From an uncultured Sphingomonas sp. (GTDB lineage Bacteria > Pseudomonadota > Alphaproteobacteria > Sphingomonadales > Sphingomonadaceae), in assembly GCA_913775975.1 (NCBI GenBank), contig CAJYLQ010000048.1, positions 1,292-65,291 of the forward strand: 64,000 nucleotides of DNA, in the 5' to 3' direction. Below are positions 1 to 64,000 of this stretch, piece after piece (positions within the stretch are counted from its first letter, which is position 1; every line of letters begins with the position of its first letter). The translations under genes and the position numbers were made by a program. The notes beneath the pieces are model-generated. The model did no database searches. It was given only the letters and a program-made list of their open reading frames with translations, and had not been told where the DNA came from.

Positions 1-714
1 GTGCTGGCGACCGAGCTGCTCGGCTTCGATCCGCAACGCTGGGCGGTGTTCAACATCGCGATCCAGCCCGGCGCGATCCTGGCGATCGTCGTCCTCTACT
101 GGCGCACCTTCATGGCGGTGCTGACCGGGCTGATGAAGCGGGAGCCGAATTCGGTCGCGTTCGTGCGCAACCTGCTGATCGCGTTCGTGCCGGCGGCGGT
201 GCTGGGCTTCGCGTTCAACAGCCAGATCGAGGCGTTGCTGGAAAGCGCGAAGGTCGTCGCCTGGGCACTGATCGCGGGCGGCATCGGCATCCTGGTCATC
301 GAGCGGCTCGCCAGCCCCCGTCAGGACGGGGGTATCGCCGGCGTGACGATGGGGCAGTCGCTGAAGATCGGCCTCGTCCAGTGCATCGCGATGATCCCCG
401 GCGTCAGCCGGTCGGGCGCGACGATCATGGGCGCGATGGCGCTGGGGATCGAGCGGCGGACGGCGGCCGAGTTCAGCTTCTTCCTGGCGCTGCCGACGCT
501 GACCGGCGCGACGGTGCTGCAGATGGCCAAGCATCATCACGAGATTACCGCCGACAGCCTGTCGCTGATCGGCATCGGGTTCGTCGTGTCCTTCGTCGTC
601 GCGCTTGCGGTGGTTAAGGGGTTCATGGCGCTCGTGACGCGCCATGGCTTCGCGCTCTTTGCTTGGTATCGCATTGTTGCGGGAATTGCCGCCCTTGCTT
701 TCCTGTATCGCTAA
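1..714 (+). CDS. uppP: Undecaprenyl-diphosphate phosphatase (BacA/UppP), 5' end probably outside window
   Basis: Motifs IAIQPGAILA, PGVSRSGATI, AAEFSFFLA and FAWYRI; hydrophobic membrane protein. Confidence 0.95.
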   Translation: MLATELLGFDPQRWAVFNIAIQPGAILAIVVLYWRTFMAVLTGLMKREPNSVAFVRNLLIAFVPAAVLGFAFNSQIEALLESAKVVAWALIAGGIGILVIERLASPRQDGGIAGVTMGQSLKIGLVQCIAMIPGVSRSGATIMGAMALGIERRTAAEFSFFLALPTLTGATVLQMAKHHHEITADSLSLIGIGFVVSFVVALAVVKGFMALVTRHGFALFAWYRIVAGIAALAFLYR

Positions 715-863
715 ATATGCCAGATCGGACCTGAAAACCGTTCGCATCTGCAAAATAATTCGACGGCATCGCTGATGATTGGCAGAATGCGTCAGCATTA
801 CTGACTTGTAGGTGGAAATCGACTCCGGCAAGGGGCCAATGTGCTCTTTTCTGGAGGCGGTGC

Positions 864-2318
864 ATGGCCGACAATCCGATGCTGAAGTTCGTGGTCGAGG
901 GGCAGGCCTATCCGCCCAAGCGACCCGCCGCGCTGCGTGCGGAGGATTTTCGCGAGATCGCCGACCGCTATGCGCCGGAAGCGGCGGAGGATCAGGCGTC
1001 GCGCTGCTCGCAATGCGGCGTGCCCTATTGCTCGGTGCACTGCCCGCTCCACAACCATATCCCCGACTGGCTGCGCCTGACCGCGGAGGGGCGGCTGCGC
1101 GAGGCGTATGAGCTGTCGAACAGCACCTCGACCATGCCCGAAATCTGCGGCCGCATCTGCCCGCAGGACCGGCTGTGCGAGGGCAATTGCGTGATCGAGT
1201 TTTCCGGCCACGGCGCCGTGACGATCGGTTCCGTCGAGAAGTTCATCACCGACACCGCATGGGCGGAGGGCTGGGTGGAGCCGGTCGCGGTCGGGCCGGC
1301 GCGGGGCCAGTCGGTCGGCGTGATAGGCGCGGGGCCGGCGGGGCTGACGGCGGCGGAATATCTGCGCGGCAACGGCTATGAGGTCCATGTCTATGACCGG
1401 CACGACCGGGCGGGCGGGCTGCTGACCTATGGCATCCCCGGCTTCAAGCTGGAGAAGCCGGTGGTGATGCGCCGGATCGAGCGGCTGGCGGCGGCCGGCA
1501 TCACCTTCCACTATGGTTTCGCGGTCGGCGAGCAGGCGAATCTGGACGAACTGCGCCAGCGGCATGACGCGATTCTGATCGCGACCGGCGTCTACAAGGC
1601 GCGGCAGGTGGAGGTGGCGGGCAACGCCACGCCCGGCGTCGTCGCGGCGCTGGATTATCTGACCGCGTCGAACCGCAAGAGCTTCGGTGACGCGGTGCCG
1701 GCGTTCGACGACGGCTCGCTCGACGCGAACGGCAAGCGCGTCGTCGTGATCGGCGGCGGCGACACCGCGATGGACTGCGTCCGCACCGCGATCCGCCAGG
1801 GCGCGACGTCGGTGAAGTGCCTGTATCGCCGTGACCGGGCGAACATGCCGGGCTCGCAGCGCGAGGTCGCCAATGCCGAGGAGGAGGGCGCCGAATTCGT
1901 CTGGCTCTCCGCCCCGCTGGCCTTCGAGGGTGAAGGCGAGAGTGGGGGCAAGGTCAGCGGTGTCCGCGCCAGCCGGATGCGGCTGGGCGCGCCCGATGCC
2001 AGCGGCCGACGCGCGCCGGAGGTCGACCCGGGCGGGGAGATGGCGCTGGACGCGGAACTAGTCATCAAGGCGCTGGGCTTCGACGCCGAAGACCTGCCGA
2101 CCCTGTGGGACGCCGCCGAACTGGGCGTCAGCCGCTGGGGTACGGTGCTGGTCGATGGCAAAACGCTGATGACCAGCCTGGACGGCGTGTTCGCGGCCGG
2201 CGACATCGTGCGCGGGGCAAGCCTGGTGGTGTGGGCGATCCGCGACGGGCGTGACGTCGCCGCCTCCATGCACAAATGGCTGAAGGCAAAGGCGCGGGCC
2301 GAGAAGGTGGCCGCGTGA
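864..2318 (+). CDS. gltD: Glutamate synthase small subunit
   Basis: N-terminal Fe-S Cys clusters (CSQCGVPYC, CGRICPQDRLCEGNC), GAGPAG and GGGDTAMD dinucleotide motifs; upstream of gltB; SD GGAGG. Confidence 0.96.
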   Translation: MADNPMLKFVVEGQAYPPKRPAALRAEDFREIADRYAPEAAEDQASRCSQCGVPYCSVHCPLHNHIPDWLRLTAEGRLREAYELSNSTSTMPEICGRICPQDRLCEGNCVIEFSGHGAVTIGSVEKFITDTAWAEGWVEPVAVGPARGQSVGVIGAGPAGLTAAEYLRGNGYEVHVYDRHDRAGGLLTYGIPGFKLEKPVVMRRIERLAAAGITFHYGFAVGEQANLDELRQRHDAILIATGVYKARQVEVAGNATPGVVAALDYLTASNRKSFGDAVPAFDDGSLDANGKRVVVIGGGDTAMDCVRTAIRQGATSVKCLYRRDRANMPGSQREVANAEEEGAEFVWLSAPLAFEGEGESGGKVSGVRASRMRLGAPDASGRRAPEVDPGGEMALDAELVIKALGFDAEDLPTLWDAAELGVSRWGTVLVDGKTLMTSLDGVFAAGDIVRGASLVVWAIRDGRDVAASMHKWLKAKARAEKVAA

Positions 2319-2899
2319 TGCGCGCGATCGCCCTTTTCGCGGCGCTGGGTATCGCCGCGCCGGCGGTCGCTCAGACGGCTCCGGCCGCGCCTGTCGCCTC
2401 GCCGGCTGTCGATCCCGCCCGGCTCGCCGCCGCGCAACGGCTGTTCGATGTCATCATGCCGCCGGCGACGCGCCAGCAGATGATGCAGGCGATGCTGCAG
2501 CCGCTGCTGGGCAACATCAGCAAGGGGATGACGAGCAACCCGCAATTCGCGCAGGCGATGAGCGCGGACCCGAAGGTCGCGGCCGCCTTCGATCGGTTCA
2601 TGGCGCAGCAGCAGGCGCGGACCATCGAGATGATCCAGACGTCGCTGCCGCAGATGGTTCAGGCGATGTCGCGCGCCTATGCCCGGCGTTTCGACGTGGC
2701 GCAGCTGGGCGAGCTGGAGCGGTTCTTCCGGACGCCGACCGGCGCGGCCTATCTGCGCGAATCGATGACGATCATGAGCGATCCCGACGTCGCGGCCTGG
2801 CAGCGGACCATGATGACCGATTCGATGAACCGCGTTCAGCAGGATGCGATGGCGTTCGCCAAGGAAGTGGCCGCCATCAAGCAGGGTGAGACGAAGTGA
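2318..2899 (+). CDS. Secreted DUF2059-like protein
   Basis: Signal peptide MRAIALF...AVAQ; YARRFDVAQLGELERFFRTPTG motif typical of DUF2059; ATG overlaps gltD stop (TGATG). Confidence 0.8.
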   Translation: MRAIALFAALGIAAPAVAQTAPAAPVASPAVDPARLAAAQRLFDVIMPPATRQQMMQAMLQPLLGNISKGMTSNPQFAQAMSADPKVAAAFDRFMAQQQARTIEMIQTSLPQMVQAMSRAYARRFDVAQLGELERFFRTPTGAAYLRESMTIMSDPDVAAWQRTMMTDSMNRVQQDAMAFAKEVAAIKQGETK

Positions 2900-5800
2900 T
2901 GACCGACCAGCGCGCCTATCTCGCCGAACACGGCATGTACCGTCCCGAGTTCGAGGGCGATGCGTGCGGCGTCGGCATGGTCGCCGCGACCGATGGCAAG
3001 CCGTCGCGCCGGGTCGTCCAGTCGGCGATCGACGCGCTGAAGGCGGTGTGGCACCGCGGCGCGGTCGATGCCGATGGCAAGACCGGCGACGGCGCGGGCA
3101 TCCATCTGGACCTGCCGCACCGTTTCTTCGACGATGCGATCGCGCTGTCGGGGCACAAGGTGCTGCCGAACCGGCTGGCGGTCGGCATGGTCTTCCTGCC
3201 GCGCACCGACCTGGGGGCGCAGGAGGCGTGCCGGACGATCGTGGAAAGCGCGATCATCGAGGCGGGCTACACCATCTATGGCTGGCGGCAGGTGCCGGTC
3301 GACGTCTCCGTCATCGGGATGAAGGCGCAGGCGACCCGGCCGGAGATCGAGCAGATCATGATCGCCGGCCCGATGCCCGACGCGATGAGCGAGGCGGAGT
3401 TCGAGAAGAACCTGTACCTCGTCCGCCGTCGCATCGAGAAGCGGGTGATCGCCGCGCAGATCAGCGGCTTCTACATCTGTTCGCTGTCGGCACGCTCGAT
3501 CGTGTACAAGGGGCTGTTCCTGGCGGAGAGCCTGTCGGTCTTCTACCCCGACCTGACCGATCAGCGGTTCGAGAGCCGCGTCGCGATCTTCCACCAGCGT
3601 TATTCCACCAACACCTTCCCGCAATGGTGGCTGGCGCAGCCGTTCCGGTGCCTCGCCCATAACGGCGAGGTCAACACGATCCGCGGCAACAAGAACTGGA
3701 TGCTCAGCCACGAGATCCGGATGGCCAGCATCGCGTTCGGCGACAATTCGGAGGATATCAAGCCGGTGATCCCGGCCGGCGCGTCCGACACCGCCGCGCT
3801 CGATGCGGTCTTCGAGACGATCTGTCGCTCCGGCCGCGACGCGCCGACCGCCAAGCTGATGCTGGTGCCGGAGGCATGGCAGGCGGGCGACACGCCGCCC
3901 GACCATGCGGCGATGTACCAGTATCTCGCCTCCGTGATGGAGCCGTGGGACGGACCGGCCGCGCTCGCCATGACCGATGGCCGTTGGGCGGTCGCGGGGA
4001 TGGACCGCAACGCGCTGCGCCCGCTGCGCTACACCCGCACCAATGACGGGCTGCTGATCGTCGGCTCCGAAAGCGGCATGGTCGTCGTTCCCGAAAGCAC
4101 GGTGATCGCCAAGGGCCGGCTGGGGCCGGGCCAGATGATCGCGGTCGATCTGGACGAGGGCGTCGTGCTGGAGGATCGCGCGGTCAAGGATCGGATCGCC
4201 GGCGAGCAGGACTATGCCGCGATGATCGGCGAGTTCCTGGCGCTGGACGACCTGCCGCCCGCGCCCGAGGAGGCGACCGTCCGCTATTCCCGCGCGGAAT
4301 TGGCGCGCCGCCAGGTCGCGGCGGGGCAGACGCTGGAGGACATGGAGCTGATCCTGTCGCCGATGGTCGATTCGGCCAAGGAGGCGATCGGATCGATGGG
4401 CGACGATACGCCGCTGGCCGTCATCAGCGACAAGCCACGCCTCATCAGCCAGTTCATCCGCCAGAATTTCAGTCAGGTCACGAATCCGCCGATCGACCCG
4501 CTGCGCGAGCGGTACGTGATGTCGCTGAAGACGCGGTTCGGCAATCTCGCCAACATCCTCGACGTGCGTGACGAGCGCGAGCGGGTGCTGGTGCTCGACT
4601 CGCCGGTGCTGACCGGCGCGAAATGGGCGCGGCTGAAGGCGCATTTCGGGCGCGCGGCGGCCGAGATCGACTGCACCTTCGAAGCCGAAGGCGGTCCCGA
4701 AAAGCTGCGCGCGGCGATCCAGCGCATCCGCAACCAGGCGGAACAGGCGGTGCGCGAGGGCCGGTCCGAGCTGTTCCTGACCGACGAGCACGTTTCCGAG
4801 GATCGCGTCGCGATCGCCGGCGTGCTGGCGGCGGCGGCGGTGCATACGCATCTCGTGCGCCGGGGCCTTCGCTCCTACGCGTCGATCAACGTGCGGTCGG
4901 CCGAGTGTCTCGACACGCACTATTACGCGGTGCTGATCGGCGTCGGTGCGACGACGGTGAACGCCTATCTGGCCGAGGCGGCGATCGTCGACCGGCATAC
5001 CCGCGGCCTGTTCGGCGACCTGACGCTGGAGCAATGCCTGACCCGCCATCGCGTCGCGATCGAGGAAGGGCTGCTGAAGATCATGTCGAAGATGGGGATC
5101 GCGGTGATCTCCAGCTATCGCGGCGGCTATAATTTCGAGGCGGTGGGCCTGTCCCGTGCGCTTGTGAACGACCTGTTCCCGGGGATGCCGGCCAAGATCT
5201 CCGGCGAGGGCTATAACTCGCTGCACTATTCGGCGATGGTCCGGCACGAGGCGGCGTTCGACAGCGGCGTCGCCAACCTGCCGATCGGCGGCTTCTATCG
5301 CCAGCGCAACGGCGGCGAGACGCATGCGTACTCGGCGCAGCTGATGCACCTGTTGCAGACCGCGGTCGCGACCGACAGCTATTCGACGTACCTGCAGTTC
5401 AGCCGCGGCGTCAGCGACCTGCCTCCGGTCTATCTGCGCGACCTGCTGCAGTTCAACTTTCCCGGCGAGGGTGTACCGATCGACCAGGTCGAGGCGATCA
5501 CGGAGATCCGCAAGCGCTTCGTGACGCCGGGCATGTCGCTGGGCGCGCTGTCGCCCGAGGCGCACGAGACGCTGGCGATCGCGATGAACCGCATCGGCGC
5601 CAAGGCGGTGTCGGGTGAGGGCGGCGAGGACAAGGCGCGCTATTCGCCGTACGAGAATGGCGACAACGCCAATTCGGGCGTGAAGCAGATCGCGTCCGGC
5701 CGGTTCGGCGTGACCGCCGAATATCTGAACGCCTGCGAGGAGATCGAGATCAAGGTCGCGCAGGGCGCCAAGCCCGGCGAGGGCGGCCAGCTGCCCGGCT

Positions 5801-7401
5801 TCAAGGTGACCGAGTTCATCGCGCGGCTGCGCCATGCGACGCCGGGCGTGACGCTGATCAGCCCGCCGCCGCACCACGATATCTATTCGATCGAGGATCT
5901 CGCGCAGCTCATCTATGACTGCAAGCAGATCAACCCACGCGCGCGCGTCTGCGTGAAGCTGGTCAGCTCGGCGGGCATCGGCACGGTCGCGGCGGGCGTG
6001 GCGAAGGCGCATGCCGACGTGATCCTCGTCTCCGGCCATGTCGGCGGCACGGGCGCGTCCCCGCAAACCTCGATCAAATATGCCGGCACGCCGTGGGAAA
6101 TGGGCCTGTCGGAGGTGAACCAGACGCTGACCCTCAACAGCCTGCGCGGGCGCATCCGCCTGCGCGCGGACGGCGGCCTGAAGACCGGGCGCGACATCGT
6201 GATCGCGGCGATCCTGGGCGCGGAGGAGTTCGGCATCGGCACGCTCAGCCTCGTCGCGATGGGCTGCATCATGGTGCGCCAGTGCCATTCGAACACCTGC
6301 CCGGTCGGCGTCTGCGTGCAGGACGAACGCCTGCGCGCCAAGTTTACCGGCACGCCGGAAAAGGTCATCAACCTGATGACCTTCATCGCCGAGGAGGTGC
6401 GCGACATCCTGGCGCGGCTGGGCTGCAAGTCGCTCGACGAGGTGATCGGTCGCACCGAGTTCCTGCGGCAGGTCAGCCGCGGCGCCGAGCATCTCGACGA
6501 TCTCGACCTCAATCCGATCCTGGCCAAGGTGGATGCGGACGAGAGCCAGCGGCGCTTCAGCCTGTCGACGTTCCGTAACGCGGTGCCCGACAGCCTGGAC
6601 GCGCAGATCATCAAGGATGCCGCCGCCGTCTTCTCGCGCGGGGAAAAGATGCAGCTGACCTATTCGGTGCGCAACACGCACCGCGCGGTCGGCACCCGCC
6701 TGTCGAGCGAGATCACCCGCACGTTCGGGATGGACAAGCTGGCGGACGGGCATGTCACGGTGCGGCTGCGCGGATCGGCGGGCCAGTCGCTCGGCGCGTT
6801 CCTGTGCAAGGGCATCACGCTGGAGGTGTTCGGCGACGCCAACGACTATGTCGGCAAGGGCCTGTCGGGCGGCACGATCATCGTGCGGCCGGCGGTGTCG
6901 TCGCCGCTCGCCAGCCAGGACAATACGATCGTCGGCAACACCGTGCTGTACGGCGCGACCAGCGGCCGGCTCTATGCGGCGGGGCAGGCGGGCGAGCGGT
7001 TCGCGGTGCGCAATTCGGGCGCGATCGTCGTGGTCGAGGGCTGCGGCGCGAACGGCTGCGAGTATATGACCGGCGGCGTCGCGGTGGTGCTGGGCGGCGT
7101 CGGCGCGAACTTCGGCGCCGGGATGACCGGCGGCATGGCGTTCATCTACGATGCCGATGGCAGCTTCGAGAGGCGTGCCAACCCGGAAAGCATCGTCTGG
7201 CAGCGGATCGCCAGCGCGCACTGGGAAAGCCGGCTCCACACGCTCGTCAGCGAACATGCCGCCGCGACCGACAGCAAATGGTCGAAGGGGCTGCTGGAGG
7301 ACTGGGACCGGATCGCCGGCAATTTCTGGCAGGTGGTGCCAAAGGAAATGCTGTCGCGCCTGTCGCATCCGCTGGACGACACGGCCGAGGCGGCGGAGTA
7401 A
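2899..7401 (+). CDS. gltB: Glutamate synthase large subunit
   Basis: DACGVG amidotransferase N-terminus, HQRYSTNT, QGAKPGEGGQLPG, GCIMVRQCHSNTCPVG; about 1500 aa. Confidence 0.98.
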   Translation: MTDQRAYLAEHGMYRPEFEGDACGVGMVAATDGKPSRRVVQSAIDALKAVWHRGAVDADGKTGDGAGIHLDLPHRFFDDAIALSGHKVLPNRLAVGMVFLPRTDLGAQEACRTIVESAIIEAGYTIYGWRQVPVDVSVIGMKAQATRPEIEQIMIAGPMPDAMSEAEFEKNLYLVRRRIEKRVIAAQISGFYICSLSARSIVYKGLFLAESLSVFYPDLTDQRFESRVAIFHQRYSTNTFPQWWLAQPFRCLAHNGEVNTIRGNKNWMLSHEIRMASIAFGDNSEDIKPVIPAGASDTAALDAVFETICRSGRDAPTAKLMLVPEAWQAGDTPPDHAAMYQYLASVMEPWDGPAALAMTDGRWAVAGMDRNALRPLRYTRTNDGLLIVGSESGMVVVPESTVIAKGRLGPGQMIAVDLDEGVVLEDRAVKDRIAGEQDYAAMIGEFLALDDLPPAPEEATVRYSRAELARRQVAAGQTLEDMELILSPMVDSAKEAIGSMGDDTPLAVISDKPRLISQFIRQNFSQVTNPPIDPLRERYVMSLKTRFGNLANILDVRDERERVLVLDSPVLTGAKWARLKAHFGRAAAEIDCTFEAEGGPEKLRAAIQRIRNQAEQAVREGRSELFLTDEHVSEDRVAIAGVLAAAAVHTHLVRRGLRSYASINVRSAECLDTHYYAVLIGVGATTVNAYLAEAAIVDRHTRGLFGDLTLEQCLTRHRVAIEEGLLKIMSKMGIAVISSYRGGYNFEAVGLSRALVNDLFPGMPAKISGEGYNSLHYSAMVRHEAAFDSGVANLPIGGFYRQRNGGETHAYSAQLMHLLQTAVATDSYSTYLQFSRGVSDLPPVYLRDLLQFNFPGEGVPIDQVEAITEIRKRFVTPGMSLGALSPEAHETLAIAMNRIGAKAVSGEGGEDKARYSPYENGDNANSGVKQIASGRFGVTAEYLNACEEIEIKVAQGAKPGEGGQLPGFKVTEFIARLRHATPGVTLISPPPHHDIYSIEDLAQLIYDCKQINPRARVCVKLVSSAGIGTVAAGVAKAHADVILVSGHVGGTGASPQTSIKYAGTPWEMGLSEVNQTLTLNSLRGRIRLRADGGLKTGRDIVIAAILGAEEFGIGTLSLVAMGCIMVRQCHSNTCPVGVCVQDERLRAKFTGTPEKVINLMTFIAEEVRDILARLGCKSLDEVIGRTEFLRQVSRGAEHLDDLDLNPILAKVDADESQRRFSLSTFRNAVPDSLDAQIIKDAAAVFSRGEKMQLTYSVRNTHRAVGTRLSSEITRTFGMDKLADGHVTVRLRGSAGQSLGAFLCKGITLEVFGDANDYVGKGLSGGTIIVRPAVSSPLASQDNTIVGNTVLYGATSGRLYAAGQAGERFAVRNSGAIVVVEGCGANGCEYMTGGVAVVLGGVGANFGAGMTGGMAFIYDADGSFERRANPESIVWQRIASAHWESRLHTLVSEHAAATDSKWSKGLLEDWDRIAGNFWQVVPKEMLSRLSHPLDDTAEAAE

Positions 7402-7509
7402 CCGCCCCGGCCGGCGTTGCCGCGATCGGCGGCGCCGGCCGGCGGCGATCGTTTGCCGATCGCCGCATCGCCGGTGGAACAACGCGGCCGCTCGTCCTAC
7501 AGGGTGGGC

Positions 7510-8181
7510 ATGTGGCAGCTCTATCAATTCCCCATCTGTCCCTTCAGCCGTAAGGTGCGCCTCGTCCTGGGGGAGAAGGGCGTCGGGTACGAGCTGGTGC
7601 GCGAATCGCCCTGGGCGCGGCGGGACGAGTTCATCGACATGAACCCCGCCGGGCAGACGCCGGTGATGGTCGATCCGGGGCGCGGTATCCTGCTGATCGA
7701 TTCGCAGGCGATCGTCGAATATTTCGAGGAGACGGTCGACAAGGCCACTATGATCTCCGGCACCGCGACCGGCCGGGCGGAGATCCGGCGGCTGACGACG
7801 TGGTTCGACACGCAGTTCTTCCGCGACGTCACCGGGCCGCTGCTGCACGAGCGGCTGGTGAAGCGGATCGCGCAGCGCGCGACTCCGGATGCGCGGGCGC
7901 TGCGCGAGGCGATGAAGGGCGCGGTCGGGCATCTCGACTATACCGATTACCTGCTCGATCACCGGCAATGGCTGGGCGGCGCGACGATGAGCCTGGCCGA
8001 CCTGACGGCGGCGGCGCATATCTCGGTCGCCGATTATCTGGGCGGGATCGACTGGAAGGGGCATGAGCAGACCGCGCGCTGGTATCGCGGGCTGAAGAGC
8101 CGCCCCTCGTTCCGCCCGCTGCTGTCCGAACGGATGGAGCTGGTCGGGCCGCCGAGCCATTACGACAACCTGGATTTCTGA
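7510..8181 (+). CDS. fzlA: GST-fold FtsZ-binding protein FzlA
   Basis: CPFSRKVRL, MNPAGQTPV, KSRPSFRPLL and C-terminal HYDNLDF resemble the alphaproteobacterial FzlA subfamily of GSTs. Confidence 0.8.
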   Translation: MWQLYQFPICPFSRKVRLVLGEKGVGYELVRESPWARRDEFIDMNPAGQTPVMVDPGRGILLIDSQAIVEYFEETVDKATMISGTATGRAEIRRLTTWFDTQFFRDVTGPLLHERLVKRIAQRATPDARALREAMKGAVGHLDYTDYLLDHRQWLGGATMSLADLTAAAHISVADYLGGIDWKGHEQTARWYRGLKSRPSFRPLLSERMELVGPPSHYDNLDF

Positions 8182-8184
8182 GCC

Positions 8185-8526
8185 ATGGCCGAGACAATCG
8201 CATTCGACGACTTCATGCGGGTCGATATCCGCGTCGGCACGGTCGTCGCGGCCGAGCCGTTCCCGGAAGCGCGCAAGCCCGCGATCAAGCTGACGATCGA
8301 TTTCGGGCCAGAGATCGGGCGCAAGCGGTCCTCGGCGCAGATCACCGTCCATTATGCGCCCGAAACGCTGGTCGGGCGGCAGGTGGCGGCGGTCGTCAAT
8401 TTTCCGCCGCGGCAGATCGGGCCGTTCATGTCGGAGGTACTGACGCTGGGCTTCCCCGACGCGGACGGGGCGGTGGTGTTGATCGGTCCCGACCACAGCG
8501 TGCCGGACGGCGGGCGGCTGTTCTGA
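8185..8526 (+). CDS. csaA: tRNA-binding protein / chaperone CsaA
   Basis: DIRVGTV, SSAQIT, VNFPPRQIG, SEVLTLG (Trbp111/CsaA OB-fold). Confidence 0.92.
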   Translation: MAETIAFDDFMRVDIRVGTVVAAEPFPEARKPAIKLTIDFGPEIGRKRSSAQITVHYAPETLVGRQVAAVVNFPPRQIGPFMSEVLTLGFPDADGAVVLIGPDHSVPDGGRLF

Positions 8527-8529
8527 CGC

Positions 8530-8638
8530 CGCGAACGTTGAGACTGTTGAGGGTTGTGGGCGGTCCCGCCCAAGCAAATTCAGGGACTTGGCGCGAACGA
8601 TACACGCGAATGTTGCGACAGTCATGCTGTCGCAACAT
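8530..8638. repeat. Repeat family C copy (CGCGAAYGTTGAGACTGTTGAG) plus related 12-bp perfect hairpin
   Basis: 8530-8551 matches 40938-40959 at 21/22 nt; hairpin ATGTTGCGACAG-tcatg-CTGTCGCAACAT at 8610-8638. Confidence 0.7.
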
Positions 8639-8714
8639 GAGGAAATGGTCGGCGTCGGCATCACGCCGTCCTACCCCGTCGGGGCGGGTGTAGGACAGCG
8701 CGGAGCGGGGGCGC

Positions 8715-8924
8715 TTACTGGGCGGCGGCCGCCTTCTTGGCTTTCTTGCTGTAGTGATGATGGGCGACGGCGCAGCCCGCCATCGCGCCCATGACGGCAT
8801 GGCCCTTGCCCACGAAATGGCCGCCGACCGCGCCGGCCGCCGCGCCCCGGATGCAGCCTTTGGCCAGAACCGGCGACGCCGACACCATCAGCAGCGGCAG
8901 GGCGACGAGCGAGACGTAACGCAT
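8715..8924 (-). CDS. Small secreted glycine-zipper-like protein
   Basis: SD GGAGG, signal peptide, GCIRGAAAGAVGGH...GCAVAHHH. Confidence 0.75.
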   Translation of the reverse strand: MRYVSLVALPLLMVSASPVLAKGCIRGAAAGAVGGHFVGKGHAVMGAMAGCAVAHHHYSKKAKKAAAAQ

Positions 8925-9079
8925 CACGATATCCTCCAATGGATTGCGGAGGGATCAAGCGGCGAGGGGCGCGCGCTGTTCCGTTAAGCTTTGGTCATCA
9001 AGCCTTCATCGACGCCGGCGCGGGGCATGGGACAAACCGCCCCATCGACGCGGGGCTGGTCGATCACCACATCCCGTCC

Positions 9080-9535
9080 ATGACCGATCCCGACCCCCAC
9101 GCCCTTCCCGCCGCCACCGGCGCCGGGCGGTTCCGCTGGATCCTGCTCTGCGGCTGGCGGGGCCGATGCCCGCGCTGCGGCGAGGGGCGGATGTTCCGGT
9201 CGTGGCTTAAGGTGGCGGACCGATGCGGGGTCTGTGGGCTGGATTATCGCTTCGCCGCACCCGATGACGGGCCGGCATTCTTCTCGCTGTGCATCGTCGC
9301 CTTTCCGCTCGCGTTTCTGGTCGTGTGGATACAGGTCGCGTTCGATCCGCCCTGGTGGGTGCATCTGTTCACGTCGCTGCCGGTGATGGTGCTGGGCACG
9401 CTGCTGCCGCTACGGCCGATCAAGGGATGGCTGGTCGCATCGCAATTCGTCAACCGCGCGCAGGAACACGGCACGCGCGGCCTGTGGTCCGAGCTGCATG
9501 GCACGCGCGCGGGCAGCAATGATTTTGACCAGTGA
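9080..9535 (+). CDS. DUF983 family membrane protein
   Basis: GRCPRCGEG...CGVCG..DDGPAF, PPWWVH, LRPIKG. Confidence 0.88.
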   Translation: MTDPDPHALPAATGAGRFRWILLCGWRGRCPRCGEGRMFRSWLKVADRCGVCGLDYRFAAPDDGPAFFSLCIVAFPLAFLVVWIQVAFDPPWWVHLFTSLPVMVLGTLLPLRPIKGWLVASQFVNRAQEHGTRGLWSELHGTRAGSNDFDQ

Positions 9536-9965
9536 CGGCCGCCGACTGACGCTGATCGCCGCGCTGCTGGCGGTCGCCGGCTGTTCGGCGGACGATCACG
9601 AGGCGCGGCGGCAACGCGCCGGGCCGAATCCGGACCGGCAGGCGCTGGCGCGAGTCGCGAGCGCTGCGGCAGGCGCCCGGCGGTTCGCAGCCTGTGCCGC
9701 CTGCCATGCGATCAGCCCCGGTGCGCCCGATCGCAACGGGCCGAACCTGTACGGCGTGATGGGGCAGCCGATCGGCCGCAACAGCGCGCGCTTTGGCTAT
9801 ACGGCGGCGCTGCAAGGGGTGGGCGGCCGCTGGACGGCGGAACGGATGGATCGCTGGCTGGCGGACCCGCAAGCCTTCGCCCCGGGCACCGCGATGCGCT
9901 ATCCCGGCGTAAGCGATCCGCTGGACCGGGCGGACCTGATCGCGTTCATCGAAAGCCGGCGATAG
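9519..9965 (+). CDS. Cytochrome c (c2-like), probable lipoprotein
   Basis: CAACH heme motif, GPNLYGV, PGTAM axial Met; lipobox AVAGC. Confidence 0.88.
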   Translation: MILTSDGRRLTLIAALLAVAGCSADDHEARRQRAGPNPDRQALARVASAAAGARRFAACAACHAISPGAPDRNGPNLYGVMGQPIGRNSARFGYTAALQGVGGRWTAERMDRWLADPQAFAPGTAMRYPGVSDPLDRADLIAFIESRR

Positions 9966-10030
9966 CGCGCGCGACACGGCGCGCGATGACAGATGACGGC
10001 AGCGGCCTGCCGATCGCGATGGCCGGACAC

Positions 10031-10438
10031 TCAGGCCGCCGCGAGGGGCGCTGTCGTGGCGGGGGCAGCGAATGCGGGCGCGAACAGCCAGGATTCGGCG
10101 TCTGCGATATCGGGGAACATGCGGACATCCTCGCGCATCTGCAGCCGCCGCGTCTGCATCCGGGCGAGCGGCGTTTCGGCGACGAGCGCGATCCGGCCGG
10201 CAAGCGGGTTCGCGACGAATTTCTGCATCGTGGCGATCAGCGTCTGGCTTTGCAGGATCGCATTGCGCAGATCAACCAATACGCGCTGCGTCCCGAGCGC
10301 GACGCCGAGCGATGCGATCGCCGTGACGCAGTCGGCGACGAACTGGCGCTTGATCTCATCGTCCCAGAACGTGTCGCGGAAGCCGATCGTGACGAGGCCA
10401 CGGCAGGCATCCGGCGCGATGAGATAGGGCCTGTCCAT
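10031..10438 (-). CDS. Hypothetical protein (STAS/SEC14-like)
   Basis: VLVDLR, RIALV, ARMQTRR, F...DAESWL pattern; coding-like composition. Confidence 0.65.
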   Translation of the reverse strand: MDRPYLIAPDACRGLVTIGFRDTFWDDEIKRQFVADCVTAIASLGVALGTQRVLVDLRNAILQSQTLIATMQKFVANPLAGRIALVAETPLARMQTRRLQMREDVRMFPDIADAESWLFAPAFAAPATTAPLAAA

Positions 10439-10497
10439 CGTAACCGTCTGGCATCAAAGCCTTAGCGGGGCGTTAAAGCAGGCGGGCGGCCCCGTAC

Positions 10498-13116
10498 CTA
10501 TCCCTCCAGGCTTTTCGAGGCCTGTTCAAACAGGTCCTTCGACAGGCCCGGCACCGCCACGATCCGCTCCAGCTCCGCGCGCATCAATGCCGCGCGGCCC
10601 TCGTCGAAGCGGCGCCAGCGGCCGAGCGGGGGCAGGAGGCGCGCGGCGGTCTGCGGATTCAGCCGGTCGAGCGCGATCAGCTGATCGGCGAGGAAGCGAT
10701 AGCCGCGCCCGTCCGCCGCGTGGAACGCGCGCTGGTTGGCGCCGAACGCGCCCAGCAGGCTGCGCGCGCGATTGGGGTTGGCGAGCAGGAAATCGGGGTG
10801 GCGGGCCAGATCCTCGACCACCGCCGCCGTGTCCGCGCGGGGGGACAGCGCCTGTGTCTGGAACCATTTGTCCAGCACCAGCCCGTTATCGGCATAGCGG
10901 TGGTGGAAGATGTCGAGTGCCGCTTCCCGCTCCGCATGGTCGCCATGCGCCAGCGTATTCAGCGCGGCCATCCGGTCGGTCATGTTGTCCGCTGCCTCGA
11001 ACTGGCGGAAGGCGAGGGCGCCCGCCTCCGCATCGCCGGCCGCCGCGATGTAGGACAGCGCGACGCCGCGCAGCCGCCGCTTGCCCTTCGCCTCCGGCGT
11101 ATAGGCATAGGGCCCCTGTTCCAGCACGGTGTGCAGCTGCCGCCACGCGGGCAGCAGGCCGCGCCCGATCGCCTGGCGCAGCGCCTCGCGCGCGCGGTAC
11201 ACCGCCTCCGGGTCGACGACCGCCAGCTGGTCGCCGACAAAGGCCTCGGATGGCAGCAGCATCGCTTCGCCGAGGAACGCATGGTCGAGCTCGGGATCGT
11301 CCAGTGTCCGCTCGATCGCCGCGACGACGGCGTCATGATCCGCCGTCCCCTCGATCGCGCCGGCGACCAGCGTGTCGAGCATCAGCTGCTGCATCGCCTC
11401 GTACCGGGCGAAGGGATCATCGTCCTTGGCCGACAGCAGGGCCAGATCGGCGGCGCTGCGATCGCTCTCGACGATCACGGGGGCGGAGAAGCCGCGGTTG
11501 ATCGACAGGATCGGCCGTTCGGTGACGGCCTCGAACACGATCGTCTCGGCGGGCTGATCGAGCAGGACGAGCTGTTCGTCGGTCAGCGGACGGCCCGTCT
11601 CCGCGCCGAACAGGCGCAGCTTCAGCGGAATCACCATCGGCTGCTTTTCGGGCTGCCCCGGCGTCGCGGGGACATGCTGGGCAAGGCGCAGCGTCGCGCG
11701 GCCGCCGCCCGCGACATGCTCCACGCTGGCGGAGACGCGCGGCGTGCCGGCCTGCCCGTACCAGCGGCGGAACTGCGACAGGTCCTGGCCCGATGCCTCC
11801 TCCATGCAGGCGACGAAATCCTCGCAGGTGGCGGCGGTGCCGTCGAAGCGGTCGAAATAGAGGTCGGTGGCGGCGCGGAAGGCGGCGGGCCCCAGGATCG
11901 TCGCCATCATGCGGATCAGCTCCGCGCCCTTGTTATAGATGGTGGCGGTGTAGAAGTTGCTGATTTCCTGATATTCGTCCGGCCGCACGGGATGGGCGAG
12001 CGGGCCGGCATCCTCCGGGAACTGCGCGGCGCGGAGCGAGCGCACATCCTCGATCCGCTTGACCGCTGCAGAGCCCTGATCGGCGGAGAAGCCTTGGTCG
12101 CGATAGACGGTGAACCCCTCCTTCAGCGACAGCTGGAACCAGTCGCGGCAGGTGATGCGGTTGCCCGACCAGTTGTGGAAATATTCGTGCGCGACGACGG
12201 CGGCGATCCCGTCATAGTCGTAATCGGTCGCGGTATCGGGATCGGCGAGTATGTAGCGGCTGTTGAAGATGTTCAGCCCCTTGTTCTCCATCGCGCCGAA
12301 GTTGAAGTCGTCGACCGCGACGATGTTGAACACGTCGAGGTCGTATTCGCGGCCATAGACGCGCTCGTCCCACGCCATCGACAGCTTCAGCGCGTGGAGC
12401 GCGTGGTCGGTGCGCGCCAGATCGGCGGCGCGGACCCAGATGCCCAGCTCCACCTGCCGGCCCGACCGGGTGGTGAAGGTGCCGCGATTGACCGCCAGAT
12501 CACCCGCCACCAGCGCGAAGAGGTAGCTGGGCTTGGGATAGGGATCGTGCCATTCGGCCCAGTGCCGGCCATCGGGCAGATCGCCCGCGCCGACCGGATC
12601 GCCGTTCGACAGAAGGACGGGGAAGCGCGCCTTGTCCGCGCTCATCCGCACGGTGTAGCGCGACAGCACGTCGGGCCGGTCGGGGAACCAGGTGATGCGG
12701 CGAAACCCCTCCGCCTCGCACTGCGTGCACAGGTTGCCGCCCGAGGCGTAGAGCCCCATCAGCTGCGTATTGCGATCGGGATGGACCTCCCCCTCCGTCT
12801 CCACGACATGCGCGTCGCCGGAGAGCGGGACGACGAGCGTATCGCCGTCCATATGCCAGTCGTTCACGGCCTGCCCGTCGACGCGCACCGAAAGCGGCGC
12901 CGTGCCCGCGCCGTCGAGCCGCAGCGGCTGGTCGTGCGCGCCGGCGCGCCGCACCTCAAGCCGCGCCAGCACCCGCGTGGTGCCGGGATCGAGCGCGAAG
13001 TCGAGCGCGATGTCGGGCACCGTCCAGGCGGGCGGCCGGTAATCCGCGCGGCGCGTGACGAGCGGCGGCGCGGACGGGAGGGGGGGCTGGGCGGCGGCGG
13101 CGATCGCATCGAGCAT
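10498..13116 (-). CDS. pepN: Aminopeptidase N
   Basis: TQCEAEGFRRI, GAMENK, HEYFHNW..(E) M1 zinc motif; start chosen at MLDAIAA. Confidence 0.97.
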   Translation of the reverse strand: MLDAIAAAAQPPLPSAPPLVTRRADYRPPAWTVPDIALDFALDPGTTRVLARLEVRRAGAHDQPLRLDGAGTAPLSVRVDGQAVNDWHMDGDTLVVPLSGDAHVVETEGEVHPDRNTQLMGLYASGGNLCTQCEAEGFRRITWFPDRPDVLSRYTVRMSADKARFPVLLSNGDPVGAGDLPDGRHWAEWHDPYPKPSYLFALVAGDLAVNRGTFTTRSGRQVELGIWVRAADLARTDHALHALKLSMAWDERVYGREYDLDVFNIVAVDDFNFGAMENKGLNIFNSRYILADPDTATDYDYDGIAAVVAHEYFHNWSGNRITCRDWFQLSLKEGFTVYRDQGFSADQGSAAVKRIEDVRSLRAAQFPEDAGPLAHPVRPDEYQEISNFYTATIYNKGAELIRMMATILGPAAFRAATDLYFDRFDGTAATCEDFVACMEEASGQDLSQFRRWYGQAGTPRVSASVEHVAGGGRATLRLAQHVPATPGQPEKQPMVIPLKLRLFGAETGRPLTDEQLVLLDQPAETIVFEAVTERPILSINRGFSAPVIVESDRSAADLALLSAKDDDPFARYEAMQQLMLDTLVAGAIEGTADHDAVVAAIERTLDDPELDHAFLGEAMLLPSEAFVGDQLAVVDPEAVYRAREALRQAIGRGLLPAWRQLHTVLEQGPYAYTPEAKGKRRLRGVALSYIAAAGDAEAGALAFRQFEAADNMTDRMAALNTLAHGDHAEREAALDIFHHRYADNGLVLDKWFQTQALSPRADTAAVVEDLARHPDFLLANPNRARSLLGAFGANQRAFHAADGRGYRFLADQLIALDRLNPQTAARLLPPLGRWRRFDEGRAALMRAELERIVAVPGLSKDLFEQASKSLEG

Positions 13117-13217
13117 GGGCGTGTCTATACGCTTCCCCCACGCGCCGTGCCAGCAATGCCGATTTCCGGGCAGCAACGCCCTTTCCGCGACGCGCAACCG
13201 GCGTTACGCCTGCCCGG

Positions 13218-14843
13218 ATGATGCAGCGTTTGTCGGGGCTTGCCGCCCTGTTGTCGATGCCGGCGGTCGCGCTGGCGCAGTCTCCCACACCCGTTCCGGC
13301 CGCCGCGTCGGCCGCCCCGACGACAAAGGCGGATCCCTATGCCCCGTTGCCGCCCGATCAGGCGGCGATGCGCGCGCATGTGCTGTTCCTGGCATCGGAC
13401 GCGCTGAAGGGACGCGAGGCGGGGTCGGCGGACTATGACGTGGCGGCGCAATATGTCGCGGCGCAGTTCTCCGCGATCGGGCTGCGGCCGGGCGGGGCGG
13501 CGGGCGGCTATCTGCAGCCGGTGCCGCTGGTGACGTACAGCGCGGCGGACAAGGGCGGCGCGACGTGGCAGCCGGCGGGCGGCACCGCGCAAGCGCTGGC
13601 GTTCGGGACGGACTATATTCCCGCCGCCAATCCGCGCGCCGCCACGACGCGCGTCGCGGCGCCGGTCGTGTTCGTGGGGCGCGGCGTGTCCGCGCCGACG
13701 CTGGGGCAGGACGACTACAAGGGCCTCGACGTGCGCGGCCGCATCGTCGCGTTCGTCGAGGATCGCGCGGACATCAAGGATCCCGAGATCGCCGCCTCGT
13801 TCAACCGGCCGACGCGGCTGGAAGAGGCGGCGCGGCGCGGCGCGGTGGGCGCGGTGGTGATCGCGACCGACGGTGAACGGTTCGCCGCCGGCGCCAGGCG
13901 CTGGGATCGCGCCGCGATGACCTGGGCCACACCCGAAGGGACGGGCGGCGGCCCGGTGGCGCGCGGCGTGCCGGTGCTCGCCAGCCTGTCGGCGGCGGGC
14001 GCAGCGAAGCTGTTCGGCGGCGCGCCGAAGCGGGGCGATGCGCCGCGCGGCGTGCTGACGGTGACGGGCGCGACCCGCTTCGTCCCCGCGACGAGCAGCA
14101 ACGTCGTCGGCCTGCTGCCCGGCACCGATGCGAAGCTGGCGCCCGAGACGGTCGTACTGTCCGCGCACCTCGACCATATCGGCGTGTCGGAGGGGAAGGA
14201 GGGCGACCGGATCAACAACGGCGCGCTCGACAATGCGATCGGCATCGCCAGCCTGATCGAAGAGGCAAAGCGCTTCGTCGCCAGCGGCAAGCCGCCGCGT
14301 CGGACGGTGATGTTCCTGGCGGTGACGGCGGAGGAGAAGGGGCTGGTCGGCAGCGACTATTTCGCCGCGCACCCGACCGTGCCGGTCGGAAACATCGTCG
14401 CGGACGTGAACCTCGACATGCCAGTGCTGCTGTACCGGTTCGAGGACATGACCGTGTTCGGCGCGGAGCGATCGACACTGGGGCCGATCGTGGCGAGCGC
14501 GGTCGCCTCGGCGGGCGTGGGGCTGACGCCGGATCAGGATCCAGGCCAGGCGTTCTTCGTCCGGTCCGACCATTATCGCTTCGTCGAGCGGGGCATCCCG
14601 TCCGTCTTCCTGTGGCCGGGGCAGAAGGGCGCGGGCGCTGCGGCGTTCCAGGGCTTCTTGAAGAGCTGCTACCACCGCCCCTGCGACGAGGTGACGCAGC
14701 CCATCCTGTGGGATCAGGGCGTCCGCTTCGTCGATGTGAACTATCGCATCGCGCGCGAGATCGCGGACGCGGATGCGCGGCCGGTGTGGAACAGGGGCGA
14801 CTGGTTCGGGCTGAAATACAAGGGGCCGATGGCGGGCAAGTGA
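13218..14843 (+). CDS. M28 family metallopeptidase with PA domain
   Basis: Signal peptide; SAHLDHIG, NGALDNA, TAEEKGL, RSDH, YH motifs. Confidence 0.93.
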   Translation: MMQRLSGLAALLSMPAVALAQSPTPVPAAASAAPTTKADPYAPLPPDQAAMRAHVLFLASDALKGREAGSADYDVAAQYVAAQFSAIGLRPGGAAGGYLQPVPLVTYSAADKGGATWQPAGGTAQALAFGTDYIPAANPRAATTRVAAPVVFVGRGVSAPTLGQDDYKGLDVRGRIVAFVEDRADIKDPEIAASFNRPTRLEEAARRGAVGAVVIATDGERFAAGARRWDRAAMTWATPEGTGGGPVARGVPVLASLSAAGAAKLFGGAPKRGDAPRGVLTVTGATRFVPATSSNVVGLLPGTDAKLAPETVVLSAHLDHIGVSEGKEGDRINNGALDNAIGIASLIEEAKRFVASGKPPRRTVMFLAVTAEEKGLVGSDYFAAHPTVPVGNIVADVNLDMPVLLYRFEDMTVFGAERSTLGPIVASAVASAGVGLTPDQDPGQAFFVRSDHYRFVERGIPSVFLWPGQKGAGAAAFQGFLKSCYHRPCDEVTQPILWDQGVRFVDVNYRIAREIADADARPVWNRGDWFGLKYKGPMAGK

Positions 14844-15786
14844 GCCGGCTGTTCGTCTTCGGGCTGGGCTATGCCGCGCGGGCGGTGGCGGCGCGCCTGA
14901 TGACCCCCCTCCCCTTCAGGGGAGGGGACGGGGGTGGGGCGTTTCCTCGAGCGCGCGGCCTGGGGGGGCGGGGGGGGGGGCGTTTCCTCGAGCGCGCGGC
15001 CTGGGGGGGCGCCCCACCCCCAGCCCCTCCCCCGAAGGGGAGGGGAGTTGGTCGATCGTCGGCACGACCCGCGACGGGCGAGACGGCACGATCCGATTCG
15101 ACGATGACGCGGCGGTGCGGGCAGCGCTCGCCACGTCCACGCACATCCTGTCCTCCGTGCCGCCCGACGATGACGGGCGCGATCCCGTGCTGGACCGGTA
15201 TGGCGACAGGATCGGGGAGGGGGCGATCGGGCCGCGATGGGTCGGGTATCTGTCCTCGACCGGCGTTTATGGCGATGCGCGCGGCGCGTGGGTGGACGAA
15301 AGCGCGCCGACGGGCACCGGCCGCCGCGTCGCGCGATCGGCGGCGGATGCGGCGTGGCTGGACCGGCGGGCGCGTGTGTTTCGCCTGCCCGGAATCTATG
15401 GCCCCGGCCGCTCGCCGCTGGACCGGGTGCGCGCGGGCAAGGCGCACCGGGTCGATGTGCCGAACCTGTTCAGCCGCATCCATGTCGAGGATCTGGCGGC
15501 GGGCGTCATCGCCGCCTTCGGAGCGCCGCCGGGGGCGTACAACCTCGCCGACGACCTGCCCTGTTCGCAGAACGACGTGATCGCGCTGGCGGCCGGGATG
15601 CTGGGCATGGCGCCGCCGCCGATCGTGCCGGTCGACAGCCTGTCGCCGATGGCGCGCGGCTTTTACGCGGAGGACCGGCGGATCGCCAATGGCAAGGCGA
15701 AGCGGGTGCTGGGCTGGCAACCGCGTTATCCGGATTACCGCGCGGGGCTGAGGGCGCTGATGCGGAGTGAGGCCGACGCTTCCTGA
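14840..15786 (+). pseudogene. SDR/NAD-dependent epimerase, frameshifted as assembled; contains palindromic insertion
   Basis: GTG start MSRLFVFGLGY (Rossmann) is in one frame; YLSSTGVYGD, RLPGIYGP and FSRIHVED are in another; removing one 41-bp tandem unit (14940-14980) restores a continuous ORF. Confidence 0.8.
14906..15045. repeat. Palindromic repeat family A (CCCCTCCCC-N4-GGGGAGGGG arms), intragenic copy with internal duplication
   Basis: Terminal hairpins 14906-14927 and 15024-15045; GGTGGGGCG/CGCCCCACC inner stem; same as copies at 21835 and 26272. Confidence 0.9.
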
Positions 15787-15811
15787 AAACGCCGTCTGAC
15801 CGCGCGGGCGC

Positions 15812-16738
15812 CTATCGCGCCGGCCGGCGGGCCCGCAACGCGATCACCAGCCCGATCCCGGTCAGCACCGCGCCGGCGGCGGCGAGCAGCGACCAGCGAT
15901 ACCCCTCGAACACGGTCGACAGCAGCATCGCGATGACGGGCACGATCACGCTGGAATAGGCGGCTTTCGCCGGACCGATCGTCCGCAGCACGGTGAAATA
16001 GAGGACGAAGGCGAGCGCGGAGGCGAACAGCCCGAGATACAGGATCCCGGCCAGATAGCCGAGCCGCCATTCGATCACCGGCGGGCCGGTCAGCGCCCAG
16101 GCGAGCACCGCGTCGATCGCCGCGCCGAACAGCATCCCCACCGCCAGCACCGGCGCCATCGGATAGCGCGCGGCGGTGCGGCTGGCCTGCATGACATTGG
16201 CCGAGGAGGCGGACAGGATGGCGAGCAGCGTGATGGCGATGCCGGTCATCACCCGGCCCGGCCCGGCGGGATCGACCCGCGCCTCGTGCACGAAGAGGAG
16301 GACGATGCCGGCCATCGCGACCGCCGATCCGGCGACCAGCTGCCGCCCCAGCTTTTGCCCGAGGAAGATGCGCGCGAACAGCGCGTTGGGGACGAGCAGC
16401 AGCGCGAAGATGACGGCGACGAGGCCGGAGGTGATATACCCCTCCGCCCGGTAGACGAAGTTGAAGTTCAGGCAGAATTGCAGCGTGCCGAGCACCATCG
16501 CGAAGACGAGGCCGGGCAGCGGCAGGCGCAGGCTTTCGCGCCGCATCGTCGCCCAGATCGCCAGCGCGATGCCGGCAACGACGAAGCGATAGGCGACCGA
16601 CCAGCTGGGCGGCACGACCGCGATCTGGTCGCGGATGACGAGCCAGGTCGAACCCCAGATCAGCGTGACGATGCCGAACGGGATCAGGATCGCCGCTCTG
16701 GTCGAATGGGGCGGCGCGAAATCGGGGGCGGGGCTCAC
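15812..16738 (-). CDS. EamA/DMT family transporter
   Basis: IWGSTW, about 10 TM segments, GILYLGLFAS; GTG start overlaps ltaE stop. Confidence 0.9.
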   Translation of the reverse strand: MSPAPDFAPPHSTRAAILIPFGIVTLIWGSTWLVIRDQIAVVPPSWSVAYRFVVAGIALAIWATMRRESLRLPLPGLVFAMVLGTLQFCLNFNFVYRAEGYITSGLVAVIFALLLVPNALFARIFLGQKLGRQLVAGSAVAMAGIVLLFVHEARVDPAGPGRVMTGIAITLLAILSASSANVMQASRTAARYPMAPVLAVGMLFGAAIDAVLAWALTGPPVIEWRLGYLAGILYLGLFASALAFVLYFTVLRTIGPAKAAYSSVIVPVIAMLLSTVFEGYRWSLLAAAGAVLTGIGLVIALRARRPAR

Positions 16739-17736
16739 AGGCGGCGGATCGCGTCGGCGAAGGCGGCGACCTGATCGGGCGCGCTGTCCCAGGCGGTGAC
16801 GAAGCGCACCTCGCCATCGGCCCAGTCGTAGAAGTCGAACCCGGCGGCGCGCAGCGTCGCGGCCTCTTGCGGGGTGGCGCGCAGGAACACCTCGTTCGCC
16901 TCCACGGGATGGATCAGGCGGGGGCCGGCCGCCGCGCCCAGCGTCGCGGCGGCGGCGTTGGCGGCGCGGCCGTTGGCGAGCCACAGATCGTCTTCCAGCA
17001 TCGTCAGGATCTGCGCGGCGAGGTAGCGTCCCTTGGACAGCAGCAGCCCGGCGCGCTTGCGTCGGCGCAGCGTCGCGTCGGCGAGCGCGGGGTCGAAGAA
17101 GACCAGCGCCTCCGCGCTCATCCCGCCATTCTTGACGAAGCCGAAGGATAGGACGTCGACACCCGCGCGCCACGTCGTGTCCGCGAGCATCTCGCCCGTG
17201 GTGGCCATCGCGTTGGCGAAGCGCGCGCCGTCCATGTGCAGCCGCCAGCCGCGCGACCGGCACAAAGCGCCGATCGCCGCGACCTCCGCGGCGCGATAGA
17301 CGCGGCCATATTCGGTGGCGTTGGTGATCGAGACGGCGTGCGGCTGCACGCGGTGGACGTCGTCGGCGATGGCGTCCGCGACCGTGGCGATCGCGTCGGG
17401 CGTCAGCTTCGCGCCGTCGCCCCCGGCCAGCATCAGCTTGGCGCCGTGCGTATAGAATTCCGGCGCGCCGCATTCGTCGTTCTGGATGTGCGCGTCGCGG
17501 TGGCAGATCACCCCGCCATAGGGCGGGCAGAGCGCGGCGAGCGCCAGCGCGTTGGCGGCGGTGCCGGTGGGCACCCACAGCACGCGCACCTCATGGTCGA
17601 ACAGCGCGGCAAAGCGGGCATCGAGGCTCCTGGACAGGCGATCGCCGTCATAGGCGGTGTCGAGCGCGTCGGCGGCGGCCATGGCGGCGAAAACGCGGGG
17701 ATGCACGGCGGCGGCATTGTCGGAGAAGAAGCGCAT
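16735..17736 (-). CDS. ltaE: Low-specificity L-threonine aldolase
   Basis: FFSDN, TGTAAN, LHMDGARFAN, SFGFVKNG (PLP lysine). Confidence 0.93.
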   Translation of the reverse strand: MRFFSDNAAAVHPRVFAAMAAADALDTAYDGDRLSRSLDARFAALFDHEVRVLWVPTGTAANALALAALCPPYGGVICHRDAHIQNDECGAPEFYTHGAKLMLAGGDGAKLTPDAIATVADAIADDVHRVQPHAVSITNATEYGRVYRAAEVAAIGALCRSRGWRLHMDGARFANAMATTGEMLADTTWRAGVDVLSFGFVKNGGMSAEALVFFDPALADATLRRRKRAGLLLSKGRYLAAQILTMLEDDLWLANGRAANAAAATLGAAAGPRLIHPVEANEVFLRATPQEAATLRAAGFDFYDWADGEVRFVTAWDSAPDQVAAFADAIRRL

Positions 17737-17820
17737 GGCCGGGGATTAGGGGCAGATGGGGTAGTGTTCCATCCGTAATTTGGCCGGAGGGGCGCGGTTT
17801 GCGCCCCCAAACCCCCCCTT

Positions 17821-17914
17821 CGTCATTCCCGCGCAGGCGGGAATCCCTTGTCGCTGGCGGTGCGGCTCTGGCGCGAACCCGCGCGAATGGATCCCCGCCT
17901 GCGCGGGGATGACG
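17821..17914. repeat. Palindromic repeat family B (GTCATTCCCGCG..GGCGGGAATCC ... GGATCCCCGCC..CGCGGGGATGAC)
   Basis: Two internally palindromic arms forming a long inverted repeat; intergenic; copies at 26140 and 33865. Confidence 0.9.
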
Positions 17915-17937
17915 GGCCTACGCCTGGCGGTGCGACC

Positions 17938-20103
17938 TCACCACTCGTCGTCGTTGGGGCCGTTTTCCTCGTCCGGGCCGGGGCGATCCGGTCCACGCGG
18001 GCCGATGCGGTCGCCGGGGCGCGGGCCGATCGGCGTATCCGGACCGGGACCGGGGCGGCGCGGGCCGACCGCGATCGAGCCGTCGTCGTTCTGGCGGATC
18101 TCCAGCCCGTAATCGTCGAGCTGCTGCTGCGCGGCGCCGATCGCGTCCGAGGCAATGCCGCCAAGGTCGTTGCCGACATCCTCGATCAGGTTGGAATCGA
18201 CCGGGATCGCCTCCTCGCGCACGACCGGCGCGACGCCGAGCGCGGACTGCATGAAGCCGCGCCACAGCTGTGCGGGGATGCCGCCGCCATGCAGGCCGGG
18301 CATGGGCGAGCTGTCGTCATGGCCGACCCATACGCCGACGACCAAGTCGCCCGCGCCGCCGATGAACCAGCCGTCGCGGCTGTTCTGCGAGGTGCCGGTC
18401 TTGCCCCAGGCGTCGATCGACAGCGTCGCCTCCCGCCCGGTGCCACGCAGCGAGGAGCCGAGCAGCGTCAGCATGTCGGCGCGCACGCGGTCTGGGAATT
18501 TCTTCTGCCCGCCGGCGATCGCCTGATACCAGGGCTTGTCGTCGACCTCCGCGACGCCGCGCGTCTCGACCGGATAGGCGCCCGCCGCGATCGAGGCATA
18601 GGCGGCGGTGAGTTCGAGCAGCGATACTTCGGACGTGCCGAGCCCGATCGTCGCCTCGTTCGCGATCGGCGTGGTGATGCCGAGGTCGCGGGCGGCGGCG
18701 ATGACGTTGCGCACGCCCACCTGCTGCGTCAGCCGCGCCGCGACGACGTTGGAGGAACGGGCGAAGGCGCGGCGCAGCGTGATCGGCCCCAGATAGCGAT
18801 TGTCGTCGTTGCGCGGCTTCCACCCGGCGATCTCGACGGGCGAATCGTCCATCACCGTGTCGGGCGTCAGGCCGGCGCGCATCGCCGCGAGATAGACGAA
18901 CAGCTTGAAGGTGGAGCCGGGCTGGCGGCGCGCCTGCACCGCGCGGTTGAACGGACTCTTGCCGTAATTGCGGCCGCCGACCATCGCGACGACGCGGCCA
19001 TCGGGATGCATCGCGACGATCGCCGCCTGCGCGCTGCCGAGGCCGCCCGAATTGACGATCCGCTCCGCGATCTTCTGCATCCGGGGATCGAGCGTGGTGC
19101 GCACCGTCGCCTCGCTCTTCACCTCGCCGGCATGGTCGCGCGCCTGCGGCAGCACCCAGTCGGCGAAGTAGGTGCCGGTCGGCAGCGACTGGGCCGGGCG
19201 ATCGAGCACGCGCTGCGGCTGCACCGCCTTCGCCTCGCGCGGGGTCAGGAAGCCGGCATCCGCCATCGCCGCGACGACCACCGCTTGCCGGGCGCGCGCG
19301 CCCTTCAGATTCTCGGTCGGGGCGAGGCGGCTGGGCGCCTTCACCAGCCCCGCCAGCATCGCCGCCTGGCCGACGTTCAGCTTGTCGGGCGTGCGGCCGA
19401 AATAATGCTTCGCGGCGGCGGTGATGCCGTACACGTTGTCGCCGAAATAGACGTTCGACAGGTAGCGCGACAGGATCTGGTCCTTCGTCAGCCACGCTTC
19501 CAGCCAGAAGGCGATCATCACCTCGCGCAGCTTGCGCGCGGCGGTGCGATCCGAATCTAGGAAGGCGTTCTTCGCCAGCTGCTGCGTGATCGTAGAGCCG
19601 CCCTGCCGGACGCCGCCAGAGCCGACATTGGCCCAGGCCGCGCGCAGGATGCCGCGCGGGTCGATGCCCCAGTGCGAATAGAAACGCCGGTCCTCGATCG
19701 CGATGAACGCCTCGCGCACATGCGGGGGCAGCTTCGCGGCATCGACCGGCGCGCCGATGATCGCGCCGCGCCGCGCGATCGGCGTGCCGTCCTCCGCGAG
19801 CAGCGTGATCGAGGGCGGCGTGGGCGGTTTCAGCGAGCGGGACAGCGGCGCGGTGACCGCCAGCCAGGCGATCGCGACGACCAGCAGCACGATGCCCACC
19901 GCCGCGCCGCGTACCGCCCAGCGCCCGACCCAGCGCCACGAGCGGCGCTGCGGCTCCGGCTCCCACTGTGGCTCGAAACCCGATCCGCGTGCCGACCAGC
20001 GATCGGGATCGGTATAGGACGGCCACGCATCGCCGCGCGACGACAGCGGACGCGGCTGATCGGGGTCATAGGGATCGGGGCGCAACGGCGGCTTCCAGGA
20101 CAC
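17938..20103 (-). CDS. Class A penicillin-binding protein (PBP1A-like transglycosylase/transpeptidase)
   Basis: EDRRFYSH, GGSTITQQLAKN, RKLRE, PGSTFK (SxxK), SSN, KTG. Confidence 0.94.
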   Translation of the reverse strand: MSWKPPLRPDPYDPDQPRPLSSRGDAWPSYTDPDRWSARGSGFEPQWEPEPQRRSWRWVGRWAVRGAAVGIVLLVVAIAWLAVTAPLSRSLKPPTPPSITLLAEDGTPIARRGAIIGAPVDAAKLPPHVREAFIAIEDRRFYSHWGIDPRGILRAAWANVGSGGVRQGGSTITQQLAKNAFLDSDRTAARKLREVMIAFWLEAWLTKDQILSRYLSNVYFGDNVYGITAAAKHYFGRTPDKLNVGQAAMLAGLVKAPSRLAPTENLKGARARQAVVVAAMADAGFLTPREAKAVQPQRVLDRPAQSLPTGTYFADWVLPQARDHAGEVKSEATVRTTLDPRMQKIAERIVNSGGLGSAQAAIVAMHPDGRVVAMVGGRNYGKSPFNRAVQARRQPGSTFKLFVYLAAMRAGLTPDTVMDDSPVEIAGWKPRNDDNRYLGPITLRRAFARSSNVVAARLTQQVGVRNVIAAARDLGITTPIANEATIGLGTSEVSLLELTAAYASIAAGAYPVETRGVAEVDDKPWYQAIAGGQKKFPDRVRADMLTLLGSSLRGTGREATLSIDAWGKTGTSQNSRDGWFIGGAGDLVVGVWVGHDDSSPMPGLHGGGIPAQLWRGFMQSALGVAPVVREEAIPVDSNLIEDVGNDLGGIASDAIGAAQQQLDDYGLEIRQNDDGSIAVGPRRPGPGPDTPIGPRPGDRIGPRGPDRPGPDEENGPNDDEW

Positions 20104-20251
20104 GATTGGGCTGTCTTACCTGTATATGGCACCCGGTGCAATCCGCCCAGCCTATCCGCTCCGCTGACGGTTGGCGAGGGGCGGCGGCGTACGGAAACCG
20201 GCGTCGTGCCGGATGGACCGGGCGGGGTGAACGGCGGTTGAACCCGTCGCC

Positions 20252-21202
20252 CTAGCGCTCGATCCAGTGGCGGCGGACGAACCAGATGACGATCCCCGCC
20301 GCGACCATCGCGCACACCGCCATGATGCCGTCGAAGACATAGGGGCTTTCGGCATAGGGCAGCCCCTTCACGTTCATGCCGTACAGGCCGGTGATGAAGG
20401 TGAGCGGCAGGAAGACGAGCGCGGCGATCGAGATGACCAGGCTGCGGCTGTCGATCTGTTCGGCGCGCAGGTCCGACAGCGTTTCGTGCATCAGCGCGGC
20501 GCGTTCGCGGATCGATTCCAGCTCCTCGGCCATGCGCGCGGCGCGGTCGGCGGCGGCGGCGATGTGCAGCCGGTCGTCGTCGCCCAGCCAGTCGCCGGGC
20601 AGCGCCGCCAGCTTTTCCAGCGCCTGCCGCTGCGGGTTGAGGAACCGGCGATAGCTGATTGCGGCGATCCGCACCCGGCTGACGGTGCGACGCAGCTGGA
20701 AGACGCGGTGGACGTCGATCCGCTCCTCGCAATCGTCCAGCTGGTCGCCGATATCCGCGACCTCGGGATCGAGATCGGCGGTGATCGCGGCGGCGAAGGC
20801 GGTGATGAGGTCGCCGGGATCATGGACATGGCCGGCCGCCACCTCCGCCTCCACCATACCCACCGCGACCAGCGGCTTGCGCACGAGGGAGAAGACGCGG
20901 CCCCGCGTCGCCCAGATGCGGACGGAGGCGAGCACGTCGCCGTCCAGTGCCTCTCGCGATCGGCCACGCAGGTTCAGGAAGGCGCCGCCCTCGAACGCCT
21001 CGCAGCGGGGGCGCGTCTCGGTCGCGGTCAGCGCGTCGATCAAATAGTCGTCGAGCGCGGCGACCTCGTGCAGCCAGTGGCGCGTCTCGTCGTCGATCTC
21101 GCCCAGATGGATCCAGGCAAGATCGGGCGAGCCGGACAGCGCGGTGTCGATCCGCACCTCCGCCGGCTGGCCATGGTCGATATGATAGCAGGTCGCCTTC
21201 AT
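20252..21202 (-). CDS. zntB: CorA/ZntB family divalent cation transporter
   Basis: FLPLTFITGLYGMNV signature, two C-terminal TM helices, ETRPR motif. Confidence 0.85.
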   Translation of the reverse strand: MKATCYHIDHGQPAEVRIDTALSGSPDLAWIHLGEIDDETRHWLHEVAALDDYLIDALTATETRPRCEAFEGGAFLNLRGRSREALDGDVLASVRIWATRGRVFSLVRKPLVAVGMVEAEVAAGHVHDPGDLITAFAAAITADLDPEVADIGDQLDDCEERIDVHRVFQLRRTVSRVRIAAISYRRFLNPQRQALEKLAALPGDWLGDDDRLHIAAAADRAARMAEELESIRERAALMHETLSDLRAEQIDSRSLVISIAALVFLPLTFITGLYGMNVKGLPYAESPYVFDGIMAVCAMVAAGIVIWFVRRHWIER

Positions 21203-22089
21203 GCGGATTCCAGATACACGGACAGGCCCGGCGCGTCGGCGGGCGGTTGGGTGAGACGCGCGGCATCGGCGCGCGCGCGATCGAGGATCGCGGGCGGCAC
21301 GGTGCCGTCATGGATGACACGGTCGGCGGCGGCGAGCCAGCGGGCCTCGCGCAGCGTCAGGTCGTCCGGGTCGGCGGAGCGCAGCGCGATGCGAACGGTA
21401 CGGGGGCTGCGGTCCTTGGCCATGGTGGCGACCGGATCGGCCGGGACCGGACCGGGGCCGAGTGGATCGAGTGCGCCGCCGGGCGAGAGCGCGGCGCCGA
21501 TCGCGCGGCGCCGGTCGCCGCCATCGGGCCAGCGCGCGCGCAACGCGCCCCGCGCAGCCTGAAGCGCATCGGCAAGGCGGCCGAGATCGGCGGGCAGCAG
21601 CGCCTCCAGCCGCTGGCGCAGCGCGGCGGCGAGCCCGGCGGAGACGCCGCCGGTGCCGATCGCGATCAGCACGGGCGCGCGGTCGACGATCGCGGGGAGG
21701 GTGAAATCGCACAAGGCGGGGCGGTCGACCGCGTTGACGAGGATGCCGCGCGATTTGAGCCGCGCAACGGCGGCGAGGGCTTCGGTCTCGTCCTCGACCG
21801 CGACGATGGCGAGGGTTGGAGGTGACCGGGTGAGCCCCTCCCCTTCAGGGGAGGGGAGGGGGTGGGGCGCTTCCGCAGGCGATGGTGCCTGAGGCGACGC
21901 CCCACCCCCGACCCCTCCCCTGAAGGGGAGGGGAGCGGAAGAAGGCAACACCACCCCATCCTCGCCCACCACCACCGCGCCGGCGCGGTCGAGCAGGCGG
22001 CGTTTCGCGTCCGCCGCCTCGCCGTCGCCGAGCAAAATCACCGGCCGTCCGCCCAGCCGCACGAAGAGCGGCAGGCTGTGGAGCGTCAT
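21199..22089 (-). CDS. cysG: Siroheme synthase-like (precorrin-2 dehydrogenase/ferrochelatase) with in-frame repeat insertion
   Basis: SLPLF, VNAVDRPALCDFTLPAIVDR, GGVSAGLA; C-terminal DPDDLTLRE relic of the methyltransferase domain. Confidence 0.85.
   Translation of the reverse strand: MTLHSLPLFVRLGGRPVILLGDGEAADAKRRLLDRAGAVVVGEDGVVLPSSAPLPFRGGVGGGASPQAPSPAEAPHPLPSPEGEGLTRSPPTLAIVAVEDETEALAAVARLKSRGILVNAVDRPALCDFTLPAIVDRAPVLIAIGTGGVSAGLAAALRQRLEALLPADLGRLADALQAARGALRARWPDGGDRRRAIGAALSPGGALDPLGPGPVPADPVATMAKDRSPRTVRIALRSADPDDLTLREARWLAAADRVIHDGTVPPAILDRARADAARLTQPPADAPGLSVYLESA
21835..21933. repeat. Palindromic repeat family A, in-frame inside cysG-like gene
   Basis: CCCCTCCCCTTCAGGGGAGGGG...CCCCTCCCCTGAAGGGGAGGGG; translated as PLPFRGGVGGG...PHPLPSPEGEG. 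Confidence 0.92.
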
Positions 22090-23348
22090 TTCGCCAGCCA
22101 GTCCGGCACGCGTTCGGCGGCGATCAGCGCCTCGGCGGCGACGCGGTCGGCGACCACGGCATAGCGGTCGCCATCGACCAGCACCTCGGGCACCAGCGGG
22201 CGGCTGTTGTACGTCGAGGCCATCGTCGCGCCATAGGCGCCGGCGGTGCGGAACACGGCCAGGTCGCCGCGCGCCACCGCGTCGATGTCGCGGCCCATCG
22301 CGAAGGTGTCGCCGCTTTCGCAGACGGGGCCGGCGATGTTGGCGGTCATCCGCGCGCCGGTCGGCTCGACCGCGACGAAATCGTGCCACGCGTCGTACAG
22401 CGCGGGGCGGGCGAGGTCGTTCATCGCGGCATCGACGATGACATAGGGGTGGGTCACGCCCGGCTTCACCCAGACCACCTCGGTCGCCAGCACGCCGGCA
22501 TTGCCCGCGATGACGCGGCCGGGCTCGAACATGAGTTCTGCGTCCCAGTCCGCCGTGACGCGCGCGACCATCGCGCCGTAATCGGCGAGGTCGGGGGAGA
22601 CGTCGCCCGCCTTGTACGGCACGCCGACGCCGCCGCCGAGATCGACATGGGTGACGGTGTGGCCCGCGCCGCGCAGCTCCGCGACGAGCGCGCCGATACG
22701 GGTATAGGCGGCCTCCAGCGGCGACAGGTCGAGCAGCTGGCTGCCGATATGGCAGGCGACGCCGCGCAGGTTCATCCCCGGCAGCGCGGCGAGGCGATCG
22801 AACATGGCGGGCGCCTGGTCGATCGGCACGCCGAACTTGTTTTCCTTCTTGCCCGTCGAGATCTTGGCGTGGGTGCCGGCATCGACATCCGGGTTGACGC
22901 GCAGCGTCGCGGGCGCGGCGATCCCGCGTTCGGCGGCGAGCGCGGCGAGGACGACGCCCTCCTCCTCCAGCTCCAGATTGAACTGGCCGATCCCGGCGTC
23001 CAGCGCGGCGGCGAGCTCCGCCTTCGTCTTGCCGACGCCGGAGAAGACGATGTCGGCGGCGGGGATGCCGGCCGCCAGCGCGCGCTTCATCTCGCCCACC
23101 GACACGACGTCGGCGCCATAGCCCTCATCGGCCAGCACGCGCAGCACCGCGAGGTTGGGGTTCGCCTTGATCGCATAGGCCAGGTGCTTGCGCGGCACGG
23201 CGGCCAGCCCGTCGCGGAACGCGCGCGCATGGCGGCGGAAGGTGGCGGCCGAATAGATATAGACGGGCGTGCCCACCGCCGCCGCGATGGCGGGAATGGA
23301 CACGTCCTCCACATGGAGGACACCGTCGCGATAGTCGAAATGGTCCAT
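22086..23348 (-). CDS. lysA: Diaminopimelate decarboxylase
   Basis: YAIKAN, HIGSQ, EPGR, CESGD, GAYG. Confidence 0.97.
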   Translation of the reverse strand: MDHFDYRDGVLHVEDVSIPAIAAAVGTPVYIYSAATFRRHARAFRDGLAAVPRKHLAYAIKANPNLAVLRVLADEGYGADVVSVGEMKRALAAGIPAADIVFSGVGKTKAELAAALDAGIGQFNLELEEEGVVLAALAAERGIAAPATLRVNPDVDAGTHAKISTGKKENKFGVPIDQAPAMFDRLAALPGMNLRGVACHIGSQLLDLSPLEAAYTRIGALVAELRGAGHTVTHVDLGGGVGVPYKAGDVSPDLADYGAMVARVTADWDAELMFEPGRVIAGNAGVLATEVVWVKPGVTHPYVIVDAAMNDLARPALYDAWHDFVAVEPTGARMTANIAGPVCESGDTFAMGRDIDAVARGDLAVFRTAGAYGATMASTYNSRPLVPEVLVDGDRYAVVADRVAAEALIAAERVPDWLAK

Positions 23349-23364
23349 CGTCAGCCTTGGTCGG

Positions 23365-23604
23365 TCAGCGCTGCGGGGGCAGGTCGAAGGTATCGGTGCG
23401 GCGCTCGTCGGAATTGGTGAGCAGGTCGTCGCTGCGCTCGGGCCGCTGCTGCGGCGTCGGCGTCAGCAGCTGCGTGGCGGTCGGCACCGCGACCGCGCCG
23501 CGCGGCGCGACGGGCAACGTCTTGCCGGGCGCGGGCTCCAGCCCCTGCGCCGCGCCGCATCCGGCCAGCACGAGCGCCAGCGGCAGGAGGGCGGCGGCCC
23601 TCAC
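23365..23604 (-). CDS. Small lipoprotein (LptM/YifL-like position between argH and lysA)
   Basis: Lipobox LAGC followed by G..GLEP; GTG start overlaps argH stop. Confidence 0.75.
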
Positions 23605-25004
23605 CAGCCCTGCTCCGGCGTGTTCATGTCGGTACGGGCGGCGGCGATCGCGGCGCGGACATTGGCGGGGGCGGTGCCGCCGAAGCTAACCCGGCTGGCG
23701 ACCGAGGCATCGACCGACAGCACGTCATAGACCGACGCCGTGATCGCGGGGTGGATCGCCCGAAGGTCCTCCAGCGACAATTTGTCCAGGCCGACGCCCA
23801 GCGCCTCCGCCCGGGCGACGGCGCGGCCGGTGACGTGATGCGCCTCGCGGAAGGGCAGGCTCGCCTCGCGCACCAGCCAGTCGGCGAGATCCGTGGCGGT
23901 CGCGAAGCCCGATTCGGCGAGGTCGCGCATCCGGTCGGTACGGAAGGTCGCGCTTTCGACCATGCCGGTCATCGCCGCGATCGAGAGGCCGAGCAGGTCG
24001 TGGCATTCGAAGACGGGCGGCTTGTCGTCCTGCATGTCCTTCGAATAGGCGAGCGGCAGGCCCTTCATCGTCACCATCAGGCTGACGAGGCAGCCGGTGA
24101 TCCGGCCGGCATGACCGCGCACCAGCTCGGCGGCGTCGGGGTTGCGCTTCTGCGGCATGATGCTGCTGCCGGTCGACCATTGGTCGGACAGCGCGACGAA
24201 ACCGAACGGCTGCGAGGCCCAGAGCACGAATTCCTCGGCCAGTCGCGACAGGTGCAGCGAACATTGTGCGGCCGCCGTCAGATACTCGATCGCGAAGTCG
24301 CGGTCGGAGACGGCGTCGAGGCTGTTGCGCGTCGGCCCGTCGAAACCGAGCGCGGCAGCGGTGGCATGCCGGTCGATCGGGAAGCCGGTGCCGGCCAGCG
24401 CGGCGCTGCCCAGCGGGCACAGGTTCATTCGCGCGCGCGCGTCGCGGAAGCGGGAGGCGTCGCGACCCGCCATCTCGACATAGGCCATCAGGTGATGGCC
24501 CAGCGTGACCGGCTGCGCGGATTGCAGATGGGTGAAGCCGGGCATCACCGCATCGGCATGCTGTTCGGCGCGGGTCAGCAATGCGTCGCGAAGCGCGTCG
24601 AGCGCGGCCAGCGTCTGGTCGATCGCGTCGCGTACCCACAGGCGGAAATCGGTCGCGACCTGATCGTTGCGGCTGCGCGCGGTGTGCAGGCGGCCGGCGA
24701 CCGGGCCGATCGCGTCCGCCAGCCGCGCCTCGGTCAGCATGTGGATATCCTCGAGGGACAGGTCGTCGGGCACGCCGTCCGCCGCGTAGCCCTCGGCCAC
24801 GGTGTCGAGGCCGGCGGCGATGGCTTCCGCATCGGCGGGCGCGACGATGCCGTTCGCGCCCAGCATCGCGACATGCGCCTTCGACCCGGCGATATCCTGT
24901 CGCCACATCCGCTTGTCGAATGGCAGCGATGCGTTAATCTCCCGCATCACCGCCGACGGCCCCTCCGCGAAGCGGCCGCCCCACATGGCATTGGAGTTAC
25001 TCAT
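23601..25004 (-). CDS. argH: Argininosuccinate lyase
   Basis: [25 protein letters not shown]; start may be 24986. Confidence 0.97.
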
Positions 25005-25623
25005 GCGCCCTGGAATCGTCCTGTTGCCGGCAGCCCTCATGGCCGCGCTCCTGACCGGGTGCGGCGATAGGACGTCCGCCGGGAACGAGCAAGGCAATGC
25101 GACCGCGACGACCGACGCCGCCCCCGACGCCGCCAACGCCGTCAGCCCCGACGAGGCGGCGCCGGCGGCGGCCGGACCGAAGGCGGGGAGCCTGGACCTG
25201 TCCCATGCCGGAGAGGCGGCGCCGACGCTCGGCTTCGTCGATGCGGACGGCAAGGCGGTGACGCTGGCCGACTATCGCGGCAAGCCGGTGCTGCTAAACC
25301 TGTGGGCGACGTGGTGCGGGCCGTGCGTGAAGGAATTGCCCACGCTCGACGCGCTGGCGACGCGCGAGAAGGGGCGGCTGACGGTCGTGACGCTCAGCCA
25401 GGACATGGACCCGGCCAAGGTCGCGCCCTTCTTCGCGGCGCGCAAGTTCACGACGCTGAAGGCGTATACGGACCCCAAGATGGCGTGGGTGCCGGCGGTG
25501 GCGAACAACCTGCCAACGAGCATCCTCTATGACGCGAAGGGCCGCGAGGTGTGGCGGACGGTGGGCGATCTGGACTGGACGGGTGACGTGGCGCGGGAGG
25601 GATTGCGGAAGGTTTTGGGGTGA
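25003..25623 (+). CDS. tlpA: TlpA-family thiol:disulfide oxidoreductase lipoprotein
   Basis: [15 protein letters not shown], lipobox LTGC; divergent from argH. Confidence 0.9.
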
Positions 25624-25701
25624 GGGGGGCACACGCCGCCTCCTGCTTCGCAAGTCGCCCATCGGTCCGTAGTCGTGTGCTCAACCCGAAAGGATAGCGA
25701 C

Positions 25702-26112
25702 GTGAGCAAGAGTGACCGGTTGTGGGCTCGTTACTGGGGCATTCGGGACAATCATCGAAATGGCCACCGTATGCCGATATTGCGGCATTTGATGCTGGCC
25801 GGGGATAGTGGCGCGATGGTCGAGTTGAGTAACGAACTGCGTGCATCTGGTCGTCTTGCAGATCGGTTCAGCCGAAAAGGCCTCGCTTACGCCGCATATC
25901 GCCTGGGAAATCCCTTGGGCGCGCAGCATCTGGCGATGAACGCGTTCAACTGCAACGATCTGAGCGGTTATCGATATTGGCTTAACAAGGCAGCGCGCTT
26001 GGGTGACCTTGAAGCTGCTCAAGAACTGCGCCGGTTTGAATTGCGCCTGCCACATGCCAATGCGGCTCTTATCCGTCGACAGCGTCCGAGCAGGCGAACA
26101 GACGGAGTATGA
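25702..26112 (+). CDS. Hypothetical protein with Sel1-like helix motifs, lower GC
   Basis: SD AAGGA, GTG start; AYRLGNPLGAQHLAM and YWLNKAARLGDLEA motifs; many A/T-ending codons. Confidence 0.7.
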   Translation: MSKSDRLWARYWGIRDNHRNGHRMPILRHLMLAGDSGAMVELSNELRASGRLADRFSRKGLAYAAYRLGNPLGAQHLAMNAFNCNDLSGYRYWLNKAARLGDLEAAQELRRFELRLPHANAALIRRQRPSRRTDGV

Positions 26113-26139
26113 GCCGCCCGGCCCTTTATCGGTAACGTT

Positions 26140-26232
26140 GTCATCCCCGCGCAGGCGGGGATCCATAACCTCTGACGTTCCGGCTCTTGCGATGACCTGC
26201 GCGTCTGGATTCCCGCTCTCGCGGGAATGACG
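26140..26232. repeat. Palindromic repeat family B copy
   Basis: GTCATCCCCGCGCAGGCGGGGATCC...GGATTCCCGCTCTCGCGGGAATGAC. Confidence 0.9.
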
Positions 26233-26271
26233 TGGTGGGTGGGGCGATGCTTACGCACTGATCGTGCCGCT

Positions 26272-26370
26272 CCCCTCCCCTTCAGGGGAGGGGCTGGGGG
26301 TGGGGCTCTTCCGCAAACGCCGCGTTGGTGGTGACGCCCCACCCCAACCCCTCCCCTAAAGGGGAGGGGC
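26272..26370. repeat. Palindromic repeat family A, intergenic copy
   Basis: CCCCTCCCCTTCAGGGGAGGGG...CCCCTCCCCTAAAGGGGAGGGG. Confidence 0.9.
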
Positions 26371-26389
26371 TTATGACGTTGCGCCCCCC

Positions 26390-28513
26390 TTACCCCTTCA
26401 CCCCCAGCTGTTGCAGCAGGAACGCCTGCCATTCCGCATTCTGGCGGAAGCGTTCGAAGCGGCCGGACTTGCCGCCATGGCCCGCTTCCATGTTGACGCG
26501 GAAGAGGAGGGGATTGGCGTCGGTCTTCTTCTCGCGAAGCTTCGCGACCCATTTGGCGGGCTCGTAATATTGCACCTGGCTGTCCCACAGGCCGGTGCCG
26601 ACATACATCGCCGGATACGCCTTTGCCTTGACGTTGTCGTAGGGCGAATAGCCCAGCATATAGTCGTAATAGGGCTTTTCGGCTGGGTTGCCCCATTCGT
26701 CATATTCGAACGTCGTCAGCGGGATCGACGCGTCGAGCATCGTCGTCACCACGTCGACGAACGGCACCTGTGCGATGATGAGCTTATAGTCCTGCGGCGC
26801 CATGTTGGCGACGCCGCCCATCAGCAGGCCGCCGGCGCTGCCGCCCATCGCGGCCACCCGGCCCTTCGCGGCATATTTTTGTGCGACGAGATAGCGGGTG
26901 ACGTCGATGAAGTCGGTGAAGCTGTTCTTCTTGTGGAGCAGGTGCCCGTCGTCATACCAGCCGCGCCCCATCTCCTGCCCACCGCGGATATGGGCGATGG
27001 CATAGACGACGCCGCGATCGAGCAGGCCGATCCGGCCCGGATCGACCGCCGGGTCGGTGGAAATGCCGTAGCTGCCATAGGCATATTGGAACAATGGCGC
27101 GCTGCCGTCGCGCTTCGTGCCCTTCGCATAGACGAGCGAGACGGGAATCCGCGTGCCGTCGCGCGCCGGCGCCCAGACGCGCTCGGTGACGTATTTCGCG
27201 GGATCGTAGCCGGGGACGGGCGCGACCTTCAGCACGCGGCGCTCGCCCGTCTTCGCATTCACCTCGTAGGTGGTGGTCGGCGTGACGAGCGAGCCGTAGG
27301 TGTAGCGGACCCAGGGGGTATCGGGCTCCTCGTTCACGTCGAGCGCCATGCGATATGCGGGCTCGTCCGCCTTCACCGGCAATGAGGTGCCGGCATCCGA
27401 CAGGACGCGGATCATGCGGTTGCCGCCCTGCCGCTGGTCGATCGCGACGAAGCCGTTGAAGGGCTTGAACCCCTCGATGAACACGCTGTCGCTGGCCGGC
27501 GTCAGGTCGCGCCACGCCGCCGGGCCCTTCGCCAGATCCGCATCGGGGATCGTGACGAGCTTGTAGTTCTTCGCATCGCGGTTGGTGCGGACGACCCAAT
27601 GGTCGCCGATGTGATCGGCGGCATAGCGGAACTCGCGAGCGCGGGGCGCGATCAGCGTGAAGGCGTCGGGCCGGTCGACGGGGGCGCAGCGCTGCTCGTC
27701 GCTGACCGTGCTCTGCACGCTGACGCAGGCGAAGCGATCGTCGGCGGTGCGGCCGATACCCATCTGGAAGGTATCGTCCTTCTCTTCATAGAGCAGCCGG
27801 TCGGTCGCGGCGTCGGTACCCAGCACATGCGCCATCACGCGATAGCCGCGCAGCGTCACCGGATCCTTCGCGATGTACAGGATCGTGCGGTTGTCGCCCG
27901 CCCAGACGAGGTTGGGTTCGATATTGGCAATCGTATCGGTCAGGACGCGGCCCGTCGCGATGTCCTTCACGTGAAGCACATACTGGCGGCGACCGACCGT
28001 ATCCTCCGCCCACGCGACCAGGCGGTTGTCGGGGCTGACCTGCCAGTCGGAGAGTGCGAAGAAATTATGCCCCTTCGCCATCGCCGGCTGGTCGAACAGC
28101 AGCTCGGCGGGCGCGGCGGGCGTGCCGCGATGCCGCTCTGTCAGCGGATAGTCGGCGCCGGGGACGTAGCGGGTGGCGTAGTAATAGCCGTTCTTCGCAT
28201 AGGGGACGGAGCTGTCGTCCTGCTTGATGTGCGCGACGGTCTCTTCGTACAGCCGCGCCTGCAGCGGCTTCAGCGGGGCGAGCTGGCGGTCGGCGAAGGC
28301 GTTTTCCGCGTTGAGATAGGCGAGCATCGCCGGATCCTTGCGGGTGTCGTCGCGCAGCCAGTAATAATCGTCCTCGCGCGCGCCGTTGGGGCTCTTGACC
28401 AGGAAGGGGCGCTTTTCGGCGCGGGGCGGCGCGTCCTGTTGCTGCGCCGGCGCGGCGGTGGTGGCGAGCAGCGCGGCAAGCGTGCCTGCGATGAATCGGT
28501 GGGTCGTCTTCAT
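26390..28513 (-). CDS. ptrB: Oligopeptidase B (S9A), secreted
   Basis: DDYYWLRD, GGSAGG nucleophile, DSQV, AGHGG; signal peptide from MKTTHRF. Confidence 0.94.
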   Translation of the reverse strand: MKTTHRFIAGTLAALLATTAAPAQQQDAPPRAEKRPFLVKSPNGAREDDYYWLRDDTRKDPAMLAYLNAENAFADRQLAPLKPLQARLYEETVAHIKQDDSSVPYAKNGYYYATRYVPGADYPLTERHRGTPAAPAELLFDQPAMAKGHNFFALSDWQVSPDNRLVAWAEDTVGRRQYVLHVKDIATGRVLTDTIANIEPNLVWAGDNRTILYIAKDPVTLRGYRVMAHVLGTDAATDRLLYEEKDDTFQMGIGRTADDRFACVSVQSTVSDEQRCAPVDRPDAFTLIAPRAREFRYAADHIGDHWVVRTNRDAKNYKLVTIPDADLAKGPAAWRDLTPASDSVFIEGFKPFNGFVAIDQRQGGNRMIRVLSDAGTSLPVKADEPAYRMALDVNEEPDTPWVRYTYGSLVTPTTTYEVNAKTGERRVLKVAPVPGYDPAKYVTERVWAPARDGTRIPVSLVYAKGTKRDGSAPLFQYAYGSYGISTDPAVDPGRIGLLDRGVVYAIAHIRGGQEMGRGWYDDGHLLHKKNSFTDFIDVTRYLVAQKYAAKGRVAAMGGSAGGLLMGGVANMAPQDYKLIIAQVPFVDVVTTMLDASIPLTTFEYDEWGNPAEKPYYDYMLGYSPYDNVKAKAYPAMYVGTGLWDSQVQYYEPAKWVAKLREKKTDANPLLFRVNMEAGHGGKSGRFERFRQNAEWQAFLLQQLGVKG

Positions 28514-28566
28514 GATGCTGTCCCTCTTCCCCGAACCGTGAATTGCGTGTGGCAGGCGCGGCGGCG

Positions 28567-29457
28567 TCAGCCGCGTGCCCGCGCCTGGCGATAGGTGCCG
28601 AGGAGGCGCACCCATTTCGAATGGAAGCCCAGTTCCTCGATCGCGCGGTCGAAGCCGGGCTCGCCCGGCCGGCCGACCACGTCGCAGTAGAATTCCGATG
28701 CGGCGAAGCTGCCGCCGCGCTGGTAGCTTTCCAGCTTCGTCATGTTGACGCCGTTCGTCGCGAAGCCGCCCATCGCCTTGTAAAGCGCGGCGGGGACGTT
28801 CTTCACCTCGAAGATCAGCGTGGTCATCCATGGGCCCTCGCCGGCCAGCGGGCCGCTGCCGCGCGCCAGCGTGACGAACCGGGTCATGTTGTGGTCCGCA
28901 TCCGCGATGTCGGTCGCCAGCAGGTCGAGGCCGTACAGCGCGGCGGCGCCCGGCGGGGCGAGCGCGGCGACGGCGGGATCGCGCTGTTCGGCGACGAAGG
29001 CGGCGGCGCCCGCCGTGTCGGGATAGGCGACGGGGCCGATGCCGTGCGCGCGCAGCCAGTGGCGGCACTGGCCCAGCGCCTGCGGGTGGCTCATCGCCTG
29101 CCGCACGCCCGCCATCGGCCCGCAGCCGATCAGCGCGTGGCGGATCGGCAGGAAATGCTCGCCGGTGATGACGAGGCCCGATTCGGGCAGCAGGAAGTGC
29201 ATGTCGGCGACGCGGCCGTGCAGCGAATTCTCGATCGGGATCACCGCGCAGTCGGCGCGCCCGTCCTTCACCGCGTCGATCGCGTCGATGAAATCGAAGC
29301 AGGGCAGGGGCAGCCCGTCCGGGAACGCCTCCCTCGCGGCGACGTGGCTGTTGGCGCCCGGCGCGCCCTGAAACGCGACCGCGCGCTCCGGCGCGGCGGC
29401 GGCGGCTTCGGTCATCGCGGCGGCGAGCGCGCGGGCGGGTTCGGCGAAGGTCTGCAT
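28567..29457 (-). CDS. pheA: Prephenate dehydratase
   Basis: FQGAPGANS, PIENS, SHPQALGQC, NMTRF, NMTKLES (ACT domain). Confidence 0.95.
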   Translation of the reverse strand: MQTFAEPARALAAAMTEAAAAAPERAVAFQGAPGANSHVAAREAFPDGLPLPCFDFIDAIDAVKDGRADCAVIPIENSLHGRVADMHFLLPESGLVITGEHFLPIRHALIGCGPMAGVRQAMSHPQALGQCRHWLRAHGIGPVAYPDTAGAAAFVAEQRDPAVAALAPPGAAALYGLDLLATDIADADHNMTRFVTLARGSGPLAGEGPWMTTLIFEVKNVPAALYKAMGGFATNGVNMTKLESYQRGGSFAASEFYCDVVGRPGEPGFDRAIEELGFHSKWVRLLGTYRQARARG

Positions 29458-29576
29458 CGTGCGGCATGGCATGACGCCCCCCGCCCGCGCGATCAAGCCG
29501 CGCGACGTGTGCCAGCGCGGCTTGCGGAGGACGCCCGGCTTTCCTACAGAAACACGAAAGAACATAATTGGGGCAG

Positions 29577-30281
29577 ATGATGGACCTGAAGACCAACACG
29601 ATTGCCGGCTGGGCCCTGGGCGCCGGCATCGTCGCGCTGGGATCGGCGATCGTCGGCGGCATGATCTTCGACGGCCACCGTCCGGAGAAGATGGGCTATG
29701 TGATCGAGGGCGTCGAAGAAGCCGGCGGCGGCGGCGGCGAGGCGGCGGTGCCGATCGCGACGCTGCTGGCCAGCGCGGACCCCGCCAAGGGCGCCGAGGT
29801 CTTCAAGAAGTGCGCGGCCTGCCACACGATCAACCAGGGCGGTGCCAACGGCGTCGGCCCGAACCTGTACGCGACGCTGGGCGAGGCGATCGCACAGGGC
29901 AAGGCGGGCTTCGCCTTCTCCGACGCGCTGAAGGCGGTGGGCGGCAAGTGGACGTTCGACGCGATGAACGCCTGGCTCACCTCGCCGCGCAAGTTCGCCA
30001 ACGGCACCAAGATGACCTTTGCCGGCCTGTCGAACGCGCAGGACCGGGCGAATGTGATCGCCTATCTGAACCAGCAGGGATCGAACCTGCCGCTGCCCGC
30101 CGCGCCCGCCGCCGGGGAGGCGCCGACCGCGGATGCGGGCGGCAACGTCGCCGAGGCAGCCAACGCGGTGGCCGAGGATACGAAGGCGGCGACGGGCGAC
30201 ATCGCCAACACGGGCTCGCCCGCGACCGGCGCCCCCTCGATCGATCCGGAAGCGGCCCGCAAGGGCGCGCGCACCGAGTAA
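29577..30281 (+). CDS. cycM: Membrane-anchored cytochrome c (CycM-like)
   Basis: N-terminal TM helix, KKCAACH, GPNLY, GTKMTFAG. Confidence 0.88.
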   Translation: MMDLKTNTIAGWALGAGIVALGSAIVGGMIFDGHRPEKMGYVIEGVEEAGGGGGEAAVPIATLLASADPAKGAEVFKKCAACHTINQGGANGVGPNLYATLGEAIAQGKAGFAFSDALKAVGGKWTFDAMNAWLTSPRKFANGTKMTFAGLSNAQDRANVIAYLNQQGSNLPLPAAPAAGEAPTADAGGNVAEAANAVAEDTKAATGDIANTGSPATGAPSIDPEAARKGARTE

Positions 30282-30310
30282 CCCGGCGCCCATCCGGATC
30301 CAGGCGCATA

Positions 30311-30340
30311 CGCACCGCCCAGATGGCGGTGCGGCTGCTT
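30311..30340 (+). terminator. Probable intrinsic terminator after cytochrome c
   Basis: CGCACCGCC-caga-tGGCGGTGCG hairpin. Confidence 0.5.
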
Positions 30341-30437
30341 TGCAATAAATAAGATTTATTCCGTTTCGGGCCCGTTCTTAACCGTCGCGAAGGAAAAGCC
30401 GCGTAGCCTCCCACGCATACGGGGAGCGCGAACCATC

Positions 30438-30941
30438 ATGGAAGAGACGATCCGTCTCGCGACGTTGCACAGCTACGGCATTCTCGACACGCCGCCCGAG
30501 CCGGCGTTCGACGCGATTGCGCAGGATGCCGCGCGAATCTTCGACTGCCAGATGGCGGTGGTGTCGTTCATCGATGGCGATCGACAATGGTACAAGGCGC
30601 GCGCGGGCGTGACCGGCGATGGCGTCGCGCGATCCGCCTCCCTCTGCCGGCACGTCATCGCCGACGATGCGGTGGTGGCGGTCGGCGATGCGCGGCTGGA
30701 CGCCCGGTTCCGCGGCAGTCCCTTTGTGCTGGGACCGCCGCATGTCCGCTTCTATGCCGCCGCGCCGATCAAGGCGCTGAACCGCGCGCGGCTTGGCACC
30801 ATCTGCGTCTTCGACCCGATGCCGCGCGACACGATCACGCCGCGCGAGTGCCGGATGCTTTCCGCGCTCGCCGCCCGGACGGTGGAGTTGCTGGAGCATC
30901 GGCGCTGGGGCGGGACGGGCGCGCAGGCCCGCGCGGGCTGA
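30438..30941 (+). CDS. Stand-alone GAF domain protein
   Basis: E..RLATLHSYGILDTPPEPAFD, RFYAAAP, LGTICVFD. Confidence 0.88.
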   Translation: MEETIRLATLHSYGILDTPPEPAFDAIAQDAARIFDCQMAVVSFIDGDRQWYKARAGVTGDGVARSASLCRHVIADDAVVAVGDARLDARFRGSPFVLGPPHVRFYAAAPIKALNRARLGTICVFDPMPRDTITPRECRMLSALAARTVELLEHRRWGGTGAQARAG

Positions 30942-30966
30942 ACCCGGGCGCCGCGGCGCCCCGGCG

Positions 30967-31842
30967 TCAGCCCTCCGCCTTCGCGCGTTCCTCGTAGAAG
31001 GCGAGCACCGCGTCCCACGCCTCTTCGGCGGTTTCGACGTAGGTGAAGATCGACAGGTCGCGTTCGGAGACGACGCCCTCTTCGACCAAAGCCTCGAAAT
31101 TGACGACGCGTTCCCAGAATGCGCGGCCGAACAGCAGCACGGGGATCGGCTGGATCTTGCCCGTCTGGATCAGCGTCAGCAGCTCGAACAGCTCGTCGAA
31201 CGTGCCGAAGCCGCCGGGGAAGGCGGCCAGCGCACGTGCGTGGAGCAGGAAGTGCATCTTGCGCAGCGCGAAATAGTGGAACTGCAGGCTCAGCGCGGGC
31301 GTGACATAGGGGTTGGGCGCCTGCTCGTGCGGCAGGACGATGTTGAGCCCGATCGATTCGGCGCCGACATCCGCCGCGCCGCGATTCGCCGCCTCCATGA
31401 TCGACGGGCCGCCGCCGGAACAGACGACGAAGTGGCGATTGCCCTCATGATCGCGCGGCAGGCGGCTGGTGATGCGGGCAAGCTCGCGCGCGACCTCGTA
31501 ATATTTGCTCTTTTCGACCAGCCGCTGCGCGATCGCGCGGCTCTTGTCGTCGCTGGCCATCTCCAGCAGCGCATGCGCCTTGGCCGGCTCGGGAATCCGG
31601 GCGGAGCCGTAGAAGACGAAGGTGGAGGCGATCTTCGCTTCCGCGATCAGCAGCTGCGCCTTCAGCAGTTCCAGCTGGAAGCGGACGGGCCGCAGATCCT
31701 CGCGCAGCAGGAAGTCCATGTCCTGGAACGCCAGCGTGTAGGCCGGGCTCTCGGTCTGCGGCGTGGAGATGACGGTCTTGGCGCTTTCGGCGTCCTGGCT
31801 GGCGCGCGGAAAGACGCGGGCGGGTACACGAGTGTCAGTCAT
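30967..31842 (-). CDS. LOG family protein (TIGR00730-like)
   Basis: SGGGPSIMEAANRG, FHYFALRK, FPGGFGTFDE. Confidence 0.92.
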   Translation of the reverse strand: MTDTRVPARVFPRASQDAESAKTVISTPQTESPAYTLAFQDMDFLLREDLRPVRFQLELLKAQLLIAEAKIASTFVFYGSARIPEPAKAHALLEMASDDKSRAIAQRLVEKSKYYEVARELARITSRLPRDHEGNRHFVVCSGGGPSIMEAANRGAADVGAESIGLNIVLPHEQAPNPYVTPALSLQFHYFALRKMHFLLHARALAAFPGGFGTFDELFELLTLIQTGKIQPIPVLLFGRAFWERVVNFEALVEEGVVSERDLSIFTYVETAEEAWDAVLAFYEERAKAEG

Positions 31843-31874
31843 CCGAGGGAGGTAGAGCAAGTTTTCGTGACAGG

Positions 31875-32573
31875 CTAGCGGCAGAAATGCGCGTCGTCGT
31901 CTTCCAGATGCAGATGGTTGCGGTGCGCCGCGTTGTAATCGGGCGACAGGACGGTGCCGTAGCGCTTGCAGGCGGAGGCGTGGACCACCTTCAGAAAGCG
32001 CTGGATCGCCGGATCGGGGTTCGTCCAGTCGTTCAGGATGGTGATCCGCCGCCCGTCCTTCAGCACGAAGCCGCCGATATCCACCGCATTGGCCAGCGCA
32101 TGGCCCGACCGCCGGTCGCCCATGCCGCGCGTGCCGACGATGTTGCGACAGGCATAGGTGCCCATCCCCTCGATCCGCGCGAGCGGCGAGCCGAGGATCT
32201 GCCACGCGGCCGGCGCCACCGCGTTGCGCACCCAGGTGGCGAAGGCGCGCGCGTTGCCGCAGCGCATCGCGGTGACGCCGGTGACGGGCACGCCGATATC
32301 GGTCAGCTGCACCGCGCCGTACAGGCCGCAGCCCTGGCCGAAATCCTGCGCGGGCAGGATGCGGAAATCGACGCCCTCGCGGCGCAGGTCGGCATGGCAT
32401 TGCGCGGTTTCGCCGGGCGGCGGCCGCAGCGGTTCGCGCGTCACGAGCGGGGGATGCGGCGCGGGCGAACGACCACACGCGGCGAGCATCGCCAGCATCA
32501 GTCCCGTCGCGATGACCCTCGGCCGCCCCACGGCGACCCTTGTGCGCAAGGCGGGGACCCGCGGGCAAGCCAT
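31875..32573 (-). CDS. Extensin-like C-terminal domain lipoprotein
   Basis: [32 protein letters not shown]; start uncertain. Confidence 0.85.
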
Positions 32574-32647
32574 ATCCGTCCGACGATTCGACCGACTGGT
32601 CCGATTGTCCGGCTTGCCAGCGCGGCGCTTCCCCATTAGGGCCGCCG

Positions 32648-32698
32648 GCGGGCCACGCCGTCCCAACGCGGCGCGCGCTCTCTGTGAGGAGAGATACA
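32648..32698 (+). promoter_or_regulatory. Candidate serC leader RNA
   Basis: Downstream of TTGCCA-N17-TAGGGC; stems CGCCG/CGGCG (32656-32673) and CTCTC/GAGAG (32678-32693), the last overlapping the RBS as described for the alphaproteobacterial serC leader. Confidence 0.5.
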
Positions 32699-33853
32699 TT
32701 GACGGATACCGCCACCGCCCCTGACGTGCAGGGTGCGCAGAAGCCGACCACCAAGCCGGCTCGTCCTTTCTTCAGCTCCGGTCCCTGTGCCAAGCCGCCC
32801 GGCTGGGATGCGTCGAAGCTGGCCGCCGCGTCGCTGGGCCGCTCGCACCGGTCGAAGATCGGCAAGACCCGCCTGCAATATTGCATCGACCTGATGCGCG
32901 AGGTGCTGGGCCTGCCCGATACGCACCGCATCGGCATCGTCCCCGGTTCCGACACCGGCGCGTTCGAGATGGCGATGTGGACCATGCTGGGCGCGCGCCC
33001 GGTCACCGCGCTGGCCTGGGAAAGCTTTGGCGAGGGTTGGGTGACGGATGCCGTCAAGCAACTGAAGATCGATCCCACCGTCGTGCGCGCCGATTACGGC
33101 CAGCTGCCCGACCTCGACGCGATCGACTGGTCGAACGACGTGCTGTTCACCTGGAACGGCACGACCAGCGGCGTGCGCGTGCCGAACGCGGACTTCATTC
33201 CGGAGGACCGCGAGGGCCTGTCCTTCGCCGATGCCACGTCGGGCGTGTTCGCCTATGACATCGACTGGGCGAAGATCGACGTCGCGACGTTCAGCTGGCA
33301 GAAGGTGCTGGGCGGGGAGGGCGCGCATGGCGTGCTGATCCTCGGGCCGCGCGCGGTCGAGCGGCTGGAAAGCTACACCCCCGCCTGGCCGCTGCCCAAG
33401 GTGTTCCGCCTCGTGTCCAAGGGCAAGCTGGCCGAGGGCGTGTTCAAGGGCGAGACGATCAACACGCCGTCGATGCTGGCGGTGGAGGACGCGATCTTCG
33501 CGCTGGAATGGGCCAAGGGCTTGGGTGAGGGCGGGCTGATCGCGCGCTCCGACGCCAATGCCGCCGCTCTGGACGCGATCGTCGAGGCGCGCGACTGGCT
33601 GGGCCATCTGGCCGCCGATCCGGCGACGCGGTCCAGGACCAGCGTCTGCCTGACCGTCGCGGGCGCCGACGAGGCGTTCATCAAGACGATGGCCGGCCTG
33701 CTGGAAAAGGAAGGCGCCGCCTACGACGTCGCGGGATATCGCGATGCGCCGGCGGGCCTGCGCATCTGGTGCGGCGCGACGGTGGACACCGCCGATATCG
33801 AGGCGCTGGGGCCGTGGCTCGACTGGGCCTACGCGACCGCCAAGGCGGGCTGA
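32699..33853 (+). CDS. serC: Phosphoserine aminotransferase
   Basis: [39 protein letters not shown]; TTG start after GAGGAG. Confidence 0.95.
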
Positions 33854-33864
33854 ACCCCTGACTT

Positions 33865-33959
33865 CGTCATTCCCGCGAAGGCGGGAATCCATACACGCAA
33901 GGTCGTCGAAAGAGCCGCTGCACCAGCGGCTATGGATCCCCGCCTTCGCGGGGATGACG
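33865..33959. repeat. Palindromic repeat family B copy between serC and serA
   Basis: CGTCATTCCCGCGAAGGCGGGAATCC...GGATCCCCGCCTTCGCGGGGATGACG. Confidence 0.9.
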
Positions 33960-33983
33960 GCTGGTATCTGAAGGATCACCCAA

Positions 33984-35561
33984 ATGCCCAAGGTACTGAT
34001 TTCCGACAAGATGGACCCCAAGGCCGCCCAGATCTTCCGCGAGCGCGGGGTCGAGGTGGACGAGATCACCGGCAAGACGCCGGCCGAGCTGATGGCGATC
34101 ATCGGCGACTATGACGGCCTCGCCATCCGCAGCTCGACCAAGGTGACCAAGGAGATCCTGGAGCACGCGACGAACCTGAAGGTCGTCGGCCGCGCGGGCA
34201 TCGGTGTCGATAACGTCGATATTCCCGCGGCCAGCGCCAAGGGCGTGGTGGTGATGAACACCCCGTTCGGCAACTCGATCACCACCGCCGAACACGCCAT
34301 CGCGCTGATGTTCGCGCTTGCCCGCCAGCTGCCCGAGGCGGATGCCTCGACTCAGGCGGGCAAGTGGGAGAAGAACCGCTTCATGGGCGTCGAGCTGACC
34401 AGCAAGACGCTGGGGCTGATCGGCGCGGGCAATATCGGCTCGATCGTCGCGGATCGCGCGCGCGGCCTGAAGATGAAGGTCGTCGCCTTCGACCCCTTCC
34501 TGACGCCCGAGCGCGCGGTGGAGATGGGCGTCGAGAAGGTGACGCTGGACGAACTGCTGGCGCGCGCCGACTTCATCACGCTGCACACGCCGCTGACCGA
34601 CCAGACACGCAACATCCTGTCGGCGGAGAACATCGCCAAGACGAAGAAGGGCGTGCGCATCATCAACTGCGCGCGCGGCGGCCTGATCGACGAGGCCGCG
34701 CTGAAGGCGGCGCTCGATTCGGGCCATGTCGCGGGCGCGGCGCTCGACGTGTTCGTGACTGAGCCGGCGAAGGAATCGCCGCTGTTCGGCACGCCCAACT
34801 TCATTTCGACGCCGCATCTGGGCGCGTCGACCACAGAGGCGCAGGTCAACGTCGCGATCCAGGTCGCCGAGCAGATGGCCGACTTCCTCGTGTCGGGCGG
34901 CGTCACCAACGCGCTCAACATGCCGAGCCTGTCGGCGGAGGAAGCCCCCAAGCTGAAGCCGTACATGGCACTGGCGGAGCGGCTGGGCAGCCTGGTCGGC
35001 CAGCTGTCGACCGGCGCGATCGACCGCATCAGCGTCCATACCGAGGGCGCGGCGGCGGAGCTGAACCAGAAGCCGATCACCAGCGCGGTGCTGGCGGGCT
35101 TCCTGCGCACGCAGACCGCGACGGTGAACATGGTCAACGCGCCGCTGCTCGCCCGCGATCGGGGCATCGAGGTGCGCGAGATCCGGTCCGAGCGTGAGGG
35201 CGACTATCACACGCTGGTCCGCGTCGCGGTGCGCACCGCCGATGGCGAGCGCTCGGTCGTCGGCACGCTGTTCGGCGACCAGAGCCCGCGCCTCGTCGAA
35301 TTGTTCGGCGTGAAGGTGGAGGCCGATATCGCCGGCCAGATGCTGTATGTCGTCAACGAGGACGCCCCGGGCTTCATCGGGCGCCTCGGCACCACGCTGG
35401 GCGAGGCGGGCGTCAATATCGGCACCTTCCACCTCGGCCGTCGTCAGGCGGGTGGCGAGGCGGTGCTGCTCCTGTCCGTCGACGAGCCGGTGACGGCGGA
35501 CCTGCTGGCGAAGGTAAAGGCGCTGCCGGGCGTGAAGACCGCGATGGGCCTGGCGTTCTGA
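33984..35561 (+). CDS. serA: D-3-phosphoglycerate dehydrogenase
   Basis: RAGIGVDNVD, GAGNIG, NCARGG, PHLGAST, C-terminal ACT domain. Confidence 0.97.
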   Translation: MPKVLISDKMDPKAAQIFRERGVEVDEITGKTPAELMAIIGDYDGLAIRSSTKVTKEILEHATNLKVVGRAGIGVDNVDIPAASAKGVVVMNTPFGNSITTAEHAIALMFALARQLPEADASTQAGKWEKNRFMGVELTSKTLGLIGAGNIGSIVADRARGLKMKVVAFDPFLTPERAVEMGVEKVTLDELLARADFITLHTPLTDQTRNILSAENIAKTKKGVRIINCARGGLIDEAALKAALDSGHVAGAALDVFVTEPAKESPLFGTPNFISTPHLGASTTEAQVNVAIQVAEQMADFLVSGGVTNALNMPSLSAEEAPKLKPYMALAERLGSLVGQLSTGAIDRISVHTEGAAAELNQKPITSAVLAGFLRTQTATVNMVNAPLLARDRGIEVREIRSEREGDYHTLVRVAVRTADGERSVVGTLFGDQSPRLVELFGVKVEADIAGQMLYVVNEDAPGFIGRLGTTLGEAGVNIGTFHLGRRQAGGEAVLLLSVDEPVTADLLAKVKALPGVKTAMGLAF

Positions 35562-35571
35562 GCCGCCAGGC

Positions 35572-35604
35572 TGAAAGCCCCCTCCCCGGCGGGGAGGGGT
35601 TTCA
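35572..35604. terminator. Hairpin/terminator after serA
   Basis: TGAAAGCCCCCTCCCC-ggc-GGGGAGGGGTTTCA. Confidence 0.55.
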
Positions 35605-35646
35605 AGGCTCTCGTCAGCGCGTCCGCTCCCCGCTATTCCCCCGCCC

Positions 35647-36753
35647 ATGACCCAGTCCGGCCTGCTCCCCGAAGGTTTCCACGACCGCCTGCCGCCCGCC
35701 GCGGATATCGCCGCCGCGATCGAGGCGCGGGTGCTGGAGGCGGCGCGGGGGCATGGGTATGAGCGGGTCGATCCGCCGCTTGCCGAATATGCCGACGAGC
35801 TCGCCGCCCGGCTGAAGGCGGGCGGGCTGACCGATGCGGTGCGCTTCGTCGATCCGGTCGGGCAGGCGACGCTGGCGATCCGGCCGGACATGACCGCACA
35901 GGTCGCGCGGATCGCGGCGGTGCGGATGGGGCACCATCCCCGGCCCGTGCGCCTGTCCTATGCCGGCTCGATCCTGCGGCTGCGCGCCTCGCAACTCGCG
36001 CCCGCGCGCGAGCGGCGGCAGGTGGGGGCGGAACTGATCGGCCTCGATTCGGTCGATGCCGCCGCCGAGATCGTCGGCGTCGCGGTGGAAGGTCTGGCGG
36101 CGGCGGGGATCGCGGATGCCTCGATCGATTTCACGCTGCCGGATCTGGTCGATGCGCTCTCCGCCGGGCCGCTGCCGGTCGCGGCCGACGCGATTGCGGC
36201 GCTTCGCGAGCGACTGGACGCCAAGGACGCCGGCGGCGTCGCGGCGATCGCGCCCGCCTATCTGCCGCTGGTCGAGGCGGCGGGGCCGTTCGCACCCGCA
36301 ATCGCGCGGTTGCGCGCGTTCGACACGGGCGGCGTCCTGACGCGGCGGCTGGACGCGCTGGAGGCGATCGCGGCGACGCTGCCCGATACGGTCGCGCTGA
36401 CGCTGGACCCGACCGAGCGGCACGGCTTCGAATATCAGTCGTGGCTGGGTTTCTCGCTGTTCGCGGCGGGCGCGGCGCGCGAGCTGGGGCGCGGCGGCAC
36501 GTACCAGATCGTCCATCCCGATGGCCGCGAGGAGCCGGCGACGGGCTTCTCCCTCTATGCCGATGCGCTGTCGGCATCGGGCCATGCGGGCGAGCGGCGG
36601 CGGCTGTTCCTGCCGCACGGCACGTCGCCAGTGGAGGGCGCCCGACTACGCGCCGAGGGCTGGGTCACGGTGCGCGCGCTGGAGCCGTCCGACACGCCCG
36701 CCGCGCAGCTGGCGACGCATATCTGGCGAGACGGCGCGGCGCACCCGCTCTAG
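35647..36753 (+). CDS. hisZ: ATP phosphoribosyltransferase regulatory subunit
   Basis: LLPEGFHDRLP, RPDMTAQVAR, QVGAELIG, GGTY; hisZ-purA context. Confidence 0.92.
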   Translation: MTQSGLLPEGFHDRLPPAADIAAAIEARVLEAARGHGYERVDPPLAEYADELAARLKAGGLTDAVRFVDPVGQATLAIRPDMTAQVARIAAVRMGHHPRPVRLSYAGSILRLRASQLAPARERRQVGAELIGLDSVDAAAEIVGVAVEGLAAAGIADASIDFTLPDLVDALSAGPLPVAADAIAALRERLDAKDAGGVAAIAPAYLPLVEAAGPFAPAIARLRAFDTGGVLTRRLDALEAIAATLPDTVALTLDPTERHGFEYQSWLGFSLFAAGAARELGRGGTYQIVHPDGREEPATGFSLYADALSASGHAGERRRLFLPHGTSPVEGARLRAEGWVTVRALEPSDTPAAQLATHIWRDGAAHPL

Positions 36754-36854
36754 GAAAACCGTACCGCCGCCAAGAACGCCCGTGACATGGGTGAGAGATA
36801 GTCCCTAACACGGCCGATGGCGGCATCTCGCCGTCGATCCAATGGGAGACAGCC

Positions 36855-36947
36855 ATGTCGTTTGGTGATGTGTGCCTGTTCCTAGCGGCGCTGTTCGCGT
36901 TCGGCACTCTTCTTTTGAAGGTGGTCGAAGTGGCGCGCCACAAATAG
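36855..36947 (+). CDS. Unannotated 30-aa single-TM peptide, putative type I toxin (MSFGDVCLFLAALFAFGTLLLKVVEVARHK)
   Basis: SD GGGAGA 5 nt before ATG; hydrophobic core then basic C-terminus; 55% GC (51/93); below ORF-track cutoff. Confidence 0.75.
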   Translation: MSFGDVCLFLAALFAFGTLLLKVVEVARHK

Positions 36948-37051
36948 GCAACCGGGCGGGGGCGCGTTGCCGCGCGTCCCCCAAACGATTGAACCCCCGC
37001 CATTGCCGTGGCGGGGGTTCATCCAATGGCTCAGCCATATCGTTTGGTGCC
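36942..37051 (-). ncRNA. Putative antisense antitoxin sRNA
   Basis: Starts just downstream of a minus-strand promoter; 5' 29 nt complementary to the toxin SD/ATG region via a direct repeat; contains 13-bp hairpin 36990-37021; 3' end uncertain. Confidence 0.6.
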
Positions 37052-37055
37052 TTCT

Positions 37056-37084
37056 CATATAGCCTCATACCTTCTCACGCGCAA
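37056..37084 (-). promoter_or_regulatory. Sigma70-like promoter for antisense RNA
   Basis: TTGCGC (37084-37079) -N17- TATATG (37061-37056), preceded by GC as in the alphaproteobacterial GCTANA -10. Confidence 0.65.
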
Positions 37085-37103
37085 TCACCCCGGCTGAACG
37101 CGA

Positions 37104-37132
37104 TTGACCTCTCCGCCTCGTCCAGCTACCCG
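37104..37132 (+). promoter_or_regulatory. Probable purA promoter
   Basis: TTGACC-N17-TACCCG (GCTA). Confidence 0.5.
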
Positions 37133-37217
37133 CGCCCCCGACATTCCTGAACCGCCCGCGTGCCGAGTCCTGTCGAAGGGCGCGCGGGTCCGTAGCGGCA
37201 GGCGGGGAATTGCATCC

Positions 37218-38507
<1,290 letters not shown>

Positions 38508-38515
38508 CCGTGGTG

Positions 38516-38965
38516 ATGACGCGGGCGCGGATCGCGATGACGGTCATGGCGGTGCTGGCGGCGGCACCGGCCGCCGCGACACCGCCGCCGCCGCCCGCGC
38601 CGCCGCCCGAGGCGGAGACCCCGGCGGCGCGGCAGGCGATCATCGCGGCGGACCGTTGCTTTACGGAGCGGTGGGAGGTCGCGCGACGAGCTGAGTTCGC
38701 CGCGCGGGATGCGGTGAAGGCGGCGGGGGCGGTGGGCTCCCCGTCATGGCTGGCGGCGCGGGATGCGGCGGTGGCGCTGGCGGGCGCACGCGACACGATA
38801 TTACGGTGCGAGGATGGCCTGTCGCTGCCCGAGGCGACCGAACGGGACCGCGCGGCCCTGTCCTACTGGCGGACCTTCATAACCATGAACGTGCGGGGGC
38901 AGACGGTGTACGAAACGTCGATTTTGCGGGCGCTGCTGGGGTATCGCGACACGCTCGCCTGGTGA
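38516..38965 (+). CDS. Hypothetical secreted protein
   Basis: Signal-peptide-like N-terminus, Pro-rich linker, two Cys. Confidence 0.55.
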   Translation: MTRARIAMTVMAVLAAAPAAATPPPPPAPPPEAETPAARQAIIAADRCFTERWEVARRAEFAARDAVKAAGAVGSPSWLAARDAAVALAGARDTILRCEDGLSLPEATERDRAALSYWRTFITMNVRGQTVYETSILRALLGYRDTLAW

Positions 38966-38993
38966 TGGGCGAATGCCCCGGCGTCGGGCGACG

Positions 38994-39254
38994 TCAGTGA
39001 GGCCCGGCCTTTGGCGGGGCATCGGTGGCGCTCACGGGATCGCCAGCGGGCGGAGCGGCGGTGTCGGGATTGGTCTGCGGTGCGGGCCGCTGGTCGGCCT
39101 CACCCGGCGGGATCTGGACCGTTGGGCCCGAGATGGCCGGTGACGAGGGGGTTGGGACTGGGGTTGGCGCAGGAGCGGGTGCTGGTGGCGTCTGCGCAGC
39201 GGTTACAGCCGGCAGTGTGATCGCGGCAGCCATGGTCAGAAGGGCGGAGCGCAT
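38994..39254 (-). CDS. Small Pro-rich secreted protein
   Basis: SD GAGG; MRSALLTMAAAITLPAVTAAQ signal; PA/PT repeats. Confidence 0.55.
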   Translation of the reverse strand: MRSALLTMAAAITLPAVTAAQTPPAPAPAPTPVPTPSSPAISGPTVQIPPGEADQRPAPQTNPDTAAPPAGDPVSATDAPPKAGPH

Positions 39255-39275
39255 CGGCCGGTCCTCTTGCTGAGC

Positions 39276-39305
39276 AAAAAGGGCGGCGCCGGTGTGGCGC
39301 CGCCC
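39276..39305 (-). terminator. Intrinsic terminator
   Basis: GGGCGGCGCC-acacc-GGCGCCGCCC followed by TTTTT on minus strand. Confidence 0.75.
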
Positions 39306-39316
39306 CTTCGTCATGA

Positions 39317-39775
39317 TCAGCCCCGCGGACCGGGATTGGTCGGGGTGGAACCGGTCGTGGTCGAGCCGGCATCGACGCCGCCCTCGACGCCCGCGTTCGC
39401 GCCGCCATAGGCACCAGCCGATCCCGGGGCATTGGGCGTCGTGGCGCCCATGCCCATGCCGGTGCCCATCTTCGTGCTCGACCGGCCCGAACGACGCATG
39501 GTGGAGCGCGTCGGCGACGTCGTGGTGGTGGTGCTCATCGTGCTGTCGGTGCGGCCCGTGACGGTGCCGCCCATGGTGCCGCCCGGCATGGTCGAGCCCG
39601 CGGTTCCCGGCATCGTCTGGCCCGGCATCGATCCGGGCATCGACCCGGGCATCGTCGAGCCGGTCTGCACGCCGGCACCGACACCGCCGCCGACCGTACC
39701 CCCGGTCCCGACACCCATCTGGGCGAAGGCGGCGGTGGGCAGGGCGAGGGCGGCGATCATCAGGGTCTTGCGCAT
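39317..39775 (-). CDS. Secreted low-complexity Gly/Thr/Met-rich protein
   Basis: SD GGGAG; signal MRKTLMIAALALPTAAFAQ; MPGS/MPGQ/MPGT repeats; terminator downstream. Confidence 0.75.
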   Translation of the reverse strand: MRKTLMIAALALPTAAFAQMGVGTGGTVGGGVGAGVQTGSTMPGSMPGSMPGQTMPGTAGSTMPGGTMGGTVTGRTDSTMSTTTTTSPTRSTMRRSGRSSTKMGTGMGMGATTPNAPGSAGAYGGANAGVEGGVDAGSTTTGSTPTNPGPRG

Positions 39776-39806
39776 GTCTTGAACTCCCATGAAGTACGGG
39801 GTCAAG

Positions 39807-39832
39807 AACGGTCTTGCACGCGCAGACGTTCC
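39807..39832 (-). promoter_or_regulatory. EcfG (general stress sigma) type promoter
   Basis: GGAAC-N17-CGTT on minus strand, 32 nt upstream of ATG 39775. Confidence 0.75.
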
Positions 39833-39848
39833 GTGTTTTATTAAGCAG

Positions 39849-40916
39849 TTATCCGCATTGGCCGCGATGAAGCAACGCCTGGTCGGCGAGAACCAGCGCG
39901 ACCATCGCCTCCACCACCGGCACGCCGCGAATGCCGACACAAGGGTCGTGACGGCCCTTGGTGGCAATTTCGCTCGCCTCGCCGGTGCGGGTGATCGTCT
40001 CGACCGGCGTCAGGATCGAGCTGGTCGGCTTGAAGGCGGCACGGACGCGAATCGGCTGGCCGGTCGCGATCCCCCCGGCGATTCCCCCGGCATGATTGGC
40101 GAGGAAGCGGGGGCCGCCATTGCCCGGACGCATCGGATCGGCATTCGCCTCGCCCGACAGCGCGGCGGCCGCGAAGCCGTCGCCGATCTCCACGCCCTTC
40201 ACCGCGTTGATCGACATGATGCCCGACGCCAGCTCGCTGTCCAGCTTGGCATAGAGCGGTGCTCCCCAGCCGGCCGGAACGCCCGTCGCCTCGCACGCGA
40301 CGACCGCGCCGAGCGAGCTGCCCGCCTTGCGCGCGGCATCGACCAGCGCCTCCCACCGGACGGCGGCGGCGCGATCGGGGCAGAAGAAGGGGTTCTCGTC
40401 GATCGCGGCATCGTCGAACGCGGCCGGATCGATCGCGTCGCCGCCGATCGCCTCCACCCAGGCGCGGATGCGGACCTGCGGGATCACCGCGCGCGCCACC
40501 GCGCCCGCCGCGACGCGCGCCGCCGTTTCCCGCGCCGACGACCGCCCGCCGCCGCGATAGTCGCGGAAGCCGTATTTGGCGTCATAGGCATAGTCGGCAT
40601 GGCCCGGGCGATAGGCGAGCGCGACCTCCCCATAGTCCTTCGACCGCTGGTCGACATTCTCGATCATCAGGCTGATCGGCGTGCCGGTCGTCCGCCCCTC
40701 GAACACGCCGGACAGGATGCGCACCTGATCGGGTTCGCGCCGCTGCGTGGTGAAGCGGCTGGTGCCGGGGCGACGCTTGTCGAGCCAGGGCTGGATGTCG
40801 CCCTCCGCCAGCGTGATCCCCGGCGGGCACCCATCGACCACCGCGCCCAGCGCCGGGCCATGCGATTCGCCCCAGGTCGTGAACCGGAACAGTCGGCCGA
40901 AGGTGTTGAAACTCAT
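39849..40916 (-). CDS. aroC: Chorismate synthase
   Basis: [30 protein letters not shown]. Confidence 0.97.
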
Positions 40917-40937
40917 GGATAAGACCTCCGCCACGCG

Positions 40938-40998
40938 CGCGAATGTTGAGACTGTTGAGACATGTGCGCCGCCGTCGCGGCCCCTCTCAACGTTCGCG
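40938..40998. repeat. Repeat family C copy with inverted arm
   Basis: CGCGAATGTTGAGACTGTTGAG (40938-40959) and TCTCAACGTTCGCG (40985-40998). Confidence 0.7.
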
Positions 40999-41109
40999 AG
41001 CAGGCGCGGAGGAGGAGGGCGAAGCGTCGCATGGGGGTGCCATGGCAGATTGCGGCGGTGTAGGACAGGGCGGCGGGATCGGCGCAGGCATCAGGGCAAG
41101 GGCTGGAAG

Positions 41110-41454
41110 ATGAAGGATTGGGCCGCCGTATCCGCAGTCGCGCTGTCCCTGCCCGGTGTGGAGGCCGGGCCATCCTATGGCCGGCCGGCGCTGAAGATGC
41201 GGGGCAAGACGATCGCGGCCGCCACGGCGCCCGATCCCGGCAGCTTCGTCCTGCATGTCAGCGAGGCGGACAAGGCGGTGTTGATCGCGACCGATCCCGA
41301 CACCTTCTGGGAGACCGACCATTATCGCGGCTGGCCGGCCGTACTGGTCCGCTACGGGACGGATGCGGGCGCACGCATCGCCGTGCTGCTGGCGCGGGCG
41401 TGGTGGGACCGCGCGACCGTCCGCCAGCGACGCGAATATAGTGCGCGGCCCTGA
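41110..41454 (+). CDS. MmcQ/YjbR family protein
   Basis: ALSLPG..SYGRPALK, FWETDHYRGWPAVLVR, ARAW. Confidence 0.85.
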   Translation: MKDWAAVSAVALSLPGVEAGPSYGRPALKMRGKTIAAATAPDPGSFVLHVSEADKAVLIATDPDTFWETDHYRGWPAVLVRYGTDAGARIAVLLARAWWDRATVRQRREYSARP

Positions 41455-41476
41455 ACGACAAAGCCACCGCCGGCGG

Positions 41477-43591
41477 TCAGGGCCGGCGGAGCGGCTCGAT
41501 ACAGGGCACGTCCGCCCCCGCCCAGTCGAAGTCGAAGGTGGCGGGCACCTGTTCGCCGGTGCCGATCCGGCCGTTCTTCTCGCCGGGGACGAAGTTGATC
41601 CAGCCCATGCTGTTGTCGAACGTGGCGATACGCGCGTTGTCGCGCTGCGCGGTCATGGCGTCGATCTCAGGCTCCTCGACGCGGGAGGCGCGGATCATGC
41701 GGATGCTGCCGTCGCGCAGCTGGAAGGCGCGGCGATAGTGACGCCCGAAATATTTGACGTCGAAGGCGGGCTTCGACGTCCATTGCGCCGCGCTGGTCGC
41801 GATGGGCAGGCGCACGGTGGTGACGTGGCAGCTATATTCCGGTTCGGAATAGAAGGGGATCGCCTGGTCCTGATCGCTGGCGCGGACGCGGCGGTCGGGC
41901 GGGCTGAAGCCGCCGCCGGGCAGCGCGAGCGAGCGGGCGCCGCCGCTGTCATCGTCCCAGCGCATCGTGCCGGTGCCGGTGATCGTCAGGATGCTGGCCC
42001 CCGCCGCCTCGTCATAGCGCCAGCGAACGTCGTCGATCGCCTGCCACGTCTCGCCCACCGCCTGCTGGCGGAACCCGCTGAGCAGCTGGGCGGGCGACAG
42101 GGCGCTGAACTGGGCCTGCTGTTGCAGCCCCTTGATCCCGCGGACAATACTGGTCGAGGTAATCCGGGCGGGCGTGTCGAAGCCCTGCCGCGCGTCGAGT
42201 TCGAACAACGTCAGCTCGTCGGGCATCCGTGGCGGCTGCCAGCCGCGATGCTGGAGCGGCGTGCCGGCGGCGGTCAGCGGCAGGAACCAGGAGATCGCAT
42301 AGACGGGCTGTTCGCGCGGCGGCGCAACGGGCGGCAGCGTGCCGTCCAGCCAATAGCTCTTGCCGCCGATCTGCGCGCGGACCAGCACGTGATCGAACAG
42401 CTGCGGCAGCGGCAGTCGCGCGTCCAGACCGTCATCCGCGCCGGCGCTGTTGACGAGCACCGGCTCCGCCGCGATGCCCAGTTCGGTGAGCAGGGCGAGC
42501 AGCAGCGCGGTCTTCCCCTTGCAGTCGCCATAGCGGCGCTGCCACGTCTCCTCCGCCGAGGCGGGGACCAGATTGCCGCCGTTCAGCCCGACATAGATGT
42601 AGCGGACATTCTGTTGCACCAGCTTAAGCGCCGCCGCCGCGCGCGCTAGCGGATCGGCATGGGCCGCCGCGATCCGTGCCGCCTCCTGCCGGATCGGCGA
42701 GCCGGCGGGAAGGGTGGCGGCCCGCTGGTAGAGGGGCGCGAAGTGACGCGACACCGCCGCCCAGTCGGCAAAGTCGCTATACTGGACGATGCGCTGCCAG
42801 CCGTAGCGGGGCGGTGCGTCCTTTGGTGGGGTCAGCGTGGCGGGATTGTCGAACCGCAGGTCGATGCCATGGGCAGTGCGCGTCGCCACCGCCTCGATAT
42901 CCTTCGCCAGCTTCGTCGTGATGGGGCCGCGATCGCCATAGTCGATCGCCAGCCGATAGCGGCCCATCGCCGGATTGGGCGCGAGCATCAGCATGCCCGC
43001 ATTGTGGCCACCCATGGTGGGATCGCTGTCGGGCAGCGTCATCTCCACCTCCAGCTCGTCACCGACGCGCAGGTCGGGAACGCGCAGCACCGCCGTCAGC
43101 ATCCCGGTCAGCCGGGCGGCCTCCAGCTGGTCCTCGCGGCGAAGTATCTCGAAGCTGGCGGATTTCAGCACGTCGATCATCGCGCCGTCGCGATAGACGC
43201 GGATGGTGTGGACGGTCGGCGTGCCCGACGACGGATTCCATGTCAGCGCGATGTTGCCGAGCTCCAGCGCCGCGGTTTGCAGGATCCGCATCCGGTAGCC
43301 GATATATTGCGACTGCCCGCGCGGATCGAGGTGGACGACGACATCCTGCCGCCGGACGAAGACCGCGCCGCCGGCGTCGGCCGGGACAGCCATCGGCTCC
43401 GACGGTTTGGCCCAGCCGGGCACCGGCCCGCGTTGCACCTGCTGCGACGCGGCGGGAGTATCCGCCGCCGCTCTCGTCGTCACGGCTGCGGCCGGCGCCG
43501 GTGCGGCCGTCGCCAGCACCAGCGGCATCACCACGGATGAAAGTCCCACTCTTGTCCCCCGAACACGTCCCCGGCGCGCATAGTGGCACAT
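41477..43591 (-). CDS. DUF3857 + transglutaminase-like domain protein
   Basis: VPDLRVGD, VRYI, RYGDCKGK catalytic Cys, FDHV, WLDGT; start uncertain. Confidence 0.85.
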   Translation of the reverse strand: MCHYARRGRVRGTRVGLSSVVMPLVLATAAPAPAAAVTTRAAADTPAASQQVQRGPVPGWAKPSEPMAVPADAGGAVFVRRQDVVVHLDPRGQSQYIGYRMRILQTAALELGNIALTWNPSSGTPTVHTIRVYRDGAMIDVLKSASFEILRREDQLEAARLTGMLTAVLRVPDLRVGDELEVEMTLPDSDPTMGGHNAGMLMLAPNPAMGRYRLAIDYGDRGPITTKLAKDIEAVATRTAHGIDLRFDNPATLTPPKDAPPRYGWQRIVQYSDFADWAAVSRHFAPLYQRAATLPAGSPIRQEAARIAAAHADPLARAAAALKLVQQNVRYIYVGLNGGNLVPASAEETWQRRYGDCKGKTALLLALLTELGIAAEPVLVNSAGADDGLDARLPLPQLFDHVLVRAQIGGKSYWLDGTLPPVAPPREQPVYAISWFLPLTAAGTPLQHRGWQPPRMPDELTLFELDARQGFDTPARITSTSIVRGIKGLQQQAQFSALSPAQLLSGFRQQAVGETWQAIDDVRWRYDEAAGASILTITGTGTMRWDDDSGGARSLALPGGGFSPPDRRVRASDQDQAIPFYSEPEYSCHVTTVRLPIATSAAQWTSKPAFDVKYFGRHYRRAFQLRDGSIRMIRASRVEEPEIDAMTAQRDNARIATFDNSMGWINFVPGEKNGRIGTGEQVPATFDFDWAGADVPCIEPLRRP

Positions 43592-43645
43592 GGCCGGCCG
43601 GTTGCAAGCGCGGCGGCGGCGGGGGGGGGGGCGGCCCGGCGCGGG

Positions 43646-44173
43646 TCAGTCGTTTGCGAGCGCCGCAAAGGCCGCCGCATGACGCGCCTCTCCGCGCACG
43701 CCGCAGGGGATCAGGCCGCCCTGCAGCGGCAGCGCCATCAGATATTCGCCCGCATAGGGGCTGTCGAAGCCGCACGCGACATCGGCGGCGAAGCCGAAGC
43801 GGGTGTAATAGTCCGGCTCGCCCAGCACGAAGCACAGGACGATGCCGGCGGCCTCCAGCCGTTCGAGCCCGGCCTGCACCAGCGCCTCCGCCACGCCCTG
43901 ACGGCGATGCGCGGGGGCGACGGCGATCGGCGCGAGCGCGACGGCGGGGATCGGCTTGCCGGCGATCTCCACGGCCATGCGGCTGAAGGCGACGGTGCCG
44001 ATGAGTTCGCCGTCCCGCTCCTCGTCGACGGCGGCGAGGACGAGGACCATGTCCCCCGCGATGCACAGGTTGCGGACCAGATCCGCCTCGTCCCCGCGCG
44101 GGAAGGTGGTGCGCAGCAGCGCGTCGATCGCGGCGACATGGGTGGCACCGGCGGGGTGGATGGCGATGGTCAT
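43646..44173 (-). CDS. GNAT N-acetyltransferase (YhbS-like)
   Basis: LAPIAV..HRRQGVA, VLGEPDYYTRFGF. Confidence 0.9.
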   Translation of the reverse strand: MTIAIHPAGATHVAAIDALLRTTFPRGDEADLVRNLCIAGDMVLVLAAVDEERDGELIGTVAFSRMAVEIAGKPIPAVALAPIAVAPAHRRQGVAEALVQAGLERLEAAGIVLCFVLGEPDYYTRFGFAADVACGFDSPYAGEYLMALPLQGGLIPCGVRGEARHAAAFAALAND

Positions 44174-44427
44174 GCCATCAGCCGGCGTAGCAGCACGCTG
44201 GAGGCCATGGCCAGCGCCATGCCGACCGCGATCGCCAACCAGTAATGGTGAAGGTCGTGGCCCAGCGCGGCGGCGGTGGATATGGTGCTGGTCATCGTCA
44301 CGAATTCCACGATCTCGCGATTGCTGCGCGGGCGCCCGACCCCGAAGGCGCGCACGCCCAGCAGGAGTGCGCAGACGATCCCGAACGCCACCGGGATCAT
44401 CGCCGCCGACAAGACCTCCGCCATCAT
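44170..44427 (-). CDS. Small membrane protein
   Basis: Three hydrophobic segments; stop overlaps GNAT start. Confidence 0.55.
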   Translation of the reverse strand: MMAEVLSAAMIPVAFGIVCALLLGVRAFGVGRPRSNREIVEFVTMTSTISTAAALGHDLHHYWLAIAVGMALAMASSVLLRRLMA

Positions 44428-44441
44428 GCTCGTGCGCCTGG

Positions 44442-45245
44442 TTACGCCAGCGCGATGTCCGGCGCGTCCTCCGCCTTCATACCGATGACGTTGTAGCCGG
44501 CGTCGACATGGTGGATCTCCCCGGTCACGCCCGACGACAGGTCGGACAGGAGGTACAGGCCCGCGCCGCCGACATCCTCGATCGTCACGGTGCGACGCAT
44601 CGGCGCGTTCAGCTCGTTCCACTTCAGGATGTAGTTGAAGTCGCCGATGCCGCGCGCCGCCAGCGTCTGGATCGGGCCGGCGGAGATGGCGTTGACGCGG
44701 ATCTTCTCGGGCCCGAGGTCGACGGCGAGATACTTCACGCTCGTCTCCAGCGCGGCCTTGGCGACGCCCATGACGTTATAGTGCGGGATGACCTTTTCCG
44801 CGCCATAGTATGTCAGCGTCAGGATCGCGCCGCCATCGGGCATCATCTCCCGCGCGCGCTTCGCCACCGCGACCAGCGAATAGGCGGAGATGTTCATCGT
44901 CATCAGGAAATTGTCGAGCGTCGTGTCGTAATAACGGCCGCGCAGCTGCGACTTGTCGGAAAAGCCGATCGCGTGGACGACGAAGTCGATCGTCGGCCAT
45001 TCCGCCTTCAGCGCGTCGAACGTCGCGTCCAGCGCCGCCATGTCGCCCACGTCGCAGTCGAACAGGCGGGCGACGCCCAGCTGCTCCGCGAGCGGGCGCA
45101 CGCGCTTTTCCATCGCCGCGCCCTGGTAGGAGAAGGCGAGTTCGGCCCCCGCCTCGCTCAACTGCTTCGCGATGCCCCAGGCCAGCGACTTGTCGTTGGC
45201 GAGGCCCATGATGAGCCCGCGCTTTCCCGCCATCAATCCGTTCAC
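44442..45245 (-). CDS. fabI: Enoyl-ACP reductase
   Basis: GLANDKSLAWG, YNVMGVAKAALE, SAGPI. Confidence 0.96.
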   Translation of the reverse strand: MNGLMAGKRGLIMGLANDKSLAWGIAKQLSEAGAELAFSYQGAAMEKRVRPLAEQLGVARLFDCDVGDMAALDATFDALKAEWPTIDFVVHAIGFSDKSQLRGRYYDTTLDNFLMTMNISAYSLVAVAKRAREMMPDGGAILTLTYYGAEKVIPHYNVMGVAKAALETSVKYLAVDLGPEKIRVNAISAGPIQTLAARGIGDFNYILKWNELNAPMRRTVTIEDVGGAGLYLLSDLSSGVTGEIHHVDAGYNVIGMKAEDAPDIALA

Positions 45246-45266
45246 GCTGACCTGACCCTTGCTCTT

Positions 45267-46226
45267 CTATGCCGTTGCGGCGTCTCCGCCGTTTAGCGTC
45301 GTCTCGGGCGGTTCCGCCAGTGCGGCGTTGAGATGCGCACCGAAAACCACGCCAAGCCCGATCAGATAGAAGAAGAGCAGCATCACGACAACGCCCGCAA
45401 GGCTACCATAGGTCATATCGTATCCGCCCAGCAGCGACAGCGCCCAGGGCAGGCCCGCCGTCATGCTGACCCACCAGACGGTCGTGAACAGCGCGCCCGG
45501 CCATTTGCGGCAGTCGCTGTTGCGATATTTGGATGGCGTGACGGAGAAGAACAGCATGTACAGCGCGCCGAACATGATCGCGCCGGGGACCAGCCGCGAC
45601 AGGCCGATCAGCCCCACCCACCCCTGCGCGAAGGGCAGCAGGCGATAGACGAACTGTTCGGCGGCGGTCAGCAGCCCCTGCGTGATGAACGACAGCAGCA
45701 CGACGATCACCGACAGGATGATGATCCCCGACGACGACAGGCGCGATTTCCAGAACGGCGCGGTCGCCTTCACCCCATAGGCGCGGTGGAAGATGTCGCG
45801 GATCGTCTCCACGAAGCCGCCGACCGTCCACAGACCGACCAGGCCGCCCAGCCACAGCACCATGCCGTTGCCGCGCGCGGTCAGCACGTCGGCGATCGGC
45901 TTGTCCAGCAGCGTCGCGACGTCGGGCGGCAGGACGTGCAGGAAGCTTTCGACCGTCCGCACCGTCTCCGCGCTCTGCCCCAGAAGCGACAGCACCGCGG
46001 CGGCGGTGATGAAGAAGGGAAACAGCGTCATCAGCGACAGGTAGGCGAGGTTTCCCGCATGGGTGAACCCGTCGTTGAAGACGCCGAGCGATGCCCGTTT
46101 CACGACCTCGAACGCGTAGCTGCCGGGCTTAACCTTGGCGAGCTGGCGGTCGAAGCGGGCCCGGGCGGCGTTATGCGCGCGCGCCTCCGGCGTCAGCGAA
46201 TCGGCGAAGAGATCGGTTGTGGCCAC
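45267..46226 (-). CDS. YihY/BrkB family membrane protein
   Basis: AGNLAYLSLMTLFP, YGSLAGV, GAHLNA. Confidence 0.9.
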   Translation of the reverse strand: MATTDLFADSLTPEARAHNAARARFDRQLAKVKPGSYAFEVVKRASLGVFNDGFTHAGNLAYLSLMTLFPFFITAAAVLSLLGQSAETVRTVESFLHVLPPDVATLLDKPIADVLTARGNGMVLWLGGLVGLWTVGGFVETIRDIFHRAYGVKATAPFWKSRLSSSGIIILSVIVVLLSFITQGLLTAAEQFVYRLLPFAQGWVGLIGLSRLVPGAIMFGALYMLFFSVTPSKYRNSDCRKWPGALFTTVWWVSMTAGLPWALSLLGGYDMTYGSLAGVVVMLLFFYLIGLGVVFGAHLNAALAEPPETTLNGGDAATA

Positions 46227-46231
46227 CCCCC

Positions 46232-47191
46232 TCAGACGCCCATGGCCGCCCGCGGGTTCCCCGTCGTCGCCGCCGGCCAGCCCTCCACGAAGTCGCGCAG
46301 CGCGGCGTCGTCGGCGGGAATGTCGATCATCAGCGTGACCAGCTGGTCGCCGCGCCCGCCGCCCTTCCTGTTGAACCCCTTGCCCTTCAGCCGCAGCGTC
46401 TTGCCCGAACTGGTGCCGGCGGGGACGGTGAGCATCACCGGGTTTTCCACGGTCGGCACCTTCACCTTGCCGCCCAGCACCGCTTCCGCCAGCGTGATCG
46501 GCAGGTCGATGCGCACGTCGTCGCCGTCTCGCGTGAAGAAACGGTGCGGCTGCACATCGATCGTGACGATCGCATCGCCCGCGCCGCCGGGCCCCGGCTG
46601 GCCCTTGCCCGCGAGGCGCATCTGCGTGCCGCTGGCGACGCCGGCGGGCAGTTTCAGCTCGATCGACTTGCCATCGCCCAGCGTCACGCGCTGCGGCGCG
46701 AGCGTGGCGGCATCGGTGAAGGGGACGGAAAGCCGGTACTGGATGTCGCCGCCCTTGGGCTGCTGGCGCCCGCCAAAGCCGCCGAACCCGCCCGAAAAGC
46801 CGCCGCCGCGCCGGGCCCCGCCCGCGCCGCCGAACAACCCCTCGAAGATATCGCTCATGTCGCCGTCACCGCCGGCACCGAACTCGAACCCCTCCGACCG
46901 GAAGCCGCCGCCCGGGCCCGGTCGCGCGCGTCCGCCGCCCGCGCCGCCGAAGTTGAAGGGGGAGGTGGGATTGCCGTCGCCGTCGATCTCGCCCCGGTCG
47001 AAGCGGGCGCGCTTGTCCTTGTCGGACAGCAGGTCGTAGGCGTTGGTGACCTGGCTGAACTTTTCCGCCGCCTTCGGATTGTCCGTGTTGCGGTCGGGAT
47101 GCAGCTCCTTGGCGAGCTTGCGGTACGCCTTCTTGATGTCGGCCTCGGTCGCGGTGCGTGCGATCCCGAGGGTCTGGTACGGATCGGCCAT
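46232..47191 (-). CDS. DnaJ-class chaperone lacking Zn finger (CbpA-like)
   Basis: J domain HPD, G/F-rich linker, C-terminal domain. Confidence 0.92.
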   Translation of the reverse strand: MADPYQTLGIARTATEADIKKAYRKLAKELHPDRNTDNPKAAEKFSQVTNAYDLLSDKDKRARFDRGEIDGDGNPTSPFNFGGAGGGRARPGPGGGFRSEGFEFGAGGDGDMSDIFEGLFGGAGGARRGGGFSGGFGGFGGRQQPKGGDIQYRLSVPFTDAATLAPQRVTLGDGKSIELKLPAGVASGTQMRLAGKGQPGPGGAGDAIVTIDVQPHRFFTRDGDDVRIDLPITLAEAVLGGKVKVPTVENPVMLTVPAGTSSGKTLRLKGKGFNRKGGGRGDQLVTLMIDIPADDAALRDFVEGWPAATTGNPRAAMGV

Positions 47192-47244
47192 CGATTGCCC
47201 TTTGATAACTTTTGCCCATCATGTGGGGCAGCCGTTCCGCCAGC

Positions 47245-47270
47245 GCAACGCGCTTCGCCGCCCGTGCGTT
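47245..47270 (+). promoter_or_regulatory. EcfG-type promoter variant
   Basis: GCAAC-N17-CGTT upstream of small ORF 47292. Confidence 0.55.
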
Positions 47271-47291
47271 GAGGCGGGAAGGAGAAATGCG

Positions 47292-47531
47292 ATGAGCGAT
47301 ACCCAGCCGATGCAGGCCGATGGCGGCGGCAGCGACCGCGACGCGCCCGATGGCGTGGAGAATGCCCCGGCCAAGCACGGCGGCGGCGAGAGCGCTGGCG
47401 GTGCCTATCCCAATCCGCAGACGGGCAAGACGCCGGAAAATGACGGCTTCATGGGCCATGGCGGCCAGACCGAGATCGACTATTCCGGGTCGAAGGGCGG
47501 GAAGGCGAACGCGGCGACCGAGGGGGAGTGA
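47292..47531 (+). CDS. Small acidic Gly-rich hydrophilic protein
   Basis: SD AAGGAG; GGGESAGGAYPNP, FMGHGGQ. Confidence 0.75.
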   Translation: MSDTQPMQADGGGSDRDAPDGVENAPAKHGGGESAGGAYPNPQTGKTPENDGFMGHGGQTEIDYSGSKGGKANAATEGE

Positions 47532-47603
47532 GCGGAGGCGCCGTCTGTTACGTTCATAGGGGGATTGGTGGAGGCATCGCCACAGGCCGCATGCCCGCGG
47601 AAC

Positions 47604-47639
47604 CGCCCCACCCCCGGCCCCTGCCCTGAAGGGGAGGGG
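47604..47639. repeat. Half copy of repeat family A
   Basis: CGCCCCACCCCCGGCCCCTGCCCTGAAGGGGAGGGG matches the right arm of the other copies. Confidence 0.75.
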
Positions 47640-47664
47640 TGGGTCCACCTGACAGTGTCCAGCG

Positions 47665-48543
47665 CTAGAGGAGCGGCGCCACGTCGACGCTGACGTCCAT
47701 CGCCTGCGCGCCGGAGCCGAGGACGACGCCGTCGACCGGCGCGATCTCGCCGTAATCGCGGCCGACCGCCATCACGATATGGTCGCCCGCCATCCAGATG
47801 CCGTTGGTGGGATCGACGCCGACCCAGCCGAGCGCCGGCCCGCACCACAGCAGCACCCAGGCATGGGTCGCGTCCGCGCCGACGAGGCGGGGCTGCCCGG
47901 CTGGCGGGATGGTGCGGATATAGCCGCTGGCATAGGCGGCGGGCAGGCCGTGCGCGCGCAGGCCCGTCAGCATGATCTGCGCGAAATCCTGACACACGCC
48001 GCGCCGCTTGTGGAAGGCGTCGATCGGCGGCGTATCGACCAGTGTGGCGGTGCCGTCGAACGCGAAGTCGCGTTGGATGCGGCAGGCGAGCGCGATTGCG
48101 GCGTCGAGCGCGCCGCGACCGGGATCGAGATCGGCTGCGCACCAGTCGGCGATCTCGCGGTCCAGCGGGATCAGCGGCGAGGGGTAGAGATAGGCGGCTG
48201 GCCCGGTCGGCGACAGGTCGCTGCTGGCGCGCGCCATGGCGGCGATATCCGCCAGCGTCGGATCGGTCGCGGCTGGCATTGGTACGAGCCGGTCGACCTC
48301 CACCCGCGCGACGCTTTCGATCGACAGTTCGCGCACCGGCGTGTCGACGACCAGCCGGGTGACGTTCGCCAGCCCCGCCTCCGCCCGCGCGGGGCCGAGC
48401 CGGCCGACCGGATGGACGGCGAGGTCATAGCTGAGCAGCCGCTGGCCGGGCCAGTCGACCGGCTTCAGCCGGAGGTTGCAGCGCGCGAACTTGACCTGGC
48501 GGCCATAGTCGAAGCGGGTGACGTGGCGGATGTCGTAGATCAT
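47665..48543 (-). CDS. Transglutaminase-like protein (Bact_transglu_N + core)
   Basis: MIYDIRHVTRFDY, GVCQDFA, SGY, DATHAW, DPTN, GRDY. Confidence 0.92.
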   Translation of the reverse strand: MIYDIRHVTRFDYGRQVKFARCNLRLKPVDWPGQRLLSYDLAVHPVGRLGPARAEAGLANVTRLVVDTPVRELSIESVARVEVDRLVPMPAATDPTLADIAAMARASSDLSPTGPAAYLYPSPLIPLDREIADWCAADLDPGRGALDAAIALACRIQRDFAFDGTATLVDTPPIDAFHKRRGVCQDFAQIMLTGLRAHGLPAAYASGYIRTIPPAGQPRLVGADATHAWVLLWCGPALGWVGVDPTNGIWMAGDHIVMAVGRDYGEIAPVDGVVLGSGAQAMDVSVDVAPLL

Positions 48544-48665
48544 GGGATGTCAGGTTGCGCCCGGGCAGGGAAGGTGCAGCGCGTCAACGCCGACGGAGGG
48601 GTATCGGCCCACCGATAGCGGAACAGCCCCGCGCCACCCCCGGCGGGGGAGGGCCCCGGTCTGCC

Positions 48666-51173
48666 TCACGCGAGCGTCAGCCCCACCGCCCGCAGCGGCT
48701 CCGCCCCTTGCAGGAAATAGCGGCGCGCGATCGCGTCCGACAGCGTCGCCAGCCGCCGCTCCACGTCGAGCAGCGTCGCCGCGTCCAGCGTCGCTGCGGT
48801 CGCGGTTTCCACGATCGCGTGCAGCTGGATCGCCTGGGCCTGTTGCGGCTCGGCCATCTCGTCATCGCCCAGCACGGGCAGCTGCGCGAGGCGCTGGCGG
48901 ATACGCTGCGACTGGAAGGCGAGGCCGCGCGGATTGTTGGGGTCGAGCGCGACGAGATCGACCACCGCGACGCGGGCGAGGCCGCCCGGATAGCGCTGGC
49001 GATAGCTGATCTGGCTGTCGGCGAGGTCGAGCAGCGTCGACAGGTCGTCCGGCCCGCGCCCCTCTTGCTCGGGCCCGTCCAGCCCGAACAGGCGGACGGC
49101 GCGGGCGATGCCGATCGCCCGTTCGATCCGGCGGCCCAGATCGTGGAAGCGCCACGAATCGTTGCGGACCATATGTTCGGCATACAGGCCGGCGATCGCG
49201 GCGTAGCGGCGCTGGAGGGAGCCTGCGCGTTCCAGCAGGCCGCGCTGCGTGGGGAAGGGCGCCTCCAGCAGGCGTACCATGTCGGCCGGCAGGCGATCGC
49301 GCGATGCCTCCCCGATCCCGCGCGCATCGCGGTTGATCCGCGCGACCGAGGCGGTGTCCGGCCCCTCCATCGCGACGCGGGCGAAGGCGGTCAGCGCGGC
49401 GCGCGACAGGCCACCGGGCGCGCTGCCGGGCGAAGGCGCGGCGCCGCTGTCCGCGATCATGCCGACGAGGCGGCCGACGGTGGCGGGGGGCAGCACGGCG
49501 GCGCCGTCCGCGTCGATCGAATGGCCCATCAGCACGCGGATCGCGCCGAGCAGCGCCTCCCCCCGTTCCAGATAGCGGCCCAGCCAGAAGACGTTGTCGG
49601 CGACGCGGCTGGGCAGCGTGCCGGGATTGCGGCGGACATGCTGCGAATCGGGCGCGGTGAGCAGCGAGACGGGGGCGACCGGGTCCGGCCCGTGGACGCA
49701 GACATCGGCGGACCACAGCCCCTCGCCGATCGCCGCCGCGCTCGCCTCCGCCGTCGCGCCGATCCGGCCGAAGCCGCCGGGCATCACGACCCAGCCGCCA
49801 TCCGCGCCGCGCGCGACGAAGACGCGCAGCGTGAAGGGGCGCGGCACCAGCCGGTCGTCGACCACGGCGGGCATGGTCGACAGCCGCACCTCCTCCTGCC
49901 CGACATAGTCCTGCGGGCGGCGGGCCATGTCGGCGAGCAACGCGGCGCGCGCCGCGCCGTCCAGCGTGGCGCCCAGCACGGGCGTTCCGCCGGGGAGGCC
50001 GAGGGGCGCGGGGCCGAAGGCGGGGGCGATCGTCAGCCGGTCCAGCACCGCCTCGACATGCGCGCGCTCCGCCGCGCCGCCGCACCACCAGGTCGCGATG
50101 TTGGGCAACAGCAGCGGCGCGCCCAGCACCCGCTCCGCCAGCGCGGGCAGGAACGCGGCGAAGGCGCGCGCTTCCAGAAGGCCCGCGCCGGGCGCGTTGG
50201 CGATGACGACGCTGCCGCCCTCATAGGCGTCGATCAGGCCGGGGACGCCGATCTGCGAATGGCTGTCGAGCGCGAGCGGATCGAGGAAGCGCGGGTCCAT
50301 CCGCCGCCACAGCGCGTCGATCCGCTTCAATCCGGCGACGGTGCGGATATAGACGCGCCCCTCCAGCGCGGCGAGGTCCGCCCCCTCGACCAGCAGCAGG
50401 CCGAGATAGCGCGCGAGATGCGCCTGTTCGGGATAGGTCGGGTTGAAGCGGCCGGGCGTCAGCAGCCCGATGCGCGGGTCGGCGCGGCGGCACAGCGCCG
50501 ACAGGCCGGCGCGGAACGCGGCGAAGAAGGGGGCGTGGCGCTGGATGTTCAGCTTCGCCTGCAAGCCGCCCAGCGTGCGGCCGACCGCCAGCCGGTTTTC
50601 CAGCGCATAGCCGGCGCCGGCGGGCGCGCGCAGATGATCGGCCAGGACGCGCCATGCGCCGTCCGGCCCGCGCGCCAGATCCATGCCGACGAATTGCAGA
50701 TGGCGTCCGCCCGGCGGCGTCAGCCCGGCCATCTGGCGGAGGTAAAAGGGGCTGCCGGTGACGAGCGCGGCGGGGATCGCGCCGTCCGCGACCAGCCGCC
50801 CCTCGCCATACAGGTCCGCCAGCACGCGCTCCAGCAGCTCCGCGCGCTGCGTGACGCCCGCCGCGATACCCGCCCATTCGTCGGCCGCGATCAGCAGCGG
50901 GACGGGGCCGACGGGCCAAGGCCGCTCCTCCGCCTCGCCGATGATGCGAAAGCCGGTGCCGATGTCAATCGCGTGGCGCTGCACCCTTTCGCGCGCATGG
51001 TCGAGATCCTCGGCGACGGCGGCCAATTCGGTGAACATCGCGCGCCACGGGGCGGGATCGCCATCGCACAGCACGTCGCCCGGGCCGGATGCGGCGGCGC
51101 GATAGTCCGCGATCCACGCATCGGCATGGGCGCGCGCATCGAACGGGGCATCGGAGGGATCGCCAAGCGCCAT
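48666..51173 (-). CDS. Circularly permuted ATP-grasp type 2 fused to alpha-E (DUF403) domain
   Basis: GAGYALENR, DPLAL..SQIGVPGL, NAPGAG, SRVADNVFWLGRYLER, LGRRIER, NPRGLAFQ. Confidence 0.9.
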   Translation of the reverse strand: MALGDPSDAPFDARAHADAWIADYRAAASGPGDVLCDGDPAPWRAMFTELAAVAEDLDHARERVQRHAIDIGTGFRIIGEAEERPWPVGPVPLLIAADEWAGIAAGVTQRAELLERVLADLYGEGRLVADGAIPAALVTGSPFYLRQMAGLTPPGGRHLQFVGMDLARGPDGAWRVLADHLRAPAGAGYALENRLAVGRTLGGLQAKLNIQRHAPFFAAFRAGLSALCRRADPRIGLLTPGRFNPTYPEQAHLARYLGLLLVEGADLAALEGRVYIRTVAGLKRIDALWRRMDPRFLDPLALDSHSQIGVPGLIDAYEGGSVVIANAPGAGLLEARAFAAFLPALAERVLGAPLLLPNIATWWCGGAAERAHVEAVLDRLTIAPAFGPAPLGLPGGTPVLGATLDGAARAALLADMARRPQDYVGQEEVRLSTMPAVVDDRLVPRPFTLRVFVARGADGGWVVMPGGFGRIGATAEASAAAIGEGLWSADVCVHGPDPVAPVSLLTAPDSQHVRRNPGTLPSRVADNVFWLGRYLERGEALLGAIRVLMGHSIDADGAAVLPPATVGRLVGMIADSGAAPSPGSAPGGLSRAALTAFARVAMEGPDTASVARINRDARGIGEASRDRLPADMVRLLEAPFPTQRGLLERAGSLQRRYAAIAGLYAEHMVRNDSWRFHDLGRRIERAIGIARAVRLFGLDGPEQEGRGPDDLSTLLDLADSQISYRQRYPGGLARVAVVDLVALDPNNPRGLAFQSQRIRQRLAQLPVLGDDEMAEPQQAQAIQLHAIVETATAATLDAATLLDVERRLATLSDAIARRYFLQGAEPLRAVGLTLA

Positions 51174-51408
51174 CGCTGTTGCCCTCTTCCCTCGCTGTCC
51201 CGGCCCCGCGCGGGTCGTCTCACAGGCGGCCCATGGGGGCAACCCGTCTTTTGCGGATAGATTGCCCTTCGGATCGGACGGGCCCCCACCGAGCGGAAGA
51301 CGAGGCTGGCTGAACGGTCCCGATCAGGGCGACGCCTACCGAACGGGCCGGTCCGGTCCGGATCGGGCGGCGAGCATGAGAAATCGCCCGCGACCCTTTG
51401 TGCAATGC

Positions 51409-51434
51409 GGAACGACGGCTTCCCGCCCGACGTT
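51409..51434 (+). promoter_or_regulatory. EcfG-type promoter of glycogen/trehalose operon
   Basis: GGAAC-N17-CGTT. Confidence 0.75.
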
Positions 51435-51473
51435 CAGACGCGCGCTAACCATAGACAATCCAAGGGGGCAGCC

Positions 51474-53576
51474 TTGAGTTCTTATCCCGATCGGCTTGAG
51501 GCCGGTTCACCCTATCCGCTGGGCGCCACCTGTGTGGAAGGGGGCGTGAACTTCGCCGTCTTTTCCGCCAATGCGGAAAAGATCGAGCTGTGCCTGTTCG
51601 ACGATGGCGGCAAGCGAGAGATCGCACGGCTGCCGCTGCCCGAATGCACCGACGAGGTGTGGCACGGCTTCCTCCCCGATGCGGGGCCGGGGCAGCTGTA
51701 CGGCTATCGCGCCTATGGCCCGTACGAGCCCGAACAGGGGCACCGCTTCAACCCGCACAAGCTGCTGCTGGACCCCTATGCCAAGCGGCTGCACGGGCAG
51801 ATCCGCTGGAACGACGCGCTGCACGGCTATCAGGTCCGCTCGAAGAAGGAGGATCTGTCGTTCGACAAGCGCGACAGCGCGCTGATGATGCCCAAGGGCG
51901 TCGTGACCGACGACCATTTCGACTGGTCGCAGGACCGGCGGCCGAACACGTCCTGGTCGGACACCGTCGTCTACGAGGCGCATGTGAAGGGCCTGACCAA
52001 GCTGTTCGAGCTGGTGCCCCCGCAGGAGCGCGGCACCTACAAGGCGCTGGGCCATCCCAAGGTGATCGACCATCTGAAGCGGCTGGGCGTCACCGCGCTG
52101 GAATTGATGCCGATCCACGCCTTCACCCAGGATCGCTTCCTGGTGGAGAAGGGGCTGTCGAACTACTGGGGCTACAACACCCTGTCCTATTTCGCGCCCG
52201 AGCAGCGATACTTCGCGGGCCAGAGCCATGACGAACTGCGCCGTGCGGTGAAGCGGCTGCACGCCGCCGGGATCGAGGTGATCCTGGACGTCGTCTACAA
52301 TCACACCTGCGAGGGATCGGAGAAGGGCCCGACGCTGTCTTGGCGCGGCTTGGACAACGCGACCTATTACCGGCTGGTCAAGGATCAGCCGCGCTATTCG
52401 ATCAACGACACCGGCACCGGCAATACGGTGAATACCGACAAGGCGCGCGTCATCCAGATGATCGCCGATTCGCTGCGCTATTGGGCGACGAGCTTTGGCA
52501 TCGACGGCTTCCGCTTCGACCTGGGGCTGACGCTGGGGCGGACGGAGACGGGGTTCGATCCGGGCCATGCGTTCTTCGACGTGCTGCGGCAGGACCCGGT
52601 GCTCGGCCGGTTGAAGCTGTCGACCGAGCCGTGGGACATCGGGCCGGGCGGATACCAGCTGGGCAACTTTCCGCCCGGCTTCGGCGAATGGAACGACAAG
52701 TATCGCGATACCGTGCGCAAGTTCTGGCGCGGCGACCAGAGCCAGCGCGGCGATCTGGCGGCGCGGCTGTCGGGGTCGGGCGACCTGTTCGACCGGCGCG
52801 CGCGGCGGCCCTGGGCGAGCGTCAACCTGCTGGCCGCGCATGACGGTTTCACGCTGTACGACACCGTCGCCTACGAACAGCGCCACAACGAGGCGAACAA
52901 GGAGGACAATCGCGACGGTCACTCCGAAAACTACAGCCGCAACTGGGGCGCGGAGGGCGAGACCGAGGACGAAGGCGTCAAGGCGACGCGCGCGACCGTG
53001 CAGCGGTCGATGCTGACGACGCTGTTCGCCTCGCTCGGTACGCCGATGCTGGTCGCGGGCGACGAGTTCGGGCGCAGCCAGGGCGGCAACAACAACGCCT
53101 ATTGCCAGGATGACGAGATCAGCTGGCTCGACTGGTCGAAGATGGAGACGGAGGAAGGCAAGTCGCTGTTCGCCTTCACCAGTCGCCTCACCGCGCTGCG
53201 CCGCCGGTACGAGGTGCTGCGCGCCAAGTCGTTCCTCTACGGGCAGGATGCGGCCGGGCAGGGCGTCAACGATATCGAATGGTGGGACGAGCGCGGGCAG
53301 CAGCTGTCGCCCGACGACTGGAACAACCCGGAGGGCCGCGCCCTCGTGATGCGCCGCGCGATGAAGCGTGACGACGGCAAGGTGGAGGCGGTGACGCTGC
53401 TGCTGAACGGGTCGGAGGATCAGCTGACCTTCAACTTCCCGCCGCCCGAACATGCCAAGCGCATCGTCCTGATCGACAGCAGCAACCCGGAAATCGACGG
53501 GCTGGAGATCGAGGACAGCTACGACCTGCCCGCGCATGGCGCGGCGCTGGTCGCGTGGGAGCTGGAGGCGGAATGA
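51474..53576 (+). CDS. glgX: Glycogen debranching enzyme
   Basis: PYPLGA, NYWGYN, DVVYNH, DGFRFDL, GNNNAYCQD; TTG start. Confidence 0.96.
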   Translation: MSSYPDRLEAGSPYPLGATCVEGGVNFAVFSANAEKIELCLFDDGGKREIARLPLPECTDEVWHGFLPDAGPGQLYGYRAYGPYEPEQGHRFNPHKLLLDPYAKRLHGQIRWNDALHGYQVRSKKEDLSFDKRDSALMMPKGVVTDDHFDWSQDRRPNTSWSDTVVYEAHVKGLTKLFELVPPQERGTYKALGHPKVIDHLKRLGVTALELMPIHAFTQDRFLVEKGLSNYWGYNTLSYFAPEQRYFAGQSHDELRRAVKRLHAAGIEVILDVVYNHTCEGSEKGPTLSWRGLDNATYYRLVKDQPRYSINDTGTGNTVNTDKARVIQMIADSLRYWATSFGIDGFRFDLGLTLGRTETGFDPGHAFFDVLRQDPVLGRLKLSTEPWDIGPGGYQLGNFPPGFGEWNDKYRDTVRKFWRGDQSQRGDLAARLSGSGDLFDRRARRPWASVNLLAAHDGFTLYDTVAYEQRHNEANKEDNRDGHSENYSRNWGAEGETEDEGVKATRATVQRSMLTTLFASLGTPMLVAGDEFGRSQGGNNNAYCQDDEISWLDWSKMETEEGKSLFAFTSRLTALRRRYEVLRAKSFLYGQDAAGQGVNDIEWWDERGQQLSPDDWNNPEGRALVMRRAMKRDDGKVEAVTLLLNGSEDQLTFNFPPPEHAKRIVLIDSSNPEIDGLEIEDSYDLPAHGAALVAWELEAE

Positions 53577-55273
53577 GCGGCTGGGGTCCGGTACTGGACG
53601 CGGGCGGCACCCGCTTTCGCTTGTGGGCGCCCGATGCCGACGGCGTGACGCTGGAGGTGGACGGGCGCGACCCGCAGCCGATGACGGCGGGCGAGGATGG
53701 CTGGTACGGCGCCGACACGGATGTCGGCGCGGGCGCGCGCTATCACTTCCGCATCGGTGACATGGCGGTGCCGGACCCGGCATCGCGCGCGCAGGACGGC
53801 GGCGTCGATGGCTGGAGCGTCGTGGTCGATCCCGGCGCCTATCGCTGGCGGAGCGACGACTGGCGCGGCCTGCCCTGGGAGGCGATGGTGATCGAGGAGC
53901 GGCATGTCGGCCTCGATGGCGGCTTTGCGGGCCTCATGGAAAAGCTGCCCGCCATCGCGGCGCGCGGCATAACCGCGATCGAGCTGATGCCGGTCAACGC
54001 CTTCGCCGGGACGCGCAACTGGGGCTATGACGGGGTGCTGCCCTATGCGCCCGCGGAGGCATACGGCTCGCCGGACGAGATGAAGGCGCTGATCGACCGC
54101 GCGCACGAACTGGGCGTCAGCGTGTTCCTGGACGTCGTGTACAATCACTTCGGACCGGCGGGCAATTATCTGGGCGCCTATGCGTCCGAATTCTTCCATC
54201 CCGAGGTGAAGACGCCATGGGGCGGGGCGGTGGCGGTGGATGCCGATCCGCCGCGCCGCTTCTTCATCGACAATGCGCTGATGTGGCTGCGCGAATACCG
54301 GATCGATGGGCTGCGCTTCGATGCGGTCCATGCCATCGCCAATGACGGCTTCCTCGATGCGATGGCGGCGGAACTGCGCGCCAGCGTCGACCGGCCGGTG
54401 CATCTGGTGCTGGAGAACGAGAAGAACGACGCCGGGCGGCTGGCGCCCGGCAAGTATGACGCGCAGTGGAACGACGATTTCCACAACGTCCTGCACGTGA
54501 TGCTGACCGGCGAGACGGACGCTTATTATGCCGACTTCGCCGATCGGGTGGAGGAACGGCTGGCGCGCTGCCTGTCGCAAGGCTTCATCTATCAGGGCGA
54601 GAGCTCGGTGAACCATGACGGCAAGCCGCGCGGGACGCCATCGGCGCATCTGCCGCCCGGCGCCTTCGTGTCGTTCCTGCAAAACCACGACCAGATCGGC
54701 AATCGCGCGCTGGGCGAGCGGCTGACGCGGCTGGTCGATCCGGCGCGGCTGCGCGCGGCGACGCTGCTGCTGCTGCTGTCGCCGCAGATCCCGCTGATCT
54801 TCATGGGCGATGCGACGGGATCGCGAACGCCGTTCCTGTTCTTCACCGATTTCCATGACGAGCTGGCGGATGCGGTGCGCGAGGGCCGGCGGGGCGAGTT
54901 CGCCAAGTTCGCCGCCTTCGCCGATCCCGAAAAGCGCGACGCGATTCCCGACCCCAATGCGCGCGAGACGTTCGAACGGTCCCGGCCCGAGGACGGCGAT
55001 GACGCGGGCGACTGGGAAAGCCTGTACCGCGACCTTATCACCGTGCGGCGCGACCGCCTCGTCCCGAGGCTGAAGGGTGCGCGCAGCGAGGGGGCAGAGA
55101 TGATCGGGGACAAGGCGGTTTGCGCGCGCTGGCGGCTGGGTGACGGGGCGCTGCTGACGATCGCGCTCAATCTGGGGGCGGAGCAGGTCGAGGTGCCGGC
55201 GGGCGAGCCGATCGCCGCCGAGGGGCGGCCGGGCGCGCCCGGCAGCGCGGCGGCGTGGCTGGCGGAAGCATGA
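53573..55273 (+). CDS. treZ: Malto-oligosyltrehalose trehalohydrolase
   Basis: RNWGYDG, DGLRFDAVH, QNHDQIGNR. Confidence 0.94.
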   Translation: MSGWGPVLDAGGTRFRLWAPDADGVTLEVDGRDPQPMTAGEDGWYGADTDVGAGARYHFRIGDMAVPDPASRAQDGGVDGWSVVVDPGAYRWRSDDWRGLPWEAMVIEERHVGLDGGFAGLMEKLPAIAARGITAIELMPVNAFAGTRNWGYDGVLPYAPAEAYGSPDEMKALIDRAHELGVSVFLDVVYNHFGPAGNYLGAYASEFFHPEVKTPWGGAVAVDADPPRRFFIDNALMWLREYRIDGLRFDAVHAIANDGFLDAMAAELRASVDRPVHLVLENEKNDAGRLAPGKYDAQWNDDFHNVLHVMLTGETDAYYADFADRVEERLARCLSQGFIYQGESSVNHDGKPRGTPSAHLPPGAFVSFLQNHDQIGNRALGERLTRLVDPARLRAATLLLLLSPQIPLIFMGDATGSRTPFLFFTDFHDELADAVREGRRGEFAKFAAFADPEKRDAIPDPNARETFERSRPEDGDDAGDWESLYRDLITVRRDRLVPRLKGARSEGAEMIGDKAVCARWRLGDGALLTIALNLGAEQVEVPAGEPIAAEGRPGAPGSAAAWLAEA

Positions 55274-57240
55274 GCGCGCTGCACGGGCTGGCCGAGGCGG
55301 CCGGGTTGCAGGTCGACTGGACCGACGCCGGTGGCAAGGCGCAGCGCGTCGAGGACGAGGCGCTGCGCAAGGTGCTGACCGCGCTCGGCTATGCGGCGGA
55401 AAGCGATGCGGCGGTGGCGGAATTGGTCGCACGGATCGGCGGCGATCAGGCGGCGGAGGATGCCGCGTTCGTCTCCGGCGACGTCGGGCAGCCGATCCGC
55501 CTGCCGCGTGGTGGGCGCGGGCAACTGGTGCTGGACGACGGCACGCGGATCGACGTGACGGGCGACACGCTGCCTCCGATCGACCGGCCCGGCTATCACC
55601 GGCTGGAAACGGATGGGCGCGAGGTGATGGTGGCGGTGGCGCCGCCGCGCTGCTTCACGGTGGAGGATGCCGCGCCCGGCCGCCGCATCTGGGGGCCGGC
55701 GGTGCAGATTCCGGCCCTGCGCGACGGGCGCGACACCGCGTTCGGCGATTTCACCACGCTGGCCCGCAGCGCCGCCGCCTTTGCAGAAGGCGGGGCGGAT
55801 GCGCTGGCGATGAGCCCGGTCCACGCGCTCTTCCCGGCCGATGCGGGGCGGTACAGCCCCTATGCGCCGTCGAGCCGGTTGTTCCTGAACGTCCTCTATG
55901 CCGATCCGGGGCTGGTCGGCCATGCGGTGACGGGCGAGGATGCGCCGGACCTGATCGACTGGGCCAATGCGATCCCGCAGCGGATGGGCAAGCTGCGCGC
56001 CGCGTTCGAGGCGCGGACGGATGCGATCCGCGATGCCGTGGCGGCCTTTGCCGAGAAGGGCGGCGAGGAATTGCGGCGCCATGCGCGTTTCGATGCGCTG
56101 CACGCGCATTTCCTGCCCGATGGCGCCTATGGCTGGCAGGCCTGGCCCGCCGCCTTCCACGACCCGGCGGGTCAGGCGGTGGCGGAGTGGGCGCGAAGCC
56201 ATGCCGAGGAGGTGGACTTCTACCTGTTCTGTCAGTGGCTGGCCGATCTCAGCCTCGCGCAAGCGCAGAAGGCCGCGAAGGATGCCGGCATGGCGCTGGG
56301 CCTGATCGCGGATCTGGCGGTGGGGATGGATGCGGGCGGCAGCCATGCGTGGAGCCGGCCGGACGACCTGATCACCGGCCTGTCGATCGGCGCGCCGCCC
56401 GATATCCTGGGGCCGGAGGGGCAGAATTGGGGCATCACCGGCTTTTCCCCGCAGGCGCTGAAGGCGCGCGGGTTCGAGCCGTTCCGCGCGACGATCCGCG
56501 CCGCGCTGGCGCATGCGGGCGGTATCCGCATCGACCACGCGATGGGGCTGCAACGGCTGTGGGTGGTGCCGGACGGCGGATCGGCGGCGGAGGGGGCGTA
56601 TCTGTCCTATCCGGTCGACGACATGCTGCGCGTGCTGGCGATCGAGAGCCATGCGGCCGAGGCGGTGGTGATCGGGGAGGATCTGGGCACCGTTCCCGAT
56701 GGCTTCCGCCCGCGCATGGATGCGCGCGGGATGCTGGGAATGCGCGTCATGCCCTTCGAGATGGAGGGCGACCGCCTGATCGCGCCCGATCGCTACGACG
56801 CGCAGGCGGCGGCGATGACGGGGACGCACGACCTGCCGACCATGGCGGGCTGGTGGCTGGGCCGCGAGCTGGACTGGAACGAGAAGCTGGGGCGTGGCCG
56901 CCCCGACCATGCGGCCAACCGGCGTGAGCGGGCCGAACAGCGCGCCGGCTGGTGGCAAAGCTTCGTCGCGGCGGGCGTCGCGTCCGGCCCGCAGCCGGCG
57001 GACGATGATCCCGCGCCGGTGGTCGATGCCGCGATCGGCTTCGTCGGAAAGACGCCGTGCGACCTCGTCATCCTGCCGATGGAGGACGTGCTGGGGCTGG
57101 TGGAACAGCCGAACCTGCCCGGCACGACACACGAACATCCCAACTGGCGGCGGCGGATGCCCGTCGCCACCGACGCCGGCCTGGCGGCGCAGCCCGCCGC
57201 CACGCATCTCGACACGATCAGGAAAGCCCGAACGCCATGA
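55270..57240 (+). CDS. malQ: 4-alpha-glucanotransferase
   Basis: SPYAPSSR, DLAVG, RIDH, GEDLG, THD, NWRRR. Confidence 0.94.
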   Translation: MSALHGLAEAAGLQVDWTDAGGKAQRVEDEALRKVLTALGYAAESDAAVAELVARIGGDQAAEDAAFVSGDVGQPIRLPRGGRGQLVLDDGTRIDVTGDTLPPIDRPGYHRLETDGREVMVAVAPPRCFTVEDAAPGRRIWGPAVQIPALRDGRDTAFGDFTTLARSAAAFAEGGADALAMSPVHALFPADAGRYSPYAPSSRLFLNVLYADPGLVGHAVTGEDAPDLIDWANAIPQRMGKLRAAFEARTDAIRDAVAAFAEKGGEELRRHARFDALHAHFLPDGAYGWQAWPAAFHDPAGQAVAEWARSHAEEVDFYLFCQWLADLSLAQAQKAAKDAGMALGLIADLAVGMDAGGSHAWSRPDDLITGLSIGAPPDILGPEGQNWGITGFSPQALKARGFEPFRATIRAALAHAGGIRIDHAMGLQRLWVVPDGGSAAEGAYLSYPVDDMLRVLAIESHAAEAVVIGEDLGTVPDGFRPRMDARGMLGMRVMPFEMEGDRLIAPDRYDAQAAAMTGTHDLPTMAGWWLGRELDWNEKLGRGRPDHAANRRERAEQRAGWWQSFVAAGVASGPQPADDDPAPVVDAAIGFVGKTPCDLVILPMEDVLGLVEQPNLPGTTHEHPNWRRRMPVATDAGLAAQPAATHLDTIRKARTP

Positions 57241-59639
57241 CCCCGCGCGCCACCTATCGCCTGCAGATGCATGAAGGCTTCACCTTCGCCGATGCGACGG
57301 CGATCGTCCCCTATCTGGCGGATCTGGGGATCAGCCATGCCTATCTGTCGCCGATCACGGTGGCGGTGAAGGGCTCCACCCACGGCTATGACGTGGTGGA
57401 CCCGACGCGGATCAGCCCGGAGCTGGGCGGCGAGCAGGCGTTCCGCGACCTCGTCGCGGCGCTGCGCGCACACGACATGGGCGTCGTCATCGATATCGTG
57501 CCCAACCACATGGGCGTCGCAAATGGCGAGAACGCGTGGTGGAACGATGTGCTCGCCAAAGGGCAGGCGAGCGAGTTCGCGGGCGTGTTCGATATCGATT
57601 ATTCGAAGGACATCGTGCTGCCGGTGCTGGGCGATCCGCTGCCCAAGGCGCTGGCGGACGGGGCGATCGCGGTCGAGGGCGATGCGATCGTCGCCTATGG
57701 CGAGCATCGCTTTCCGCTGCGGCCCGAGGATCGCGGCATCGGCGCGGTCGAGGGGGAGGTGCTGGCGGCGCTGCTCGACCGGCAGCATTATCGGCTGGCC
57801 TGGTGGCGGACGGCGGACGACGAACTGAACTGGCGCCGTTTTTTCACCGTCAACGAACTGGCGGGCGTGCGCGTCGGGCAGGAGCCGGTGTTCGAGCGGA
57901 CGCACGCGCTCTATTTCCGGCTGTGGCAGGAGGGGCTGATCGACGGCGTGCGCATCGACCATGTCGACGGACTGACCGACCCGGCCGGCTATTGCCGCCG
58001 CCTGCGCGCACGGTTCGAAAGCCTGCCGCGCGAGGACGGCGTCGCCGCGATCATCTGGATCGAGAAGATCCTGGGCGCGGGCGAGCCGCTGGCGACCGAC
58101 TGGGGCGTCGACGGCACCAGCGGCTACGACTTCATGGAAGAGGTGGCGGCGCTGCTCCACGATCCGGCGGGCGAGGCGCCGCTGGGCGAGGCTTGGGCGG
58201 CGCTGTCCGGCCGCCCGGCGGACTTCGCGGCGGAGGAATTGCAGGCGCGGCAGGATGTGCTGGCCTGGCAGTTCGAGGGGCAGCTGAAGGCGTGCGTGCG
58301 CGCCTTCGTCGCGCTGGCGGAAAGCGATCCCGACAATGTGCTGAACCCGGAGATGCTGCGCCGCGCGATCCAGCGGCTGCTATGGGTCTTCCCCGTCTAT
58401 CGCACCTATGGGCTGGGTGACAGCGCACCGGAGAGCGACGCCGCGATCCGCGCGAAGGCGCGCGAGCGGGTGCAGCCGCTGATCCCGCCGGGCGAGGATT
58501 TCGTGATCGACGCGGTACTGGCATGGCTGGCGGGCGAGGGGCCGGGTGATGCGGCGCTGGCGGCGGAAGCCGTGCGGCGGTTCCAGCAACTGTCGGCGCC
58601 GGTCGCGGCGAAGGGGGTGGAGGACACCGCCTTCTATCGGTTCGGTCGGCTGCTCTCACGCAACGATGTCGGCTTCGACGCGGAGCGGTTCGCGGGCACG
58701 GTCGCGGAGTTCCATGAGGCGATGGCGGCGCGGGCCGAAGACTGGCCGCGCGCGCTGCTCGCCACCGCGACGCACGATCACAAGCGCGGCGAGGACGTGC
58801 GCGCGCGCCTGGCGGTGCTGAGCGAGGTGCCGGACCGCTGGCTGGCGGCGGTGGAACGCTGGAACGGGCTGGCGGCCGACGCGCTGGAGGGCGTCGATCC
58901 GGCGGATGCGTACATGCTCTATCAGACGCTGTACGGCGCCTGGCCAGATGGGCTGGCGGTGGACGATGCCGGGGGGCTGGCCGACTTCGCGGAGCGGGTG
59001 AACGGCTGGCAGGAAAAGGCGCTGCGCGAGGGCAAGCTGCGATCGTCATGGGAGGCGCCGCAGGAAGAGTATGAGGGCCGGGTGAAGGCGGCGGTCGAGG
59101 CGTTGCTCGATCCGGCACGCTCGGCGGCGTTCCTGGCCGATCTGGAGGCGTTCCGGGATGATCTGGCGGCGCCGGGACGGGCGAACATGCTGGCGCAGGT
59201 AACGCTGCGGCTGACGGTGCCGGGGGTGCCGGACACCTATCAGGGGACGGAGTTCGCCGACCTGTCGCTGGTCGATCCCGACAATCGCCGGCCCGTCGAT
59301 TACGACGCGCGGGCGGCGGCGCTGGCGGATCGACGCGATCCGAAACAGGCGCTGATCGCGGAGATACTGGCGATGCGGCGCGCGCATCCGGCGGCGTTCG
59401 TCGAAGGCGCGTACCGGCCGCTGGCGGTCGAGGGCGCGGCGGCGGACCATGTGCTGGCCTTCACGCGCGGAGAGGGCGCGGATGCGGTGCTGGTCGCCGT
59501 GGCGCTGCGGACGGCGGCGCTGGCGGACGGCTGGGGCGACACGCGCGTGCTGGCCGATCCGCCGGTCGCGGCGGCGCGCCTGTTCGCCGATCGCACCGTC
59601 GCCGTGCGGCCGGTGGCGGAGATGGCCGTCCCCGCCTGA
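57237..59639 (+). CDS. treY: Malto-oligosyltrehalose synthase
   Basis: ATYRLQ, GSTHGYDV, DIVPNH, RIDHVDGL, THDHKRGED, SLVDPDNRRPVD. Confidence 0.95.
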   Translation: MTPRATYRLQMHEGFTFADATAIVPYLADLGISHAYLSPITVAVKGSTHGYDVVDPTRISPELGGEQAFRDLVAALRAHDMGVVIDIVPNHMGVANGENAWWNDVLAKGQASEFAGVFDIDYSKDIVLPVLGDPLPKALADGAIAVEGDAIVAYGEHRFPLRPEDRGIGAVEGEVLAALLDRQHYRLAWWRTADDELNWRRFFTVNELAGVRVGQEPVFERTHALYFRLWQEGLIDGVRIDHVDGLTDPAGYCRRLRARFESLPREDGVAAIIWIEKILGAGEPLATDWGVDGTSGYDFMEEVAALLHDPAGEAPLGEAWAALSGRPADFAAEELQARQDVLAWQFEGQLKACVRAFVALAESDPDNVLNPEMLRRAIQRLLWVFPVYRTYGLGDSAPESDAAIRAKARERVQPLIPPGEDFVIDAVLAWLAGEGPGDAALAAEAVRRFQQLSAPVAAKGVEDTAFYRFGRLLSRNDVGFDAERFAGTVAEFHEAMAARAEDWPRALLATATHDHKRGEDVRARLAVLSEVPDRWLAAVERWNGLAADALEGVDPADAYMLYQTLYGAWPDGLAVDDAGGLADFAERVNGWQEKALREGKLRSSWEAPQEEYEGRVKAAVEALLDPARSAAFLADLEAFRDDLAAPGRANMLAQVTLRLTVPGVPDTYQGTEFADLSLVDPDNRRPVDYDARAAALADRRDPKQALIAEILAMRRAHPAAFVEGAYRPLAVEGAAADHVLAFTRGEGADAVLVAVALRTAALADGWGDTRVLADPPVAAARLFADRTVAVRPVAEMAVPA

Positions 59640-59651
59640 CGCCGGCCTGCC

Positions 59652-60818
59652 TCAGGCGGGTAACGTCAGGCGGAAGGTGGTCGGGGCATCGGGCAGCAGG
59701 TCGAGCGTGCCGCCATGCGCATGGGCGATCTGCCGCGCGAGGCTGAGGCCGACGCCGGTGCCTTCCGCGCGGGTGGTGTGGAAGGGGCGGAAGATGCGAT
59801 CGCGATCCGTCGCCGCGACGCCCGCGCCGCTGTCGCGAACGTCCAGCGCCATGCCGCTTCCCTCCATGCGGGCCGACAGGGTGACGTGCGGGGCCGCGCC
59901 CTCGCTGGCGGCCTGCGCCGCGTTGTTGAGGAGCGCCCACAGCGCCTGCCCGATCTGGTCGCGGTCGAGCGGCCAGTCCGTCGGCGCGGCCCGCTCGACC
60001 GCCAGCGCGACCCCCGGCCAGCGGACCGCGAACAGGCGGGCGAGGTCGTCCAGCATCTCCGCCACCGGCACCGGCCGGCGCGTCGGCGCGGGCAGGCGGG
60101 CGAGCGCGCGATACGCCTCCGTGAAGCGTTGCAGTCCCTCCGCGCGGCGGGCGAGCGTGCCCAGGATCTCGGGCAGCAGCGTGGGATCGGTGGCGGGCAG
60201 GCTGGCGGCGACAAGGCCGCTTTCGGCGAGCGAGACGATCGGGGCGAGCCCGTTCAGCAGCTCATGGCCCAGCACCTGGATCAGCTCCGCCGTCGCGCGC
60301 GCCTCCGCCACGCGCTCCTCCTGCTCGATATCGACGAGCGCGACGACGGCGCGGTCGTGCCGCTCCGCATCGGCCAGCGTCACCCGGTCGATCCGCCAGT
60401 GCCGCCCCTCATAGGGCAGCCGCTGCTGCGCCGGATCGGCGAGTGCGGGCGGCAGCGGCAAGATACGGTCGTCGGTCGCGAACAGGTGGCGCGCGGCGCG
60501 ATTGAGCGCGCGCGCGGTGCCGCCCTCCACCCCGACGAGCGGCGTCGGCGCGGCGTCTAGCAACAAGCGCTGGACGATGGCGTCGGCGCTTTCGGCGGGC
60601 GCGGGGGTGTCGCGCGAGCCGGGGCGGGGGCGGCGGATCGCGGCGGCGTTGCGCAAGCCGATCCACAGCGCGACGAGCGCGAGGCCTGCGACGAGCCCCC
60701 ATGTCGCCGCGTGCCAGGCCAAAACGAGCCCGATCCCGCACAGCACCGGGCCGATGGCGGCGACGAGGCCCCTTATCGGCGCGATGGCGCGGGCGGTGCC
60801 CGCATCGTCAAAGGCCAT
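59652..60818 (-). CDS. Sensor histidine kinase
   Basis: HELLN H-box, NNA N-box, DSGAG, IFRPFHTT, GTGVGL; two N-terminal TM helices. Confidence 0.92.
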   Translation of the reverse strand: MAFDDAGTARAIAPIRGLVAAIGPVLCGIGLVLAWHAATWGLVAGLALVALWIGLRNAAAIRRPRPGSRDTPAPAESADAIVQRLLLDAAPTPLVGVEGGTARALNRAARHLFATDDRILPLPPALADPAQQRLPYEGRHWRIDRVTLADAERHDRAVVALVDIEQEERVAEARATAELIQVLGHELLNGLAPIVSLAESGLVAASLPATDPTLLPEILGTLARRAEGLQRFTEAYRALARLPAPTRRPVPVAEMLDDLARLFAVRWPGVALAVERAAPTDWPLDRDQIGQALWALLNNAAQAASEGAAPHVTLSARMEGSGMALDVRDSGAGVAATDRDRIFRPFHTTRAEGTGVGLSLARQIAHAHGGTLDLLPDAPTTFRLTLPA

Positions 60819-62112
60819 AGCGTGCCATCCGGCGATAGAGCGCGCCCCGGCTGAGGCCCAGCGCGGTGGCGGCATGGGTGACGTTGTGGCGATGCTGGCG
60901 CAGCGCCGCCTCGATCATCGCGCGCTCCGCATCGGACAGGTCGAAATCGCCGCCGCCGGCCTCCGCGACGGGCATGGCGGCTTGTGGGGAGAGGGCGGGC
61001 GACAGGGCGAGCGCGGCGGCGTCGATCGTGCCGTCATCGGCCAGCAGCACCGCGCGCTCGATGACGAGGGCGAGGCCGCGAACCTCGTCGGGCCAGGGGC
61101 CGGCGCGGATCGCCGCCTCCGCCGCCTCGGTCAGCCGCGCCGCGTCCCGGCCGAAGCGCGCGGCGGCGAGGCGGGCGAAGTGGCGGGCGAGCAGCACCGC
61201 GTCGTCGCCCCGCGCCGCCAGCGGCGGCACCGCGATCTCCACCGTGGCGAGCCGCCGACGCAGCGCGGGGGCGAGGCGGGCGGGATCGTCGGCGATGGCG
61301 ATGCAGCGCAGGTCCGGGGGCAGCCGATCGGCGAGCAGGCCCTGCTGCACGGGGTCGAGCGCGTCGGGATGGCGCAGGATCGCGGTGCCCGACAGGCCGG
61401 CGATCGCGGCGCGGCTGTCCGCATCGCGCAGGTCGAGCCGGGCCGGCGGCGTCGCGGCGGCCGGCGATTGCGCATGGAGCGCCAGCGCGGCCAGCGTCCG
61501 GCCGCTGCCCGGCGGGCCGGTGACGGTGACGCTGGCGACGGTTGGCCCGACGCGGCGGATCAGGTCGCGCAGCCGCACCATCGCGGCGCTGTCGCCCAGC
61601 AGGTGCGCGGGGCCGTCGATGCCGGCGGCCAGCGGTGCGGCGGGGGCGGCGGGCGCACCGCGCGCGATCGCGGCCTGCACCTTGTCCAGCAATTCCGCGT
61701 TGCGCCACGGCTTCATCGCGAAATCGCGCGCGCCCGCCTGCATCGCCGCCACCGCGATGCGGATGCCGCTATGCGCGGTCAGCACCAGGACGCAGGCGGC
61801 GGGATCGTCCGCGACGATCCGGGCGAGGCAGGCCAGCCCCTCCTCCCCGTCCGACCGGCCGGGGGAGAAGTTCATGTCGAGCAGGATCGCGTCGTAGCGC
61901 CGGGTGGCGAGGCGCGAATAGGCCTCTTCCGGCGCGGGCGCGACGTCGAGCGCGTGGCCGCCGATGCGGAAGGCGATTTCCATCGCGCGCGCCACCGCCG
62001 GATTGTCGTCGACCAGCAGGATTGACAGCGCGCCGGAGTGTCCATTTGCGGACACCCCGTCCGCCCCCGGACGGACGCCGATCGGCGTTTCTTCAGAATA
62101 TCCAGTGTTCAT
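60808..62112 (-). CDS. NtrC-like response regulator with degenerate AAA+ domain and Fis HTH
   Basis: Receiver VDD/LLDMN/KPW, GPPGSGRT, LGLSRGALYRRM; start uncertain (possibly GTG near 62055). Confidence 0.88.
   Translation of the reverse strand: MNTGYSEETPIGVRPGADGVSANGHSGALSILLVDDNPAVARAMEIAFRIGGHALDVAPAPEEAYSRLATRRYDAILLDMNFSPGRSDGEEGLACLARIVADDPAACVLVLTAHSGIRIAVAAMQAGARDFAMKPWRNAELLDKVQAAIARGAPAAPAAPLAAGIDGPAHLLGDSAAMVRLRDLIRRVGPTVASVTVTGPPGSGRTLAALALHAQSPAAATPPARLDLRDADSRAAIAGLSGTAILRHPDALDPVQQGLLADRLPPDLRCIAIADDPARLAPALRRRLATVEIAVPPLAARGDDAVLLARHFARLAAARFGRDAARLTEAAEAAIRAGPWPDEVRGLALVIERAVLLADDGTIDAAALALSPALSPQAAMPVAEAGGGDFDLSDAERAMIEAALRQHRHNVTHAATALGLSRGALYRRMARYGL
62038..62074. promoter_or_regulatory. 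Tandem palindromic operators GTCC-N6-GGAC
   Basis: GTGTCC-atttgc-GGACAC (62038-62055) and CCGTCC-gccccc-GGACGG (62057-62074) between divergent genes. Confidence 0.6.
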
Positions 62113-62154
62113 AGTGCTTTAGGCTTTCGGGCGGTGATCGGCGACACTGTGTCC

Positions 62155-63438
62155 ATGATGACCGAACAGCCCATAACCGCAACCACCCCGCCGGGCGCCG
62201 CGATGGACCGCCGGATCGAGCGCCCCGCCACTCCCTGGTGGCGTCGCCGCGCGACGATCGTCGCCGGGCTGCTGGCGGTGGCGGCGGTGCCGGCGTGGCG
62301 GATGATGCCGTCTGCCGGCTCCGTCGACATGGCGGCGGGCGACGTCGATACCGGCACCGTCACGCGGGGCGCGTTCGACGATTACATGCCCGTCCGCGCG
62401 ACCGTGGCGCCCGCCGTCACGACGCTGGTCGGCGTCCTGTCCGGCGGGCAGGTGGAAAAGCTGCTGGTGCAGGACGGCGCGATGGTGGCGGAGGGGCAGC
62501 CGCTCGCCACGCTCGCCAACCCGACGCTGAAGCTGGACGTGCTGACGCGGGAGACGCAGATCGCCAGCCAGCTGGGGCAGGTGGCTGGCGAGGATCTGGG
62601 CATCGCGCGCAACCGGCTGGACCGGTCGGGCCAGATCGCGCAGGCCAATTACGATCTCATCAAGGCGCGGCGCGACCTGTCGGTGCGCCAGCAGCTGCAC
62701 GATCAGGGCTTCCTGTCCGACGAGGGCGTGAAAAGCTATGCCGAGGAGGTCGCCTATCAGGAGAAGCGGCTGGCGCAGCTGCGCAGCGGCGGCGCGGCGG
62801 AGGCGCGGATCACCGCGACGCAGGGACAGCGGCTGGCCGACACGCAGGGCCGGCTGGCGGGCAATCTGGCGGCGGTGCGCGCGGGGCTGGACGCGCTGGT
62901 CGTCCGCGCGCCGGCGGCCGGGCGGCTGACGAACTTCACGATCCAGCCGGGGCAGGCGCTGAAGCCGGGCGATCCGGCGGGGCAGGTCGACAGCGAGGGC
63001 GCGTGGAAGCTGACCGCCGATGTCGACGAATATTATCTGGGCCGCGTCGCCGTGGGGCAGCAGGCGCGGACCGCCGACGGCGCGGCGCTGACCGTGTCGA
63101 AGGTGCTGCCCGCGGTGAAGGACGGGCGTTTCCGCGTCGAGTTGACCTTTGCCGGGCGCGCGCCAGCGGGCCTCAATCGCGGCCAGACGCTGGATATCCG
63201 CATTGTGCTGGGCGCCGCGTCTCGCGCGGTGCTGGCGCCGGTCGGCGGCTGGCTGGCGGCGGGCGGCACCTCCGCCTTCGTCCTCGATCCCGATGGCGCC
63301 CATGCGCGGCGCCGCGTCATCCGCACCGGCCGGCGCAACCCGGAGCAGGTCGAGATCCTGTCGGGTCTGAACCCCGGCGACCGCATCGTCACCAGCAACA
63401 CGTCGTCCGTGAAGGGCGACATCCTGAACATCCGATAG
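62155..63438 (+). CDS. Efflux periplasmic adaptor (HlyD/MacA-like)
   Basis: MDR.I N-terminus, TM helix, lipoyl-like GQVEK/RAPAAG, EILSGLNPGD. Confidence 0.9.
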   Translation: MMTEQPITATTPPGAAMDRRIERPATPWWRRRATIVAGLLAVAAVPAWRMMPSAGSVDMAAGDVDTGTVTRGAFDDYMPVRATVAPAVTTLVGVLSGGQVEKLLVQDGAMVAEGQPLATLANPTLKLDVLTRETQIASQLGQVAGEDLGIARNRLDRSGQIAQANYDLIKARRDLSVRQQLHDQGFLSDEGVKSYAEEVAYQEKRLAQLRSGGAAEARITATQGQRLADTQGRLAGNLAAVRAGLDALVVRAPAAGRLTNFTIQPGQALKPGDPAGQVDSEGAWKLTADVDEYYLGRVAVGQQARTADGAALTVSKVLPAVKDGRFRVELTFAGRAPAGLNRGQTLDIRIVLGAASRAVLAPVGGWLAAGGTSAFVLDPDGAHARRRVIRTGRRNPEQVEILSGLNPGDRIVTSNTSSVKGDILNIR

Positions 63439-63455
63439 AAGAAGGGGCCATAAAG

Positions 63456-64000
63456 ATGATCCGACTGGAAGGCATCCAGCGCCGCTACGTCTCCGAAGAG
63501 GTCGAGACGACCGCGCTGCACGACATCGACCTGACGGTGGAGGCGGGCGAGTTCGTCGCCATCATGGGCCCGTCGGGCTGCGGCAAGTCGACGCTGCTCA
63601 ACACGCTGGGCACGGTCGATCGCCCCACGGGCGGCCGCTACATGTTCGGGGACCGCGATCTGGCCGCGCTGGACGAGGCGGGGCTGGCGAAGTTTCGCGG
63701 TGAGACGCTGGGCTTCGTCTTCCAGAGCTTCAACCTGATCGACGAGTTGACGATCGAGGAGAATGTCGCGCTGGGCCTCGCCTATCGCAAGGACGCGGGC
63801 GACCGGCGCGCGCGCGTCGCGGCGGCGATGGACAAGGTGGGGATCGCGCACCGCGCGCGCCATTTCCCGCACCAGCTGTCGGGCGGCCAGCAGCAGCGCG
63901 CCGCGATCGCTCGCGCCATCGTCGGCGACCCCAAGCTGATCCTGGCGGACGAGCCGACCGGCAACCTGGACACCGCCAATGGCGAGCAGGTGATGAACAT
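63456..64000 (+). CDS. ABC transporter ATP-binding protein (MacB/LolD-like), runs off window
   Basis: [35 protein letters not shown]; absent from ORF track because no stop lies in the window. Confidence 0.93.

Follow-up and report, generated by a model that had tools for sequence, protein, structure and literature searches.

The closest described counterparts of the locus reported here are the type I toxin-antitoxin systems of the par/Fst-RNAII group (E. faecalis pAD1 par, Lpt and fst-Sm), in which, as outlined in PMC7472228, promoters are convergent and the antisense RNA pairs through direct repeats and through kissing loops that come from one shared bidirectional terminator. In the same account, a 5′ stem-loop of the par mRNA sequesters the Shine-Dalgarno sequence (SD), and the Fst/Ldr peptides share a signature made of a Trp after the helix plus a P/D/S/T-xxx-G motif. 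In S. aureus, the antisense RNAs of SprA1/SprA1AS and SprA2/SprA2AS lie 3′ of the mRNA and pair at its 5′ region, outside the overlap (PMC8594479, PMC7472228), and the type I families with this kind of pairing are Gram-positive only in T1TAdb as presented in PMC8594479. With regard to sphingomonads, the tables of Fozo 2010 (PMC2887945) score zero type I loci in each of the genomes looked up (Novosphingobium, Erythrobacter, Zymomonas and Caulobacter), and the sphingomonad table contains six feature-based small-ORF candidates, two of which are of a size that would fit the peptide described below, ELI_03450 (34 aa) and Swit_3117 (36 aa), so that a member of the family may already be tabulated there, unrecognised; three loci of similar length have different neighbours. 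A full-text literature search, with subscription papers largely outside its scope, found no description of this module or of any alphaproteobacterial type I system.

The locus lies in a stretch of 64,000 nt (the window) from an uncultured Sphingomonas sp., where the 464-nt gap between hisZ and purA holds every element of the module (Table 1). A preliminary description of this DNA had proposed an antisense-controlled membrane toxin module with the logic of par, made up of DNA of lower GC content and inserted between the two genes, and the composition agrees, the GC fraction being 0.598 here, 0.699 in the whole window and 0.743 in hisZ. The source genome, which is 84% complete, carries one copy, and the module occurs in none of 29 purA loci drawn from relatives. 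In 21 of these 29, hisZ is near purA, with gaps of 3-272 nt in 13 cases and other inserts in 8, and a contig of run X20 joins position 36749 to 37104 with 43 letters between them. The empty relatives and this junction therefore indicate that the module was inserted downstream of the hisZ stop and ahead of the promoter that belongs to purA, which, together with the purA leader, falls outside the module because both are also present at empty sites. The hisZ-purA junction (L150-L178) is in itself an insertion hot spot, the other inserts measuring 678-1262 nt, and in two of the empty sites the stop of hisZ coincides in part with the -35 box predicted for purA. The purA leader (37140-37217) has a hairpin motif kept in many Sphingomonas, of which weak copies recur at other places of the genome (C37:40610, C1:28760). 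The motif has no match in Rfam and could be either a cis-regulatory RNA of purA or the remnant of a repetitive palindromic element.

Table 1. Features of the hisZ-purA region, in window coordinates
Feature	Coordinates	Strand	Basis or remark
hisZ, upstream flank, outside the module	35647..36753	+	PF13393, E 1.5e-74
Predicted weak mRNA promoter: GTGACA, 18 nt, TAACAC; +1 at about 36816-36818	36782..36811	+	Sequence; weakest part, inferred
5′ hairpin of the mRNA	36816..36835	+	Ends upstream of the SD and leaves it uncovered
Predicted antisense target: 9-nt repeat, SD (GGGAG, 36844-36848), 18-nt repeat over start codon and codons 2-4	36837..36867	+	
ORF of the predicted toxin, a hydrophobic peptide of 30 aa with one helix and a basic C-terminus	36855..36947	+	pN/pS, intact ORFs, helix model
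Hairpin 1 in the 3′ region of the mRNA; its loop (TTGCCG, 36967-36972) is the predicted kissing target	36958..36981	+	G-U bias, covariation, loop identity
Predicted antisense sRNA of about 68 nt, made up of hairpin 2 preceded by a 29-nt 5′ tail that complements the start region of the ORF	36983..37050	-	
Hairpin 2 (loop at 37003-37008), which would terminate the antisense RNA and provide its kissing loop	36990..37021	-	G-U bias, U-tail
Downstream copy of the start region, without SD, ATA replacing ATG	37021..37049	+	
Convergent promoter TTGCGC-N17-TATATG	37056..37084	-	Motif search across loci
Promoter predicted for purA itself (TTGACC at 37104), with the leader	37104..37217	+	Found at empty sites too
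purA, downstream flank	37218..38507	+	PF00709, E 2.6e-170

A DNA search of 400 genomes of the genus gave 109 with a match at E ≤ 0.01, many of them short chance matches, and 48 with a match at E ≤ 1e-6 over at least 70 nt. A further 60 loci, 59 of them real, came from a pattern scan run over 185,579 species genomes. The best 30 loci of the DNA search and the 59 of the scan, made non-redundant, come down to 67 distinct modules, one of them the window's, which occupy about 25 chromosomal sites and form a set that leans to close relatives; about 40 more diverged copies were also found. The hydrophobic ORF and its SD are where the preliminary description had placed them, and the ORF is open in 65 of the 67 loci, mostly with a length of 30 aa. 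The frameshifted copies L016 and L095 were excluded from the pN/pS count, which for the 65 intact ORFs gives an uncorrected value of 0.34 in the coding frame, the remaining five frames yielding 0.50-2.88, and third codon positions are the most variable. Judged by this pattern of substitutions, the ORF is a real gene under purifying selection. All 65 peptides have a 19-residue hydropathy peak of at least 2.2, the net charge of the last 10 residues is +1 to +3 in 63, and the structure model shows one helix (residues 3-29, pLDDT 93). Among 57 diverse members, F16, L19, K22, E25 and R28 are near-invariant, and the diverged members include longer variants of 32-37 aa. This gene is mostly without annotation: the peptides among the database matches that were looked up are unnamed or 'hypothetical', and the annotation of plasmid AP026901.1 has only an opposite-strand hypothetical ORF over the module.

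The region upstream of the ORF is less uniform. The predicted plus-strand promoter keeps its TGACA...TA in the hisZ-purA clade and is weakly conserved overall, and T/A enrichment is seen about 15 nt upstream of the 5′ hairpin in 58 loci. The hairpin itself shows compensatory changes at all six of its pairs, with 96.8% of cells paired in 37 sequences. An SD-like motif precedes the ORF in 65 of the 67 loci, and a structure hiding it is not conserved in the predicted free mRNA (mean unpaired probability 0.48, below 0.3 in 9 of 67).

The direct near-repeat of the ORF's start region, also noted in the preliminary description, is exact over 9 of 9 positions between 36837-36845 and 37021-37029, and matches at 17 of 18 between 36850-36867 and 37032-37049, the best 18-mer match in 200 shuffles of the intergenic region being 15. 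Likewise, the convergent promoter lies where it had been read, with TTGCGC at 37084-37079 and TATATG at 37061-37056 of the minus strand, 17 nt apart, and a +1 at about 37050. It is omitted by a sigma-70 scanner because its last -10 position is not T, a position that is rarely T in the whole set; -10 boxes without the final T are common in Alphaproteobacteria. The motif is found in 65 of the 67 loci, with the 17-nt spacer in 62 of those 65, and the same search finds it in 214 of 6700 background windows (3.2%); the invariance of TTG and TA in the promoter alignment is by construction, since both served as its anchor. The downstream copy has usually lost the SD, with an SD-like motif before it in 16 of 65 loci versus 60 of 65 before the ORF in the same comparison. 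The duplex of the predicted antisense RNA with its target in the window would thus consist of 18 and 8 pairs flanking a small loop at the SD, with a predicted energy of -46 kcal/mol (mean of 500 shuffles -12.9, best -22.7).

This repeat follows its own ORF through the family. When loci are compared with the convergent promoter as anchor, the copy matches nucleotides +4 to +12 of its own ORF at 8.05 of 9 positions and those of other loci at 5.46, the best of 10,000 permutations reaching 6.08. Predicted duplexes amount to -36.2 kcal/mol with the own target versus -19.2 with those of other loci, the cognate target is within the top 3 of 65 for 55 loci, and in 8 multi-copy genomes it is the best one for all 21 sRNAs. 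Wobble-compatible changes are not favoured among the mismatches within the repeat (14 versus 13). Thus, the co-conservation of ORF, repeat and promoter proposed as a check in the preliminary description is seen across the 67 loci. A further pairing seen in the fold of the window, between the spacer after hairpin 1 and the ORF start, is not locus-specific (own -5.7, other -5.6 kcal/mol) and was dropped as a family feature. With respect to transcripts, four runs on record as RNA cover purA only, and two contigs, one in run X1 (RNA by guess, with 203 identical nt, 36811-37013) and one in X19 (type unknown, 36787-37049), were rejected as transcript evidence, as they come without strand or ends and low-depth DNA explains both.

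Two hairpins follow the ORF stop, as had been described, and the fold of 36945-37055 is more stable than any of 200 shuffles on either strand (z = -6.4 on the plus and -5.0 on the minus strand). Their stems differ, and their central 6 nt are identical in 65 of the 67 loci (61 by script plus 4 with one-base register errors), the exceptions being L087, with a deleted loop, and L092, which also lacks the promoter. Hairpin 2 shows 14 loop types, and identity by chance would be expected in 7.2 loci on average and 18 at most, according to permutations. When a tree is built with loops and repeat left out, the changes that it implies number 31 for loop 1, 30 for loop 2 and 31 for both jointly, so nearly all are shared, on a topology of poor resolution (13 of 64 branches starred); a test of independent pairs goes in the expected direction, with too few supported pairs (best p 0.0625). 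The stems also covary, with 143 cells showing compensatory change versus 36.7 in shuffles. The wobble pairs of the two stems point to opposite strands: in the 67 loci, hairpin 1 has 74 G-U pairs when read on the plus strand and 8 on the minus strand, spread over 8 stem positions, and hairpin 2 has 1 and 54, spread over 9, counts that overstate independence because kin share wobbles, although their direction is uniform. Of 42 additional loci, 30 had both hairpins located by the script; these share at least 6 nt of loop without exception, with wobbles of 33:0 for hairpin 1 and 0:24 for hairpin 2. The other 12 comprise 1 locus at a contig edge, 8 mis-picked ones in which twin loops are visible, 1 with a weak hairpin 2 and 2 (L129 and L140) without it.

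These wobbles are where the preliminary description has to be amended. It had a hairpin shared by both RNAs, as in par, while the G-U pairs assign hairpin 1 to the plus strand and hairpin 2 to the minus strand, with the same loop duplicated in both. From this combination it follows that the kissing site is likely split and duplicated over two hairpins, rather than being a single shared terminator. Two other observations concern the same region. Hairpin 1 (36954-36985 and its homologues) continues into a near-invariant internal loop, rich in purines, in which GG[C/A] faces AAA and which ends with two C-G pairs; this is possibly a motif recognised by a protein or nuclease. In the diverged loci L117 and L118 the 5′ hairpin region has a third copy of the hairpin loop sequence.

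The best reading of the locus, to which we assign a probability of about 0.68, is a type I toxin-antitoxin module in which an antisense RNA would act through the start-region repeat and the split, duplicated kissing loops. Since identical loops on opposite strands are complementary, the terminator loop of the sRNA (hairpin 2) would first kiss the loop of hairpin 1 in the mRNA, and the 5′ tail of the sRNA would then pair on either side of the SD and over the start codon, blocking ribosome loading. The duplicated sequence would supply both contact sites, and for this reason the two RNAs would need little or no overlap. When sRNA synthesis stops, through DNA loss, stress or infection, the peptide would be made, enter the inner membrane and arrest growth. 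As separate parts of this reading, judged from sequence comparison, antisense control of the ORF is very probable, and the toxicity of the peptide once de-repressed is quite probable. The weak U-tails, the missing SD-hiding stem, the lack of wobble bias in the repeat and the chromosomal location of nearly all copies speak against it, as does the antisense-paired hydrophobic peptide YhzE-2, which was non-toxic when overexpressed in Fozo 2010 (PMC2887945).

A variant of this reading, which overlaps it and differs solely in the 3′ end of the mRNA, is a type I system whose mRNA runs through hairpin 2, this being a shared bidirectional terminator as in par, with hairpin 1 as a second kissing site after 3′ trimming. 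It would account for the almost missing U-tail of hairpin 1 on the plus strand (mean 1.1 U in 8 nt), the most U-rich of the four hairpin/strand cases being the minus-strand tail of hairpin 2, at a still weak mean of 2.7, and for the A-runs before and U-runs after hairpin 2 in one diverged clade (L112, L113, L115, L126-L128). However, of the 40 distinct stems of hairpin 2, 28 tolerate C-A/A-C mismatches as read on the plus strand and almost none tolerates G-U, and the identity of loop 1 would be needless if the mRNA offered hairpin 2 as a target, which makes this variant rather unlikely.

Compared with par/Fst-RNAII as described in PMC7472228, the module read as a type I system shares convergent promoters (here predicted, with the plus-strand one weakly conserved), a short, here predicted, antisense RNA 3′ of the ORF, two direct repeats at the translation start and in the sRNA gene, an inferred loop-loop initiation of pairing, a single-helix peptide of 30-33 aa with a charged C-terminus, and the insulation of paralogues by the repeat sequence. 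Insulation by the loops was considered as well and rejected: several paralogues share a loop, so the insulation between them would rest on the start-region repeat. The sphingomonad module differs in its Gram-negative host, in its two opposite-strand hairpins with a duplicated loop instead of one shared terminator, and in the predicted absence of a conserved stem over the SD. Its peptide does not belong to the Fst/Ldr superfamily, as the missing signature shows (Trp in 1 of 65 peptides, P/D/S/T-xxx-G in 1 of 65 and PxxxG in none of 65), and there was no Fst/Ldr profile among the Pfam/NCBIfam matches of the peptides. The same signature separates it from SprA1 and SprA2, which are Fst homologues with 3′ overlaps of 25-35 nt (T1TAdb supplementary table, PMC8594479). 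As for the Hol_Tox (PF16935)/TxpA-like peptides such as EF3263, which have a similar size and hydrophobic profile in the description of PMC2887945, their antitoxins overlap the 3′ end of the mRNA, whereas pairing in the sphingomonad module would take place via a repeat of the start.

No Pfam or NCBIfam family matched the peptide at cut-off, a PDB search found no relative, and Rfam, with its known antitoxin RNAs, gave seven matches, all far below the gathering threshold. Hol_Tox, to which EF3263 presumably belongs, comes closest of the named families in language-model features (0.86-0.89) and recurs most often among the Pfam matches below threshold (7 of 57 members). None of 28 members reached its cut-off of 23.3 bits, the best of 55 scored 16.1 bits, and PF16935 was absent from the 271 Pseudomonadota genomes searched; the resemblance is faint and a distant relation is a lead only. 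The module likely represents, as far as sequence can tell, a new type I toxin-antitoxin family with par-like logic in a Gram-negative lineage, and not a member of par/Fst.

Among the genomes searched, the module is found only in Sphingomonadaceae. The loci of the pattern scan are titled Sphingomonas, Novosphingobium, Stakelama, Allosphingosinicella or unclassified sphingomonad or proteobacterial bins, with one titled Arthrobacter; the cultured carriers among them include Sphingomonas aquatilis DSM 15581, S. metalli CGMCC 1.15330 and Novosphingobium resinovorum. A profile search of 400 genomes of the family gave 23 matches, 2 of them by chance, in 15 genus codes and with up to 7 copies per genome, and 86 proteins at E ≤ 0.001 were recovered from 1.84 billion representatives. 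The first profile matched none of 400 genomes of the class outside Sphingomonadaceae, a wider one gave 2 weak matches in 350 genomes outside the family (L181 and L182, E 0.002-0.005), and nine further families of the order, represented by 93 genomes, gave no match. The copy titled Arthrobacter (L070) is on a 2.9-kb contig, for which transfer is a less likely explanation than a sphingomonad sequence that was mislabelled or came in as contamination. Four candidates were dropped as chance matches, L098 (Calothrix, 301-aa ORF), L121 and L122 (long ORFs) and L139 (no module), and L142 has a similar peptide without the downstream elements.

The flanks of the 67 modules fall into 32 upstream and 25 downstream clusters, mostly of housekeeping genes. 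One of 72,556 plasmid records has the module, a complete copy on the Novosphingobium plasmid AP026901.1 (L180:4001-4090), between parB and antirestriction/ssb genes, and none of 50,697 phage records does. IMG/VR gave one match, amid genes that resemble those of gene-transfer agents, and this 'viral' contig is probably a cluster of that kind; in L179 and L107 the module is also found inside gene-transfer-agent-like tail gene clusters, at different points. The 2.8-Mb genome G860 has seven copies (L109, L123, L129-L133) with five or six loop types, where L129 has lost hairpin 2 and L109 has no clear start. The varied flanks, empty sites, multi-copy genomes and single plasmid copy suggest that the module behaves as a selfish accessory element.

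This distribution also bears on the possibility that the same antisense switch governs a non-lethal small membrane protein, which would modulate a transporter, a kinase or an envelope enzyme. The near-invariant C-terminal motif would fit a partner-binding surface, the copies are chromosomal, with some sites kept over many species (9 loci at hisZ-purA, 16 with one common downstream gene), and no toxin family passes its cut-off. On the other hand, the patchy presence (48 of the 400 genus genomes) with unrelated neighbours, the multi-copy genomes with private sRNA-target pairs and the copies that carry frameshifts or have decayed are all features typically seen at type I toxin loci, and a harmful product is the easiest explanation of a tight dedicated repression, so this alternative appears improbable, somewhat more so than a difference in the 3′ end of the mRNA. 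A third alternative, in which repeats and hairpins act as DNA (operators, or mobile-element ends kept alike by gene conversion) and no antisense RNA exists, would draw on the lower-GC insertion and on the concerted change that conversion can yield in duplicated segments, but it is very improbable. The opposite-strand G-U bias of the two stems, their compensatory changes, the promoter at a fixed distance pointing into the repeat and the SD selectively lost from the copy all argue for a function at the RNA level, and the match is limited to loops and start region, with different stems around the loops.

The antisense-peptide module is real and conserved, and previously undescribed within the literature searched. 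Its hundred or so loci in Sphingomonadaceae bear on the question, raised in PMC5367252, of whether type I systems are narrow in range or under-detected. About 30 loop changes are coupled, and we would put at even odds the notion that the keys of the modules are re-coded together and amount to a naturally occurring set of RNA lock-and-key pairs insulated from one another, in which an unrelated peptide has arrived at the logic of par in a Gram-negative lineage. Split, co-varying loops would make kissing separable from termination, which can be tested by loop swaps, something that the shared terminator of par does not allow cleanly. If confirmed, the module would offer orthogonal RNA switches and a plasmid-maintenance part for sphingomonad hosts used in biotechnology.

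Follow-up and report, generated by a model that had tools for sequence, protein, structure and literature searches.

Between a hisZ-like gene and purA, the window analysed here (a stretch of 64,000 nucleotides from an uncultured Sphingomonas sp.) encodes a 30-residue peptide predicted to lie in the membrane, followed by a co-varying repeat of its start region and by twin hairpins, and we consider it likely that these parts together form a type I toxin-antitoxin module, with the peptide as its predicted toxin. The first-pass annotation had put forward the idea of a type I toxin, and this idea is stronger than that annotation knew, because it had missed the co-varying antisense element just downstream. 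Most likely the predicted module works like par/Fst without being a member of that family. We are further inclined, if less firmly, to see in it an undescribed Sphingomonadaceae type I family in which par-like control was reached independently and the shared terminator was replaced by a twin-loop address, that is, a 6-nt code carried by the docking hairpin of the mRNA and by the antitoxin hairpin and re-coded in step at least 12 times. If confirmed, this would be a widespread alphaproteobacterial type I family that lies below annotation cut-offs in about one third of the Sphingomonas genomes searched.

The peptide gene and its family

The first-pass annotation had called a 30-aa membrane peptide, and the ORF with the amino-acid sequence that it gave was confirmed at 36855–36947 on the + strand, together with the GGGAGA Shine–Dalgarno (SD) sequence (36844–36849, +) that it had placed 5 nt before the ATG; the SD position, −13 to −8, is purine-rich across the 111 homologous loci that we compared. 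The gene is flanked, on the same strand, by a hisZ-like gene (35647–36753; PF13393, E 1.5e-74), a name that is our reading of its family and of its position before purA, and by purA itself, which encodes adenylosuccinate synthetase (37218–38507; PF00709, E 2.6e-170). The GC content of the ORF is indeed low, at 54.8% compared with 74.3% for hisZ and 70.9% for purA, and the stretch of 16 uncharged residues (V6–L21) that had been read from the sequence was also found, with a top Kyte–Doolittle value of 2.46 for a 19-residue window of the 30-aa peptide. The tail, which had been described as rich in K, R and H, does contain K, R, H and K between K22 and K30, but it also contains E25. The central FG motif to which the same annotation had pointed is not a feature of the family: at position 17, 42 of 61 members have A and 16 have G.

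A search with the single peptide as query (E ≤ 0.05) gave matches at 164 places in 148 of 401 genus genomes. We analysed 111 of these places, comprising the best 30, one reached via DNA similarity and 80 from down the ranked list, with the 14 weakest left out. In all 111 the ORF is intact and has a start codon. Its product is 29–31 aa long in 110 of them and 46 aa long in one, which was cut to 30 codons for later steps, and two starts were shifted one codon upstream. Comparison of substitution rates across homologues, which the first-pass annotation had proposed, revealed conservation at the codon level, with pN/pS of 0.32 and dN/dS of 0.22 (2524 non-independent pairs among 108 ungapped peptide genes) and codon-position conservation of 0.93 at the second and 0.66 at the third position. 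Residues C7, L10, F16, T18, L19, K22, E25 and R28 are each at least 90% conserved. AlphaFold2 modelled the peptide as a single helix spanning residues 3–29 (pLDDT 93), which, along with the hydropathy value given above, agrees with the membrane segment that had been claimed. Since C7, T18, K22 and E25 lie on one face of this modelled helix, the model suggests that helices may pack against each other through that face. We conclude from these sequence comparisons that the 30-aa ORF is a real, conserved coding gene of an uncurated family, and its product has the build expected of a type I toxin: a small hydrophobic peptide with one predicted transmembrane helix and a charged C-terminus, under coding selection.

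A longer peptide subfamily was also observed, in which the C-terminal half is kept and C7 is absent (loci L241, L243, L245–L247 and L256–L270). Frames of this subfamily often lack an ATG behind the SD-like sequence AGGAGGTG, suggesting ATA or ATT starts; it reaches up to 7 copies in genome G1116, and two copies sit between ruvA and ruvB.

On the 5′ side of the gene, folding predicts a hairpin at the 5′ end of the peptide mRNA (36819–36835, +), and a hairpin below −6 kcal/mol was found at −45 to −12 in 110 of the 111 loci. A possible mRNA promoter, GTGACA and TAACAC separated by 18 nt (36782–36811, +), is weak and poorly conserved: the full pattern occurs in 5/111 loci and a −10-like element in 30/111, and the TTG and TA peaks are weak. 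A 5′ stem-loop hides the SD sequence in par; in the window fold that sequence is paired with codons 7–9 of the peptide gene. Across 37 loci set against synonymous controls there was no excess of SD occlusion by the coding region (unpaired 0.32 versus 0.35, lower in 19 of the 37), and SD occlusion is thus unsupported over this set. A 203-nt contig from public run X1 covers 36811–37013 without differences; it starts inside the putative −10 element, and X1 may be DNA, so that nothing is concluded from this contig. The search of public runs for expression covered contigs only, the kind of each run being guessed.

The antisense copy and the twin hairpins

Approximately 180 nt downstream of the SD/AUG region of the peptide gene there is a two-block copy of that region which would be read from the opposite strand. 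This copy (37021–37049, −), the pairing domain of the predicted antisense RNA, repeats the sequence at 36837–36867 (+; direct repeats D2 and D5), and its two blocks, corresponding to 36837–36845 (block a) and 36850–36867 (block b), lie on either side of the SD core and take in the start codon. For the window the duplex predicted between mRNA and antisense RNA has 9 + 18 pairs and an energy of −45.8 kcal/mol. When the downstream regions were compared with shuffled sequences, the match of a region to the start region of its own locus scored above every one of 50 shuffles in 103 of the 111 loci. The mean repeat score was 32.6 for the own locus and 17.0 for other loci, with the own locus scoring highest in 42 of the 111 loci and among the top few in 98; likewise, the mean duplex energy was −40.3 kcal/mol for own pairs compared with −22.3 kcal/mol for foreign pairs (n = 103), and the own RNA was among the top five in 96 of the 103. 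There were 296 mismatches in the repeats, 116 of which give G-U on the antisense strand, against 36 in the reverse case.

A candidate antisense promoter lies at 37056–37084 (−), with a −35 element TTGCGC (37084–37079) and a −10 element TATATG (37061–37056) separated by 17 nt. Among the loci compared, a TTG is present on the antisense strand 38–50 nt upstream in 110/110 cases (302/2410 control windows), and a TA follows 16–18 nt after the hexamer in 103/110, compared with 5/2410 controls. This looser TA pattern was picked after seeing the sequences; with the stricter TAnnnT pattern the promoter was recovered in 9/110 loci and in 9/1634 controls. The −10 boxes of alphaproteobacteria often lack the last T. 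Promoter spacing points to an antitoxin RNA roughly 70 nt long (36982–37050, −), both ends of which are estimates, the 3′ end being uncertain, and the predicted RNA folds with a z score of −6.5. A stricter, generic scan of the window for promoters and terminators returned none of either, thus missing the antisense promoter, and the Rfam scan of the window gave a best score of 30.3 bits against a cut-off of 72.2, with ftsZ-DE and sroE far below cut-off. The Rfam scan of 14 homologous loci found nothing but an unrelated suhB match; a suhB/mmgR small RNA (RF00519, above cut-off) is located at L040:2711–2787, about 1.1 kb from the module copy there. We regard the antisense partner of the peptide gene as well supported at the sequence level, and a neighbouring antisense RNA gene complementary to the peptide mRNA is the arrangement of type I modules.

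Two hairpins sit between the stop codon of the peptide gene and the downstream repeat. Hairpin 1 (36953–36987, +) would lie in the 3′ UTR of the mRNA and has the loop TTGCCG (36967–36972); hairpin 2 (36990–37021, −; inverted repeat I2) would lie in the predicted antisense RNA and has its loop at 37003–37008, reading CGGCAA on the − strand and so complementary to the loop of hairpin 1. Conservation of both was assessed in alignment A4, for which 49 of the 111 loci were chosen for diversity and the long-linker loci L040, L045 and L052 were excluded. Compensatory changes were found in 18 of the 22 hairpin pairs, 8 of 10 in hairpin 1 and 10 of 12 in hairpin 2. Read on the + strand, hairpin 1 has 54 G-U and 3 A-C oppositions, whereas hairpin 2 has 0 G-U and 34 A-C, and on this wobble bias we place hairpin 1 in the mRNA and hairpin 2 in the antisense RNA. 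The base of hairpin 1 contains a 3 × 3 internal loop in which two G.A oppositions are almost invariant (49/49 and 48/49); we take these to be sheared pairs, and a covarying pair closes them.

The 6-nt loops of the two hairpins are identical at the DNA level in all 49 aligned loci, which comprise 13 loop types, compared with a mean of 6.1 and a maximum of 14 identities after permutation, and the stems that flank these identical loops are unrelated. Because the identical loop DNA is read on opposite strands, the RNA loops would be complementary, and a kissing contact between them is predicted. On a tree with weak support, 28 changes of loop type are counted, against a possible minimum of 12. A scripted comparison found matching loops in 105/111 loci, as against 13.5% for foreign loci; it replaced an earlier hairpin finder, with which loops matched in 64 of 96 loci and which failed on 15 and often chose the wrong second hairpin. 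Among 23 hand-picked loci (21 with titles that place them outside the genus, one plasmid and one IMG/VR contig) the loops matched in 22 and the promoter was present in all 23, and among 38 further copies, mostly divergent and less clean, the corresponding numbers were 30 and 27. YUNR is present in 60 of 111 mRNA loops and absent from that of the window. Loop–loop pairing within one strand was rejected, as a reverse-complement match occurred in only 2/111 loci. Selection for distinct loop codes in co-resident copies was likewise rejected: 14 of 15 pairs differ, which is not significant because identity by chance is only 12%. In locus L056 another set of paired hairpins, possibly the remnant of a second module, lies downstream of the module, and its loop code differs from that of the first set.

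We also considered whether the repeats are features of the DNA itself, having arisen by local duplication or marking the termini of a small mobile cassette, with no antisense RNA being made. The gap between hisZ and purA accepts various inserts and no transcript was seen in the public-run contigs, whose kind is uncertain, both of which would fit such an explanation; however, the G-U-favouring asymmetry of the − strand, the conserved promoter and the combination of matching loops with differing stems are signatures of RNA, and we judge this explanation very improbable. Against the type I reading itself stand the poor conservation of the mRNA promoter, the lack of an excess of SD occlusion and the lack of a U-tract terminator, which was found on neither strand (of the 8 nt that follow hairpin 2, at least 5 are T in 8/49 loci on the − strand and 1/49 on the + strand).

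If the type I reading is correct, the module would be expected to operate as follows. The − strand promoter would drive an RNA only about 70 nt long, whose hairpin loop would first kiss the loop of hairpin 1 in the 3′ UTR of the mRNA; the 5′ part of the antisense RNA would then pair on both sides of the SD sequence and over the start codon, excluding the ribosome. On depletion of the antisense RNA the peptide would insert into the inner membrane as one helix, where it would probably self-associate via the C7/T18/K22/E25 face and slow or kill the cell, and the module would persist between housekeeping genes as a selfish or stress-responsive element. Twin loops with natural variants could reveal how far the first kiss, apart from termination, sets the speed and specificity of antisense control, and the 13 natural loop codes might serve as parts for RNA switches or for plasmid stabilisation in biotechnology strains of Sphingomonas and Novosphingobium.

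Distribution and genomic neighbourhood

The closest named homologues of the peptide, 93% identical, are those of Sphingomonas aquatilis and Sphingomonas sp. CLY1604. Named loci were found in Sphingomonas, Novosphingobium, Stakelama and Allosphingosinicella, along with one Sphingobium protein, and the peptide is present in 20/401 family genomes (15 genera), in up to 7 copies per genome. It was not found in 126 genomes of the order outside the family, and a profile of the divergent members matched 0/400 other genomes of the class, only 2 of which belong to the family. The genome from which the window comes, which is 84% complete, contains no second copy of the module. In being patchy and multicopy, in its 17–20 neighbourhoods and in having one plasmid copy near parB, ssb and repB, the module behaves like type I systems. 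As the loci are related to each other, all locus counts given here exaggerate their independence.

The flanks of the 111 loci form 20 clusters on the upstream side and 17 on the downstream side. One downstream neighbour is common to 76 of the 111 loci and encodes a thiolase in each of the 4 members that were scanned; with 76 of 111 copies at one chromosomal site, a domesticated gene fits as well as a selfish one. This bears on a further explanation, in which the RNA control is real and the peptide has no toxicity: it would be a small membrane protein for tuning an enzyme or transporter, and the antisense RNA would hold its level low. Stable residence beside the thiolase gene in most loci would be consistent with such a role, as would the failure of the peptide to reach any curated toxin family and the conservation of polar residues along one face of the helix, through which a partner could be bound. 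However, no neighbour is fixed across the 17–20 contexts, the peptide is absent from most genus genomes searched, and a dedicated, strongly promoted and locus-specific antisense partner is typical of type I toxins as the accessible text of PMC8594479 describes them. We consider a non-toxic role unlikely, while allowing it an appreciable chance, and retain a type I toxin as the preferred reading of the peptide.

The hisZ–purA site is occupied by the module in the window and in six other genomes. Among 29 other purA loci both genes are visible in 20, none of which has the peptide between them, and the gap measures 130 nt or less in 12. The gap (36754–37217 in the window; loci L002–L029) is an insertion hot spot: it measures 30–130 nt in many relatives, and in some, among them the two with the closest purA leaders (L002 and L003), 600–1200 nt of other DNA are found in it. 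Just before the purA start, and independent of the peptide module, we noted a conserved candidate leader RNA (37154–37202, +), which is also present in L002–L022 and L034–L039 and whose core motif occurs in 28 of 36 purA loci. Its stem covaries, with compensatory changes in 6 of 11 pairs, and bears a 14-nt loop that hardly varies. From this loop CCTGTCG (37169–37175) can form a pseudoknot with CGGCAGG (37196–37202), which is 100% paired in 24/24 sequences with one compensatory change. The candidate had no Rfam match and nothing relevant was found in the literature searched; a purine-sensing riboswitch or a domesticated palindromic repeat are possible explanations.

Other copies of the module lie between ruvA and ruvB, near rplI, pheT and aroC, near a conjugation gene and near DUF2460 genes, and plasmid MBES04p2 carries an unannotated copy in the vicinity of an antirestriction gene and of parB, ssb and repB. 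The module is rare on mobile DNA: searches with a single short query gave 1 match in 72,556 plasmids and 0 matches in 50,697 phage records, and IMG/VR contained 1 contig with it. Copies L235:3007–3099 and L250 are located beside DUF2460/tail genes, in clusters that look like gene transfer agents. These two copies are relevant to the idea that the peptide serves a prophage or gene transfer agent, the latter label being our own reading of the clusters, as a holin or as an aid to lysis, and matches to PHROG holins (5 of 61 members, best E 0.015) point weakly the same way. The L235 copy, however, is on the strand opposite to its cluster, no phage record was matched, and the flanking genes scanned include no endolysin, so that no lysis cassette on phage DNA was seen at these loci; we give a holin function hardly any credence.

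Comparison with known peptide and toxin families

The first-pass annotation had likened the peptide to holin-like toxins and had proposed profile searches. The search of Pfam gave no match for the window peptide. The profile PF16935 (Hol_Tox) was matched by 3/61 members (best E 0.027) and by 4 of 29 divergent members at 13.9–16.1 bits, below the gathering cut-off of 23.3, and it found nothing at cut-off in the genome of the window; in the ESM Atlas an unnamed cluster ranked first and Hol_Tox clusters next (0.89), which we treat as a lead. The two families are alike in length, in having one hydrophobic helix and in the basic tail, and the sub-threshold matches cover the M/L-I-A-F-A-T-L stretch. 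They differ in the conserved C7 and the K22/E25/R28 pattern that mark the peptide family. Homologues A0A1I6K7U5 and A0A2T5GPJ8 are named ‘Holin-like toxin’ in UniRef, a name that we believe was assigned automatically, and hypothetical at NCBI. The resemblance to Hol_Tox is thus genuine, if weak, and Hol_Tox is the nearest named look-alike; membership was rejected, as no tested member reached 23.3 bits (best 16.1). NCBIfam, PHROGs, PADLOC and the sequences of the PDB gave nothing significant for the peptide family. Membership of Fst/Ldr, which are defined by a P/D/S/TxxxG motif and a tryptophan (PMC7472228, in the text accessible), was also rejected, with the motif in 1/61 members and the tryptophan in 0/61.

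We found no description of the module in the literature searched, most subscription papers lying outside it and T1TAdb and TADB not being queried directly. For five Sphingomonadales genomes, supplementary file 5 of Fozo 2010 (PMC2887945) records zero type I loci, and file 7 of that work lists six untested Sphingomonadales small-protein candidates, such as Swit_3117 (36 aa) and ELI_03450 (34 aa); none of 44 frames flanking the module matched the neighbours of these candidates, a comparison that covered neighbours, and the peptide family may overlap with the candidates themselves. The accessible parts of PMC8167048 and PMC12390103 add no such alphaproteobacterial system.

Among Gram-negative systems, TisB/IstR-1, ShoB/OhsC, Zor/Orz and DinQ/AgrB, as far as the sources available describe them, resemble the module in their non-overlapping antitoxin RNA, repeated pairing sequence and short helical peptide. 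They differ in that the antitoxin gene lies 5′ of the mRNA, whereas that of the module would be 3′ and convergent, and no family-profile match joins the peptide to the TisB, ShoB, Zor or DinQ families. According to the accessible text on T1TAdb (PMC8594479), 3′-side antitoxins occur in Gram-positive families only, and those of Gram-negative families are on the 5′ side or overlapped.

The closest parallels in layout were seen with par (Fst/RNA II of Enterococcus faecalis pAD1) and SprA1/SprA1AS of Staphylococcus aureus, in which toxin and antitoxin genes are convergent, as predicted here, and the antisense RNA lies on the 3′ side without overlapping the ORF (PMC7472228, PMC8167048 and PMC8594479, each in its accessible part). 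As in the predicted module, two repeat blocks pair over the SD sequence and start codon and first contact is made between loops, and each peptide, about 30 aa long, combines a single hydrophobic helix with a tail that is charged. In Firmicutes, par has convergent promoters, a shared bidirectional terminator with kissing loops, and the repeats DRa and DRb over the initiation site (PMC7472228, as accessible), and a direct repeat pair over the SD sequence and start codon, with opposite reading directions, is present in the module too. The hosts of par are Gram-positive, whereas the host here is an alphaproteobacterial Gram-negative, and in the literature searched, as far as it was accessible, the 3′-side convergent layout is otherwise described only for Gram-positive bacteria. 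Furthermore, in par one shared terminator provides the kissing loops, whereas the module would employ two strand-specific hairpins with duplicated loop DNA and no U-tract.

Follow-up and report, generated by a model that had tools for sequence, protein, structure and literature searches.

The closest described system is the par locus of the Enterococcus faecalis plasmid pAD1 (Fst/RNA II), the mechanism of which is reviewed in PMC7472228; in that account, loop–loop contact at the 3′ hairpins is proposed to start pairing. The Staphylococcus aureus pairs SprA1/SprA1AS and SprA2/SprA2AS are similar to the model proposed below for the locus studied here in that the 5′ end of a 3′ antisense RNA acts in trans on the ribosome-binding site, but their toxins are of the Fst family, their 3′ ends overlap and the descriptions consulted contain no twin-loop code (PMC8167048, PMC6393307). 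TxpA/RatA, SprG/SprF and Hol_Tox (PF16935) share with our peptide a length of about 30 amino acids, one hydrophobic helix and a basic C-terminus, whereas the antitoxins of TxpA/RatA and SprG/SprF are described as pairing via overlapping 3′ ends (PMC2887945, PMC6393307). As outlined in PMC8594479, the antitoxins of TisB/IstR-1, ShoB/OhsC, Zor/Orz and DinQ/AgrB act in trans via a separately encoded complementary stretch, as is proposed below; however, their small RNA genes lie 5′ of the mRNA, whereas the predicted one of the present module is 3′ and convergent. In the T1TAdb description a 3′-convergent antitoxin layout is given for Gram-positive families only, and the portion consulted of the survey by Fozo et al. 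(2010) gives, for the four sphingomonad genomes covered, a count of zero type I loci from known families. The five sphingomonad candidates in its Table S8 (34–66 amino acids, with other neighbours) are unlike the present family as far as their description goes, by which alone they were set apart, and the consulted parts of PMC5961336 and PMC10903887 hold nothing specific to it. No account of a sphingomonad type I system or of a twin-loop code was found in the literature searched, with subscription journals mostly outside its scope.

The window, a 64,000-nucleotide stretch of DNA from an uncultured Sphingomonas sp., carries between hisZ and purA a module of approximately 330 bp which consists, in this order, of a 5′ hairpin, the gene of a 30-residue transmembrane peptide, a pair of hairpins called HP1 and HP2, a duplicate of the translation-initiation region and a conserved opposing σ70-type promoter (Table 1). 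A consensus promoter and terminator scan gave no match at the module, and an Rfam scan of 36500–37400 gave nine matches up to E 10, none of them near its gathering score; the best, ftsZ-DE (30.3 of 72.2 bits), was taken as a chance hairpin likeness.

Table 1. Features of the module and its flanking genes, in positions of the window.
Feature	Position	Strand	Details and basis
hisZ-like gene, upstream context outside the module	35647..36753	+	ORF; PF13393, E 1.5e-74
Candidate weak σ70-type promoter of the peptide mRNA	36782..36811	+	GTGACA–18 nt–TAACAC; predicted
5′ hairpin of the mRNA	36816..36835	+	Consensus 6-bp stem, 64 loci
Translation-initiation region, predicted small-RNA target	36837..36867	+	Shine–Dalgarno sequence GGGAGA 36844–36849, ATG 36855
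Peptide P0001, putative type I toxin	36855..36947	+	30 amino acids, single hydrophobic helix, basic C-terminus; ORF, dN/dS, structure model
HP1, predicted to stand at the 3′ end of the active mRNA	36953..36987	+	10-bp GC stem 36958–36982, loop TTGCCG 36967–36972
Predicted antitoxin small RNA	36984..37049	-	About 62–70 nt; ends estimated
HP2, predicted to end the small RNA as a 3′ hairpin or terminator	36991..37020	-	12–13-bp stem, loop hexamer 37003–37008
Copy of the initiation region	37021..37049	-	Minus strand gives anti-Shine–Dalgarno/anti-start seed and small hairpin; alignment, fold, co-variation
Antisense promoter	37056..37084	-	-35 TTGCGC (37084–37079), 17 nt, -10 TATATG (37061–37056); family alignment
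purA, downstream context	37218..38507	+	PF00709, E 2.6e-170

On sequence grounds the peptide ORF is a real gene under purifying selection, with a dN/dS of 0.24 (631 non-independent pairs of at least 80% identity). A DNA search matched only two of 60 relatives, one of them spuriously, and the peptide search was the productive route, matching 144 of 400 other genomes of the genus. From the 160 matched places 130 were taken (30 including the own locus, plus 100), giving 131 profile matches, and 128 loci after the removal of three rows without a start codon; the named relatives belong to Sphingomonas, Novosphingobium, Sphingobium, Allosphingosinicella and Stakelama. The peptide has 29–31 residues in 125 of the 128 loci, the best 19-residue hydropathy is at least 1.99 in all 122 distinct members (122/122), and the AlphaFold model of P0001 is a single helix of residues 3–29 (pLDDT 93). 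The window peptide has no Pfam match and no member of this main subfamily exceeds a Pfam or NCBIfam cut-off or matches the Fst or Ldr families; Hol_Tox is touched by three of 69 members, below the cut-off, with a best E of 0.027. The nearest entry in the Atlas is an unnamed cluster of 114 members, followed by Hol_Tox clusters at 0.89, which is a lead only. At the order level the peptide profile matched six of 250 genomes, and neither the peptide nor the RNA family was found outside the sphingomonads among the order-, class- and phylum-level genomes searched. The downstream RNA part is retained at five loci at which the ORF has decayed through a lost start, a frameshift or a lost stop (L091, L137, L139, L109 and L113). 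In Novosphingobium colocasiae (L148, 1445–1500) the peptide ORF and the RNA part are intact, and the upstream 5′ hairpin and Shine–Dalgarno sequence are replaced by unrelated sequence.

The 5′ hairpin shows at least one two-sided change at each of its six stem pairs among 64 loci. A conserved stem sequestering the Shine–Dalgarno sequence was not seen in the main subfamily, the consensus hairpin of these 64 loci ending before that sequence; such a stem is usual in potent type I toxins. A long-range mRNA switch, in which a CCAAACG linker would pair with codons 2–4 or with the copy, was found in the hisZ–purA clade only and was rejected as a general feature. By eye, NTGACA…TA with similar spacing recurs in the hisZ–purA clade, and the sense promoter is weakly conserved family-wide.

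A sequence-only reading of this DNA had described a second copy of the ribosome-binding region downstream of the peptide gene, and both strings are indeed present at 36837–36867 and 37021–37049: nine identical nucleotides are followed by GAGA against CT (a 2-nt gap and two mismatches) and then by 17 identical positions out of 18. The differences fall, as had been observed, on the Shine–Dalgarno sequence and on the start codon (ATG at 36855–36857, ATA at 37037–37039); the antisense UAU still offers AUG two Watson–Crick pairs and one G:U pair, and folding confirms the ATGGC-tca-GCCAT hairpin on the antisense strand. With the same local-alignment scoring applied to the 260 nt beginning 90 nt downstream of each site in the genome with a Shine–Dalgarno sequence and ATG, the repeat score of 41 was reached at four of 4654 sites, the present site included (mean 21.5). 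Throughout the family the copy is recognizable, exceeding the 99th percentile of shuffles in 116 of 128 loci. The co-variation among homologues to which the reading had looked is found: the alignment score of an initiation region with its own copy averages 33.4, versus 19.2 with non-cognate and 16.7 with shuffled copies.

The minus strand has, behind the copy, a family promoter consensus of TTGAA-N17-TATNTA, the 17-nt spacer being chosen in 114 of 128 loci; TTGA occurs within the expected minus-strand window in 110/128 loci versus 4/88 control windows, and in 110 of 127 the distance from the end of the -10 box to the anti-start codon is 14–16 nt. The antisense promoter of the window itself is under the threshold of the consensus scan. 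The predicted small RNA would have 57–80 nt across the family, mostly 60–66, and that of the window folds at -34.2 kcal/mol (z -4.7); its 3′ end had been placed near 36942, and 36984 appears more likely. The duplex of the first 34 nt of the small RNA with the initiation region is predicted at -39.7 kcal/mol for cognate and -21.7 kcal/mol for non-cognate partners (-48.6 in the window). An mRNA finds its best partner in the cognate small RNA in 74 of 126 loci, and has it among the top five in 109, the former number being limited partly because close kin have common seeds. From the minus-strand promoter at a fixed distance, the co-variation and the cognate duplex, it is very likely that the copy is an antisense seed that blocks initiation, as the sequence-only reading had proposed. 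The four RNA runs used, from a list of 24 in which none had half of the query words, gave coverage on hisZ and purA of other strains, which does not address expression of the module.

The same reading took the copy to be specifically inactivated, and for the start codon this does not hold: the copy has the same start codon as the original in 107 of 128 loci, to which three apparent one-base register slips of the automatic call may be added, and ATA in only two, so that a selected ATG-to-ATA change was rejected. Within the hisZ–purA clade the change in the Shine–Dalgarno sequence creates the small hairpin and ATG is intact in the copy of six of the seven sister loci; in the seventh (L017) GTG is accompanied by a matching change on the other arm, by which the stem of the 5′ hairpin of the small RNA is preserved. 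Inactivation of the Shine–Dalgarno sequence stands in part, since the copy is weaker than the original by more than 1 kcal/mol in 93/128 loci (in the window, -7.3 in the original to -1.5 in the copy), but 57/128 copies still bind the anti-Shine–Dalgarno sequence at -4 or better. Whether the copy could recruit ribosomes is beside the point; the antisense RNA carries the anti-Shine–Dalgarno sequence. The strand opposite the copy folds more stably than that opposite the original in 91 of 126 loci and less stably in 34, and a role of the copy's differences in shaping the small RNA's own fold would therefore be the better fit. Perhaps they also disable a false start site on read-through transcripts.

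Two hairpins separate the copy from the stop codon; they were found by automatic folding in 126 of 128 loci and by reading in the other two. When 63 diverse loci were aligned, with the structure drawn by hand on the same alignment, 94.8% of the cells of the two stems together were paired, with two-sided changes at 22 of 24 pairs; none of 500 shuffles scored as high in co-variation, and slid controls were 33–50% paired. In HP1, 98.9% of cells are paired, with two-sided changes at 9/10 pairs, and 10 bp are formed in 104 of 126 loci. At its base (36953–36957 with 36983–36987) a purine-rich 3 × 3 internal loop, GGC/AAA or GGA/GAA, is conserved in the form CG-GG(C/A)/(A/G)AA-CG and is closed by pairs which co-vary on the plus strand; this motif could bind a protein or block a nuclease. 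HP1 shows no U-tract bias on either strand. HP2 has two-sided changes at all of its core pairs (10/10); of the 8 nt that follow it on the minus strand 3.6 are U, compared with 1.0 on the plus strand. Since neither hairpin is a canonical terminator in the window, both RNA 3′ ends are estimates.

The loop hexamer of HP2, which reads CGGCAA on the small RNA, is identical to that of HP1 on the plus strand. This identity holds in all 63 aligned loci (63/63), in 14 variants, whereas the neighbouring stem positions of HP1 and HP2 match only at the cross-locus background; thus, the stems are unrelated. An automatic count gave identity in 121 of 126 loci, the misses being four register slips and one true one-base difference between the loops (L122), and at least 6 nt are common to both loops in 125 of 126. 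About 60 changes of the hexamer were counted on a poorly resolved tree of 123 rows. Among close relatives at the same site, both loops are TTGCCG in L011, L014, L016 and L137 and both are the reverse complement, CGGCAA, in L012, L013, L015 and L017. In other genera the twin-loop pattern was seen by eye in 20 of 22 loci, the exceptions being a decayed HP1 (L199) and an HP2 loop longer by one base (L213). Paralogues within the same genome differ in the hexamer in 12 of 12 pairs, as would happen by chance about 20% of the time, and insulation of paralogues by the hexamer was accordingly set aside as not significant. As identical loops on the same strand cannot pair with each other, most of them not being self-complementary, the minus-strand HP2 loop likely pairs with HP1 of the plus strand; that is, the loop of the antisense HP2 likely kisses HP1 of the mRNA. 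The 3′ end of the active mRNA probably lies after HP1, because a permanent overlap with HP2 would free the HP1 loop to drift. One locus (L034) has, directly past its antisense promoter, another pair of hairpins and another copy of the initiation region, with no peptide gene; the extra loops, CTGCCA and CTGGCA, are one base apart, and this is possibly an orphan or decaying antitoxin.

A covariance model built on the hairpin–copy–promoter region of the main-subfamily loci found one full copy in this genome and, within the genus, a divergent sister subfamily (L266 at G302:C1:266649, L268, L271–L277 and L279, with L268 lacking a stop codon). The peptide of this sister subfamily exceeds the Pfam Hol_Tox cut-off (26.7 versus 23.3 bits), and in all ten loci read (10/10) the loops are identical, a copy lies downstream and the Shine–Dalgarno sequence is sequestered by a long, strong 5′ stem-loop. 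The two peptide profiles align weakly (probability 19.9%), and the link between the subfamilies therefore rests on the common RNA layout. A Hol_Tox search of 200 genomes of the genus gave 11 matches, three over the cut-off; all eight that were read are of the sister subfamily (8/8) and the other three lie within long ORFs. Among the plasmid and phage matches listed for the sister peptide, nearly all are staphylococcal and named holin-like toxin, PepG1 or holin, at weak E values of 0.2–8. At the order level the RNA model matched five of 150 genomes, among which L269 is at best a remnant with HP2 only and L267 an unrelated hairpin, and at the class level four of 150, all of which were rejected on reading as unrelated hairpins. 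The sister peptide was found in none of 300 class-level genomes, and no Hol_Tox match over the cut-off was obtained in 250 genomes of the phylum. A scan of viral contigs for the hairpin pattern gave two matches, both dismissed as chance occurrences inside a gene.

By comparison with its relatives, the module at hisZ–purA is an insertion: the gap between these genes is 468 nt in the window versus 34–142 nt in eight of 16 relatives with both genes visible, the other eight having longer, different inserts of about 680–1270 nt (24 other purA loci of the genus were compared, none with the peptide and 16 with hisZ in view). The spacer itself (window 36753–37218; loci L228–L251) has the appearance of an insertion hot spot. 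The upstream region of purA, 37125–37217, is conserved in strains without the module, contigs from RNA of other strains aligning from 37125, and is probably purA's own promoter and leader. Further upstream in the window, a strong hairpin follows serA (35575–35605), and an inverted-repeat-rich stretch resembling a short palindromic repeat element (33860–33935) lies between serA and the ORF at 32540–33853, which from its translation we take to be serC. Over the whole family, 87 of the 128 copies lie tail-to-tail with one gene, presumably a thiolase as read from its C-terminus, eight lie at hisZ–purA, and the downstream neighbours form 18 clusters. Such a concentration, 87 of 128 copies at one chromosomal site, suits a stable resident better than an addiction module. 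A Novosphingobium plasmid also carries a copy, in the neighbourhood of parB and an antirestriction gene; the peptide is unannotated there.

Taken together, these findings make it highly probable that antisense control through duplicated sites operates here, irrespective of any toxicity of the peptide, and in our judgement it is probable, with less assurance, that the module is a type I toxin–antitoxin locus with par-like control, a putative TxpA/SprG-like toxin and a duplicated kissing loop. In the proposed mechanism both RNAs would be made, a strong antitoxin promoter and a weak toxin promoter keeping the small RNA in excess, and the small RNA from the opposing promoter would silence the 30-residue membrane peptide, presumed to be toxic, through two duplicated recognition sites. 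The mRNA would end after HP1 by termination or 3′ trimming, with little overlap, and pairing would occur in trans. By analogy with par, the small-RNA hairpin loop would initially kiss the identically coded HP1 loop at the mRNA 3′ end, and the 5′ part of the small RNA would then pair over the Shine–Dalgarno sequence and the start codon. The loop hexamer and the seed would thus form a private address of each copy.

The same antisense control could instead serve a non-toxic peptide, a small membrane regulator or accessory protein tuned by the small RNA. The absence of a Hol_Tox match over the cut-off in the main subfamily, its unsequestered Shine–Dalgarno sequence, the concentration of copies at one stable site and the purifying selection are all compatible with such a role; however, Hol_Tox peptides occur in the sister subfamily, whose RNA layout is the same, the peptide is patchily present (144/400), with at least 18 downstream neighbourhoods and a plasmid copy, and the RNA part is kept where the ORF decays, so that we consider a harmless peptide unlikely. 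More doubtful still is a purely cis-acting antisense in the style of TxpA/RatA or SprG/SprF, in which the mRNA would read through HP2 and the copy, its perfectly complementary 3′ tail would pair with the small RNA and be cleaved as a double strand, and the repeats would be secondary. Read-through is plausible because HP1 has no plus-strand U-tract, and the toxin class resembles that of SprG, whose antitoxins are described as using overlapping 3′ ends (PMC6393307). Yet neither equal loops nor a repeated initiation region would be required for pairing by overlap, and both persist through many concerted changes; in the three staphylococcal Hol_Tox/PepG1 loci inspected both features are absent (3/3). 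Such a route may nevertheless operate additionally, on a long form of the mRNA.

Very improbable, finally, is the view that the twin loops are protein recognition sites or the ends of a mobile element, such as a hairpin-ended cassette, and that the repeat is a duplication scar. The module does appear to be an insertion in a gap that is short in half of the comparable relatives, but the hairpins lie inside the module and not at its ends, and G:U pairing, together with the purine internal loop, speaks for structure at the RNA level. At least 14 loop sequences, including reverse complements, would hardly be recognized by one binding protein, and the unrelated stems argue against a recent duplication.

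We hold it about evenly balanced whether a further generalization applies, namely that this is a widespread alphaproteobacterial type I family in which what is one shared terminator in par is divided between two hairpins, the twice-written six-letter loop being a fast-evolving kissing address that makes overlap of mRNA and antitoxin unnecessary and provides at least 14 interchangeable lock-and-key pairs. If the toxin–antitoxin reading is correct, type I systems would extend to the sphingomonads, with over a third of the Sphingomonas genomes searched, and the 3′-convergent antitoxin layout would extend beyond the Gram-positive families. The joining of a TxpA/SprG-like toxin to par-like translational control would imply evolutionary shuffling between classes of toxin and layouts of control. 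With the kissing loop present in two separate hairpins, and not in a shared terminator, clean tests of its role become possible by swaps of one or both loops, and the natural set of hexamers would reveal which loops work.

The comparison with known systems leads back to par, the accounts of which (PMC7472228, PMC4147584, PMC8167048) describe a gene for a small hydrophobic peptide, as in the module, with a convergent small RNA downstream of the ORF, as is predicted here. As described there, the blocking seed stems from a directly repeated initiation region that is transcribed in the opposite direction, an arrangement predicted here too, and poorly conserved repeats confer specificity. The consensus of 69 peptide members, however, contains neither tryptophan nor the P/D/S/TxxxG motif of the Fst/Ldr toxins, the host is a Gram-negative alphaproteobacterium, and the main subfamily, in contrast to its sister, has no conserved 5′ stem sequestering the Shine–Dalgarno sequence. 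Whereas par, in these accounts, has one shared bidirectional terminator, the module has two hairpins with unrelated stems and the same loop, which indicates that the complementarity is maintained by selection and not by overlap. The best reading of this analogy is that the module would work like par but is not a member of the par family.
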